A stretch of 64,000 bases of DNA from Somniosus microcephalus (lineage: Eukaryota): assembly GCA_052327205.1 (NCBI GenBank), contig CM126228.1, positions 11,718,001 through 11,782,000 of the forward strand. The letters are read 5' to 3'. Under the pieces are notes generated by a model. That model was given only the letters and a program-made list of their open reading frames with translations. It was not told the origin of the DNA and did no database searches. Positions 1 through 64,000 of the stretch are shown here, piece by piece (within the stretch, counting starts at the first letter, position 1; every line of letters begins with the position of its first letter). Position numbers and translations under genes: made by a program.

Positions 1-336
1 GGTACATACTCATGTGACTCGGCCAACGTTGTCTACCTCATACGTTGCAGGAAAGGATGCCCCGGAGCATGGTACATCGGCGAGACCATGCAGACACTGC
101 GACAACGAATGAACGGACACCGCGCAACAATCGCCAGGCAGGAGTGTTCCCTCCCAGTCGGGGAACACTTCAGCAGTCAAGGACATTCAGCCTCCGATCT
201 TCGGGTAAGCATTCTCCAAGGCGGCCTTCGAGACACACAACAACGCAAAATCGTCGAGCAGAAACTGATAGCCAAGTTCCGCACTCGTAAGGACGGCCTC
301 AACCGCGATCTTGGGTTCATGTCACGCTACATGTAA
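1..336 (+). mobile_element. Penelope-like retroelement, C-terminal GIY-YIG endonuclease end of the ORF (5' part outside window)
   Basis: Frame 1 is open from base 1: ...CDSANVVYLIRCRKGCPGAWYIGETMQTLRQRMNGH...PVGEHFS..GH..SDLRVSIL...R...EQKLIAKF.T..DGLN. The VVY/YIG motif with C..C..C..H is typical of Penelope GIY-YIG domains. Confidence 0.93.
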
Positions 337-688
337 CCCCACCTGACGTAGGGTCACCCAGACTCGAGCCGTCGTTGGCTTGTTCTCTCTACACAGATGC
401 GGCCGGACCTGCTGTGATTTCCAGCAAAAAAAAAAAAAATGCTTTTTTGTCTTTTTTGTTTTTCATACAGACCCCAGCATCTGCAACATTTGACCCCTTG
501 TGACCCCAGCTCATTGTTCTTTGATGTAATGTTTTCCTGACTAACCTGTTTGGACACCATTCACACCTTTTGATCGCTGTGATTATCTGTCTGCCGAGGT
601 GTGATAAATGGCAGTTAGAAAGATTACCTGTAATCATCTGGCATTATTCTCTGACTATATAAGCTGTGTCTTTATGCATCTCTCCACT

Positions 689-725
689 TCACCTGACGAA
701 GGAGCAGCGCTCCGAAAGCTTGTGA
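689..725 (+). ncRNA. Minimal type I hammerhead ribozyme motif in the Penelope 3' pseudo-LTR
   Basis: TCAC-CTGACGA-A-GGAGC(AGC)GCTCC-GAAA-GCTT-GTGA. Intact catalytic core, 5-bp stem II, palindromic stem III (AAGCTT), stem I TCAC/GTGA. AATAAA follows at about 731. Confidence 0.8.
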
Positions 726-829
726 TTTCAAATAAAACTGTTGGACTATAACCTGGTGTTGTGTGACTTCTTACATTTGTCCACCCCAGTCCAACTCCGG
801 CATCTCCACACCATGGATTAAAGCTGTAA

Positions 830-1450
830 TATGGTGGAACCAGAAGTAAGTGTTGGTGAGTAGGTGTCATTTGATGGCACTAGTGATGACTTCTTCCATC
901 GCTATTGATGATTAGGAGGAGGCTGATAGGGTGGTGAGTTAGATTTATTCTGTTTTTTGTGCACAAGATATACCTGGACAATTTTTCAGTGTTTGGCAGG
1001 TGTCCGTTTTATAGCTGTACTGGATCAGCTTGGCTAGTGGAGCAGCTAGGTCTGGTGCACAGGTCTAAAGCACCAACGGGATGTTGTCGGGGCCCATAGC
1101 CTTTTCTGTGTCCAGTGCACACAGCCGCTTCCTAATGTCACGTGGAGTGAACAAAATAGGCTGGATACAGATCTATACTCGTGGAGACGGCAAGAGTAGG
1201 ATCATCCACTGGGCATTTTTGCCTGAAGACACTTACAAACACTTAAGCCTTGTCTCTCATACTCGTGCAGGGCTCCACCATAGTTGAGGATGTTCATGGA
1301 TTGATGCCTCCTGTTAATTGAGTGGTTGTTTGCCACCATTCTTGACTGGATGTGGTAGAGCTTATAGAGCCTTGTTCTGATCTGTAGATTGTGGGAACGC
1401 TTAGCTCTTTATAGCCTGCCGCTTTTGATGATTTAGCTTGCAGAATGCCC
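830..1450 (-). mobile_element. Degraded non-LTR retrotransposon ORF2 fragment (region N-terminal to RT)
   Basis: Minus strand reads KAMGPDNIP...TCAPDLAAPLAKL.QYSY...VHKK...PISLL across frameshifts, a LINE ORF2 pre-RT motif set. Confidence 0.7.
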
Positions 1451-2864
1451 TGTGTAGTAGTTTCATTAGGTTGACCCTTTGGAAAAGCTGTTAGCTCTTT
1501 ACTCCCATGTCTGCTCCATTTCCATCTCTCTGGCATAGCCTAGTGGCCATTTTGGGCCCAGTTCCACTGCTTTGCACTCCCACTCCTGCTTCTGGGTTGT
1601 GTTGGGTACTGCTCTTGCTTGGGCTCCTTTACAGCCCTGCTCCTGTCTCTTCCCTGCTCTTGGGTTCCACTCCTGCTTCTCCCCTGGTTGCAGCCATTCT
1701 GCCTCTTGCTCCCACTTCTGTTGTCTTGCTTCCACTGCTTTGGGGACTAACTACTTTAGACCCTACTACCATCGCCTGTGGCCATATTGTGCCACTTCTG
1801 CTTCAGTAGCTCCTATGACCGCTTTAGTCCCTGATCTGATTTCTCCAGCCCCAGAACTGCTACCCATCAACCACTCTCCCTTCCCAACTAATTATTCAGA
1901 GGCTGTGTCGCCTCAGGCTCGGAGGGGGATTAGGCCTTTGAAATCTCAGTATCCAGTTGGGGAGAAGGAAATATGGGCTCGGGGACTATGGACCATGATG
2001 CTAGAGAATGGGGTCTCGATGAGGATGAAGTAGGCAGTGTCAGCTGAGAGAGAACCCAAGGTGGAACGTGCAGGTGATTGGAGGAAGACAGCAGAACAGA
2101 TGGGGCGACAGAAGAGGAGCTGAGGTAACACAGGACCAAATGCAGGAGGCAGAAAAGACGCAGACCACGTGCGATGTGGCAGGTCGCTCAGACGAGACAA
2201 TGGCAACAAGTGTATATGGAGCCAGCAAACATACATGGCCTAAGCGGTAGGGAAATGGCCAAGGAGCCTGTGAGCGATATTTTCCTGCACCAGTCACCAG
2301 AAAATGCAAACAACAGCTTCATTCCCTTGCACATCACTTCCCGCCCATAAACAAATAGGAAAACAATATAAAGAGTAACAGAAAAACCAGATGAACAGAG
2401 ATGGCGAGAAACAGCAACATGAACACGACAGACATAGGTAAGAAAGAAACCATATCCTTTGACTTACCCTGAGTGACTTCATGGAAGATTGGCTTTTAAT
2501 ATTAGAAGCCTTGTGTCTGGTGAACACTTCCTGCACACATTACCCTTCCTTTGACATGATTTTTGAGTGATGCTTTGTATGTCAATATTTATCATGGGGG
2601 GAACCTATGTCAACATATAGCTGTCAAGCTGTAAGTGCAGGTCTCCAGAGCCCAGGTGGTGTTGCAGAGCCTCATCCTTCTTGTCGCCCACATCCTCGGC
2701 CTCTATTGTCATTCGAACTCGGGACACCAAAAACTTGTTTAAAAAAAAATGCCTGAGACCGCTCGTGGCTCTGTCTAGATTTTGACCCTGTAACTGCTCT
2801 CTCTGCTTTCTTCTGACACTTTCCTGGTTCTGACCTCTGCCCCACATCATTTCAACTGCTGACT

Positions 2865-2970
2865 TCCTGCTCCTGCTCCTGCCCCTGCTCCTGCCCCTGC
2901 CCCTGCCCCTGCCCCTGCCCCTGCCCCTGCCCCTGCCCCTGCCCCTGCCCCTGCCCCTGCTCCTGCCCCT
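2865..2970. repeat. (GCCCCT)n hexamer microsatellite, about 17 units with GCTCCT variants
   Basis: Direct tandem repeat; it generates the spurious poly-GA and poly-RG ORFs at 2605-3077. Confidence 0.95.
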
Positions 2971-3261
2971 CTGCCAGTTTTGCTGCCCTTGGCTGTCACC
3001 CAAACCTGCTCAGCACTGTTCTCCTCTCCCTTGCCTGCTACAGTTAAAATGCTGGGCCACCTTCCCTTCCCTTGCAAACCTGCAGTTACTAAAGCCTACT
3101 TTCGATGTATTTGCAAACTAGAACGTCGTTCCTGCCATCTTCCTCTGTATCCTGGGCTTTAAAAAAAAAAAAAAAGTAAGAAATAAAGTTAACTATGAAG
3201 TTAAGTGAATGTTTAAACTTAATCAATGTTTAAAAGTAATCAAAGCCACTAACTTAAATGA

Positions 3262-3500
3262 ATGGGCTTGCATTAATACAGCACCTTTCACAGCCTCAGG
3301 ACATCCCAAAGCCAATTAATCACTTTTGGAGTGTAGTCATTGTTGTAAGAAAGGGAAACGCTGCAGCCAATTTGTGCACAGCAAGCTCCCACAATGGCCA
3401 GATAATCTTTGTTTTTTAAGTGACGTTGGGTGAGGAATAAATATTGGCCACGACACAAGGAGAATCTCTTCTTCGAAGTGGTATCATAGAATCTTAATCC
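3262..3500 (-). mobile_element. Deu-domain/L2-tailed SINE fragment (SacSINE1/AmnSINE-like)
   Basis: Shares 'cttgcattta..tagcacctttca..cctcaggacatcccaaag..gtgtagtcactgttgtaa..gcagccaatttgtgcacagcaagctcccaca' with copies at about 6996, 27490, 33262, 45655 and 57508. Confidence 0.75.
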
Positions 3501-4251
3501 ACTAATATACAGTAAATGTGCATAAAGCTATGTAATTCAAATGCAAAAATATCACTACAATACTGTTACAAATGTTGAGTCTGCATTAGATGTTCTCTCG
3601 AGTTCAGCATTCACTTCGGGTGTGTGTGGTGGTGGTGGGGTGTATGTGTGTGTTTTCTAGTGCGCTCAGCCGTTTCTTGATATCACGTGGAGTGAATCGA
3701 ATTAGCTGAAGACTGGCTTCTGTGATGGTGGGGGTGCGAACCTCTCTGAAATCTGTTGGTATGGTATTGTGAGTGCACACAATTCTGTTAACTACAGTAC
3801 TTCGTTTAGTACCCAGGGTAAATCAACATTCTGAATCACTTGTTTGTTCCTGGAAGTTACCTCCCTGTGAACCAAATTTAATTGCAGAGCAACATCGTAA
3901 TATAAACTAATCATGAAATCCCCTTCAGGTGAATATCCCAAAACGTGACACATACTCTGCAAAGGAATGCAATTTGACTTAATCAGTGTAAGTTACTGGC
4001 CCTGATCTAATATTGTATGTTACATAAAACAGGCTGTCTTCCAATTTACCATAACCAGGTTCTCTTTCCCTCCCCCCCCCACTCCCCTGCCCTTCAGAGT
4101 TCCACTACCTGGCACCCTGCAAAGTGTTACCACTTTCTGTGATTTCTCCCCCACCCGTCCCAGTTATCAGTGGGCCCTGGGAGCCCCCCACCTGCACAGT
4201 GTTACCATATCTTGGGGCGACTGCCCCCCACAACTGCTAAATGCCAGGAAT

Positions 4252-4712
4252 CAGCTTGTATATCCATCCAGGACACAGCAGCCCGCTTGATTGGCACCCC
4301 ATCCACCACCTTAAACATTCACTCCCTCCACCACCGGCGCACCGTGGCTGCAATGTGTACCATTTACAAGAAGCACTGCAGCAACTCACCAAGCCTTCTT
4401 CGACGGCACCTCCCAAACCCGCGACCTCTACCCCCTAGAAGGACAAGGGCAGCAGACGCATGGGAACACCACCACCTCCAAGTTCCCCTCCAGGTCACAC
4501 ACCAACCTGACTTGGAAATATATCGCCGATCCTTCATTGTCGCTGGGTCAAAATCCGAGAACTCCCTCCCTAACAACACTGTTGGGAGTACCTTCACCAC
4601 ACGGACTGCAGCGGTTCAAGGCGGCGGCTCACCAACACCTTCTCCAGGGCAATTCGGGACGGACAATCAATGCTGGCCTTGCCAGCAATGCCCACGTCCC
4701 AGGAACGAATAA
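4252..4712 (+). mobile_element. 3' end of a non-LTR retrotransposon (ORF2 C-terminus plus 3' UTR)
   Basis: IQDTAARLIGTPSTTLNIHSLHHRRTVAAMCTIYKKHC is LINE ORF2 C-terminal like. The 3' tail '...caatcaatgctggccttgccagcaatgccc' recurs inverted at about 55950. Confidence 0.75.
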
Positions 4713-5036
4713 AGGAAATGCCTCATTCCAAAAATAACAATCAGTTATGGATTGAAATGTTCTGTGTAAATTCTCTGATGGCTCAGCTGATTAAGGCAGC
4801 AAGTAACTGATCCATCTAGACCAAGAAGCTCTGAGTTTTGTGCTCCAGTCTCTGCTGTGTTTGATCACAGCTTAGCTGCCAGTTGGGATGTTGCAATTGA
4901 CTAGTGCTTTTTGACAGTGGAGAAAAAAACAGCCAGGGTTGCTGCTCCTGAATTCATAATCGTGCTGCAAGGAGTCTGCGCTTGGGTGTGAGAGTCAATG
5001 AAAGGTGAGGACTGGGCCGTGATGACCCTACACTTG

Positions 5037-6660
5037 AACAACAACAACTTGCATTTATATAACGCATTTAACGTAGTAAAACATCCCAAGGAAGCTTCAC
5101 AGCAGCGTAAGCTGACAAAAATTGACACCGATCCAAAGAAGGAGACATTAGGACTGGTGTAGGTTTTAAGGAGCATCTTAAAGGAGGAGAGAGAGGCGGG
5201 AGAGGTTTAAGAAGGGAATTCCAGAGCTTATGGCCCAGAAGGCTGAAAGTACGACGGGCGAAGGAAGTAGGGGATGCACAAGAGACCAGAGTTGTCTAAG
5301 CGTTGTAGGTTGCAGAGATCGGGAGGGCGAGGCCAGGCCGTGGAGGGATTTGAAAACAAGGATGAGAATTTTAACGATAGCAAAATACTGCAGATGCTGG
5401 AAATCTGAAATAACAACAGAAAATGCTGGAAAAACTCAGCAGGCCAGGCAACGTCCGTATAGAAATGAAGAGTCGACGTTTCGGGTGAACCCTTTTTCAA
5501 AACTGGAAAGGAAATAAAATAGGTCGAAGGCAGGGCTGCGATAGAACAAAAGAGAAGTGAAGAGACATTGAGGTATTCAAAACCAGACGAGATGGTAATA
5601 GGACTAGTGGAGACAAAAGACGGCTAAGATTAGGTGTGACGTGTACTGGCAGGATGAGTGACAGCTGCCACGTGGGAGAGAGAAAAAAAAAGGGGGGTGG
5701 GGTGAAGGGAAGACCCAAAACAAAGGGGTGGAAAAAAAATAAGTAAAAATGTAATAGGGGCCGAGGTTATGATCTGAAATTGTTGAACTCGATATTGTGT
5801 CACTCATCCTGCCAGTACACGTCACACCTAATCTTAGCCGTCTTTTGTCTCCACTGTCCTATCACCATCTCGTCTGGTTTTGAATACCTCTTACTGTCTC
5901 TTCACTTCTCTTTTGTTCTATCGCAGCCCTGCCTTCGATCTATTTTATTTCCTTTCCAGTTTTGAAAAAGGGTTTCGACCCGAAACATCGACTCTTAATT
6001 TCTCTACGGATGTTGCCTGGCCTGCTGAGTTTTTCCAGCATTTTCTGTTATTATGAGAATTTTAAAATTGATACGTTGGAGGACCGGGAGCTAATGTAGG
6101 TCAGCAAGCACAGGAGTGATGTGTGAATGGGACTTGTGAGTTAGGATATGGGCAGCAGAGTTTTCAATGAGCTTATATTTATGAAGAGTGGAAGATGGGT
6201 GGGCTGGCCAGAAGAGCATTGGAGTAGTCTAGTCTGGAAGTAACAAACATAGAGATGATGGTTTCAGCTGCAGATGGGCAGAGACGAACGATATTGCGGA
6301 GGTGGAAGTAGGCGGTTTTTGTGATGGAGAGGATATGGAGTTGGCAGCTCAGCTCAGTCAAGTAGGACGCTGAGGTTGTGAATAGTCTGGTTCAGCCTGA
6401 GACAGTGGCCAAGAAGGGGTATGGAACTGCTGGCTGGGGAACGGAGATCATGGTCGGGACCAAAGACGATGGCTTCAGTCTTCCAAATGTTTAATTGCAG
6501 GAAATTCCACCTCATCCAGGACTGGATGTCAGATGAGCAGTTTGACTATGCTGGGCAATAGAGGGGTCGAATGAGATGGTGGTGAGGTAGAGCGGAGTGT
6601 CGTCTGCGTACATGTGGAACCAGATGTGTTTTCGGATGAGAATAACTTGACAGTCGCTGT
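5037..6660 (-). mobile_element. L2 LINE 3' portion, interrupted by a Penelope-derived insertion at 5375-6052
   Basis: Minus strand has FHMYADDTPLYL (RT YADD) and ITKTAYFHLRNI..L...AETII..FVTSRLDYSNALLA, plus the L2 tail 'ttatataaatgcaagttgttgt'. Confidence 0.88.
5375..6052. mobile_element. Penelope-derived element with ~250-bp inverted repeat and 13-bp TSD
   Basis: About 5410-5663 is the reverse complement of about 5798-6052. ATGAGAATTTTAA is duplicated at 5362-5374 and 6053-6065. Contains a degenerate hammerhead core (GGGTTTCGACCCGAAAC). Confidence 0.8.
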
Positions 6661-8624
6661 CAAAGTTAGTACATGAAGAGGTGGCCTTTGGACAAGGTAC
6701 TGGAAGAAAGCCAGCATCAGTGGAACTGCACTCCAGGAAGAAGTCACTGCTTTCATGAGAGAAGGAGGGACATCTCTGCAAAACCTCACCTCTTTGAGGG
6801 TTTTCTTATTCTTGTGATGGTGGAAGTGTTGCAGTGTTTAAAATTTAAAAGCACAAATTCTAACCTTTATCTACACTACTTGTCTCTAACAGCAGCTGCT
6901 AATCTGATTTAGCTGGGCTGTTGTCCATCACAGTCCCCCTTTTAACTAAATGCTACAGCATAAAGAGGAAAAGAAAAACCACAAATGCTGGAAACAAGAA
7001 CTTGTATGGATATAGTGCCTTTCGTGACCTTGGGATGTCCCAAAGTGCTTTTCAGCGGATGAAGTACTTTTGAAGTGTAGTCACTGTTGTAATGTGGCAG
7101 CCAATTTGCACACAGCAAGCTCCCACAAACAACAATGTGATAATGGCAGCTCATCTGTTTTAGTGAAAGTGCCGGAAATACTCAGCTGGTCAACCACCAT
7201 CTGAAAGATAAAGGCTGACATTTTGGTGAGACCCTTTATCAGCTGCGTTGGCTCATTTCACCTATGGTGGGGTGCAGCAATTTGCCTCAGCATGTCTAGG
7301 CTGAGCATTGGGGTCAGCCAGGGCTCCCCACCTGAGTGATTTGATGGATCAGTTCATTCTGCTTAAAGTGCACATGGGATCCCCAGTGAGTACAGGATCG
7401 AGCTCTCAACGTTGATGTTCCTTGTGGTCGAATAGCCTACTCTCTGTCGAATAGCCCAGCGACCTTCACCATTCACTTCCATGAAGAATGATCGCTTAAG
7501 TACCTGGAAAATTGCTGGCACCCACATAATTCTGTACCTTACCACAGAATGAACTACACTTTCCAGAGAGGAGGCAGAACAATTAGGAACTAAAAATTAA
7601 CTACTGTTTAGAGAAATCTATTTACCATATCTGTCTGCTTGAATAATTCTAGAAAATTGATTTACATGTACGAGTGAATGCTAGAGTAAGTTTTTTTTAA
7701 AGATGATTTAAAAAAATGATTTCAGCAGTTGAAATGAGTTTTTGACTGAATGTTGCATTAATTAAGTGTACTCAGTGAGAGAGAGTGTGTATGTGTGCAC
7801 ATTATTTGCATTGCAGTGAGCTTCCGCAAGACAGACTCTCTGATTTAATGTATACCTGATCCAGTTATATAATTACACTGTACCCCATGCACTGCCATTG
7901 CACATAAGTCCTGGTGAAAAGGCACTGGTCAAACTGATTATATATTTAACACGGTTCATATGGGCATTTGTAGTTTTCTTTTAATGCAAAAGTGAAATTA
8001 AAACAGGATTCTAGTCAGATTAAACAGTGCACTTGAAGTGAAACTGACCCCCTCCCCAACAAAAACATGGCAAAGCGAGCATGTACAGGGTTTTTCCCTT
8101 TAAGAGAGGCTCTGCAGTATTTTTCCATTCCAGCCTGTCGACGTGGCAGGGCTTGTTGTCTTCTGTCGGGCATGATGGGAAAGGATTTGGGAAGGGATTC
8201 AGCAGTTGGCCGCGTTGCAGCTTTCGAGTTGAAAGCGAATGCTTCATTTGTAGTTTGAGGTTAACATTGAGAGATTTTGTAATTCGGGCTAGAATCTGGA
8301 GTATCATTTTTCAGTGAAAAATCTTCTATGCTATGTAAAAGCTGCAGTATGGAGAAATGTTCGAAATGTCCTTGCTGGGTTTGTTTGCTTTACAACGAGG
8401 GCACATTTAGTGGCTATTATCTGCAATGCACGTCATTTACCAGCCCTTGGGGATTTGCTGAGCAATGTGATTGGTCCGGGCTGCAAGCGTAGAGGGCGGG
8501 GTAGCTCACTGCAGCAGATGTTTTTGTGGTTACTGAAAACTCTCGGCTTTCAGCTACAGCTTCGCTTTGTTGCTGCTCCATTTTAACCTGAGCGCTGTGA
8601 GCTCACTGCAATGCAAATAATGTG

Positions 8625-8668
8625 CACACACACACACTCACACTCTCTCTCTCTCTCTCTCTCTCTCA
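8625..8668. repeat. (CA)n(CT)n compound microsatellite
   Basis: Visible directly, about 50 bp upstream of a CTC1 splice acceptor. Confidence 0.9.
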
Positions 8669-8719
8669 CTGAGTGCACTTAATTTGTAATTGGATTTTTT
8701 AATCTGCTTGTTTTAACAG

Positions 8720-9407
8720 GATCTATGCACAGTTTTGTGTGGGTGACCTACAAGTGCTCAAAAGGCGTGCGGCTTCCACAAGCCCAAGCCCAGCTCCCCT
8801 GCTCATCCCTGCACTGCCGACCACCGCGTCGACCAGTGCAAGAGCTGCCGTTCGCAGCAGCTGCAGTCAGGCATGCAAAAACGATGAGGTCAACAGCATC
8901 GCATCCAATCAGCACCAAGCTGGCCCTTCCCTTCCCAAAATGCCTCGGCTGGAGGAAGTTGTGCTGCAAGAAGGCCATGTTGGTGAAAGTAGAAGAACTG
9001 TCTGTTCACACCCATTATGGACCGACAGAGAAGCAGCGGGCTCCCAGAACGAGAAACGGCAGCTGGAAGGCGCAGGTACATCCACCGGACATTCGACAGC
9101 ATGCAGAGGCAAGATAAAAGAGAAAACCCGCAGTGTCGGCTGCGTTACTCAGTTAATACTCGTAACTCACAAAGATGCCTTGATGCTGAGGAACTGTCAA
9201 TATGGCAGAAACGAAGGCTGTGAGCATACTAATGGTTCTGGAGAGGCTTTCACCAAGAGAGCTAAAACGGGGCTGGGACTGGCTTTTCAGGCTTCTGCAC
9301 TCAAGATAGGAAGTCCCAGACAGTGGGAAGATGAAGGAAAAATCGAGGGATTGCCAGAGCTGGAAGCAGACCCCTCTCTTTGTTCTGAATACAACAATTA
9401 TACACAA
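8720..9407 (+). CDS. CTC1: CST complex subunit CTC1, internal coding exon (first in window; 688 bp)
   Basis: ttttaacAG|G-ATC...CAA|GTAAGT. RIYAQFCVGDL...TQLILVTHKDALMLRN...LAFQASA...GLPE matches recalled human CTC1 RVYIQFFLADAL...SRLFLLCHKEALMKRN...LSFYV...GLPE. Confidence 0.88.
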
Positions 9408-12400
9408 GTAAGTACTGTTTTAATTGAACTTTGTCCTTGAGAACTAGTGCTGTGATGCAGTACAATTAGAGCTCCCTAATTATAGCAGCTATGCCTGTTA
9501 CAAACTGCACTGTAATCTCTCAAAAATGGAAGTGAATTTGACACAAACTTCTGATGGCAGATTGCAACCCTTATTTGGATAAATTCCCTAAATCAAAAAT
9601 AAACTGCAACATTAACCCTTTAGGTACTTTTTTCCTCCAAAAAAGCTCACATTTAATTTTTTTTGGTTTTGCAGAACTGCTCAATGTAAAATTGTGGACA
9701 AAGGTCAAGTCTCCGGATAACTAATCTTGATCAAACGACTGATGGGTACAATATGCTGCACAAGGTTAATAATCGAGGAATGCTTGTGTTTTTATATAAG
9801 CAACGACCTTCAGAGTATTAATTTACAAGGTTATAGTTGTGAACAAGTGTTGGCTTAGGTTGTGATCGATTGAAGTTGTTTACTGAATACAAGTAAATCT
9901 GAAGTGATCCATGACTTACCAAAAAGCTTTCTTTGTTTGGGTGTTGGCTTTGTTAACTCTTTGTGTTGAGGAGGTCACGTGATTAATTCAACCCTTTATG
10001 GAGTTTGCTGTAATAATTTTGCATTAAACTTGTATTTTTTTTGTGGGGGGGGGGTTCTTTTTTTCAGCCATCTTAATACCCTATATAATTTCTGGTTGGC
10101 TTTTTTATTGCTGAAAATTAATTTCATTTTTCATTCCATGATCCTGCAAATTTTCAGTTTTGCCTTATAAAGTTTTTATAAAACTGAAGCTGCTGATCTG
10201 AGGTACAGTAAAAATGTTTGAAAATCACCTTTAGCAACCAGAAACTATCCTGCCAAGTTACAAATTTCAGCTGCATTGTCCACTGTTACAGTAGAAAAAA
10301 TCTTTTTATGCCTAAACACCCCAGCTTAAGTCTGAGAAATTGTTTACAATTAAATCTGATTGGATATGTACAAGAGCTGTGGCAGTAAAGTGGAAACAGA
10401 ATATTACAGAAAACTGTTCATTAAAAATAATGTTCTCTATGCCAGAGTTCTTGGTGTTTTTCAAATTTGGATTGACTACTTTATTTCTGAATCAATGTAA
10501 ATACCAAGAATAAGGGTAAATGTGTAACTGTAAGCCGAATGTGTGAATATTTATTGATAGCTTCAAGAACTCACGTCAGAATCTCTTTAAAGGCGTTACG
10601 ATATTCCCCATCAAATACATACTAATACCAACTGGACACACGCTTCTCTTGCGATCCTTTAACTTTTTTCAAAGAGTTGCCGTTTCAGTTTATTGTGCTG
10701 ATCACTTTGATCTTTACAGGGAAGTTTAGGTTCACCAGATTAACTCTTGTTTTGCTGGTCATAATGGGCTGATTAATTTTCCAAGTTTAAAAGTTACCTT
10801 TTTCACTGTAAACTTAGTGGTGTGAGGAAAGTATGGGTAATGTGAAACACCAAAATTAGTCATTGTGCAACAGCAAAGGTGCAGTCTTTTTTTTGAAACA
10901 TTGATATTTTGAAACATTAAAAATACATTTTATAGTGATATAGTTCAAAAATAACATGTTGTAAAATTCCATGGGGTAATAACTCAGGACTGCAGCTGTA
11001 CAAAACATTTTTTTCCTTTGCAGTATTTTGTGAACTGAGCAAAATTAAAATCTCCTACATTTTTATCTTAATGCATCAAATCCATTTGCATTGAATTACA
11101 TTTTGTGACTATCCTTGGTTGTCATTTTACGTATCAACAAACCTTTAATTATACATGTTTATTTCAGCCAGATTTTTTAAGTTATCACTATTTTGTTTAA
11201 AAATCGAAGCTCTAGCAGAAAATGCAAATTACAATTAACCTTCAATGACTTATACATATTTTTGTGATCCGCTTTTTCAATTTAAAAAAAAAAAAAAGAA
11301 AAATCGGAATTGAGTTTTATCAGTTGGTAAATGTTGAAACGAGTACTTAGTTTGTCCTGGTTGAATTTACGATATCAGAGTGCATATTGGATCAATAATG
11401 TTGAGAAAAATATTTGTGTTTGATAGTTTTGATATCTTTGGGGGGAATTACTTTCCTGTGATGTGTGTGACATTTCCCGCCACTTTATGGGTGCCCGGAA
11501 GTAGGCACAGCTTCACCTAGTCTTTACAGTGAAGACGACGAGCTTTGAGGAAGCGCCATTTTAGTGCAAATTCATGCCTCCACTTGTATAGGTAGAGGGT
11601 GGGGAAAGCTACAGTAACACAGTGGTCATATTTACTTGTATATTTGTGCTAGAAGCTTCTTAGGTTAAGCTTCTGGTAAGAACTGCAGTCTGTCTAACGT
11701 GTGTCTTCATTGTTCGTTTGGTGAGTTCCACAGTAAAAGGGTGCAAAATTAACTCTTGCATTCTCGAGGAAATCAAAGATGGAAAAACAGTGCTCATTAT
11801 TTTGCCTTTACCGTCGGTACGGAAATATTGCTTCCAGTAAACCTTGAATTGTGTACACATTTTCTCAGCAAATGCCCATAATTGTTTAAAATGCAGCTTT
11901 TGAAAGTTAAATAATCTTGAACCAACAGCTTATTTTACTGGCAAAATGATGCGGCTTTCTTTTTGTTCGAAATGTCCCACCTAATGGAGTTTAATACATG
12001 TGAGGAAGATGGCTGAGATTCAACCCCTGACCGTGGAGCAGTCAGAGTAAGGAGTGACCAACATCAATTTGTCACAGCTTTTGCACATAATCATTTTATT
12101 AAAGTATCTTAATACTTGAGGTTTGCAGTTGTTTTGGGAATTTACTTATCACTTTTATTGGGAATGTTAATGATCCTCTATGTTCACATACAGGTTTAAA
12201 TTCAAGATATTTTAATAAGTAGGTAAAAACAGCAAACTTGGTGCACTGGAAGACAAGTTTAGAGTTTATTTCTTTTGCTTGGCCTCTTGCATCAATCTGA
12301 GATCATTATGGACTTGTGGTAGTTCTGAACACAGTTCCTATTCGGCATGCTTTAAACCTTTTTCTTTAACATTCCTGAACAACAAATAAATTGAAATCTT

Positions 12401-14773
12401 CATAAATGAGATCACTGACTTGTTGATACAGGTGGATTTCCTAATGTTATTTGTATTGCATTTTTTATAACGCTAGTCACTCGACAATTTCTCCTTGAAG
12501 TTCAAGGCGCGCTCTCTTTTTTTCTGTGAGGAGGGAGAAGAGGCAGACAGCTGACTGTCATTTCCACCATGAGGATGTACACAAACAATGCAATGACTCT
12601 TAACACGGCACACTTTCTGTTGCATGATGTCACCAGAAAACAATGGAAAAAGATGTCTTCCAAACAATATTATCTGGGGGCAGTGGCATTCAGTTTAGCA
12701 TAGCTTTTCACATTTTATAGAGCAACAGTAACGTGATAACGACATTTAGAAATGGCATATCGTGGATTGACATTGAGCGTTTAGCATTTTTGTAAATATA
12801 AGTTTCTCCAACTGGTGCTTTTTTTTTAGCTAATGTGAATTTTGCAACTGACTTCAAGTCTGTAAATTGTAATCCTGGAAAAATATATCTATGTTGCATT
12901 GTAGGACAAAATGTTGTGCTGCGCTAACGTACTGTTAAAGTTGTCCTTCAAGACAGACTTGAACTGAAAATGCAACTTAATTTTTAAAGTATAATGAGCT
13001 ACTTTTGATTTATTAATAAAATGAATAAACATGCAATAGTAGCAAAATATCAGGGGAGTTAGAATATACATAGCAGCAACAGATGGGCAGTTTATACAGT
13101 CAGGATTCCAACAAATAGAAAAAAATCACCAAGTAAAATGGCTGGCAATGTGTCTCTTGACGAGTGTTACACTGGGATACGTGGTTAACACCGTGTCTAA
13201 GTAAACATTTCTTACGATAAGTAGAATGAGTGCTAAAGGTATCTTTGACAAATGGTGCATGTGTGAGAGCATATTTGTTACATTTAACTATGATTGTCTT
13301 TTGAACAATTTCTTGTGGTTGGTAGCCAAAGCTAAATTCTTGATTGGTGAAATAGTCAATGACGTCTCATCTGAAGACATTCGAAACTAAGCAATTATAC
13401 GGTATTAGCAAAGCCACCAAACAACACCAAATTGTGGTTGTGAATACCTCAGCATCTGTTGATGCTTATAAGCCAAAATCCATTGTTTTTGTAATTATTA
13501 AAAAAACAATGTGATCCTAATTTCTCACCCACATATATGTTGGAGAGAAGATTTCATATCTCCAGTACAGGGTGTTTTATGGCTGACTGTATAAACTAAT
13601 TTTAATACTACTGTAGTGTAGTTGCCCAGTCTCTTCCAAAAAAAAAAAAAAGTTTACCATACCTAGGGATTTGGTAACAAACAATAGTGTTGTACCATGA
13701 CTTTAATTGTGGGTTTACAGGATCTGAAGGTAGGGCAAAACTGATACTGGCCAATCAACAAGGATTGAGAATTCACTCGAGGAATTTGGATCATTTCTGA
13801 AATTCTTGCGTGGACAGGTTGATTTCTGAATTGCTTATCCCTCCCCCAAGGTGTCTTTATCTCTTGAGAATAGTCGCAGGGTCTTTATTCCATCGGTATG
13901 TTTTCTCATTGGGATGCTTAACTTCCATTACTCCTGCCAGCTTTTAAACCTCCGACAGCACCACTTAATGTGGCTGTGAATTTTAACAACATTTTTGAAT
14001 GCAAATTTAAGGGAAATTAGTGCCACTAATGCAAACAATACAATGAATGGTTTGCTTGTATATGGCGGGTGGGGTGAGGGAAGCTAAATCTTTCCTTAAC
14101 ATACTGAACCTGCAGTATGGCTTTACTATTTTTGGTTATACTCAAGTTATATGTAATCTATTTGAAATGTTGCAACATTCTATTGCTGTATACATGACTG
14201 GCATTTACTTACCACAACTAATCGTTCCTATTCCCATTGGGCAAATAGTGGCTGGTGTTTGGTTGCTGAAGTTTCTTTTTTTCATTAGGAAGAGTCACTA
14301 GTTTTGGAGAGAACTGTTTCCCCCCCCGCCCCCCCCCCCCCCAACCAAATTAGGCCAAGATGGTTGATGTTGGCCAAAATGCAGTTCTGTTTTAGTAAAT
14401 TAAATTATTACTAAAGTAATGTCAGACAGGTCTTTACCTGTAGTTAATTGTTTGAGAAGTGCATAAGTTTAGAACTGACTATGCTTTGCCAGGAAAGATG
14501 CAAAAACTGAAGTGTAAAGAGGAAAGTTCTGCTTGTTTCTATGGATATGATTCCTATGGATACCATAAGTGTATTTGATAGATGAACTGCAGTCTGAAGA
14601 TTATTTAAATTGTTTATTGTCGAGTGGGGTTTATGGAAAGAAATCTTACCACATACCCGGAATCCTTCAAATATTGTCATCAGCACGGCTATTTGAGGTT
14701 GATGTCCATGATTTAGGTACATATTTGGTAGAAGCATAGATAATCAAGCCTGTAGGCAGTTTCTGAAAAATGC

Positions 14774-14837
14774 TAATTTTAGGGAGTCAGGTGATGTATT
14801 AACTTTGATCACTGCATCACCTGACTCCCTAAAATTA
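14774..14837. repeat. Perfect 23-bp inverted repeat (hairpin) with 18-nt spacer
   Basis: TAATTTTAGGGAGTCAGGTGATG (14774-14796) and CATCACCTGACTCCCTAAAATTA (14815-14837). Confidence 0.9.
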
Positions 14838-16128
14838 AAACATTTTGCTTTGCCCGTGGAACTGAAATATGCTGTACATTTTCAAGAGGACCAGTTTATT
14901 GGATCCACATGTTCCAAACTGATTTTCTTTGTTGCCTTGCCCGAGGATCAACAAAACTGAGGCTGATTAACTGGAGTGCTTTACAGAAGAAGAATGTGTG
15001 ATGGCTACCTCATTAAAGGTTTCATCTTTGTGGATTGTCCCTGATTAGAGCTCCTCATTCTTGGGTTTAATTTTTTTCATGAATTTGTGTCATGCAAATT
15101 GGACAAAATTGGCTGCAAGCAAACTGTGTTTTTTGGATCCAACATAAAATATTTGTGCTCAGAAAGCTTTGGTTTTGATCGGGTTTAATCAGCAAAATAA
15201 TTTTGGATGGTACAAATATACTTAAATGCTTAATAGCTGTCTTTACAAAGTTTAATTCTGAAAGGAGTTGACATTAGCTACATCCTCAGTACTTCCTCTT
15301 TTGTAAAACTTGGTTCTGCCATCTGTACCTGACTCGGGCATTTGAAGATGTGTTGTATGTTGATGCTGCCCATCAGCATATATAGAAGATACTTTTTGCA
15401 TCAAACAGGACAGTTGCTGTGTATGCCAGACCAGAACTCCAGTATGCCAATGTTGAAACCAAGTTTTATCCAGAATTTGGAATTCACCTTTTTGAGGTTT
15501 AGGAATGGGGTTAACCTTAACATTCAAAGGCTTATCCATACGAGGATCATTTACCCCTTACGGCTTTTTCTTTTGCCAATTTTCTCCCCTTTCCTCTCCT
15601 GCTGTTCTGAAGGTGCTAACACATGATTGCAGACACAGGCAATAAGAACAACTATAAATAATGAAAGATCCTTGTTAAACAGAACCAAGTACAATCTTTG
15701 ATTCTCTTTCCAGCAGTCTTGAGAGCAGTCAATACAGCTCAACCCCCTCTACGCTTAGACGTGAAAAGTTCAGTTCAGTATTTTATTATGTGTTCAAATA
15801 TCTTTGTGTTAATCTTTGTTTCTTCCTGTTTTGTCTGTTTCTCGGGGATCTCTTGCCATTGATAAATTAATCTTTATTGCTTGCATTCTGTAATGTGAAA
15901 AACAGAACATTTTCAAATGGCTGCTCCTGAAACTAGTTCTCTTGATACTGATATTTTTATTTTTAAATCTACTTCAGTAATCTTGATTTTGTTTGGGTGA
16001 GATGATCTTAAACTGGATAATACAGAACTCTGGAGTAATTAGCTCAATAACTTTGTTCTGGTATATTTATACCCATTGAGAGGCTGAACGGGTTACATGT
16101 AGTAATTTTTCTCATGATGTCATTCCAG

Positions 16129-16218
16129 GTGCAGTTGGATTTCATGGGTAAAGCTGTGCAGTGGTACCATCTGATAAGCGTGGGGGGAGTGTACAGACTG
16201 ATTGGATCCAAACAGCTG
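16129..16218 (+). CDS. CTC1: CTC1 exon (90 bp, phase 0-0)
   Basis: ccAG|GTG...CTG|GTAAGA. VQLDFMGKAVQWYHLISVGGVYRLIG vs human [26 protein letters not shown]. Confidence 0.9.
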
Positions 16219-16497
16219 GTAAGAGAACCAAAAGCTGCTTTTGTTAGAAATGTTTGAGCTTGGGAAGCAAACATCTCCATTGTGGCAAAGTTTAAAAGTC
16301 TGCATATTGTAGTTTTGTTGTTTATAAAGAAGGGAAAGAAATCGCATGAATTCTGATACCTTGCATTCTGATTCTATTTTGCAGAAGTAAATGGTTCAGA
16401 GAAGCTGATTATGTTCAGTTATCACTCAAAAAAAGCTGAAACTATTTCTTGTTTTACTTAGTTTGGAATATTTACAGACTTTCCCTTCTTTATCCAG

Positions 16498-16641
16498 GAC
16501 ACATCTGTTTTTGAACGACACTCTTCTCCCTCCATTCCACGGAAGACCCTACAGAGTTTGAATTGTCCACTCTGCCTTGTTGTTCAGCCTGACTGGAAAT
16601 TGCAGTATATCGCCACTCTATCCTGTTTACGCCAGTCCCAG
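16498..16641 (+). CDS. CTC1: CTC1 exon (144 bp, phase 0-0)
   Basis: ccAG|GAC...CAG|GTAGG. DTSVFERHSSPSIPRKTLQSLNCPLCLVVQPDWKL vs human [33 protein letters not shown]. Confidence 0.9.
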
Positions 16642-17118
16642 GTAGGCCAGTACTTTGGAAATCGAGGAAGAGCAGAGATAAATCCGGTTTCCATTGTAAC
16701 GTTAATCGTGTCATTCAAAGATTTCAATGATTTGTTTAAAATGATTCCTGAAGCATTTGTATGTGGGAGTTATGTAAAGTGAAGGGTGTAGTTATGTGTA
16801 ATATAGAATGGTAATTGTGCATTGTTACATTACTGTGGAATCTACCTTGATAGTTTAAAGATCCCAGTTAATGTGACTGGCTATAACAGATAATAAAGAC
16901 AAGTGGGACAAGATTGCTTTGACATTGGGAAATAAAAGGGCCACTATATTTCAGTTTATAATTATTCTGATGGAGATAAGATAGCTTCCATGATTGTCAT
17001 TGATTTTGAATATTGCAGTATGTTTATTGATCTCGGGTCATGATTTTTTTAATGTCTTTGTCATTAAGCTGTAGTTCTGCATCAGTTTTTCTTTCTAATA
17101 AAATTGTTTTGATTTCAG

Positions 17119-17213
17119 CTTTCTGAAAATCGGATAAACGTGCCTGCTTACCTTGAAAAATTGGCTTCAGAAATACCTCAGCCAAGCTCTATTCAAAAAG
17201 TACTCTCGAGCAG
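17119..17213 (+). CDS. CTC1: CTC1 exon (95 bp, phase 0-2)
   Basis: ttcAG|CTT...AG|GTAAGC. LSENRINVPAYLEKLASEIPQPSSIQKVLSS; phase fits both neighbours and weakly matches human LPESSLTDLLS. Confidence 0.82.
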
Positions 17214-17878
17214 GTAAGCACAAATACACGCATACATATTGAGAACTATCTTTTGCTGCCCCAACTTTCCCTTTGATTATCTGTTTGTCCCTCCTCTCCT
17301 GATGGTGGTGACTCATGCTGGGGTACGGTTCTACAAGCTACAAGTTACCAGTACCCAGATAGTCATTCTTCATGCGTATGCTTAGACAGTGAGTGTAAAT
17401 GGGCTATTGGCCTGTGGACCATTCCAACTCTGTCCCTGAACGCGATCCCATCCTGGCACCATATGCACTTCTAGTAGGATCACTGGGCAGCAAATGGAGT
17501 GGGAACCCCAGCCAACATTTTTTTAAACATCCTAGATAAACACAAGCCAATCCTATTGGCTTTGCTACTGTCCTTCCTACTGTTCAAGGTTGCTATAATG
17601 TGTTTATGAATTGGGCATTAGTTGTATTCGAAGTGAAGACGATGCTATGTGCTAATACGGTTAATTTGTATATATATTTATTCTTGCTTTTTCATAAATT
17701 TATGAACTTAATTTTTCAGTTTGGATTTTATCCATTTGAATTTCCTTTCTTAAGTTAAATAAAAAAAAAAAAAACCTGCATAACTTATTACTAAATCCAG
17801 AGAAGCGAATTTGGCTTAGAAGCACACAGGTTATAATAGCCTAACTTGGAGTCTTCTAACGTTTGGATTGTCTGACAG

Positions 17879-17988
17879 TTTCTCAGCATCGCTTGTCTCT
17901 TTCACTGGAATCCTATTGGAAAGGATGTGCTATGAACCCAATAGAAGATCCAACTTTGCAGGTCTTATAACTGATAAAAATACACAAG
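17879..17988 (+). CDS. CTC1: CTC1 exon (110 bp, phase 2-1)
   Basis: gacAG|T...G|GTAAG. FSASLVSFTGILLERMCYEP vs human [20 protein letters not shown]. Confidence 0.9.
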
Positions 17989-18468
17989 GTAAGAATGCAG
18001 TTAAATTCCAATCTATACCAACACTATTACATATACTGTGTAGTTCCAAAATCAGACTGCCTTACAGTTGGTTGAAATGTTGTGATATGCTGGAGCGATG
18101 TTGTGTGACAGTGGTGGGATGCAGATTTGTGTCCAGAATTTCTCTCTGGCTAAAATTAGGAATGAGACAATCGATGCTGACAGGAAGCTTTGTGCTTCAC
18201 CAGTAAGAGAAGGGAAAAACAGGACTGTGAACACCAGCCTGAGTATTGCTTTCGCATATGGAAGCACTGACTGAGGTTTGAGGAATGGATTACCTGTTGG
18301 GTGGGAAATATGGCCATTTTAATTGTGCCGAGCAGACATTGCATTTTGTTTTCTTGTTAATAGTAACAGTACTGAGTTAATGAGTATAAAGAAGTGTGTT
18401 TATTGAAGTGTCTCCACTTGACTTTGTTTTGCTGTGTTTAACACAAGTTGCCTCTTGTGTGTTCATAG

Positions 18469-18634
18469 GTATTTCTGTTCCTGGTGACTGCGGTCTGAAG
18501 TTGACTGTTGGTGACATTCACAATACAGCCATAGCCCTGGATGTCTATGTAGATCTTGTGCAGTTATCTTACACCCTCGGGGTTTTGCCAGGAGCCATGG
18601 TGACGTTTTATGGTTTGGAGAGGACCACGTCGAG
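18469..18634 (+). CDS. CTC1: CTC1 exon (166 bp, phase 1-2; OB-fold)
   Basis: catAG|GT...AG|GTTAGT. LKLTVGD...LDVYVD...YTLGVLPGAMVTFYGLERTTSR vs human VKLTV...LDVYIE...[21 protein letters not shown]. Confidence 0.94.
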
Positions 18635-18647
18635 GTTAGTATTCTAT

Positions 18648-19420
18648 TTAGAAACGTAGGACCAGGAGTAGGCCATTCAGCCCCTTGAGCCAGCTCTGCC
18701 ATTCAGTCATATCATGCCTGATCTGTACCTCAACTCCATTTACCCGCCTTAGCTCCATGTCCCTTGATACCCTTACCATACAAAAATCTGTCTATCTCGG
18801 TCATGAATATTTCAATTGACCGAGCATTTTGGGGAGTGAGTTCTAGATTTCCACTATCCTTTGTGTGAAAAAGTGTTTCCTAAATTCACTCCTGAATGGC
18901 CTAGCTGTAATTTTAAGATTAGGACCCCTCATTCTTGATTTCCCCCACCAGAGGAATAGTTTCTCTGTATCTACCTTATTGAATCCTTTTAACATTTTAA
19001 ACACCTCAAACTTTTTATACTCAAGGCAAATTTATGCAACATGTCCTCCTAATTTAACCCTCTGTGCTCCGGTATCATTCTGGCGAATCTGTGTTGCACC
19101 CACTCCAAGGCCAGTATATCCTTCCTGGGGTGCGGTGCCCAAAACTGAATGCAGTACTCCAGGGCTCGAGACAACAAGTATAACTTCCTCCTCTTGTAAT
19201 CCAGCCCCCTTAAGATAAGGCCAACCTTCCATGAGGATTTTTGATTGCTTTTTGTATCCGTCTACAAGCCTTAAATTATTTGTGTACTTAGATTCCCAAA
19301 TCTCTGCTCCTCATTTCTCACCATTTAGAAAATACTCCAATTCACCTTTCTCGGGTCCAAAGTGGATGACGTCACACTTGTCCACGTTAAACTCCCATCG
19401 GCCATAGCTTTGCCCACTCA
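18648..19420 (-). mobile_element. CR1 LINE 3' fragment
   Basis: Inverted CR1 tail 'agaaacgtaggaccaggagtaggccattcagcccc'. Minus strand contains the LEYCIQFWAP-type motif; similar to the copy at 35000-35830. Confidence 0.85.
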
Positions 19421-19982
19421 CTTGGTCCAAATTCATTTCATGGAAGATTCTTTCAGCCAGCATAGTGTTGACATTTTCATTTCATCAGTCCTGGATGAAT
19501 TGAAACCCAGGTTCCAAAGGTGCTTGACCCACTGCGCCATCCAGCCATCAGGCAACCTTTGTAGGATTGCAGTGAAACCCGTGACGGAGGAAAGAGTATA
19601 AAAAGCAAAATGCTGCAGATCTGAAACAAAAGACCGAAAATGTTGGGAACACCCCATAGGTCAGGCAGCATCTGTGGCGAGAGGAAGATCGGGTTAATGT
19701 TTCAGGTTTACCGCCCTTCATTTCTCCAGAGATGCTTCCTGACCCGCTGAATGCGCCCAGCATCTTCTATTTTATAACTGAGAAATGGGTTCTTGTTTGA
19801 TTTTATTGTTCTTGATACAGATGCAATCTTGCCTAATGTGTGCAATTGTATTTTTAAAGGAGTGTTCTCCAATCCAATTATATAAACTGAAGCCACTTAA
19901 TCTATAGTTGCGATACATTTCAAATATGATTTTGGTCTTTTTAAAGTCCATTTCAATTGAATTTTTCCAAATTGTTTTTCAG

Positions 19983-20060
19983 GAGCAACAATGTGTACTG
20001 CAAATATGTGCCTTCTAGCAGTGTCTCTGTCCTTGCATTTCCTTCACTGGAGGCTGAAAG
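19983..20060 (+). CDS. CTC1: CTC1 exon (78 bp, phase 2-2)
   Basis: tttcAG|G...AG|GTTGGT. SNNVYCKYVPSSSVSVLAFP vs human [20 protein letters not shown]. Confidence 0.92.
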
Positions 20061-21770
20061 GTTGGTATTTTGATTCTCATTTTGCTCACCTTATGTGAAA
20101 GCTCAATATACAAAAATGGAAGAACCTTTACATCCATCGCAATATTCAACTATTCATTTCGTTTAGACTTCCGAAGGGAACAAACTTGATACACCCTGTT
20201 CCTATTGGGGAAATTATTACAAAGCTTGGTCATTGCTATTGAGTTTAAAAGCATAAGCGATCTGTAGTGCAGATAATTTAGTAACATTTTCAGAAAAAGT
20301 AACTTTTCCACATTTTATGGTCTCTGGTGTACCTTAAATAACATAATGGGTAACACAATCTTTTTGAATTGGACCAGTGTAAAAAAACCTAGGTTGACTT
20401 GTAATTCCAGCCCTCTCATTTCTAAGAACTCGGTGACTTAAGCTCATGCAGTTTCCTACACACAACCACAGGTCTGTGCTAGTGCCTCACAGCCCAGCAT
20501 GAACAAACAAAGTGCCTTCACAGTGAAGTTCTGGCCTACGTCTGTTATTCCAAAAGTCCTGCGAACACAAGAATTGGGAGCAGTGCAACTAATTATCATT
20601 GCTACACTGTGTCCAGAGGGACAGTCACACCACTGGTGATGTCACAGAGAACTACTGTCCATTTTACAAAAGTTAAAATAGCTGCTACTGCCAGCAGCTG
20701 GAAACTTAGCTCAAGACTCTCATTGACTTCTATGTGGTGGTTGTGAGGAGGGAAATAAGTTAAGGGGAAAAATGAGGATTGAGAGGAGGAAAATGTAACT
20801 TGTGCTTTATAAAAAGGTCAGAAATTAAAGGACAGTTTAAAATGCCATTTTAAAGATGCACTTGGCTTAAACTGAATTGAGTGCAAAGTCAGATTTTGAA
20901 ATCTATGTCTTAACAGAGGACAAAATGTGCGTAAAACTTCTTGTATGAACAGCAGGAAGGTCCCACCTCATAGTTTCCATCATCTCATTGTTATGTGAAA
21001 CTTCAACTAGTACTCTTGCTGCAATTAGCACCAAGGAGAGAGGAGGTTGAAATGGAGGCAAGTAGAATTTGATGGACACTTATTCAAAAAAAAAAAAAAA
21101 CAGGATTGCAATTCAATCCTGTGTAGACCTTGCTAAGATTGATTGGGTATGTGGTGCGTTTGTGAATATAATTGGGGGGCCCTTCTGTACAGCATAACTA
21201 ATCTGGGCTATGATGATGAAACCATGGCATTTGATGTTTTGTATATAAAAACTATTGGCACATAGCTTACTGAAGAACAGATACTTGATTTGTGTTGTGA
21301 TTTCCTACATGGTTGAAATTCTGTGAATGCTTTACCACACCCTGGTGTAAAATGCTAACTGCTATTTTATCATAATTCATAAGCACATTTAATTTATGTG
21401 CACAAAAGCAGATTAACCATTGCATGAAAAATGCTGCTCAGCAGAATATCAACCCTATGGAGAATTCCTGATCTTATGCTTGCTGCTTGGGAATGTAAGG
21501 TGCAGAGTGGAGACCATGTGTCCCATCAAAAGGCAGTGTGAAGAGAGCCACTCCTTGCCATTCTTGGTGACCTGAGTAGGGCAATTAATAAGCCTTGAGA
21601 GCAGGTCATTTGCTCACTTGTTTGGTCTCGTGCGGAAAGAAAATACATTGAAAATCTAATGGGCAGAGCGAAGCTCTGTTATCTTTTTTGAGCACTAACT
21701 TGTCCCTTCAGTGGCTAAAAATAAATTGTCTGATTTGGAAACTTCCATTATCAATCATCTAAATGCACTG

Positions 21771-22117
21771 CAGGAAACTTCGCGATATCCGGCACCGGCG
21801 TGATGCCGATCTATGAAAACTTCCGGACAGACCAGCGCTAATGTTGAAGCATACGGAGGTTTTCATCTCCGTATCTGACAACAAACACTGTTGCTTAGCA
21901 ACAGCTTGTAAACAGTCGGCCCGTACCTTGGAAGTGTCTCTGTAGCTTAGCAACAGCTTCAGAGAGGCTTTCCAGAGACTGACTGTTTTATTAAAAAAAA
22001 AAAAATGAAAAAAAAAATGCTAGGAGAAGAAAAAAAACCTAACAAAACGGCTGCTGATTTCTGCCGTTAGATCGAGGTTTCCGGACATACAACTTCCGGA
22101 TAAACCAAAGTTTCCTG
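21771..22117. mobile_element. Tc1/mariner (Tigger-like) non-autonomous DNA transposon, copy 1
   Basis: TIRs CAGGAAACTT...AAGTTTCCTG followed by TA. Internal 'tctctgtagcttagcaacagcttcag' is shared with 62392-62655. Confidence 0.8.
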
Positions 22118-22449
22118 TATTATAATTTGTCACTGTGTGATTGAAAAATAAAAACTACGTCCTGGAAATATACAGCAGGTCGGTCGGCATCTGTCAGGAC
22201 CCAAGACAGATTTTGACATTTTGGATGGTACATCCTTTCATCTTCAGTCCTGATGAACGGTACACACCTGAACTATCAAAATTTGCCTTTTCCTTTTGTT
22301 TAGTACTTTTGACATTTTCTATTTCAAGTGAGCAATTGACATCTGCAATTATTTTTATTTGATTCAATGATCTCATTTAACTGGTTAAATTTGAGATTAG
22401 TGGCTTTGGGTTTCACTGTCTCTTCTGAAACTGTTGACTTTTTCTGCAG

Positions 22450-22627
22450 ATCTGGTTCCAGTTTATCAACAAATACAGCCATTTCAGAGCTGCCCCTGCT
22501 CTATCTTGGAAATTTAATCTCCGGGCGAGAGAATCACCTACGAGGGATTGTTTGCTGCCACGTGGTTAATGTTCGGTGGCTGAAACTGCAGTGGGTGTGC
22601 AGTTGTTGTTGCAGCATTTTTAAACAG
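22450..22627 (+). CDS. CTC1: CTC1 exon (178 bp, phase 2-0; start of Zn ribbon)
   Basis: ctgcAG|A...CAG|GTTTG. LPLLYLGNL...CHVVNVRWLKLQWVCSCCCSIFKQ vs human LPHIYLAEL...[24 protein letters not shown]. Confidence 0.94.
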
Positions 22628-23268
22628 GTTTGTTTTAATTTTAAGTTTAGAAATGACAGGAACCTCATTTTTACTTGAGTTGGTATGTAGAACAGAAAAT
22701 GCTGGAAATACACAACAGGTCTGTCGGTATCTGAAGAGAGAAATACAAGTTAACTGACATACAAAGGGTCTCCAGATGAAATGTTAACTTGTCTTATACC
22801 AGGAAGATTCCATTTCTTCTGTGTCCAGTTTGTGTTGAGCCTGTGCTATACAATTTTACATAGAATTCAAAGTTACAAAAAGTCAATTTCAAGTATTACA
22901 AGATAACAAGGGAGTACAAATCTGTCACAGGGATATTTTAACTAGAATTCTGTGCAAATGATCTCAGTGATCCAACGACAAAGCACATGGATCCAAACAC
23001 TGCCATCACAAAGGATACAGAATTATGTTGGAAGTCATAATAGACTGGGGCATCAAAATATAAAGGGAAATTAAGAGCCAGAATTCTCATGAAGTTGGAT
23101 ATTTTAACCAAATCTTTCCTGTACTTCAGGATGAACCATAAAAGTAGTGTGTGCAGATGCATCAAATTTGAAGCAACAAGATATTTTGTATTTTCAAAAG
23201 TAATCTGTTGTAGATATAATTGCACTTTTTATTTAATAACCAAGTTATTATTTGATTTCTATGGTTAG

Positions 23269-23333
23269 GGAAGGTGCACAAGAAGTTCTGGACCGTGTCT
23301 GTCTGCAGATGGTGTATTCCGTGCTAATGCAAA
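23269..23333 (+). CDS. CTC1: CTC1 exon (65 bp, phase 0-2)
   Basis: ttAG|GGA...AA|GTAAGC. GRCTRSSGPCLSADGVFRANA vs human [21 protein letters not shown]. Confidence 0.9.
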
Positions 23334-24523
23334 GTAAGCATCAAGGATTGGGAATCCGATTTAAACAAAATGATCCCCTCAAGAATCATTCTATGCTTCA
23401 CTATGGCGATCAAGTTGCCAAAACATTGTTTGTGCAAGTCAGAGAAGATCAGCATTGTTTTTTCAAAAGCTGGAATATGTCTTGTCTGGGCACACCATTT
23501 TCTTTACCTGTTTTCGACAGGTTCTTGCACACAATATGTTTCAAATTATTGTAACATAACCACAGCCAGAGGATTAGTTCAAAATGTTTCCTATTTTACT
23601 TTCCCCCCCAGTGATATGACTATTGGCTAATCACACAGCTCCAGATCAATGCACTTGATGAGGTTTAGACAGAACACATGCAAGTTGGAATGTCCCATAC
23701 CACAAATTGGTCACAACATTCATTTAGGTTTGGGAAAACAATAGTCGTTTCATGGTATAAGCCGTGGACTTTGATTTGAACTTCTATTTCTCAATATTTT
23801 CTTGTTTTCCTCCCCCCACACCCCCTTTCAAACTTTCACTACCCACCAGATGGATCATCTTTTTCCACATGATCTTCCTTAAATAGGGAGCCTTCTTGAC
23901 TTCTTATTATTGTTGCTGCCAATGTTTCACTCTCCAGTCATTTGCCTGGAAGCATATTTGCATTATGGCATGTGAACAATATTCTTTCCTCTTGCCTGAG
24001 ATGGATGACTCCTGCAGTCTGACAAATTTCAGCTTTTGGTCAGGAACTGACTCAGCTGGAAGTACTTAGTCCTACAAACTCCTCCTTCCCTGCATTCTTA
24101 GTGGGTTGAAATAGAAATTTATTACCTCACCTCCTCTCTTTATTTGAGCACCTTGAAATTGTGGAACTCCTTGGCTCTCAATCTTCCCTTCGTCTGACAA
24201 TCTTCAGGCTTTTAAAGCCCAAGTTTGGCAACAATGAATCACTACTTTGATTTATCTTTATTCCTCTTCTCAACTTGTTCGTGCCTTTCACAATGGAATT
24301 GGGCAATCACCTCAGTTTCTTAATAAAAATTTTGGAAAAACAGTTTTGATCTTGGACTTGAATCTGTCTCCATTTGGTTCGGGATGCAGCTTGTAAATAC
24401 AAAGTCACTTACAGTGAGTGTTAGCAGATGTAGCTTAATTGGAAAAATAAGCATAAAAAATTATCAGTGGGCAAAAGTGTTTAAACCAATTTGCCCCAAG
24501 CCAATACATAGCATGATGAATAG

Positions 24524-24656
24524 ATGAGCAAAATACTGCAGATGCTGGAAAGCTGATAGAAAAACAGAAAATGCTGGAAATACTCAGCAGGTCAGGCAGC
24601 ATCTGTGGAGAGAGAAACAGAGTTAACGTTTCAGGTTGATGACCTTTCGTCAGAAT
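24524..24656 (-). mobile_element. Short Penelope pseudo-LTR-derived insertion with hammerhead core
   Basis: Minus strand: CTGACGA-AAGGTC-ATC-AACCT-GAAA-CGTT-AACTCTG...gatgctgcctgacctgctgagtatttccagca. TSD ATGAATAG at 24516-24523 and 24657-24664. Confidence 0.8.
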
Positions 24657-25199
24657 ATGAATAGGCTCTTTACTGCAAACACCTACTCTTGTCACACAAG
24701 CTGTTGAAATGGAAAATGTGCAGTAGTACTGTTCTTACAGTTACTATTTAAACAGACTTTTCTTCAGTCCTTCAAACCATTTTGCGTTTACTGGCGACAT
24801 GCAGAAATGTCACATTTTGTAACATACAAATGAAGTTAGCACGTTCAAGATGTGTTCCCGAGAAGGGATGAGGTGTAAGTTGGTGTAAAATTGCCATTAC
24901 AGTTAAAGGTTTGAGCTGACCCTGGCAAACTGCAGCTTGTGCCATAAGGTGCACGTTTATTTTGCAGTTAGCTTCTTGTAACATGACAATGACAGGAAAG
25001 AAAGCTCTTAAAACAGTTTGCTGTGGTTTTTGTGGTAGATTTTAATGCACTGTGACCATTCGCCTCAACATGCAGGTATCCGTTCCAAACTCTGTCTGCT
25101 GTGGATAAAAAATAGTACTGATTAACGGCCTGGTATAGAGACCAAGTGGAATTTAGGATGAGGATTCTGTGTTTTTGTATCATAAGTTTAGCTTGCATT

Positions 25200-26620
25200 T
25201 CTGCTCCAGTTCTGACCTTGCAACACTAAACTTCGCCCCGATCTCCTCCACAGCATTCACCAAACTTAACTCTTCCATGGGACCCACCTCCTGCTCTCTT
25301 GACTCGCTCCTGATCACTGAACTACTTCTCAACCTGGTGATCATATAGTAAGCTGCTCTCTCTCCCCCCAGGCATTGTTCTTTCCATTTTTAAAACTGCG
25401 ATAATCACCCAACTCCCTTCAAAACCTTCTGTTGACCCCCCTGTCCTCTAGCTATCACCCATTTCCAACCTCCCTTTCCTCTCTGTCTCTGGAATGTGTC
25501 ATCGCATCCCAACTGCGTGTTCACCTTTCTGTCTACTCTCTGTTCAGTTCCTTTGAATCCAGTTTCTGCCCCATCTACAGGACACAGTCACCAAGGACAG
25601 TCTGTGTACATAGATACATAGAAGATAGGAGCAGGAGCAGGCCCCTCGAGCCTGCTCTGCCATTCAATGAGATCATGGCTGATCATCCAAATTCACTACC
25701 CTGCCTCTGCTTTCTCCCCATATCCCTTGATCCCTTTAGCCTTAAGAAATATATCTAACTCCGTCTTGAATATATTTAATGAATTGGCCTCTACTGCCTT
25801 CTGTGGTAGAGAATTCCACAGGTTCTGTGATAGTGGATTGGCGGTTAGGATCAGATCAGCCATGATCTTATTGAATGGCGGAGCAGGCTCGAGGGGCCGA
25901 TTGGCCTACTCCTGCTCCTATTTCTTATGTTCACCACTCTCTGGGTGAAGAAATTCCTCCTCATCTCTGTCCTAAATGGCTTACCCCTTATCCTTAGACT
26001 GTGACCCCTGGTTCTGGACTCCCCGGTCATCGGGAACATCCTTCCCTATGTGACTGTGACCATGCACATTATCCCATTTTTGGACCTACTGCAATGTTTG
26101 ACATAGTTAGCCACACTCTTCACTCCATTGGCTGTTCTCCGTAGTCATGAACTGATCTCTCGTGGTTCCATTTCTCCCTGTCCCAATGTTGCTGGTACAT
26201 TTCCTGCAATAGCTCCTTCTCCTATATCCACACAGTCAATTCAAGTGTGCCTCAAGGCTCCAGTCTTGCTGCTCAGCGACATTAGTACACACAGGTTCAG
26301 CTTTGATGTGCATGTTGACAAAATCCATCTTTACTGCTCCACGACCAATCTTGAGGTGTTATATTGCCTGTCTGACATCAAGTTGTGGATGAGCTAGGTT
26401 TTTATTTATAGCTCAATATTGGTAAGATTGAAGCCATCCTATTTGGCCACTGTCAGAAACTCAGTGCTCAAGCCCCTGATCCTGCCCCCTGTTTAGAATC
26501 TTGTTGAAGCTCAACCTGAAAGTGCACAAGCCTTAATATTTTTCTCCACTGTGAACTGAGCTTTAAACCGCACAAACAGCCCTTCACCATAACTCCTTAC
26601 TTCCGTTTCTGCAACATCAC
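25200..26620 (+). mobile_element. Old L2 fragment containing nested CR1 3' ends (25610-26047)
   Basis: L2-type SYHPISNL..LS..LE.VIASQL and later CLSDIKLWMS motifs. A minus-strand CR1 tail lies inside, itself split by a plus-strand CR1 tail at 25826-25932. Confidence 0.7.
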
Positions 26621-26920
26621 CTCCCTTCCTTCCTCCCCTCCCCTATTTAATTGATAGTTCTGCGTTAACAATTTCCTTTCCAGTGCTGCAAACTTGAAGC
26701 TGTATATTTTTTTTAAATTTTGGAAGTAACCAATTAAAACTTGATTTTCAGCAGTTCCTGTTGCAGAACATGTACAAATAGAATCATGAGATTGAAGGCT
26801 AAATTATTTCACTTGCAAAACCCTAATAACCCACATGACTTTCATGCTTGGATGTGGGGCCTACCTCAATAGAATAAACAACAACTTTTCCCATTCAATG
26901 TACTACTGGGCTTCTCAGAT

Positions 26921-27021
26921 GAGTTCTGACGAAAGGTCTTCGACCTGAAACGTTAACTCTGTTTCTCTCTCCACGGAAGCTGCCTGACCACCTGAGTTTT
27001 TCCAGCGTCTTCTGTTGTTAT
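26921..27021 (+). mobile_element. 101-bp Penelope pseudo-LTR-derived insertion beginning with an intact minimal hammerhead ribozyme (26921-26959)
   Basis: GAGTT-CTGACGA-A-AGGTC(TTC)GACCT-GAAA-CGTT-AACTC. Flanked by TTCTCAGAT at 26912-26920 and 27022-27030. Confidence 0.82.
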
Positions 27022-27144
27022 TTCTCAGATAAGTGTTGTTTCTGGGTGTACAGATTTGCACCAGGAAAAGAGCATTAGTGATTACAGTGGTCTGTGATAA
27101 TGAGTCGGTGACCTAGGTTAATACTGGGAACTGTTTTGTTGCAG

Positions 27145-27310
27145 TGTTATTGTGGAGGATGGAACTGCAGAGGCACGAGTTCACTGTAAAGACAAACAGG
27201 TGGCAGACCTGCTGGCACTCAACTCAACAGAGTGGGAAGGACTGCAACAACACGTTGGTCCACGAGGGAAGGTGTACTTTCAGTACCAGGGCCGCACTGG
27301 ACATGAACTG
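27145..27310 (+). CDS. CTC1: CTC1 exon (166 bp, phase 2-0)
   Basis: ttgcAG|T...CTG|[39 protein letters not shown]...GKVYFQYQG vs human [33 protein letters not shown]...GRVVLQFAG. Confidence 0.95.
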
Positions 27311-27954
27311 GTGAGTAAATGCCTTTCTCTCCTTTTTATTAGGATCCTTTATCCAGGATAACCTTTCAAAACTTTTATTTTCAGAGCGATCTTGTCTTTA
27401 ACTCCCTTGGGTACAGAATTTCTCTCTCTCTACCTTTTCACTCTACATTCACAGGAATGATACCAAGTCACTAAGAATTTTTATTGATGATGTAGCACCT
27501 TTTCTCAAATGTCCCAGAGTGCTTCACATCCCAATACATTTGAGTGACGTTATATCGGATAATGCAGTGGCCATTTGTGAACAGTAATGTTCCACAAACA
27601 GAAATGAGATGGTTGACCAGTAAATCTGTTTTTGGTGGTGGTTTGAGAGAAATATTGGCCAGAACGCAGGAATTTCCTGCTCCTCGTCAAAAAAAAAAAA
27701 TGGTATTCGACAGCTGGCCTCCCAATTGGTGCTACCATTTTTGGCCCATTTTGTAATTCATGGCAGACTAGATGTATTAAAATCTAACATCTTCACCTAG
27801 CTGAACACTTCCATTGCCACCTCTTGCTGTTAAGTATATTCAGTGGAACACCTCCTGTTTTCTGAAAGAAGCTAAGGCTCTGGGAGCTCTCGACTGTTCT
27901 GTCGTCTGAAAAACATGATTTCATGCTGAATTTCCTTAGAATCACCAATTACTT

Positions 27955-28129
27955 TTTAAAATACCTGTCTTAAAATAATCTCATCCAGTTTAAAAATACC
28001 TGTCTTAAAATAATCTCATCCAATTTAAAATACCTGTCTTAAAATAATCTCATCCAGTTTAAAATACCTGTCTTAAAATAATCTCATCCAGTTTAAAATA
28101 CCTGTCTTAAAATAATCTCATCCAGTTTA
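27955..28129. repeat. Minisatellite, 5 x 34 bp (TTTAAAATACCTGTCTTAAAATAATCTCATCCAG)
   Basis: Five near-identical head-to-tail copies, differing by one A insertion and one G>A change. Confidence 0.95.
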
Positions 28130-30421
28130 CGACCGATCAAGATGAGTAAGGTGAAGCAGTGTGTATTCTGGTTAAAATCCATCCAAATTCACTTCACTAG
28201 TCTGGTGAGGTCTAATTTTTTGTAGTGCATCAACCATTTTACATGGTTAACTGTACAGACTAATCTTGTCCATTCTCATGAGAGCAAGCCTACATCAGGA
28301 AAATAAATGCAAGTTGTTGTTGAAGCAATTTGTTAAAAGGCAAATAATTTATTTTAACTTCAAGGGCTAAAACATGCTATGCAGTGAAACACCAAGAGTG
28401 CTCTCTTTCCCGTCTTTTCATTTTGAAGCAATTGAGTATTTATCTTAAATTAATAGTCCTTTGAAATTTGATCCTGTTCACCCTATCCCTGAAAAAGCTT
28501 ATTGTCTTGCTCTTCAAGCTGCTGTCCCATTGCCCTTAAATCACGACTTTCTAAATTCATGGACGCTAACGTTAACTCTTAAAACATCAATTCGCTTGAA
28601 TGTCCTGGCCTAAAATGTATGGGGTTCAGCAGGGTCATTCCAACAATTTTGTTACTTTTGCAAACTTCTGGAACTTTGTACGAGGACACGTTGGTGAATC
28701 ATCCATCATTTCCCTAAACAGAATATGGCACTATAGTTCTAAACCAGTTACAATTGTATGGTTTTCTGTCAAATCCCACCCTGCTGAAGTTGATTGCTCA
28801 GCTTCCCACATCTTTTCATTTTCCATCACCCCATGGCTTTGCTTCTCTCCCACTTCATATTCTTCATATTGATGACTTGCTCCTCTAGCATCCGCCTTAT
28901 CCATTTTTTTGCTAATTATTCCACTCTGCATTAACTGACTTCCTTCAGATTGCAAGCCCTCGGTTCACCCAGTCTCCAGTCCTCTCAAGTGATGTGGTTG
29001 ACTGCACTACAGCTTAATCGCATCCATGACCTGCAGTGGGACCATGAAAATCTTTTCTTTTCTCCAGCGAGATAGTTTCTTTGTCGCTTGCAGGACTAAC
29101 CAACTGCTACCCTCTCCTGCCTTCGGCCCAGTTCCACTTTACCAAGATTCCTGTCCTTTCTCCTTTGATCTCAGATGGAACTTTCACTTCACTTCCTTTG
29201 CTGAAAGTACCTCAAAGAAAATAGTTTTCTGCTTTTGTGCCAAATGCTGCTTCTCAGTGGCTCTTAACATTGCCTACGTAACAACTGTATTTCAAAAACG
29301 AATTCATTGGCTGTTAAGCACTTTGGGATGCATGAACTTGCATTTGTATAGCACCTTTTTTTCCAGTTAAGTCTAAAATACTGTCCCTATGTCTGAGTTA
29401 GCTTCTCTAATAACTCTTTGGCACTCTTGAACTGGATACAAGAAAATGTTTGTTGTCTGGTGGGCAGTCTCTCATCTCTAGCCTTCACTGCTCTTCTCTT
29501 ACTCACAAGCTTTCTTCTTTTTTCTTTCTCCCTCTCCTCTCTCACTCATCCTCATCAATAATGGTGTGGTCCGTGTTCCTCTTGAGTTTTTCTCTCAAGC
29601 TCCAAATATGATATATATATACATGCTCTTCCTCCCTCGATACTTGATTTGCAATCATGACTCATTGTACCACCTCCTACTCACAACTGAATATTTCCGA
29701 AGCCTATTAAACAGTGGAACTCATTACATCCCTCCCTTGTATAACCTTCAGATTTTTAAACCAAACTTGGCATTACCAAATCACTGTTTGCCTTACTGTC
29801 TCTTTTACTCTTCAACCTTGGTGCCAATCCTGTGTAATGGTGATGGGCCTTCAATAACCACAGAACTAGAAGTTATAGACTTAAACAAGTTGGCTTTTAA
29901 TCACTAAGATCAGAGCTAACATCTCAACACGCTGACTGGTTCACAGGAATGAGTCATACAGATCCTGGGATCTTTATGTAAGAGAAGTCAGGGGCGGAGC
30001 CAAGAGCCAAGACCTGGAACCTCCCAGGTTAGTCGGGAAAGAGGAAGTGAAACTATACACAGTGGGGGAGGGTAATATACATGAGTGCAAAAATACAGGA
30101 TCAAGACAAACAGATTTCATTACAAATGGGTTTTGATCCTCCCTATTTGTTTTCCAACAAAGAAATCTATTATACTTTTTAGGACTAAATGGCAATGTGT
30201 TGATGTAGTTTCTTTTTTGAAACCAATGGTTTAACTCTGATTAATCTATAATTATCAGGATTGCAACTTAGGTTGCCATTTTATCAGCAGAATGCTTGGC
30301 ATTCTGTTAAAGGGATGAACAAACTCAAAAGATTGTTAGAAAATAAAGAATTGCATATAATCAGCCATGCTACAGTCTGAGAAATGACAGCTTAATTAAC
30401 CTTCGTTTCTCTAAATTGCAG

Positions 30422-30551
30422 CATGAAGAGAATACTGGAGATGTCCTAATGCAGTACCTTGGAACAATCTGCACTAGCACTGTCGTCTGCAGATCCATTC
30501 AACTTGCCTTCAGATTTGACTGGAAAGGCAAACCCAAGTTTGGACAGACTG
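30422..30551 (+). CDS. CTC1: CTC1 penultimate exon (130 bp, phase 0-1)
   Basis: ttgcAG|CAT...G|GTAAGT. DVLMQYLGTICTSTVVCRSIQLAFRFDWK vs human [28 protein letters not shown]. Confidence 0.92.
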
Positions 30552-33261
30552 GTAAGTTGCCCTGTTCTCCTTCTACATTGGTGTATGATGTAAAGGTGTG
30601 GGGGGGGTGTTGGATGGAGAAACAACCATTGGTTTGATATACTACCCACAAGAGAAACTCTTAATATTGGTTGCACATCTCCATTGATTATCTTTACTTG
30701 CAATATTGCTGATCTGCATTTCACAGTGCTTCAATGTTAATTGTCACATTTGGCTGAGTCTAACCCTCCTGTTCATTTTATAAAAATGAAATTGCCAAGT
30801 GTTGCCTCATTTCCTACTAATTCAGCCAAAGAAGTCTTCCTGTAAAGTTGTTGGGATAGCTTTGTATTTTTGGCAATGTTAAAATGTCATTTGTTATGAT
30901 TGTGGCATAGCGAAAACTCAGCTAACACTTGGCTCTTTCAGCAATATATTAGAACCAAGAAATTTAAAACTGTCTTCCAAATTCACTCCAGTAAATGCAC
31001 TGGACTATAATCTTGCCATGGGTTCAAACATCTGTACAGTGGAACATGACTTATCTAAAAATTCAGCAACGTAAAACACAGTAATCCCTTGCTATAAAAC
31101 TCGTGATACACCATGATCACTGATACAACGTGTAGCACATTTATTAATGAAGAATCCACATGAAATACCCTCTAACGTGCTTTGTGTATGACTCTTAAAC
31201 CCATCCATAAAGGTTTGAAGTGTCCAGCACTTTATTTAAATTTGTCCATTCTAGTTCTTTTGTAACTATTCTACATTTCTGTGCAAATGTATGTAAAGCC
31301 CAGAGATCTGAGATTGCTGTAATTTGCCAAGGCATCAGATAACCCAAGGTTCTGCTGTACAGCTTGGAACCCATAATTCTAGGACTGGTAATATGTTGAG
31401 CATTTCAGATCTTGATTATACTGTGCACCATTTCACATTTTCCTGCTGCCTTTCTTTTGTGGGTATGGATGTAAACAAACTGCAGAATGTTATATTTGCT
31501 GTGTAGCTGTTATTTTCAGCATTAGAGGAGATTACGATTGTAGCTGCTTTGGGATGTCACAATTTTGTCTGCATCACAATCTGTTAAACCCATGAGTATC
31601 TTACCATTTTTTCCCCTGGTGTAGCAGCCTCTGAATCAATTATCAGTGCTACACTGGCACCCTTGGACTAGGGAGGTGGAGAAAAATCAGTTTCTATTCC
31701 TCATCAATGTTGGGTCAGCCTAGTGGCAAAGCACCTATTTGTGGACAAAATTGGTTTTGGCCACAATGCTGCCTACAGTTTAATAGTCTGCCAACACTCA
31801 GATCATGCATGAAGATTGGCCACTTGGGTGAGGTATTGGTGGCAGCCAAAGCCCATTAAACAACACTGGCAGTATTTGGTGCTTCAGAAGGGGCGAAAAG
31901 TAGTAGGAAAAATGTCTCTCTTGTAATATGTAATCTTAATACGATCAACAGACAACAAGTTGAGACTGCACTTTATGGGGACAAATAAAGTGATCTTTCT
32001 GTAACCAGTGAACGATGATGCTCCTCTCCCTTTCCCCCTCACTCCCTAGAGTGATTTTTCTCCAGCCTCCTTGTTTATTTTTGCGCATCATTTCACACAC
32101 TGGTGTGTTTCCAGACATTTCCCTATGCTGTTCTTGAACAGGTTGCTGAAACATGCATGAGAGCATGACTTGCATTTGACCTGGAGTGCTTTGCCACCCT
32201 CCTTCAGTGGAAGCTTGTTCGCTCCACTTTGCACCTTTCCAGAAAGCGTGCTTTAGATCAAGAACTTGTCACGTAGAGATTCCGGAGAAGAACCCATGCC
32301 CATCTCCACATATGTTTAATTTATTTTCCACTTTTCCTTTTTATGGTGACATCCCCATAGTTACAAGGAATGACCTCTGCATGAAAATGTTACCGGAACT
32401 GCTTTGGAATTAGAAGTTTTGCTTTTCTTTGCTGACTGAAATTCTTTAAACCCAAGTTGAAACATTGCAAGTAGTTAATAGCTGAAACACTTGAATGTGT
32501 GAAGAGCTGTGATTTTTAAATTAATTGATGGTGAATGTAGATATTCATTTCATTTTGCATTGTTCACGTGTTAGGCTTGCCCGGATGAAATGCAACAACA
32601 TTTAAAAAAATCTAATCTTGCTAGGATAGAAAATGTGTAAACTTGGGTGAGGGGGAGGGGGGGGGGAAACGCATAATTTCACAATTCCAAATCTTGTTGC
32701 TTAATGGTCAATTTTGAGATGAATGTTTTTCTTCTTTGCTTTGAGGCAAATTACTGCAGTGAGTTTGATATTTTGTATTAGCAGCACAAGTGGACTGGAT
32801 CACAGTCTCTCAAATCATTAGGATTCCTTTTATCATTGTACTGTATGTAAATACTACAGTTATTGAGCAGGGTATCCTATTTTACTTGCTTAGGAAAGGG
32901 GGATTAATTATTCACTGGGTGTTGACATCATGAATACTAATTCTGCTGTAGGTTACACAGGCTGCATTTGGAGTGCTGTATTATTGACTTCAAGTAGTGA
33001 TTGACTTGGGTCACCAGAGTTAGCTGGATTTTCCTATTGCTATGTGGACTGGGTTTGGTATTCATGGTACTGGTGGTACGCTCAGTTAACATTTTACAGT
33101 TAACACTTTACTACTGGGTGTAGAATTTTAAAAAATAATCCAGGAAATGTAGGCAGCCTCTGTCGGATTGAAGTCCAGTGGCGGGTTAGGTTCTTTCCCT
33201 CTCCCCCCCCCCCCCCCCCCCCCAAAAACAAATGACAGAACTCAGTGGGTAAAGAAGGAAA

Positions 33262-33606
33262 GAACTTGTATGTATTTATATTGTGCTTTTCATGACCTCT
33301 GGACATCCCAAAGTGCTTCACAGCCAATTAATTACTTTTGAAGTATAGTCACTGTTGGCCACACAGCAGCCAATTTGCTCACAGCAGGCTCCCACAAATG
33401 GCAATGAAATAATTGACCAGATATTCTATTTTAATGATATTGGATTGAGGGATAAATGTTGGCCAGGACACTGAGAGAACTCTCGTGCTCTTTGTAGGAT
33501 AGTGCAGCTTTACTTCCACCTGAGAAGGCAGACCGATTCGGTTTAAAATCTCATCGGAAACAAAGCACCTCTGACAGTGCAGCACTCGCTCAGTACTGCA
33601 CTGAGT
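33262..33606 (-). mobile_element. Deu-domain SINE (SacSINE1/AmnSINE-like); head continues at about 35840-35880
   Basis: Minus strand 'cagtgcagtactgagcgagtgctgcactgtcagaggtgc..gatgagattttaaaccga' matches the recalled Deu core, with an L2-derived tail. Confidence 0.8.
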
Positions 33607-33609
33607 TGC

Positions 33610-33780
33610 CTACCCCTGCTACAGCACTGAAACGGCCCTAATCAAAGTCACAAATGGCATCCACTGTGACTGGTGCGCTATCCCTCCTCATCCTTCTCGA
33701 CCTGTCAGCAGCCTTTGACACGGTGCACCACACCTTCCTCCTACAATGCCTCCTCCATTGTCCGGCTGAATAGGACTGCC
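33610..33780 (+). mobile_element. L2 RT fragment
   Basis: STETALIKVTN...LLILLDLSAAFDTV.H motif. Confidence 0.85.
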
Positions 33781-35830
33781 CTACAGAATTTGTTCATCCC
33801 TGTGTGGCATAAAAATAAAACAAAAAAGGTGGCTCAACTGTGGCTAACAAGGGAAATTAGGGATAGCATGAGATCCAAGGAGAGGGCATATAAATTGGCC
33901 AGAAAAAGCAGCAAACCTGAGGATTGGGAGCAGTTTAGGATTCAGCAAAGGAAGACAAAAGGATTAATTAAGAGGAGGAAAATAGAGTATGAGAGTAAGC
34001 TTTCAGGGAACATAAAAACTGACTGTAAAAGCTTCTATAGATATGTGAAGAGAAAAAGATTGGTGAAGTCAAGCATAGGTCCCTTGCAGTCAGAATCAGC
34101 AGAATTTATAATGGGGAACAAAGAAATGGCAGACCAATTAAATACATACTTTGGTTCTGTCTTCACAAAGGAGGACACAAATAACCTCCCAGAGATGTCG
34201 GGGAACATAGGGTCTAATGAGAGGGAAGAACTGAATGAAATCAGTATTTGTAGGGAAATGGTGTTAGGGAAATTGACGGGATTGAAGGCCGATAAATCCC
34301 CAGGGCCTGCTAATCTACATCCTAGTGTACTTAAGGAAGTGGCCCGAGAAATAGTAGATGCATTGCTGGTCATCTTCCAAAATTCTACAGACTCTGGAAC
34401 AGTTCCCATGGATTGGAGGGTAGCTAATTTATGCCACTGTTTAAAAAAGGTGGTAGAGAGAAAACGGGGTAAGCCTGACATCGGTAGTGGGGAAAATGCT
34501 GGAGTCCATTATAAAAGATGTAATAGCAGAGCACTTCGAAAACAGTGACAGGATCGGACAAAGTCAACATGGATTTACAAAAGGTAAATCGTGCTTGACT
34601 AATCTGGAATTTTTTGAGGATGTAACTGGTAGAATAGATAAGGGAGAACCAGTGGATGTGGTGTATTTGGACATTCAGAAGGCTTTCGATAAGGTCCCGC
34701 ATAAGAGATTAGCGTGTAAAATTAAGGCACATGGGATTGGGGGCAAGGTACTGACTTGGATAGAGAACTGGTTGGCAGACAGGAAGCAAAGAGTTGGAAT
34801 AAACGGGTCTTTTTCCAAGTGGCAGGCAGTGACTAGTGGGGTACCGCAGGGATCGGTCCTAGGACCCCAGCTATTCATTCACAATATATATTAATGATCT
34901 AGACGAGGGAACTAGATGTAATATCTCCAAGATTGCAGACGACACAAAGCTGGGTGGGCGTGTGTGCTGTGCGGAGGATGCCGAGAAACTCCAGTATGAT
35001 TTGGACAGGTTGGGTGATTGAGCAGATGCAGTAGAATGTGGATAAATGTGAGGTTATCCACTTTGGTGGCAAAAACAGGAAGGCAGATTATTATCTGAAC
35101 GGCAATAGATTGGGAGAAGGGGAAGTTCAACGAGACCTGGGTGTCCTTGTGCACCAGTCGCTGAAGGTAAGCATGCAGGTGCCGCAGGCAGTTAAGAAGG
35201 CAAATGGTATGTTGGCCTTCGTAGCGAGAGGGTTCGAGTACAGGAACAAAGATGTCTTGCTGCAGTTGTACAGGGCCTTGGTGAGACCACACCTTGAGTA
35301 TTGTGTGCAGTTTTGGTCGCCTTACCTGAGGAAGGATGTTCTTGCCATGGAGGGAGTGCAGCGAAGATTCACCAGGCTGATACCTGGGATGGCAGGAATG
35401 ACGTATGAAGAGAGATTGGGTCGATTGGGCTTATACTCGCTGGAGTTTAGAAGAATGAGGGGATCTCATTGAAACTTATAAAATTCTAACAGGACTAGAC
35501 AGACTAGATGCAGGAAGGATGTTCCCGATGGCGGGGGAGTCCAGAACCAGGGGTCACAGTCTAAGGATAAGGGGTAAGCCATTTAGGACAGAGATGAGGA
35601 ATTTCTTCACCCAGAGAGTGGTGAACCTTTGGAATTCTCTACCACAGGCAGTTGAGGCCAATTCATTAAATATATTCAAGAAGGAGTTATATATATTTCT
35701 TAAGGCTAAAGGGATATGAGGAGAAAGCAGGGACAGGGTACTGAGTTTGGATGATCAGCCATGATCTCATTGAATGGCGGAGCAGGCTCGAGGGGCCGAA
35801 TGGCCTACTCCTGCTCCTATCTTCTATGTT
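33781..35830 (+). mobile_element. 5'-truncated CR1 LINE; ORF2 (RT) disrupted by frameshifts and stops
   Basis: [74 protein letters not shown] and the CR1 tail 'ggcctactcctgctcctatcttctatgt'. Confidence 0.96.
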
Positions 35831-35979
35831 TTTCCTACAACCTCAGAGGCAAGAATGCTGCCAGCTGAGCCATGCTGACCCACTGGCTTCAATTGCTTTT
35901 TGTTAGCTCTTTGTGCAGGAAAAAACAATTCAGCGCTCTCGTCTGTTTCTTGTACTAATTTTACATTTATGCCCCCTTG

Positions 35980-36720
35980 TTACTGATTCAACGACCATTA
36001 GAAATAGTTTTTCAACATGAAATATTTTGACAGGATAAATAATTTAGAACACTTTCTATTTGATCTTCTCCTTGGCCTTCTCTGATCCTGTGAACAGTAT
36101 GGCTCTAGCCTTTTAACTCTCATTGTAACTACATATTCTGCCAGCCCTGATGTCATTCTAGTGAACCTATATTGTATCTTTTCCATGGCTGCAATATCCT
36201 TTCTATAACAGAGCGACCAAATTCTTTAACTTTGATCTAACCAATCTATTGGACAGATTCAACATCACTTCCTTGCTTTGGTATTTCAAAACCCCGAATC
36301 ACATTTGCCTTTTTATGTGGCTTCTTCTACATGCAGTCCGATTTTTAAGATCTGCGTATCTGTACCTCTGGATCTCTCTTCTCCACTCCATTGAGAACCA
36401 TACCATTCAAAATATATTTCCAGCCTCTTTTCTCCAAACTGTACTGCTTCACATTTATTTATGTTGAATTGTATTTTCCACTTATCTGCCCACTGCCCTT
36501 GTGTAGTCTCCTGCATTCTTGCTCACAGTTTGCTGTGTCAAATCACTTGTGTATATGGAGAACAAGATCCTAATGGAGATCCCTGGCCTCACCACTTACT
36601 GTAATGCAAGAAAAATCTATTGATTCCTGTTTTCTGCTTCCTCTCCTTCGCCCTTCCCTTCTGATACCATTAGGTCTTAATTTTTGCAATAAGTCTCTTA
36701 TTTGGAAGTCCGTATGCACC
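35980..36720 (-). mobile_element. Old CR1 fragment
   Basis: Minus strand WADKWKIQFNINKCEAVQFG and MEKIQYRFTRM. Confidence 0.75.
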
Positions 36721-38354
36721 ATATCTACATTCTCTACATCCTTGCTAATTCACGACCATGCGCTGTCTCTGATTTGGTAGACATCGTGGAAAAATAAAAT
36801 ATTTTACAAGCGAGCTTTATCTGCTCAAAAAAACACTTGGAAAAGAACTAACCAAAAGCCTGTTGCTGGTGGTCTTCTGCACAACCCAATTACAATCCAG
36901 CCCTCTATATCTGAATTTTTTTAAAGTGGGTGAATTGAGCAGATTTGTTTCTCCAATTTTCTCCCCTCCTTTTCTCCTGAAGCCACTGACTCTTCCTAAG
37001 TCTTGGTTCCAAAATGCTGACAGTCTTCTGGTACTTTACAAGTATCCATTCTTCATGCAGGAGCCGATATAGTGAATGATGATGGACTGTTCACCCAATT
37101 CTGTCACAAGATACGCACACATGCATTTTACAGAAGGGGTCACAGAGTATCGACATGGAGAGGAAGCCTTACCTGATTTTATTCTCCTTTATGCCTTTTG
37201 TAGCATTGCTGCTGCTGCAGCAGATCAGCTAGCTCACCATAGACTGGCATTTAAAACCAGAACAAGATCTGTATGGGTTGTGCTATTCTGGGTGGTAACT
37301 TTACCTACTGGGACATCGGAGGAGCTGAGTAAAATTTATAAACCATTTAAGTGCTCCGCTTAATTCTGCCTTTCTTAATGGTGAGTTATGACTTACATTG
37401 GGAACAAATTTGACTATAATAGAAGTCAATTAGCAGTCTTTGAACTAGGGTGTTTTTTTTTCTTTTGGCTTTATTTTGCACTTTATACTTTTGTCTTGGC
37501 GTCTTCGCAACTAGAGTAGACCAGCGTTTGGGGGGGGGGGGGGGGGGAAGAGAATTTACAATTACAACGTCCTTTTAAGACCTTTAAATATAATATTGTA
37601 TGTGACCTCACCCCGTGCAGTATATATGGAAAATTGTCCTGAGATGAGACAAGAACATCTGTTTTGCAATTGGTTTTTTTTGTATGTCGGTGTTGATTGA
37701 AGTTAGTTTTGCCTGTGTTGTGGTTAGCATGATTTGTTTCATTCTCTCTGATGCAATTTACCACATACATGTGACGTTGCAACTTTTTGGTTGCCGGCAT
37801 TCACCCTACCAATGCCAGATAATGTTTCTTGGTTTCCAGTCAGTTTCAGCTATGATGATTTGTTAATGTGGAGTCTTAATGCAGTGCTTGTACCTGAAGC
37901 AAGCGAACTGGAACATTGATGGTTGCTGATAGGAATGACCAGCGCATCAGATGTCTCCCATTCAAGCATAATGCTAATTTGTATCATTTTTGCCTTGGTT
38001 TCTCAATCTACAAGGATTGCCTCCAGTGGATCTCTTTGAAGACCTCATCACAAATGCCTACTTAGCATTGGCTGTTCCTCTCACCAGTTGGCACTGCCAG
38101 TCCACATGATGCCATTATGCAATCTGTCCAGGACAATCTTGTGTTAGCTTGTAGTGAGAAGGATGATGGGCCAAGAAAAAGAAGCTGGGCATCTATATAA
38201 CATTAGTGTGGCACTGGTTGAGTTTGTTGGTGTTGGCCTAGCACGCTTCATGACTGACTCCAATCACCTTGGAATGGATTGGCTTCACCTGTTTCCTGAT
38301 GTGGACGTGAATGGGTGATTTTCTCGCACCAACTGGTGCTATCACTCGTAATTA

Positions 38355-38800
38355 TAGAATCACAATGGTTACAGCGCAGAAGGAGGCCATTCAGCCCATC
38401 GAGCCCATGCAGGCTCTCTGCAAGAGCACTTCAGCTAGTCCCACTCCCCCGCCCTTTCCCCGTAGCCTTGCAAATTTTTCCCCTTCAGGTACTTATCCAA
38501 TTCCCTTTTGAAAGCCATGATTGAGTCTGCCTCCACCACCTTTTTAGGCAGTGCATTCCAGATCCTAACCACTTGGTACGTAAAAAAGTTTTTCCTCATG
38601 TCGCCTTTTGGTTCTTCTGCCAATCACCTTAAATCTGTGTCCTCTGGTTCTCGACCCTTCTGCCAAAGGGAACAGTTTCTATCGACTGTCTAGACCACTC
38701 ATGATTTTGAACACCGCTATCAAATCTCCTCTCAACCTTCTCTGCTCTAAGGAGAACAACCCCAGCTTCTCTCGTCTATCCACGCAACTGAAGTCTCTCA
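38355..38800 (-). mobile_element. CR1 3' end
   Basis: Minus strand MRKNFFTYQVVRIWNALPKKVVEADSIMAFKRELDKYLK plus CR1 tail. A similar older copy lies at 40200-40730. Confidence 0.88.
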
Positions 38801-41800
38801 TAGGACAAAATGGAGCTCTCACTGTTTTCTAAATTTCACCCCTCCAAAAAAGTGACTATTTCCAAAGCTTTGTCGATGTGAGTCACGTCAACCCATTATC
38901 TTCTTCTGTTGATTGGCTTTGGCAACGCAACCTCTTGTCTTGGGATAGCATTCCCAGTCTCTAGCATTGCTTGGATGTACCCTCACTTAAGACTCGGACC
39001 CTGTTTCTGTAGCATCTCTTCAATACAGCTCCCACCTCCAGAGTGGGTGAGAGCTGCTCCTACGTGGCAGGAGTCTTGTGACTGGGTGTTTTGATGCTAT
39101 TAGTTGCTCTAGCTGAGTTGACATCAAGTATCCCTACAGCTAGGGCAGCTCAGAGGCTGAACATGACCCCCTGGGATGTCCCTGCAATGACAATCAGATA
39201 ATTGATTTAAATCTCAAAGATCCCTGTACCTCTCCTCTTCAATCCATTTACTTATTTTGTACTCCTTTTTTCCCCTTATTTTTAAATTTATTTTCATCTT
39301 TCCTTTGTTCATTTTATCTACCTTGTGCTAGCTGCTTTCATTTTGCTTGCCTCAGGAAAAAAAAGTCTCATTTTTGGCCTTGTAGCTCTTCATTCTTTCT
39401 CTTTGTCACAGTTCTTTAACCCACAGCCCATCCCCCACCCACTTGAGAAATACTCCGAATTATTTCCCCAAGATGCTGGGAAAGGATAGTGCAGTGCTTG
39501 TAAATGTTGCATTGCAATATTATTAAAGGTCAGAATTGAATAATAGTTAAGTTTCTCGCTTCAAAAGCCTGGTTTAAAGGCGGCATCGCTCTAGACTAGG
39601 AGCAGATTAGCCGGTGAACCATCAAGTTGCTCTGAAACTTGAGACCACCCGATTAGTGAGTGGAAATTTCTCTTGCAGTGGTGTGTTATCAGTTCCATTG
39701 GCGTGGCATTGTTGCATTTCAGTTCAAAACTGTAGCTGTGTACTATTATTACAAATAGCTTGGTTAATTTGGTTTTAATTAGAACCCATTACCTTGTAAT
39801 TATTATTTATAGTATGACTCTGGAACCACAAATATAAATGTACTTTGAGTTATAGTTTGAAAGTGATGCCCTTATTTGAAACATTTTCCTTGGTTTTCAC
39901 TTTAAAACTCCTATAATGTAGTCAGTATTGTCTCACTGTTATGAGGGAATTGACTATTTCTAGTACAGTGGACCCTTGCAATAATACTCGTAACTTGGCA
40001 ATAATCCACTTTCTCCTGTTGTAACTTCAAAGGTTATTAACTTGCAGCCTGAATCTTTAGTTATTTCCTCAAAACAAATTCAGTTCTGAAGTCAATGATC
40101 AAATTACATTACATTAATTACTTTGAGTGTATTCCTTTCCACTGATGTTGCACATTACCGCTATGCATTATCTAAGCGTAGGTCAGCACGATCACATACC
40201 ATAGAATCAGATATATTTACAACACAGAAGGAGGCTATTCATCCCATTGTGTCTGTGTTCGCTCTTCGGTAAAACAATCTAAAACTAATTTCAATACCCT
40301 GCTGTCTCTCCAAAGCCTTGTATCTTTCTCTGCTATTTTATTCAGTTTTTCCTTAAAAGGAACAATGGTCTTTGCCTCAACTACTCCCCGTGGCAAAGCA
40401 TTCCATGTTCCAACAATGCTATGTGTAAAGAAGTTGCTCTCAACCATACATCCTCTCTGTCTTAATTTTAAACTCATGTCCATTCTTCACTGACTCCCCA
40501 AAAAGAGAAGATTGCTTTTATTCATTCTACCAAAGCTCATAATTCTAAAAACCTCTATTAAATCTCCTCTGTCTTCTCGGCTCCAATAGAACTTGTCCCA
40601 TTACCTCAAGTCTGTCCTCGTGACTGTAATTTCCGAACTCTGCTATCCTACAAGCTCTGACTTTAATGCCTTTTCTATAATGAGGCACCCAAATCTCTAT
40701 GCTAATCAGCCTAACCAATGTTTTGTATAAATTGCTATTTTAGTCTTCTTCTCCTTTCCCCTATTGCTTAAAATATGTCACACTTAAGGTCAGTTACTGT
40801 ATCCCATTTCAATGGAAAGTCTTTTTAAGTTTAATTTAGTGTTGGACTGGACTTCAGACAAGTACATTTTGGAGCTATGAAAAGAATAAATGGGAAACGA
40901 AACAAGAAATGAAGAGGAAGTTGATTGAAGACCACAGTATGGGAGGGAGAAGCTCGAGACCATAGAATTTCATAGTACAGGGGAGGCCATTTGACCCATT
41001 CGGCCTGTACCATCTCTCTGAAAGAGCTGCCACTTAATCTTATTTGCTGGTCTTTTCCCCGTGCCCTAAAGTGCAAGACTCGAGTGGCTGAATAAGCAGC
41101 TGAAAAGTAACCTAAGGTCCACATAGAAGCATGTTAAACGATATACAAGGAAACATTAAATGAGTTTAGTTTGGGAATTGTACTGTCAATTGACGGTAAC
41201 TAAAGAGAATGTGAGAAGTGAAGAAAATGGAGTGATTGGTAGTTGGTATCATGCAAAATCCAAAGAGATGCATTAGTTATGTCTGGAGTATTGAAGACCA
41301 GATAGGTTCTCCTTTAAAGGATAAGTTGGTAGAATTATAAGGGATGAAGAAATGGGACTTTTGTTGAATGAATTCTTTATATCAGTCTTCTGATATCAGT
41401 CTGATCAATATTGGTCAACTTTCAGATCCAGACATTTAATAAAAAATCTAAATGTATTTTTAATATGCGTTAGTCATGGAAGAATGACAGCTGAAGCTAC
41501 TATAATCTTGGGGGCTCAAATAATGACAGTTGTTGAGGCAGAATAATCGCTGTTCCTGGGGTAGTCTTGACAATAATAATTAGTCATCCCTATTATGTGT
41601 TGCAAAGACGAGAGAGTAGTCGGCAGCTGTGGTTTAAGTACATTTTCACCCTCTCCAGCAGTCGTCTTATCATCTGTGATCACTTTTAAATGAAAATGGT
41701 TGGTTTAGTAGGAATTGACAAACCTAGTAGCAGGTGGCTTGGCACTCTTGACTACTGTGGCATTCCTCATTTAGGCACGTCAACCTGGCAGTCTTGCTCC

Positions 41801-43453
41801 AACAGTACAGACTTAGGTAATTTACTGCACGGAGACCTTGCTTGTTAAAAATCTGTAGGTCATGTTGAAGATTTTTTTTTAGTTGTAGGAAAGGTCAGAG
41901 GAAGGCATAACGAGCCTCTGAATTACTGTTTTTAAATAAATTAAAGAGAAAAGATGATTGCGCAGATGAAATTATGAAAGGACAATTACATTTCATATGC
42001 CATTTTTAATTTTTTAAGAACTATTTGATTAAGGCACACAGAACCACTGACATGGTGTCTAGTGCATTGGAGCATCAGTGTACAACTCTGCAGAGTACAG
42101 TAATAAGATTGGGTTAATACCCATGATCTTCAACTCCGAGTTCCTGATGCCAGCAGTACTGGTGTGAGGGAGCACAAAGGAGGCCATGTTTCCCCACAAG
42201 AAAGGTGGGATAATCAAGATTGAATGCCCTTGCTAGGGTGTTTTTTCCACATCATTTACCCATGGTTACAGAGTAGCATTGGCAGAGTTCTCCAGAGATT
42301 GTTTCCTATCTCTGCTTTTGTTTGGGGGTGGGGTGGAATAAACTGAAGGGGGAAATCTTTCCTCATCCCCTGCTCTGTCTCCCCCTCCCCCATTCCAAAA
42401 AAGAAGCGCACACGGAAACTGAATACTGCATTTGTTAGGCAAATTTGCCAAACGCAGATAAAATTCACCTCGTTTTGCACCCAGCAATACTCTGGAAAAT
42501 GTACCAATATATCGACACGTGCTATCAGGTAGCAAATTACTGGTGGGTTAAGATGTTGGCAGAGTATATTGGACCTGCAGTAAATCTTGCAATGTAGCAT
42601 CCAATCAGAAGTAACTTATTTCTAAACTGTGCCGTGGTCATTGAGATGCTAACATGTCACTGTAGTAACGCTGTATCTAGCAAATTTACAGCTAACCATG
42701 AATGAATAAGTGAAGAGTTCTGGCTTGTTTGAATTCTATTGCTCAGACATTGGTGAACTGCTCAGCAAGTGAAGCTAAAAAAGATGTTGGAGCTTTGCAA
42801 AAATATAATGTTTATTATTTGTATGATGTATCTTAGACTTTGTAGAGACCAATGGTTTAAGTTGAGATGGAGTTTAGTTCGAATGCTATTTTTCTTTCCA
42901 GAAGTAATTTAGACTGATAATTTTCCTCCTAAATATTCAAACTTGGATAACAGCGCAAAGATAATTGTGGTTTCCATAATGTGTTTAGAACATTATATCA
43001 TAATATTATGGTATGTGATTATTCCACATTTTTCTGGAAATGTGATTATCTTCAACTAAAAAGGGTTTAGCATGCTCAATTCATTGTGTTGCTTTGTCAT
43101 GAATTTAAATACTGTAAAATATATGCCTATTAAGATGAGTGAAATAACGAGGTAAAAAATCCAAAACAATCTGAGATGTGTGTTGACTTCACAATACAAG
43201 GTAAGATGTTCAAATATTTTGAATATTATGAAAATAATTAGTTGACCTGCATAACCCTTTGGATGCATTGATTGAACCTAGCATTGCAATCAGAATAGAA
43301 AATACCTTTTGTCTTGTACTACCAAGTAAATCTAGAACTTGTCCCTCATGCACTGTGGTGTCAGCTAGACATTGCCAGTATAGTTTAAATAAGTGTTCTG
43401 TTCCTGCAATGCCAATATCATATCAACACCAAGATTTTCTCTTTCTTAAAAAG

Positions 43454-43599
43454 AAACCTTTCAACTGAGGACATTCACATGTGGAGACCACCAATATATC
43501 ACCAAGATGGCACCCGCCTTGTCTTTGACTTGTTTGGACATAAAGGAAGTGGACTATCGAGTGCTTTGCCACTTGGCAAATGATAGACTGATGCAATAG
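43454..43599 (+). CDS. CTC1: CTC1 terminal coding exon (146 bp to TAG)
   Basis: ttcttaaaaAG|AA. ETFQLRTFTCGDHQYITKMAPALSLTCLDIKEVDY...MQ* vs human [35 protein letters not shown]. Not present in the ORF track. Confidence 0.9.
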
Positions 43600-43932
43600 A
43601 TGGTTATTGGAGTGCATTAACTGTGCAACCGTAGACCAAGAAATAACCCCTCACTTGAATCAAGAGAATTGACTTTGTGGATGTTTACAAGAGTTGCAAA
43701 CTGTGAAATAATTGATGCACTACCGCCTGTTGAGAATAACACCTTTTTATCAAGTTGATTTAAATTGACTAGTTTTGCTCAATATCCCATTACAAAGCAA
43801 TATTTTAAATTGCCATTTATAATTTTTAAAAATCAAACTCCATTATGATCTCTAATACTTGGAATAATTTAGATTGTTAAAGGTGCTCAGTATCATTCTA
43901 TTTGATCTCGGTATTTGTGTATAATTTTTGAA

Positions 43933-43938
43933 AATAAA
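43933..43938 (+). promoter_or_regulatory. Probable CTC1 polyadenylation signal
   Basis: AATAAA about 335 nt after the stop, followed by a GT/T-rich element (tggttgtgtactttgttcttgtt). A second AATAAA lies at about 44385. Confidence 0.6.
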
Positions 43939-46249
43939 CTTATTTTATTTCAACATTAATTGGTTGTGTACTTTGTTCTTGTTACTTTAAATTACTTTTC
44001 CTCAACATTTTTCACAGATAGGACTTTGGTGCAAAAGAAAGTATAGGGTGTGGAATAGCTAATAATTTATATATGTGCACCTCGGCATCCCAAGGACAAA
44101 CTTGGTGAATGAGAATGAAAGAGTTTATCATCCTTACTTAATGTCACCGTTTTGATGATGCTTGGTCAAAGATGATTTTACAGTGCTCATTGTAGTCAAC
44201 AAATTATTTTTGTTTAATTTTACTGCGCAGCTTGTTTTGCTAACCTGCAGCTTTTTTGGTGACCAGTTCCTATTTTATAGTAACTAGATGTTTTTTTCCA
44301 TGTGGTTGGTAGTAAAACCGTTATAGAGCATTACCTTCTGAGGAAATGGAACTGCAGGAGAGCAGTTCAGGAATACTGCTGTTTCAATAAAGTTCAGTAG
44401 GCCATTAAAGACTGAAGTTAAAATTTGTTGGATTAATCTACCCAAACAACCATAATAGCTCCTGACATCCTGAATTACATGATCTTGATTCTCTCTGTTT
44501 TTGTGTTTGAATGTGACTTGGTCATGGCTATAATCTTCAGTTGTTAATCTTGGACCAATTCATGGTATTGTCTTTCCTGGTAGATCTATGACTTTTGACA
44601 GTATCTATAGGACGTGTCCTAGCAAATGCCGAGTACAAAATGTGAATTAATGCTCATAAAGAAAATAATTTAAAATCCTACCAGTAGAATAGTAAAATAC
44701 CTTGGGTATTCTAGTGGCTATACTGTGTACTTTTCACTTGTGGAATTTTGGGTGTGTATTAATCGAAAGGGAAGAAGATTTGATTCATTTTTCATGTGAA
44801 TTGGCTTGTTGCCTACATATATGTATATATATTGCCTGTAATTGGAGTGAAATGCTTGGGGACTTGTGTTGTACTGTGCTACAGGGTTGCATTTACCCCA
44901 CAGTGATACGTAATGTGGCAATCACCAGCTTCCTGATGAGGGAAGAAATGCGTATTTTAAGAGGAGTGAAACACTTTTTTTACATTCTGGATGAGATGCT
45001 GGACCCTTCAGTGGGGAAACCCTTTCTGTTCAGATACCGATTTAGGAACCCATGAGCAACATTACCCAAAGTCTTCCTTTTTTATCGGATTTGGTTTTTT
45101 CCCTGCCAGTTTGGGGACTATATCGAATCACCACTTAGTGAGGCAGTAAACTGTTTTTGTGTGGCAGTTTGTCGAGACCCATGCATTTGCAGCAATGCTA
45201 CAAAAGTGTAATAAATGCACTTTATTAAATTGTCTAAAACCTGAGGAAAGCATACCATCCATTCAAAGTACTGCCATTCATTGTGGTTGTGGCAGATTTG
45301 AAATTTTAAGGATTACTGGCTTTGAACAAGTAATGTGTTCAGAGGTCACAATGTTAACTGTAATAATATGGAAGTTATATTACACAGATGCTGGCTTACT
45401 CAGGTGCTTGCAATCCCAGTTATAATACAACCGCCAAAAACGGTAACCCTGCTCAAAACTGAACAAATCGTTCACATCGTACCAAATAAAACTTAATGTT
45501 AAAGGGGAATTTTTCGGGAATGGTTTATCACTGATACTGCATTTCAGAACAATGTGGGGGGTAAAATTTTTGGAAAGGTATGTAGCAGAATATTATTGTC
45601 AGGAAAGAGAAGATCGAACCAAATAACTTGTTGACCATTATTACCACAAAAGAAAGACTTGAATTTGTATGGTGCCTTCCACAACCAGGACATCCCAAAA
45701 TGCTTTACAACCAATGAAGTACTTTTTTTGAAGTGTGCTCACTGTTGTAATGTAGGAACATACAACTTGTGCAGGAATTGGTAACCGACCTTGCTGGAAT
45801 ATTGTTCAGCTCTTAAGCCTGGTAGTGAGATGAAAGCAGTCTACGCTGGTTGTTAACATGCCGTGGATTTGAGTGCATTGGCTGAGAATTGTTAAATTAT
45901 ATTTGGTGCAACAGCCTTTGGTCTTTGATCAGAGGTGTGAGTATCTTGCCGTGTCGGTTTGGTGCATGAGTTTACCATTTGGGGTTTTGAATGATTCTCT
46001 GGTCTATAAAGAAAATGTCATAAGGTTTGCTGTTATCTCAAACCAAAGCTAATGCAAAGGACACAATGTATATGATTAGAATTTGTACATGGGAAGAAAA
46101 TGAAAACATTGTGTCTGCCCAATCTTGCCTTCTGGATTTACTTATGCAAATGGTGTTTTTAATATTTTCAAAAACTGCTTTTGTTCTCACTTGCAAACAA
46201 CTTGTTGCCAATTGTAGCTGTGTATAAAACGACTTCACTATCCAAATGA

Positions 46250-47160
46250 TATTCAGTAAAATACTTGTGTCACAAGAATATGTGGTTTCGACTTGTCTTG
46301 CGACAACATGCTACAGTTCTCATGAACAGTTGAGCAAAATCGCCTTGGAAGTTCTCCTCCAATGTTCACCAGTCATCATCTTAATGGGAGGGAGATCAAT
46401 AATTGGTAAAACAGGAAACTTTCAAGATACTGGAAACTGTTGCCCTTTTTGCCTCTTGTTTGTGAAGAATTGTCTAGGCGTGCAATGGCCATCATTTGGA
46501 TGCAGCTGAATGGAAATCTTGATGGCCTGAAGGTTGTTTGCAATATTCAGTTGTCCATATTGGGACCCATGGACTATTATTGCCACTACAATACCATTCC
46601 TGTGAACATCAGGAAATGTTTGTGACGTGCAACGGTAATTCCATGTAACTAATGAATGATCAGTCCTTGATTGGCATCTGCCATTACAAGCCATTTCAAT
46701 GAGCTTCATAATTACAAATGATCTACAAACAAAATTTGATGGTCTTCATTTAGATGTTGAGAAGACCAAGGATGAGCTGATACATTCTTGTTATGCTATC
46801 AACGTGCTATCTAAACTGAAACTTGCCAACATTGAAGAACATTTGAGACGTGCCATCCAAACTGACATCTGCGACAGTGGGTACCTATTTTGAGGCATCC
46901 ATGGAAGCAAATGGATGGCATCCATTTCATCATCTGCTGTTGTCCATTGCTTTTTCTTATCTATGCATTGGTGCCATCAGATTCAGTTCATAGAAGAGTA
47001 AACTTTCTATCACTTAACTAGTTCTGCAAATCCTTCAGGGGTACATCTTCAGCTGGCATGAGAAGAGAAATGGGTCAGCTGCTTTACACGAATCAGACAA
47101 TTTGCACCATGCGAATTGGTGCCAATGTCATTGAGCATGCAATTGCATGAGAAACTTGAT
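46250..47160 (+). mobile_element. Highly decayed non-LTR retrotransposon 3' fragment (Ingi/Vingi-like, tentative)
   Basis: Scattered remnants resembling the 'IP..IRR' and 'REW..L.RIR...C' C-terminal motifs; many stops. Confidence 0.3.
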
Positions 47161-48519
47161 CTGAGTTGGGATTTAAATCTGTGACCAAGTAGTTCGAAGA
47201 TGTGTTTTAACACTGCCAACCAGTGCCCATCTATCCATTGGGTATAGGTTAAGGGTCTTGTACTCCTTTTCGTTCAACAATGGACAAGCAATGAGATTTT
47301 TTTGCTTCAAACCCTGGCATCTATATTCAAAGCATTATTGGGCTTAGGAAACTTCAAAAGAAAGCCAGAAATACTTATTGGAAAAAGTAGTATTTGTGGC
47401 GGGGGGGGCGGGGGGTGGGGGAAGAAGAGAAAAGGATCTTTAAGGAATGTGCTGCACAAAGCAAAAGAAAATGGAAGACAAGCAAAGTCTAGAGTAGGTT
47501 ATTTCTAGAATATATATTGAGGGTGAAATGTAGATTTTTTTAGCCATAGATTATAAATAATTGAAGAAATTACTAAACTAATCCTTCAGAAGGAGGGGGG
47601 CTCTTGCAACTTGGCCACGAGTAAAAGTGGAGTTGCCTCCATCTTTAAATCCCATTTCCCCCATTTCTTCATGAAGAAAAGATCCTTGCAAGTCCACTTC
47701 CGGCCACGGGAGGAAGTATTTTTTGTCCATGGATGCATTTTAATTGTGTTCAAAAGAAGAAAAAAAGAAGCACGAGCCAGAGAATAGATTTGCTTGGGGA
47801 GCAAATGGGGGTGGAGGAGGAGGGGGTGGGTTCCTCCTGAGTGAAACAGTTCCCAAAGGCAAAGCATACCTTTAAAAGCCCATGGTTTGTGTGTGTGTGT
47901 GTGTTGTGGGTAGGGGTGGGTCTTCACTTGGTCCATCACCTGAGTCCGGGGAAAATGTTGCAATTATTTCGCAGCGTCGTTGCTGTCAATCAAAGCGAGG
48001 GAAGGGAGCCTGGGCGCTGAGAAGAAGCTCTATGGCGGCGGTGGCTGGGCGAGATTCACTGCACTTCCAATACACCTAATGCAACTTTTAGCAACTTCAC
48101 CACGCCGCTCCAGCCAGATTGCGCCTCATTTCGGTGCAAACTCCCCGCAAAAGGTCGATTTGGAAGCGGGGTGCGGGGAAATCTTGGCTGCTTTTTTTTC
48201 CTGATTTGTGTGTGTGTGTGTATGTTTGTAAATTTTTCTTTTTTTCGGCAAGCGGACCGATCCCAGATGTCGTTGTTTTTGAGCTTTGCAGACATGGCGC
48301 ACCTCCATTTTTGAACGACTTTTTCTCTTTTTTTGTGTGTGTTTTTAAAAAAAAAACGCGAGAACCCACCGATCAAAAGAAATGACATTTTACAACTCTT
48401 GAGGTTTTTTTTGTGTGGAGACTAATTCTGGGGGTTTAAGAGCAGCGAAAAGAGGAATCGGTTTCGATTTAGCGAAGTTTACTCGACGGAGCATAAACTA
48501 GCCCGTGCCTCGGCGATAC

Positions 48520-48528
48520 ATGGAACAG
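48520..48528 (+). CDS. First coding micro-exon (M-E-Q) of an unidentified gene
   Basis: ATGGAACAG|GTATGT, with an in-frame TAG upstream at 48499. A 212-bp AT-rich intron leads to a phase-0 acceptor. Confidence 0.62.
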
Positions 48529-48740
48529 GTATGTTTACAACCATTTATATTTATTAAAAAGAATGCTTTTTTTGAAAAAAAAGATAATTTAATATAAAAT
48601 TAGAATGACGTAATTAAAATTGGACTTGTATTCCGTGGCCAGATTTGCGAGAAAAGGGAGTTGACTTTTCAAGTTTTTTTTTGGCTTTTTAAATATTGAC
48701 TAGATTTTTTTACAAAAATATATCTAAATGTTTTTTGTAG

Positions 48741-49006
48741 ACCTTGTCGGGGAGCGACAATGGTATTGAGTGCTTGAACAATGTCGATGCTGCGTCAGGG
48801 CTTTGCAACGCGAGCAGTGAGCAGCTGACTGGAGCAGACTTCCGAGCTTCCACCAACTTTGACAGGGCAAATCTGCACCTGGAAGCCCCACATCCACGTG
48901 TACCCGAGAACAAACCCGAGCCCCGAAAGCTCCCCGCACCCGAAATGATGTCTCACCAGGAGAAAACCCCCGAAGACGACGGTTCAGACCGCAGCAACGC
49001 TTCCAG
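48741..49006 (+). CDS. Second coding exon of the unidentified gene (disordered N-terminus, ends phase 2)
   Basis: ttttttgtAG|ACC...TCC AG|GTACG. Open 88 codons: TLSGSDNGIECLNNVDAASGLCNASSEQLTGADFRASTNFDRANLHLEAPHPRVPENKPEPRKLPAPEMMSHQEKTPEDDGSDRSNAS. GC-rich against AT-rich flanks. Confidence 0.7.
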
Positions 49007-50831
49007 GTACGAGCTCGTTCTCTCGACTTTCTCTCTCTCCCATTTTTTTTTCTAGGGGGGCTTTCAGCACATTGTTTACCTTGATGATCATCCTTTCCCA
49101 CCCTCGATATCTAAAGCAAATTTTCCCGATTTCTGCCCCCAATCTTTCATCGATGACCTTGAGATTCCTAAAAAGCCCCACCCTGTTTTTTTTTTGCTCG
49201 CAGTTTCTCCAACTTATGATATGCCATTTGGGCCTATATTAAGCAATGGAAATACAATGCGAGATCGTCGAGTCCACTTTATTGTTTATTTCCTATTAAT
49301 CTAACGAATATATTCTTTCCGTTCATGTTGCTGGAGTAATTTGACCTTGTCATTGCTGTTGCTGCAATGCACCATTTTACTCACAATGCAGACGGGTTTG
49401 AGAATTTGAGGATTTGGTGATCATAGTAAACCCATAGAAGTAAATTGTAGTAAATAATATACTACAAAAAGTTGCATGAATGAAAATTTTTTCATATTTA
49501 TAGATAAATTAAGAAGTGCCTGTTGGAAAGTTGCTTCTTAGTCTATATTTTTATCACCACCACACCATTTCACTGTATGTCTTGGGGTATTTTGTCAATT
49601 TTTATCACAATTTGGTGAAAAGTTTGCTATGCTTGTGTCCCTATCTCCTGTATTGGAATAATAATGTACATACTATATACCTGGGCTCCTTTTTCTGTGC
49701 TTCTATGCCCTGTGCCCCTGAAAAGCTTTTGTCTTTCTTGAAGATGTTTATTATCTTGAATACACCTTTTTTAAACTTTAAAGTATTCTAATTGTTTTAA
49801 TTACTTTGCAACACTTCATTCCCATCACATTTTATATATGTGTATCTAGGTTTATTTCATGACATTGGGTAGATGATGCATTCATACTGCAAAAGTAAAA
49901 GATATTTCTCGATGGTATTAAGAAACCGTAGAAGCTTTACGTTGAAAGATCCTATAACTTTTAATAATTGAACTTTTAACAGGTCAATGGATACTGTTGC
50001 CTACCAGACACCTGGCCGTAGGTGGTGCTTTTAATTGAAAGATGTTAACCTGGATTTAGAATTTTTTTTTGTTTACTTGTAAATTTGTGTGCTATGAAAA
50101 TTCTTAAAATATTAATTCTTTGGCAGTTAGCATAGTTAGCAATTGACAATATTTGAATTTCAGTTGCTTTTGATCTGTGATTTTAGATTGAGGGACTGTA
50201 ATATGGTGTCATCTTTAAAAGATGTTCCACCATGGAAATAGTATTTATTGCTTACTGATTTTAATGTGAACATTGAAGATTTTCTCACCTCTGACATCAA
50301 CATACTCCACTGAAGGTATCTTAATTGTGATTGCACATAATTTGCAAAAAAGGATGGGCTTGGTCAACTGTTTAATAATAATTTATTTCAAAAAATGTAT
50401 ATTAAACTAAACTTCCAATGTTTACATTTTTCTTAAACGAATACATTTATAATTTTGCTAATTTCAGAGAAACTAGTCTCTAATGGCCTTTTTTGGGATT
50501 TACTTTAGGTGGACAGGTGGACCTTTTCGTTGGGTGGTCACCTGAGGTGTCATTGTCATGGTAGGCTTGACCTTGGGTACGCTCTAGGACTAGTTTCATT
50601 GTGTGGAACAATTCACTAAGATCAACATGGTGGCTTGAACCATTGTAACCATTAGCTGTGAAGCAAATGCCCCATACTGCACTATTTACATGGCAGTTGA
50701 TGCTTAGTGGATTCCTTTTGTGAAATTGTGGACATACAATGGCTTCTTATGAAACATTGATGTCCATCCACCTCAGTCCTATCTAATCTTGGGGGTGGGG
50801 GAGACAGCTTTTTGGATGGAAAAAGGTCCTT

Positions 50832-51690
50832 TAAGAACATAAGAAATAGGAGCAGGAGTAGGCCAATTGGCCCCTCGAGCCTGCTCCGCCATTCAATAAG
50901 ATCATGGCTGATCTGATCCTAACTGCCAATCCACTATGACAGGACTATCTCCTGAATCTAACAGAATTAGACACACGAAACAGGAGCAGGATCAGGCTAC
51001 ACGGCCCCTGGGCCCGCTCCGCTACCCACAGGGCCATGACCGATCCGCACCTAAACTCATGTCCAAATTCCTGCCCGCTCCCCGTAACCCTTAATTCCCT
51101 TTTCTTCTAGGAAACTCTCTATTTCTGTTTTAAATTTATGTAATGATGTAGCTTCGACAGCTTTTTGGGGCAGCATATTCCATGGACCTACCACCCTCTG
51201 AGTGAAGTAGTTCCTCCTCATCTCAGTTTTGAAAGAGCAGCCCCTTATTCTAAGACTATGCCCCCTTTCACCCATCATCTGGAACATCCTCCCCGCATCC
51301 ACCCGATCCAACCCCTTCACAATCTTATATGTTTCAATAAGATCGCCTCTCATTCTTCTGAACTCCAATGAGTAGAGTCCCAACCTACTCAACCTCTCCT
51401 CATATGTCCATCCCCTCATCCCCGGGATTAACCGAGTGAACCTTCTTTGTACTGACTCGGGAGCAAGTATGTCTTTTCTTAAGTATGGACACCAAAACTG
51501 TATGCAGTATTCCAGGTGCGGTCTCACCAATACCTTGTACAACCGAAGCAATACCTCCCTATTTTTATATTCTATCCCCCTAGCAATGAAAGCCAACATT
51601 CCATTGGCCTCCTTAATCACTTGCTGCACCTGCATACTAACCTTTTGAGTTTCGTGCACCAGGACCCCCAGATCCCTTTGTACTTCAGTG
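50832..51690 (-). mobile_element. CR1 LINE 3' end with tandemly doubled 3' terminal motif
   Basis: ORF 51057-51824 contains QRDLGVLVH...LVRPHLEYCIQFWCPYLRKD...FTQRVV..WN.LP. Two tail motifs at about 50835-50920 and 50975-51055. Confidence 0.93.
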
Positions 51691-54600
51691 CTGAGAGTTA
51701 CTCCACCTGTTCTAAAATCCGGCAGCAATTTGGAATTTGGCATGTCACCTTTGGGCATGCATACATCTGGAGGGTTTTGAGTTCCTTTCAAGGTACTTGT
51801 TTGGGTGCCTTGAAATAGTATCAAAGTACATGGTCAACTGCTGGCAGATATTGGTTCTTTCTAGTTATGCTTCCTCCACTTCACAGAGAAGGGAAGGTCG
51901 TTGAAGTTGTCCATGGTGGACCTACATTTGGAATGGGAACATCTGTGTTCTTTCAAATAAGGCACAGTCACTGGTATCCCAAACCTGGCCCTTCACCTCC
52001 CAAATAGTCATGAGTTCCTGTGTCCGTCTAATTCTACCGCTCCGAGCTACAGATGTGACCTCATTCTTGATTGTTAAAAAGATGATCTTGTATAAATAAA
52101 ATTACCCTACCATACCTTGGGTTCTGGTGTCATCATTACATAGCCTGAGAAAATGACCGTTTAGATTGCTAGTACATCGCGTCAAATTGTGATTCACTGT
52201 CTTCAGTTTGATTATGGCAAGTGATTTGTTGTGAGCAATTTATCATTTGGGATATACTCACAAACCAACATTTTCACTGCCTTTGGCATGTTTAATGCAA
52301 ATGGTACTCATAGAATAGTCAGCACAGAAGGAGGCCATTCAGCCCATCGAGTCTGTGCCGGCTCTTCTGAAGTGCCGCTATGCGTGGCAAGTGTAGAAAT
52401 TCACGATCATTTGTGGAACATTGCACCATGTCATACCACTTTTCCTAGTTATGGTGGAAAATCAGCTAAAGAAAGATTTGTCTGGATCATGACAGTTGAG
52501 AGGGGCACAAGTTTGAAAAGGTTGATCTATGCATGCATGTTGAAAACTGCTGGTAAGTCCACAAAACATTTTTCAAAAATTGTAAAACCTAGAGATTATG
52601 TTCAATCGCTTTTTAAAAAATGCTGAAAGTTCGAATATACAAAAATAGGAGAAACCACATCACAGTATAATCTAAAGCATTGATGGTAATTTATAGATTG
52701 CTTGACAACATAACTCCGGGAACTAAATATTTGCATTACTTTTGAACATTCAAATGTACTTTGGATGGAATTAGCAGCTTCAGCACCCACAGGGCTTTCA
52801 CCCTGTATACTGGAGATCTTGCAAAGTTATGAAAATGGTTTAATTTTCAACAGAAGCTTGCAGTTCTTCAGAATTTCTTTTGTAGACGTGGTTGAGTTTG
52901 CTGCACATCGAGCGACAGAGCAAAACTCCATTTTCCCCTACTGGTTAATTCGGGGGTGGTTAATCCTACAAAAAATAACTCTACTCGCATGCATTTGCAC
53001 TGCTTGTGCTTTTTATGTTCCATGATTGTGGAGCGAAACAATCTGCCAAACTCCTGCAGTTATTGAGCTGCCTTTTATGTTACAATACCATGTCACTGGA
53101 AAGGAGTAAGGGTTTTAAATTGTTACCACCCCCCCACCCATTGATACAATTATAAGGATGAACATCATGTTGATCGAATAACTTGCGAATATTTTGCAAT
53201 GGTGAAGATTCAAACCTAGCTGTACCCCTGAGTGTTTTTAAAAAAAAAAAAGTTTTACTGATCATTGATATGTTCAGAAAGTGAGCTGCTTGCTGTAAAC
53301 AATTTTACTGCTTACCTCCACAATTTATTCTGAGGAGCATACCTTACAAAAACAAATTGGAGTTTATTACTGCCTGGATTACCAAATTCACTTAACTATT
53401 TGAGATTTTATAGTCCCATTTTCTCATTCTGATCTTAAGCAGTGTGCATGCGTTTTGAATTCTCTGCTGTTGCATGGTTTGGAAAGTTCTGAACCGTGAA
53501 ATATATATATACACAGCAAGTGTGGATATATATGTAGATTTATTGTGCTTTGATACCAGACTGTTGAACAATATAGTTAAATATTCAGTTAGTTTGGACT
53601 GAATTCCATATGCTTTGGAAATAAGGACTAAATTCAAGTACAATGCATCGTTTGTTACAGTCAAGTCACTGGTAACGAGAAGCACTTTTACCAATAAAAT
53701 TTTTGCCCAGGGACAGGTTGAGAACTTAAACAAAAATGAAGCATATTCCAAAATGGTGCATCTATGTGGACGTGACACAAATGTTTCTTCCAAAATGAAT
53801 GCTAGTTTTCCTCTCCTAGATTGCACTTGTAAATGGAAATAAAACTTTGTGCGTTGTAGCATCTAGAAATCAAGTCAATGGAGGGAGAATAGAATGTTTA
53901 ATTTCTGTTGTGCAGGATAGTATGTTGTGTCAGGGAAACTTCACCAAAAATAAGCATTAAGAGTATTATACATTGAGTTACTTTATTGTCAGCATGGAAA
54001 TGGGGAACGTGTGGTTGGTGATAGATGCTGTATTTGCTCCAAAAAAGTTGTGCAGTCATGTTTCTTGCATTGGGATCCAGTCAGTTTATTTGGCAGCCAT
54101 TTTATGAAGGTAGAAATCACTTGTACAGAGCTTGTTTTCAACATTTCTTCAAGGGGTTTCTGCTTGTTTTCTATCAGTAAATTAATTTGTGTGGCTAGCT
54201 GGAAGCCTGTAGGCATGTATCAGACTATTTTGTGAAAAGTGAAGGCACTGGTGCATTGTTTAGAGGGGAAGTATAGCTGTCTTTTTTAAGCTTTTAGTCA
54301 GCTGCAGTCAACTTCAGAGAGACAAAATGGCTCTGCTTTACGCTGCATAACTAGACAGACATACTGCATTGCATAGTGTAGTTAGGAAGTACAGGAAGCT
54401 GGTGATGATGTAGCTGAGTTCAAAGGTTGTGCTCTGGAATGTGATTGGTTCTCCGCGTAGTAACAGAACTGCCTGCAGCAGAGCTCTCAACAGCTCTGCC
54501 CTCGACTGACGTCACCACTGACTGAAAGCCTCCCTTGTCAGGCAAGCCGCTGTATTTAGCTGAGAGAATTCTTGCTAGGCTTACACAGCATGGCAAACAA

Positions 54601-57600
54601 AATAGCAAAGATTAATCAACTATTTTCCTGTATGATGTGTATTTATAAATATTTTTATAAAGCCTTTCTTTATTTTCAGGTTTAAATTTAATTCTATTGT
54701 CTATATAATTATTGTAGTCCTTATTGATGTGCTTGAATTGGTGACCTCATTTTGATTCGTATTTTAGGGCAATCTTTTCCAAGAGCATTTCTGCTTATTT
54801 TATCAATTTTAAGAAAAAAATATGAGCCTCGTGCCAGGAAACAAACCCATGCTTAATTTATGCCCCATGGCTGTTGTTAGCTCAGTTCCTGCATTAGATC
54901 CAACCCTTTTGTTGTTAACTGGAGTGAGCTTTCAAGGATTAGTACAAATTCACCCAGATGTGTTCCTTGATATATAATGGTTCTTCAGGGTAACTGGACA
55001 GCTGGTTAGGATCACAGACCTCCTTCTGTGACTAGCTATTGTCTGTGACTACAGATTGATTTAACCCATTCCTTTGAACGGGGCCCAGATTAGCTGTCTG
55101 GCAAACAAATAATCTTCCTCATTTGAAGGCGAATTGGCCATTTTACAAATTTCTTTTCATAATTAAAAAAAAATAAAAAAAATAATCAATTGCAGATCAG
55201 TTACCATAATTGTTAAATAATGCAAGGTTTAGTTTTGCCTATTTTCTGCCTCTCTTTGGAAGATGTTAACTTCTTGGATATGGTTCCACTAGCATCAGCC
55301 ACCTGACACCTGCTGCAAGTGGCCATTCTTCACAATATGACCTAAGTAAGGGTCTCAGACGGCAAAATGAACCACGGCCGTGCTTGATTCTGTTCGTTCT
55401 CTATCTCCATACAGGCACCCTCTAGGAGGAATTGTTGGATAATGATTGGGGAAGAAACGCTGCCCATATCCTACCCCTCCAGGGATGCTGAGGCAAATTG
55501 TATCACCCTTATTGCCACCCTGGCTGAGATCAATTAATGGGTTTAGTTTATTAAACACAGCATCCCCTTGAAAAGAAAGATATTGAAGGAAGGATCCTTT
55601 GAGCACTGTTCCGTGCCCAAGTTGGCCCACTCAGTATTAAGTTCATCACTCAGCACAGACTGGGAATCAAACCCTGATTTTCTTGTTTTTCTGGGTCAGT
55701 ATCACATTGTATGGTATCGTTACCCACTGAGGCCATGAGGGCACCAGGGCCTTTCTGCGTACTTAATATTGGTAGTGATGGTGAAGCTATATTTTGGGAT
55801 CCAGGGACTGAACACATGCAAAGTGAAGGAGCTGAAAATTACAGTTACTGATCTGTCATTAACCATTACATCAATATTAACGTTTGAGGACATTTCCAGT
55901 TGACCGAGGAACTGTGCTTAAGTTACTTTTTTAAAAATTCGTTCTCATGCTGGCAAAGCCGGCATTTATTGCCCATTCCTACCTGCGCTGAAAAGGTGGT
56001 GGGGCCACCTTCGATAAACCACTGAGTCGTGGTTCAATGCAACGGAGTGGTTCACTAGGCTACTTCAGAGGGCAGTTAAGAGTCAACCACATTGGTGGGG
56101 GACTGGAGTCACGTAGGCCAGACCGAGTAAGGACAGCAGGTTTTTATGGCCGTCTGATGGTTTCATGATTTTTACTGATCCAGCTTTTTAAAAATTGTTT
56201 CTGCATTTTCTTTAAACTGAATTCAAATTCTCAAACTGCCATGGTGGGATTTGCATGCACATGCTCTTGATTATTAGTCCAGGCCTCTGGATCACTAGTC
56301 CTGTAACAGAACTATTACGCTACCATATCCAAATTTAATAACCTTCTAAATTAAAAAAAAAAACACGGCTATTGAAAAAGGTTCATCAAGCATTCAGGTG
56401 CAGCAAGACTTTGTAGAACTGATGTAACATCCTGCACAACTGTGTCTTGCAGACTAATGTTAGTCAAACTAGCCTTGTATAAATTTTTTAGCCAATGTAG
56501 GTAATGATTTTACAAATTATGCATTCATCTTTTATGCTATTCTCTATTTTGACCTATTAATTAAACACAACCTTCCCTTTAAAAAAAACTGCAGGAATGA
56601 ATCCTTTCCACGCTGTTACTTGTCTATGCTGGCCCACTCTATATTAAATTCATCAATTATTCAGCTAAAACCTGCCTTTTAATTGCTGCACGTTTGCTTT
56701 CCATACCTTGCACAGTTGAAACCTGCTGTTGGTTGGGTTCAAATTGTTTAGTATCACCTTGTTTTACTCTTTGGAGTGAGGGTCCAGGAGGTGGGTGAAG
56801 TATAAATGCATCATTCAGTGGCCATCTAAACCTAACCTCAAGTAATTGCACGTCCTAGGCATTTTGTTGAGCACGAGAGTTTTTATTTTCCAAGTAGACG
56901 CACAGACTAATTTTTACTTGCATTATGTTAATTAATTTCCTGTATTTTTAGATTTAACGTTGCTTTCTAGGAGGGGAGGATGTGGAGAGAAAGAACAGAT
57001 TAATGCCTCCGCTCATTTTTGCTGTGTTGGGAGCATGAAAGCAAATTTCATAGCAACAGCCCATGAGCTGACACCCACAAGATGAAACTTTAGAGTACTT
57101 TTGATGTCCTTATATAGGCACAGCTGTACAAGCTGCAAGTTTAAACAGCTGTTTGTTTCATGCAAGTGGCAGAAGATACCCTGATAAACAATTCATCCCA
57201 CCCCTTCGAACAAACATGCAACCACTAATAAATAGGAGACCAAAAAGTAACCAATAAAAGCTGTCCCTGCTGTTACAGCTGTGACGATGCCAGAGCCAAT
57301 TTTCTTCTAAAGTCCCGTCTTTTGTAACAATATATACTGCATCCGGCATCCTGCAGTAAGATTGCCTTTTATCTACAGAAGTTTTGGTCTTTATTTCTGT
57401 GTATCTGTGATTTATAGATACAAAATGTCAAGTTGGATTTTTTTTTTAAAAACACAATGTTTCGAAGTGCTTCATGCAATTACTTTGTGCAGTGACTTGT
57501 TCTAAGAAAGACTTGCATTTAGAAAGATGCCTTTCACAATCTCAGGACATCCAAAAGCGCTTTACAGCCAATGAAATACTTTTGAAATGTAATCATTGTT

Positions 57601-60600
57601 ATGTAGAGAAGATCCCACAAATGCCACAGCTATGAATGAGCATTTATCTGATGGTTGGAGGAGGGAGGAATGTTGGCCAGGATAACTCATGTGCTCTTCA
57701 AATAGTTTGCTGGAGTATTTGGCATTCACTAGAACAGGCAGCGTTTCGGTGTAACACCTCATCTGAAGGATGGCAATTCCAACAATGCAGCAGTTCTTCG
57801 GTGCTGCACTACACGATCCTCCTCCTACCCTACTTCATCTGACCCTGTACTTAAATTAGCATTATGTATATGCAGTCGTACATAGCAAGTTATCGTTCAT
57901 GTACGGGACTGGAAGAGAAGCATAGAGGAGTTTGGAAGAATTTTTTTCACACAAGTTTATTAGAATATAGCATGTATTGCCATGGATGGCTCCTGAAATC
58001 AATCAGCGTTTTGCAGGGATTAAATAAAGTATTGAGTGACATGGGGAGAGAGCAGGGAAATGGGAACAGAGTAAGCAGCTCCGATGTGGAGCTTCACCAG
58101 CACAGACACATTGGGTCTGCCCCCGATGCTGAAATTTCTCATCTCTATCTCATACTCCTCCAAGACATCAATAAAAACCCATTTAGATTGCAAATCAACT
58201 GTCTGGAATATGAGGGAGCAGGATTGTACACTGGGATTCTTGGCTTGGCTCTGTTGTGTGTTTGTATGGATTCTACTTATTTGCTGTATCTAACATGCTG
58301 CAGTAACCAAGCTGGTCTTCACCTTGCCTCAGCAAGCAGAAATTGTATTATGCTCTCGAGACAGATAAATGATGGATGCAACATGCGTGTCAGCCATCTG
58401 AGACACAAAAACACGCCATCGTTTTGGGTGAAGATCCTGATCAGGACTGATGAGGTTCAACCAAAACACTAACCTGTTCTTCAAAGGCTTACCACCTCAC
58501 ACATTTTATTATTTTGATTCCAGGTTTCTGGCATTCATGCCTTGCCTTCATCTGAATTGGACCAAAGTTGCCTTATTTCATGTCCAGTCATTGTGCCCAA
58601 TTATTCTAGTGTGCTGAATCTTTTAGTTTAAACAGGTCCATTTCAAACATTTTGAGAATTTCTGGATGTACAGAGGAAAGGGGGTTGCAGATAGTAACTG
58701 CACTGGGTGGCAGGGAGTGGGGTGGGGAAGTCAGGGAAGAAACTTAATCACATTAAAGTGGCAGAGCAGGAGAGAGAGAGAGAGTCCTTGGTAAAATAAT
58801 CACGCACCGACTGGATGGAGTGAGTTTCATGAGCCGAATTACATTTCTTTTCTCTGGATTTAGTTTTTAAAAGACACACTTTGTTTTTTTTTGTTTACTT
58901 TGTAAGGCAGTTGCTATTTGTTCCCTGAACTTCACAGTTGGCGCTAAGGAACTTCCTTTTGAGTTGACTTAAAAATGGTCAGAAATGAAGTTAACTGAAA
59001 GCATTTTACCATACAACGCATGAAAGTAACCTACCAAATAAAATACTACCTGCCCGCTCCATATATGTGGAAAATACTGTGCAACTTCCAGTGTACCTCA
59101 AGGTATCTGGCAGACTTGATGCACTGCAGCAGCTCTGAAGACAACCCTGGCAGAATGAGTCAGAATGTACTTGAAGAAACGCAATACCTGATAATAATAG
59201 AGGTGGGTAAGATATCCTGAACAGTGTAATTGCCCTAATCAATCAGCGCCTTATTTTGTAACTGTTTGAAAATGGATACTACACCCAAACTCGTTTCCTT
59301 ATTTGAACATTTCTCTCTTTTTAATATTTCTTATTTTGTTTACAGGCTGTAAAAGCTGCTTAAGAATCTGTTTTGGGAGCCTACATAAGATCATTTGAAT
59401 AGTGTTTGGGTTTTATTGATATGTGGGGCATGTTTTGCCTTCCTACAACTTATTCTTTTTGTCGCCCCCTTAAAGTTTCTTACTGGGGTACAGTTTGATG
59501 GGTGTTAGCTGGTCTCCAGTACCTCGCCCAAGCTATTATTTGTGTCAGCAGAGGCTGGGTATTTAACTGTGGGGACAAATGTAGCCAAGCCCACTCCTGC
59601 ACCGGCTTAATGACCTACACTTTCCAGCAGGATAGCCATCAGGAGCAGCAACCCTGGCTAACAATTTTCCTTTGTGTCTCCCCCTCAATTGTTTTTAACA
59701 CTCCTACTGCCAACCCTGGCTAAGCTTAGCTAACTCGGAGCAAGGATCAGACCCAGCACCCTCTGCTTTGTGGGGCTCAGTTCATTACGGGGCTGTATGT
59801 TTATCAACTGAGTCATTAGAGGTGTTTCAGATTTCTTTACTGTTGAATGTAGTTTTTTTGTAAAAAAAAAAAAAGGGCACAGACCCTGTGAGTTAAACAT
59901 AAGAACAGGAGTAGGCCTTTCAGCCCCTCGAGTCTGTTCTGCCATTTGTGGATAATTAGATCATGGATAATCTGTATCTTAACTCCATTTACCTGCCTTG
60001 TTTTTGTAACCTTCCATACCCTTGCTAACAAAAATCTTATCAATTCCATTACTCGAACCCATTAAGTTACAGAACCTGATGAAATTACGAACTAAAGTCC
60101 GCTGAATGCACACGCGTATAAATTGTGGCTTTGTCTGCGCTTTTATATACTTTAATACAGAAGAATATAAGTTGGACCATTTTTTTTACTGGCCTCTTGT
60201 CTGAATTTTGGGCTCCACATAACCCTGGGAATGGAACACCTTCCGTTTCGGCCAGCTGATGTTGACATCGAGCATTTCCTGTGCTCTCTCCGACAGTGTA
60301 TCTCTTCCCTCAACTTGGAAGAGCACCCCTTCCTGCCCCAGTGACATTTTTCGGATTCCCACACCATCCGCCCTGTGGCTTTTCTCGAGTGACGTGGCCA
60401 AGTAATGTTTGCGCTGTGGACCCCTGCCCCACTAGGCTTGGATTCAGGCTACCCAAACTGATTGCATTATTTGTTTGTTTGTTGAAATGTTGGCGACACT
60501 CGCAAGATCACAATTTATTGGCTGTCCCGAGTTGCCCTGATTAAGTGGGGGTGAACCACTTGTGATGGTGCTTCCACAATGATGAGTACCGAATTCCAGC

Positions 60601-60789
60601 TTTGTTACTCCCAGCGATCAGGAGACTTTCACTCCATCAGTTTGGGTTAGATTTGTACCCAACTCCCACACTTGTACTTGTTATTTCCTTTTCAACCAAA
60701 ATTGTAACTCCATTGTAGAGGTTATTGGTTACCTGTATCTGTTGTCAATGCACTGTCACTCCACTTTTGCACTCGTAATTAATCGCATG

Positions 60790-61090
60790 TCTTCTTCGGC
60801 GGAACCGAGGATGACTTGCTTCCACATTAAAAATGAGTTCGCAGGTGACTGATGAGTCCAATGCGGGACTTACAGTCTCTGTCACAGGTGGGGCAGATGG
60901 TGATTGAAGGGGCGGGTGGGTGGGGTGCTTGGGTTGACGTGCGCTCCTTGCGCTGCCTGCACTTGGCTTCCGCTTGCTTCCGGCGAAGAGACTTGAGGTG
61001 TTTGGCGCCTTCCCGGATGCTTCTCCTCCACTTTGTGCGGTCTTGGGCCAGGGATTCCCAGGTGTCGGTGGGGATGTTACACTTTTTCAT
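60790..61090 (-). mobile_element. RTE (BovB-like) LINE 3' end
   Basis: KKCNIPTDTWESLAQDRTKWRRSIREG...CPTCDRDCKSRIGLISHLRTH is the characteristic RTE C-terminal C2H2 finger, followed by a short 3' UTR. Confidence 0.9.
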
Positions 61091-62391
61091 GTATTGTCAC
61101 TGAGAATTACGTTCCCACTTCAGGAGAGTGTCTTCAGTGCTGAAACCCTTTGAGTGTACTGAACCACAGTGGGAATTATATGATCATTGATGGTTTAATA
61201 AAGCAGGGGACAATGGAAAAATAACTGCAACCACTGTGTTGGGGTGGGGGGAGGGAAGGGAAGAGAGTGAATGGGACAAGTCATTCCTTCTCCCTCACAA
61301 CCCCCCCCCCCCCCCCCCCCCCCAACCGCTCCCCAAACAAGGACCTGCACTTTGTTTAGCATGGGTGATGTCACCTCCTTTACCTCCTCCAAATTCTGGG
61401 ATTAACCCCTGATGTCCAATTTCTTCTGCACTCTCACCCTGTTTTGTATATGTGGTTCTTCATCTGGATGGAAAGTTCATTTTTTTGTTGTTGAAGCGTT
61501 TGATACCAAGTTGGGCAGTACATCTTGATTACCCAATGTTTCTTTCCATTAAATGTAAGTTTTTGTGTTTTCTTTTAACAATGCATACACTGGTGTGAGA
61601 GTCACATCCCTCTAGTATGGCAAATTACTGCTAAGCAGCATGCAATTGTAATGTAGAAAACAATTATCAAAAACCACCTGGGTGATTCATGCTCCAGAGT
61701 TTATAATGCGGGCTGAAATAGTAGAGGGTCTGAATCAGTCACCAATCAGGAAATGTAGAAAGACATGTACAATAACACATGGAGGCCATTCATGCGATTA
61801 ACCAGATTTCCATTGTTTACTATTTTTGAACAATTGTGCAATAGGTTTGCTGTGAAGCATAAAATGTTGTGTATAAAGAAATTTGAGATGGTTGGAAATA
61901 TTAAACAACGTGCCGATGAAATCAATCATGGTGCATTGTTGGAAGGAGATGGGGGGGGATGGAGAGAAAGATTCACAATAAAACAGCAGAATTATTCAAA
62001 CCTGATCCTTGCAATGTGCAAGTGTGTTCTCTTGCAGATCACGGCAATGGCCATGCCTTCCTACAATTTCTGATTACAAAAATAATATGGAAATACAAAA
62101 CCTTCTGAAACGGTAAAAGGCCCAGACCCACCAGTCTATGCCTTTTTGATATATCAGCCAACATACAAGCCTTCCCACCATACCACTCAGTTCCATCTCT
62201 CTCTAGCAATACACAGAGCTGTCGCCTGAACCCTCGTTGCCCTCTGAACCTTGAGCCCTCTCTTGGTAATTTTTATCACCCTTTGGATGTTGACATTCCT
62301 CTTGTGTCCCTTTTAGTATTTGAACCTTTTTTTTTCCTGATTACGCCCCTGTGAAGCATCTTGGGCTGTTCTGTGTTAAAGGCGCTATATA

Positions 62392-62655
62392 CAGGAAACT
62401 TTCTGGTATCCGGCACGGACATACTCAGAGCTCCGTATAAAGCAACAAACCCTGTTGCACAGCTTCAAAACAATCGGCACAAGTTGCAAGCGTCTCTGTA
62501 GCTTAGCAACAGCTTCAGCTACACCCTTGCACAGCAACAAATCAATTAAAAAAAAGTAACGAAAAGTAAAAAAAGTTACCTGAACCAACTCCTGAATTTT
62601 GCCGGTGGATAGAGCGTTCCAGTTATTTAGGGGCCGGTTAATCGAAAGCTTCCTG
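62392..62655. mobile_element. Tc1/mariner (Tigger-like) MITE, copy 2, with TA duplication
   Basis: TA|CAGGAAACTT...AAGCTTCCTG|TA, inserted into the L2/SINE tail 'ggcgctatata^aatgcaagttgtt'. Confidence 0.85.
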
Positions 62656-64000
62656 TAAATGCAAGTTGTTTTGTCAGTAATTGTGTAGTGAGCTTGTGCA
62701 GGGTCTCCAGAACACTGCACTTACAGATGCCATCTGCATGTCCTAAATGGCAATGGGGGTGGGGGTGGCGGGCAGTGCTGGTGATGTCCTCTCATTAACC
62801 AGTGTCTTTTTGGTAACCGTTCTGATTGGGCCTATATCAAGTAACTCTAGGTTCTGCAGCACTTGAACATCCATTCCAATTCCATTTCATTTTAATGTTT
62901 CTATAAAACATTTCAGCAAAATTCAACCCGTGCAGTCTTCAACCTATGTATGGTGAAATATGATAGGAGTCTAAAGCATGTCCACCATAATCAACCCAAG
63001 CCCTACTTGTGGCAGAGCAACACCATTCTCACTGTGCAAGATTTTCTCAGAACTTTAGAGTTATGAATGTGTTTGTTGCTCCTTGGACCTCACCCATAAT
63101 ATAAACAACTTTATTTTGAGTGGGCAGCCATTGGAGACTCCTGTTTCTGGTTTTATTTATGTACCAAGGTAGTTGGTATAAGATCAGCTGATACAAGATG
63201 TGGGGGATTGATCCTGGGGCCTTCTGGTCTGTGTTCAGCTGGTAAAGACTGTTGGGAGTCTTGCATTGTACTTTCAATTTAAAAAAAAAAAGTGCCACCA
63301 AAATTGCAGAATTTAAACAGCAACAATATCAGTTATTTAAAACTTTGCATATAATTAAAGGAACAGTTTGGTACAGCTAAGCTCAGACAGCTCAAAAGTT
63401 CATTACTACCCATTCAGGGAGCATTGGATGTCATTTAAGGTGCTGCTTCTAGTTTGCGTAAGTTATTCCGTGATGCGTATGACATACACCCTCAATTTTT
63501 GCACTGAACTATTCCTAAAAATAGTTCACAAACTGCCACTAGGTCACCTATTGGATGAACATGGTGCTGCATGCACAGTAATTTGGGGTTTTATGATGGA
63601 TTAAGTCTTTAAAAAAAAATGTTTTATCTTTTCACCCCCTCCATAATGGATGGAATTTTAGTACTGTCTCCTCCCTGCCCCTGAAGACACTGGTTCGCCC
63701 GGTGGCCAGTCTTGATCGAGCTGAGGTCGTGCACGTCCGCACGCTGTTTGACACTAGGGACATCACAGCTGAGCCCAATCCTATTGGTCAAAGTTCACAC
63801 TTCTGCCGTTTCCAGCAGAGATCACTGGGCAGCGATGTGAAATGGGAACCTTGGATGATTTTTTTTCTCCTCTTTGCCTCCCTCCCACCCCCTCCCCAAC
63901 CTGAGGGAAATTGTGATGTCTGTACTGATAGCTGAACATGGTGGTGGATTGAATCTGGAATCTCTGATTTGTATCGCTCGTTTCCATATTGGCAATGGCT

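What the first reader, a model, noticed from the sequence alone, without database searches (positions are those of the whole stretch)
26912..27030. Intact minimal hammerhead ribozyme carried by a ~100-bp TSD-flanked mobile unit, in sense orientation in a CTC1 intron
Seen: GAGUU/AACUC stem I, CUGACGA core, AGGUC/GACCU stem II, GAAA, loopless palindromic stem III (AACGUU) and a GUU triplet predicting cleavage after 26954. The insertion starts exactly at stem I and is bounded by TTCTCAGAT repeats. Known: Penelope-like elements carry minimal type I hammerheads that are thought to cleave as dimers. Inference: this is a non-autonomous ribozyme-headed mini-element. It lies about 190 nt upstream of a CTC1 acceptor on the transcribed strand, so it could cleave CTC1 pre-mRNA if it pairs with another copy.
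Basis: partly seen in the sequence, partly recalled or inferred. Interest (0 to 1): 0.72.

Follow-up and report, generated by a model that had tools for sequence, protein, structure and literature searches.

The report
Penelope retrotransposon stub carrying hammerhead motif
This is a real copy of the small self-cutting RNA motif that Penelope-type jumping genes are already known to carry, left as a clipped 100-base stub in an intron of the CTC1 gene of what is likely a shark; it is one of tens of thousands of such motifs in the genome and likely does not cut the gene's RNA.

Summary
The motif is real: an intact minimal type I hammerhead at 26921-26959, sense, 190 nt before a CTC1 acceptor. The insertion is also real: a related organism, about 4% divergent, holds the empty site. 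It is not a dedicated mini-element. It is the clipped, tail-less 3' end (pLTR) of a very abundant Neptune/Nematis-type Penelope-like retrotransposon: 719 exact and 41,065 degenerate motif matches genome-wide. Of 92 copies chosen without regard to their 5' end, 58 run on into the parent's 3' UTR or ORF, 13 start within 5 nt of stem I (4.3 expected) and none starts at the cut site. The fifth stem I pair comes from the host-side repeat, not the element. Cleavage of CTC1 pre-mRNA is unlikely. The monomer is predicted to misfold, and the active dimer is predicted about 7.5 kcal/mol less stable than two monomers. No intact sense partner of the family lies in the gene, and an antisense copy in the same intron could pair with it. 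The scan reported the same kind of element earlier, in this genome and others. Verdict: new member of a known kind, low interest.

The parts
26912..26924 (+). Left copy of the target-site duplication (13 nt, 12 of 13 identical to the right copy); its last 3 nt coincide with the element's first 3 nt
   Evidence: empty orthologous site in run X4
26921..26921 (+). G that supplies the fifth stem I pair; not from the element (family has C), either a substitution in the duplicated target or an untemplated base
   Evidence: (667 of 719 have C)
26922..26958 (+). Minimal type I hammerhead of the PLE pLTR: 4-bp native stem I, core 26926-32, extra A 26933, 5-bp stem II 26934-46, GAAA 26947-50, loopless palindromic stem III, predicted cut after 26954
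26959..27024 (+). Rest of the pLTR stub; holds the likely first codons of the parent ORF (family ATG at 26977-79 reads AAG here); ends at the first of the family's two 3'-end clusters, so it lacks the ~33-nt tail
27022..27034 (+). Right copy of the target-site duplication; its first 3 nt coincide with the element's last 3 nt
23334..27144 (+). CTC1 intron that holds the insertion (GT...AG, 3811 nt)
27145..27310 (+). Downstream CTC1 exon; spliced to the next exon in two RNA runs
24527..24655 (-). Antisense copy of the same pLTR (with tail) in the same intron, 2.27 kb upstream; predicted to pair with the sense copy over about 96 nt
5958..6054 (+). Nearest upstream sense copy of the family in the CTC1 pre-mRNA; U3-A8 core, stem III palindrome broken; has an antisense neighbour at 5377-5500

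Best explanation
The 103-nt insert is a clipped copy of the end (pseudo-LTR) of a very abundant Penelope-like retrotransposon, and its hammerhead motif is a passenger that likely does nothing to CTC1. Inferred mechanism: the element's RT/GIY-YIG protein nicked the intron and primed reverse transcription inside the element RNA at the first of two internal start sites, about 103 nt downstream of stem I, helped by a 3-nt match to the target. It copied through the uncleaved hammerhead, stopped at or just inside the 5' strand of stem I, and was joined to the target through another 3-nt match, leaving a 13-nt duplication. The copy lost the upstream part of the pLTR and its ATG, so it is probably a dead end. 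It looks intact because it is young. In the parent the ribozyme is conserved and would work as a strand-swapped dimer or with protein help; alone in this intron it is predicted to misfold or to pair with an antisense copy.
For: Parent shown: copies extend upstream into a ~300-nt 3' UTR and an ORF with RT, a CKRRRCNTC linker and GIY-YIG; L295 shows inverted pLTR + pLTR + tail + ORF + pLTR; 56,391 first-look candidates for an RT piece. Copy number: 719 exact, 41,065 degenerate matches. 5' ends of 92 copies picked on a downstream 44-mer: 21 inside the ribozyme (+6 to +40), 13 within 5 nt of stem I, 58 further upstream, 14 of these beyond the 370-nt limit examined; 0 at the cut site. 3' ends: 44 of 92 at +95 to +110, 45 at +132 to +136, 3 between, the two-site pattern of PAc (PMC11167929). 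Youth: filled in organisms A and B, empty in organism C at about 4% flank divergence; 5 differences in 103 nt from the family majority; 30 of 66 copies that contain the whole motif are also intact. Against activity here: monomer minimum -11.5 kcal/mol pairs the core with the cut site, versus -8.8 for the hammerhead fold; swapped dimer -15.5 versus -23.0 for two monomers; antisense copy duplex -159.6; no other intact sense family motif with a matching stem III in about 77 kb of CTC1; no pile of read ends at 26954/55 in 2 of 2 RNA runs. Published: single min-HHRs showed no cleavage and dimers low cleavage (PMC4209133).
Against: 5' ends are not fully random: 13 of 92 within 5 nt of stem I against 4.3 expected (p 5e-4), so a preferred stop or RNA start exists there. 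All 5 substitutions of this copy fall outside the 38-nt ribozyme (chance about 0.10, my arithmetic). Stems I and II do form with high probability in the isolated 39-mer (stem I 0.94-0.99 for four pairs, 0.42 for the innermost; stem II 0.98-1.0). The nearest-neighbour energies leave out tertiary contacts and proteins, and the PAc hammerhead cleaved only when its protein was added (PMC11167929). The RNA runs have almost no unique intron coverage and reads on the element are multi-mapped, so they cannot show absence of cleavage; the junction across this intron was not among the joints listed (6 not shown). The 92 copies are the first 92 of 1515 matches, all on one chromosome and from one subfamily.
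Confidence: 0.86

Rival explanations
1. Stem I marks the transcription start of the PLE RNA. Short copies like this one are complete reverse transcripts of the RNA's first 103-136 nt, made when RT starts at the 5'-proximal tail. The G at 26921 would be a copied cap. This refines the best explanation and does not change the verdict on CTC1.
For: Three-fold excess of 5' ends at stem I; an initiator-like pyrimidine-C-A-G-T-T and an AT-rich box about 30 nt upstream in many long copies (motif names recalled); G is the commonest non-C base before stem I (22 of 52); TATA plus Inr were described in a rotifer pLTR (PMC3846280, passages).
Against: The peak is broad (-5 to +10) and holds a minority of copies. 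Most G cases with a readable duplication take the G from the target; a G absent from the right-hand repeat was clear only in this copy and L137/L009, and both can be read as an A-to-G change in the duplication. An abundant sub-lineage lacks the AT-rich box. No pile of read starts at 26922 (not a 5'-end library).
Confidence: 0.3
2. A dedicated non-autonomous, SINE-like mini-element headed by the ribozyme, with its own master copies.
For: Short TSD-flanked copies beginning near stem I do recur; PLE-derived non-autonomous retrozymes exist in vertebrates (10.64898/2026.07.22.740005, abstract, methods and passages).
Against: 667 of 719 exact-motif copies keep the parent's base before stem I and 25 of the first 30 keep the parent's upstream sequence; no column among +34 to +103 has a different majority letter in 32 short versus 25 long copies (ungapped); no shared sense-strand leader upstream in 64 short-copy entries, some being the same place fetched twice; no tandem array here.
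Confidence: 0.07
3. The motif cuts CTC1 pre-mRNA in trans, pairing with any transcribed family copy or helped by the PLE protein, and so lowers or tunes CTC1 expression.
For: Sense orientation, intact core, 190 nt before the acceptor; tens of thousands of potential partners; family reads present on both strands in RNA runs; precedent for an intronic ribozyme affecting its host mRNA (CPEB3, PMC10919898, abstract).
Against: Dimer disfavoured by about 7.5 kcal/mol; only 4-bp helices hold the partners; antisense copy in the same intron; insertion is lineage-restricted; exon 27145-27310 is spliced onward in both runs (2 and 10 reads); PLE hammerheads are very slow even as dimers (PMC4209133; PMC6765202, passages).
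Confidence: 0.05

Closest known systems
Minimal type I hammerheads (min-HHR) in pLTRs of metazoan Penelope-like elements (Cervera and De la Pena 2014, PMC4209133; parts 1-2 of 4 read)
   Same: Core boxes, extra nucleotide between 9 and 10.1, 4-5 bp helix I, no helix III loop with palindromic 15.2-16.2, location in the pLTR, mostly dispersed single motifs, U3-A8 core variant in the family.
   Different: Pair 10.1-11.1 is A-U here (G-C in the published consensus; G-U 39, A-U 28, G-C 13 of 80 haplotypes); helix II is 5 bp, not 7-8; copy number (41,065 pattern matches) exceeds the 4,000-9,000 reported for coelacanth and frog, by a different search method.
EN+ Penelope-like elements, Neptune/Nematis type (Craig et al. 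2021, PMC8557442; passages read)
   Same: RT then CX2-5CxxC linker then C-terminal GIY-YIG; 5'-truncated copies, inverted 5' copies, optional 30-40 bp tail, hammerhead in pLTR.
   Different: The window holds only the last 103 nt of such an element; Neptune was not separated from Nematis by a tree.
PAc, Poseidon element of Anolis (Frangieh et al. 2024, PMC11167929; parts 1-2 of 4 read)
   Same: Two internal RT start sites that define the tail; uncleaved RNA is the template; ORF start close to the hammerhead; no read ends at the cut site.
   Different: This family has the Cys linker that Poseidon lacks; its likely ATG lies downstream of the ribozyme, not in stem II; short target matches at the 3' junction are seen here.
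Non-LTR retrozymes (10.64898/2026.07.22.740005; part 1 of 5 and passages read)
   Same: Non-coding, type I hammerhead, derived from PLE pLTRs, monomers dispersed including in introns.
   Different: Defined by tandem units with a hammerhead in each; this is a single stub continuous with the parent's sequence.
Host-exapted intronic ribozymes: CPEB3 (PMC10919898, abstract read); amniote HH9/HH10 hammerheads (recalled)
   Same: Self-cleaving motif in sense in an intron, near a downstream exon.
   Different: Those are single-copy, conserved across species and active as monomers; this is a young, lineage-restricted repeat copy with no stem III.

Membership tests
PLE minimal hammerhead (min-HHR) | CUGANGA and GAAA boxes with an NUH triplet | tested here: met
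PLE minimal hammerhead (min-HHR) | [quoted passage not shown] | tested here: met
   A26933; 4 native pairs plus 1; AACGUU
PLE minimal hammerhead (min-HHR) | Highly conserved G10.1-C11.1 pair | tested here: not met
   A-U in this copy; the position stays paired in 80 of 80 haplotypes as G-U 39, A-U 28, G-C 13. PMC4209133 gives it as an emergent consensus trait, not part of the descriptor
PLE minimal hammerhead (min-HHR) | Covariation across family members | tested here: met
   95.7% of 769 cells paired, 20 cells with change on both sides, 0 of 500 shuffles as high; but only 3 of 10 pairs show such change (179 of 500 shuffles as high) and sequences are related
PLE minimal hammerhead (min-HHR) | Located in the pLTR of an RT/GIY-YIG element | tested here: met
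PLE minimal hammerhead (min-HHR) | Self-cleavage as a dimer | not testable with these tools
   only energies computed
EN+ Penelope-like element, Neptune/Nematis type (parent family) | Single ORF with RT and C-terminal GIY-YIG | tested here: met
   RVT_1 and GIY-YIG in 2 of 3 long frames, both below Pfam's curated cut-offs; frames
EN+ Penelope-like element, Neptune/Nematis type (parent family) | CX2-5CxxC linker between RT and EN | tested here: met
   CKRRRCNTC in L010 and L022; definition in PMC8557442
EN+ Penelope-like element, Neptune/Nematis type (parent family) | Direct and inverted pLTRs with an optional 30-40 bp tail | tested here: met
EN+ Penelope-like element, Neptune/Nematis type (parent family) | Placement in the Neptune clade by RT phylogeny | not tested
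   no reference RT sequences on hand; no tree built
Non-autonomous SINE-like mini-element | Fixed 5' end shared by most copies | tested here: not met
   13 of 92 within 5 nt of stem I
Non-autonomous SINE-like mini-element | Diagnostic changes showing its own master copies | tested here: not met
   same majority letter in 32 short and 25 long copies at all columns +34 to +103
Non-autonomous SINE-like mini-element | Internal promoter within the short unit | not tested
   no promoter assay or 5'-end data
Non-LTR retrozyme | At least two tandem units each with a hammerhead | tested here: not met
   single copy; no second sense unit nearby
Non-LTR retrozyme | Circular RNA intermediate | not testable with these tools
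   no suitable library
Exapted intronic hammerhead (HH9/HH10 type) | Match to Rfam hammerhead models | tested here: not met
Exapted intronic hammerhead (HH9/HH10 type) | Conservation at the orthologous site across species | tested here: not met
   empty site in organism C

The most novel reading that the evidence does not exclude
Tens of thousands of dispersed half-competent hammerheads form a trans-acting network: when the Penelope family is switched on, its RNA and protein complete the ribozyme in sense intronic copies and cut host pre-mRNAs, CTC1 among them, coupling the activity of a telomerase-related retroelement to a telomere-maintenance gene.
Probability: 0.04. Interest if true: 0.75.

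Novelty: new member of a known kind. Interest (0 to 1): 0.18.

Why it matters
As a single locus it matters little: it is one young copy among tens of thousands. The family is a good test bed for an open question, what PLE hammerheads are for. Here 0 of 92 copies begin at the cut site, the 3' ends fall in two sharp clusters as predicted by internal RT initiation in a different PLE clade, and there is a modest excess of 5' ends at stem I that may mark the RNA start. If trans cleavage of host introns were real, PLE bursts would directly affect host splicing, but nothing found here supports that.

Tried and rejected
Rfam: no hammerhead model matches; the only hit is a chance snoRNA match at E 2. 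Cap-derived G at 26921: first suggested by 13 of the 30 best hits starting with G, but that was bias from my query; in position-ordered copies 0 of 30 had G, genome-wide 22 of 719, and most readable cases take G from the target. Spliced-leader or intron-removed origin, by analogy with D. virilis where the intron ends at helix I (PMC4209133): none of the short-copy upstream flanks matched the parent in sense except one long copy (64 entries); matches were inverted pLTRs. U3-A8 covariation looked strong in my loci (18 of 25 U3 copies) but those loci were biased; among the first 100 rows of the genome-wide pattern I count U3 with G8 34, U3-A8 5, C3-G8 59, C3-A8 2, so the wobble form dominates the U3 lineages. 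Run search listed no RNA holder; two same-label RNA runs were laid instead and give almost no unique intron coverage, so they say nothing firm on cleavage. Lunse et al. on dimer cleavage is not held in the library; it is cited only through the review PMC6765202. A search for CTC1 with ribozyme returned 2 unrelated reviews (listing only); searches for shark PLE hammerheads showed no paper on this family in the listings, which is not proof of absence. An ATG count had a faulty pattern (0 of 30) and was redone (28 of 30). No supplements were read.

Full report
1. Observation. A motif this strict appeared 0 times in 100 simulated windows. Rfam has no matching model and the unit is not unusually stable (z -0.62), as expected for a minimal motif. 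The downstream exon is CTC1; its closest relatives are all from cartilaginous fish, 78-96% identical, so the host is likely a shark. The gene runs on the + strand from about 33 kb before the window to 43.6 kb. The motif sits in intron 23334-27144, 190 nt before the acceptor.

2. The insertion and its edges. A contig from run X4 (organism C, 46 other letters over 1089 aligned) spans both flanks and skips 26917-27028, while runs X1 and X3 (organisms A and B) read from the left flank into the element. The insertion is therefore real and younger than the split from C; the skip is 112 nt against 110 expected, so C also lacks 2 nt of the target. The flanking repeat is 13 nt with one mismatch and shares 3 nt with each end of the element. 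The mismatched base is G26921. Genome-wide, 667 of 719 exact copies of 26922-26954 have C at that place. The native stem I is thus 4 bp, and the fifth pair of this copy is an accident of the junction.

3. What it belongs to. The best genome hits run upstream into a pyrimidine-rich stretch of about 300 nt and then the end of an ORF. That ORF has RT, a CKRRRCNTC linker and GIY-YIG, the layout given for Neptune and Nematis PLEs in PMC8557442. In all 12 long-frame loci fetched a pLTR match is present, in most a few hundred nt after the stop. L295 shows the full unit, with the frame open from an ATG just downstream of the ribozyme; that ATG is kept in 28 of 30 copies and lost here. The family is huge: 56,391 first-look candidates for an RT piece, 41,065 matches to a degenerate ribozyme pattern with 0 for the control, and 19 pLTR matches in 399.5 kb of arbitrarily placed sequence.

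4. Do 5' ends cluster at stem I? I anchored on a 44-mer downstream of the cut site (1515 matches) and examined the first 92 by position. With +1 as the first native base of stem I: 13 ends at +11 to +40, 8 at +6 to +10, 13 at -5 to +5, 10 at -6 to -40, 16 at -41 to -100, 18 at -101 to -370, 14 beyond. About a dozen of the -31 to -75 calls belong to a sub-lineage poorly matched by my reference panel and are probably longer. The 13 near stem I exceed the 4.3 expected from neighbouring rates (p 5e-4); 0 lie within 2 nt of the cut site (3.0 expected). 3' ends fall at +95 to +110 (44) or +132 to +136 (45), with 3 between; this copy ends at +103. This is the optional tail and matches the two internal RT start sites shown for PAc, where uncleaved RNA was the template (PMC11167929). 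Short and long copies show no diagnostic difference, and no short copy carries a spliced leader. Absence of cut-site starts does not exclude cut-and-ligated circular templates, which would restore the same sequence.

5. Is the ribozyme conserved in the family? On 80 distinct haplotypes 95.7% of 769 cells pair, with U-A, U-G and C-G at the inner stem I pair and A-U, G-U and G-C at the base of stem II; 0 of 500 shuffles reach the paired share or covariation score, though only 3 of 10 pairs change on both sides and the sequences are related. The 3-8 core pair varies as C-G, U-G and U-A; my loci over-represent U-A, and the wobble is far commoner in the position-ordered list. This supports selection on the fold in the master elements. 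It says nothing on selection at this locus: 30 of 66 whole-motif copies are equally intact, and this copy's 5 changes missing the ribozyme has a chance of about 0.10.

6. Could it cut CTC1 RNA? Inferred, not shown. Alone, the 39-mer's lowest-energy fold pairs the core with the cut site (-11.5 against -8.8 kcal/mol); in longer context stem I probability falls to 0.18-0.77; the strand-swapped dimer scores -15.5 against -23.0 for two monomers. In such a dimer this copy would be cut by the partner's core (established geometry, PMC4209133 fig. 1 legend and my inference). The sense family copies in the gene are at 5958 (broken palindrome) and about 31 kb before the window (G8A), both in other introns. 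An antisense copy 2.27 kb upstream in the same intron is 87 of 96 complementary, duplex -159.6 kcal/mol. Published single min-HHRs did not cleave and dimers cleaved weakly (PMC4209133; review PMC6765202). In two RNA runs CTC1 is transcribed on + and the exon after the insert is spliced onward (2 and 10 reads); no read ends pile at the cut site, but coverage is too low and too multi-mapped to exclude cleavage. That GUU is a slower triplet than GUC is recalled; only lists it as cleavable.

7. Mechanism, shown versus inferred. Shown: sequence, parent family, duplication, empty site, end distributions, covariation. Inferred: target-primed internal RT start at +103, termination at stem I, microhomology joining, loss of promoter, inactivity in the intron. 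A transcription start at stem I is a live option (0.3) for the excess of 5' ends; the cap reading of G26921 is weak.

8. Comparison and novelty. It works like, and is filed as, a PLE min-HHR (one consensus trait, G10.1-C11.1, not met; activity untested). It fails the tests for a SINE-like mini-element, a tandem retrozyme and an exapted intronic hammerhead. Earlier notes of this scan describe the same kind of stub in this genome and others (none by sequence); one reports about half of its copies starting at the ribozyme's front edge, where my unbiased sample gives 13 of 92. These notes are unchecked and were not used as support. What was seen of papers: PMC11167929 and PMC4209133 parts 1-2 of 4; the retrozyme preprint part 1 of 5 plus passages; PMC8557442, PMC2377424, PMC3846280, PMC6765202, PMC3138052 passages; PMC10919898 abstract. 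Verdict: new member of a known kind; interest 0.18.

Noticed in passing
window 689-725 (+), with an antisense twin about 1.5 kb before the window start (L198): A second, unrelated intact minimal hammerhead (4-bp stem I, AAGCUU palindrome) in sense in another CTC1 intron; the same motif occurs twice in 399.5 kb of random genome (L105, L127), so it marks another abundant family.
   Followed up: partly
window 340-425 (+): A third family with a hammerhead-like core and a different, longer stem II region, followed by an A run; also seen in L127.
   Followed up: no
window 19611-19783: Decayed back-to-back (inverted) pair of pLTR fragments in a CTC1 intron.
   Followed up: no
window 5377-5500 (-) and 5958-6054 (+): Inverted pair of the U3 sub-lineage with GUC triplet and G-C closing pair in stem II; changes at core position 3, the triplet and stem II travel together across lineages.
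   Followed up: partly
window 25600-26050: Nested SINE/LINE-type repeats in the same intron that draw most RNA reads from elsewhere; a 107-nt skip marks one repeat inserted into another.
   Followed up: no
L295:3941-7394: Near-complete parent: inverted pLTR, pLTR, tail, ORF open for 160 codons from an ATG just downstream of the ribozyme, then frameshifted; second pLTR.
   Followed up: yes
L022:700-1640, L294:1-1400: PLE copies lie in or beside frames that look like envelope-type genes of LTR retroelements (basic furin-like motif, by eye).
   Followed up: no
loci L131-L160, L161-L263: Many short copies show 1-4 nt of microhomology between the target and the element's 5' end, and many carry an inverted pLTR whose junction falls inside the ribozyme.
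   Followed up: partly
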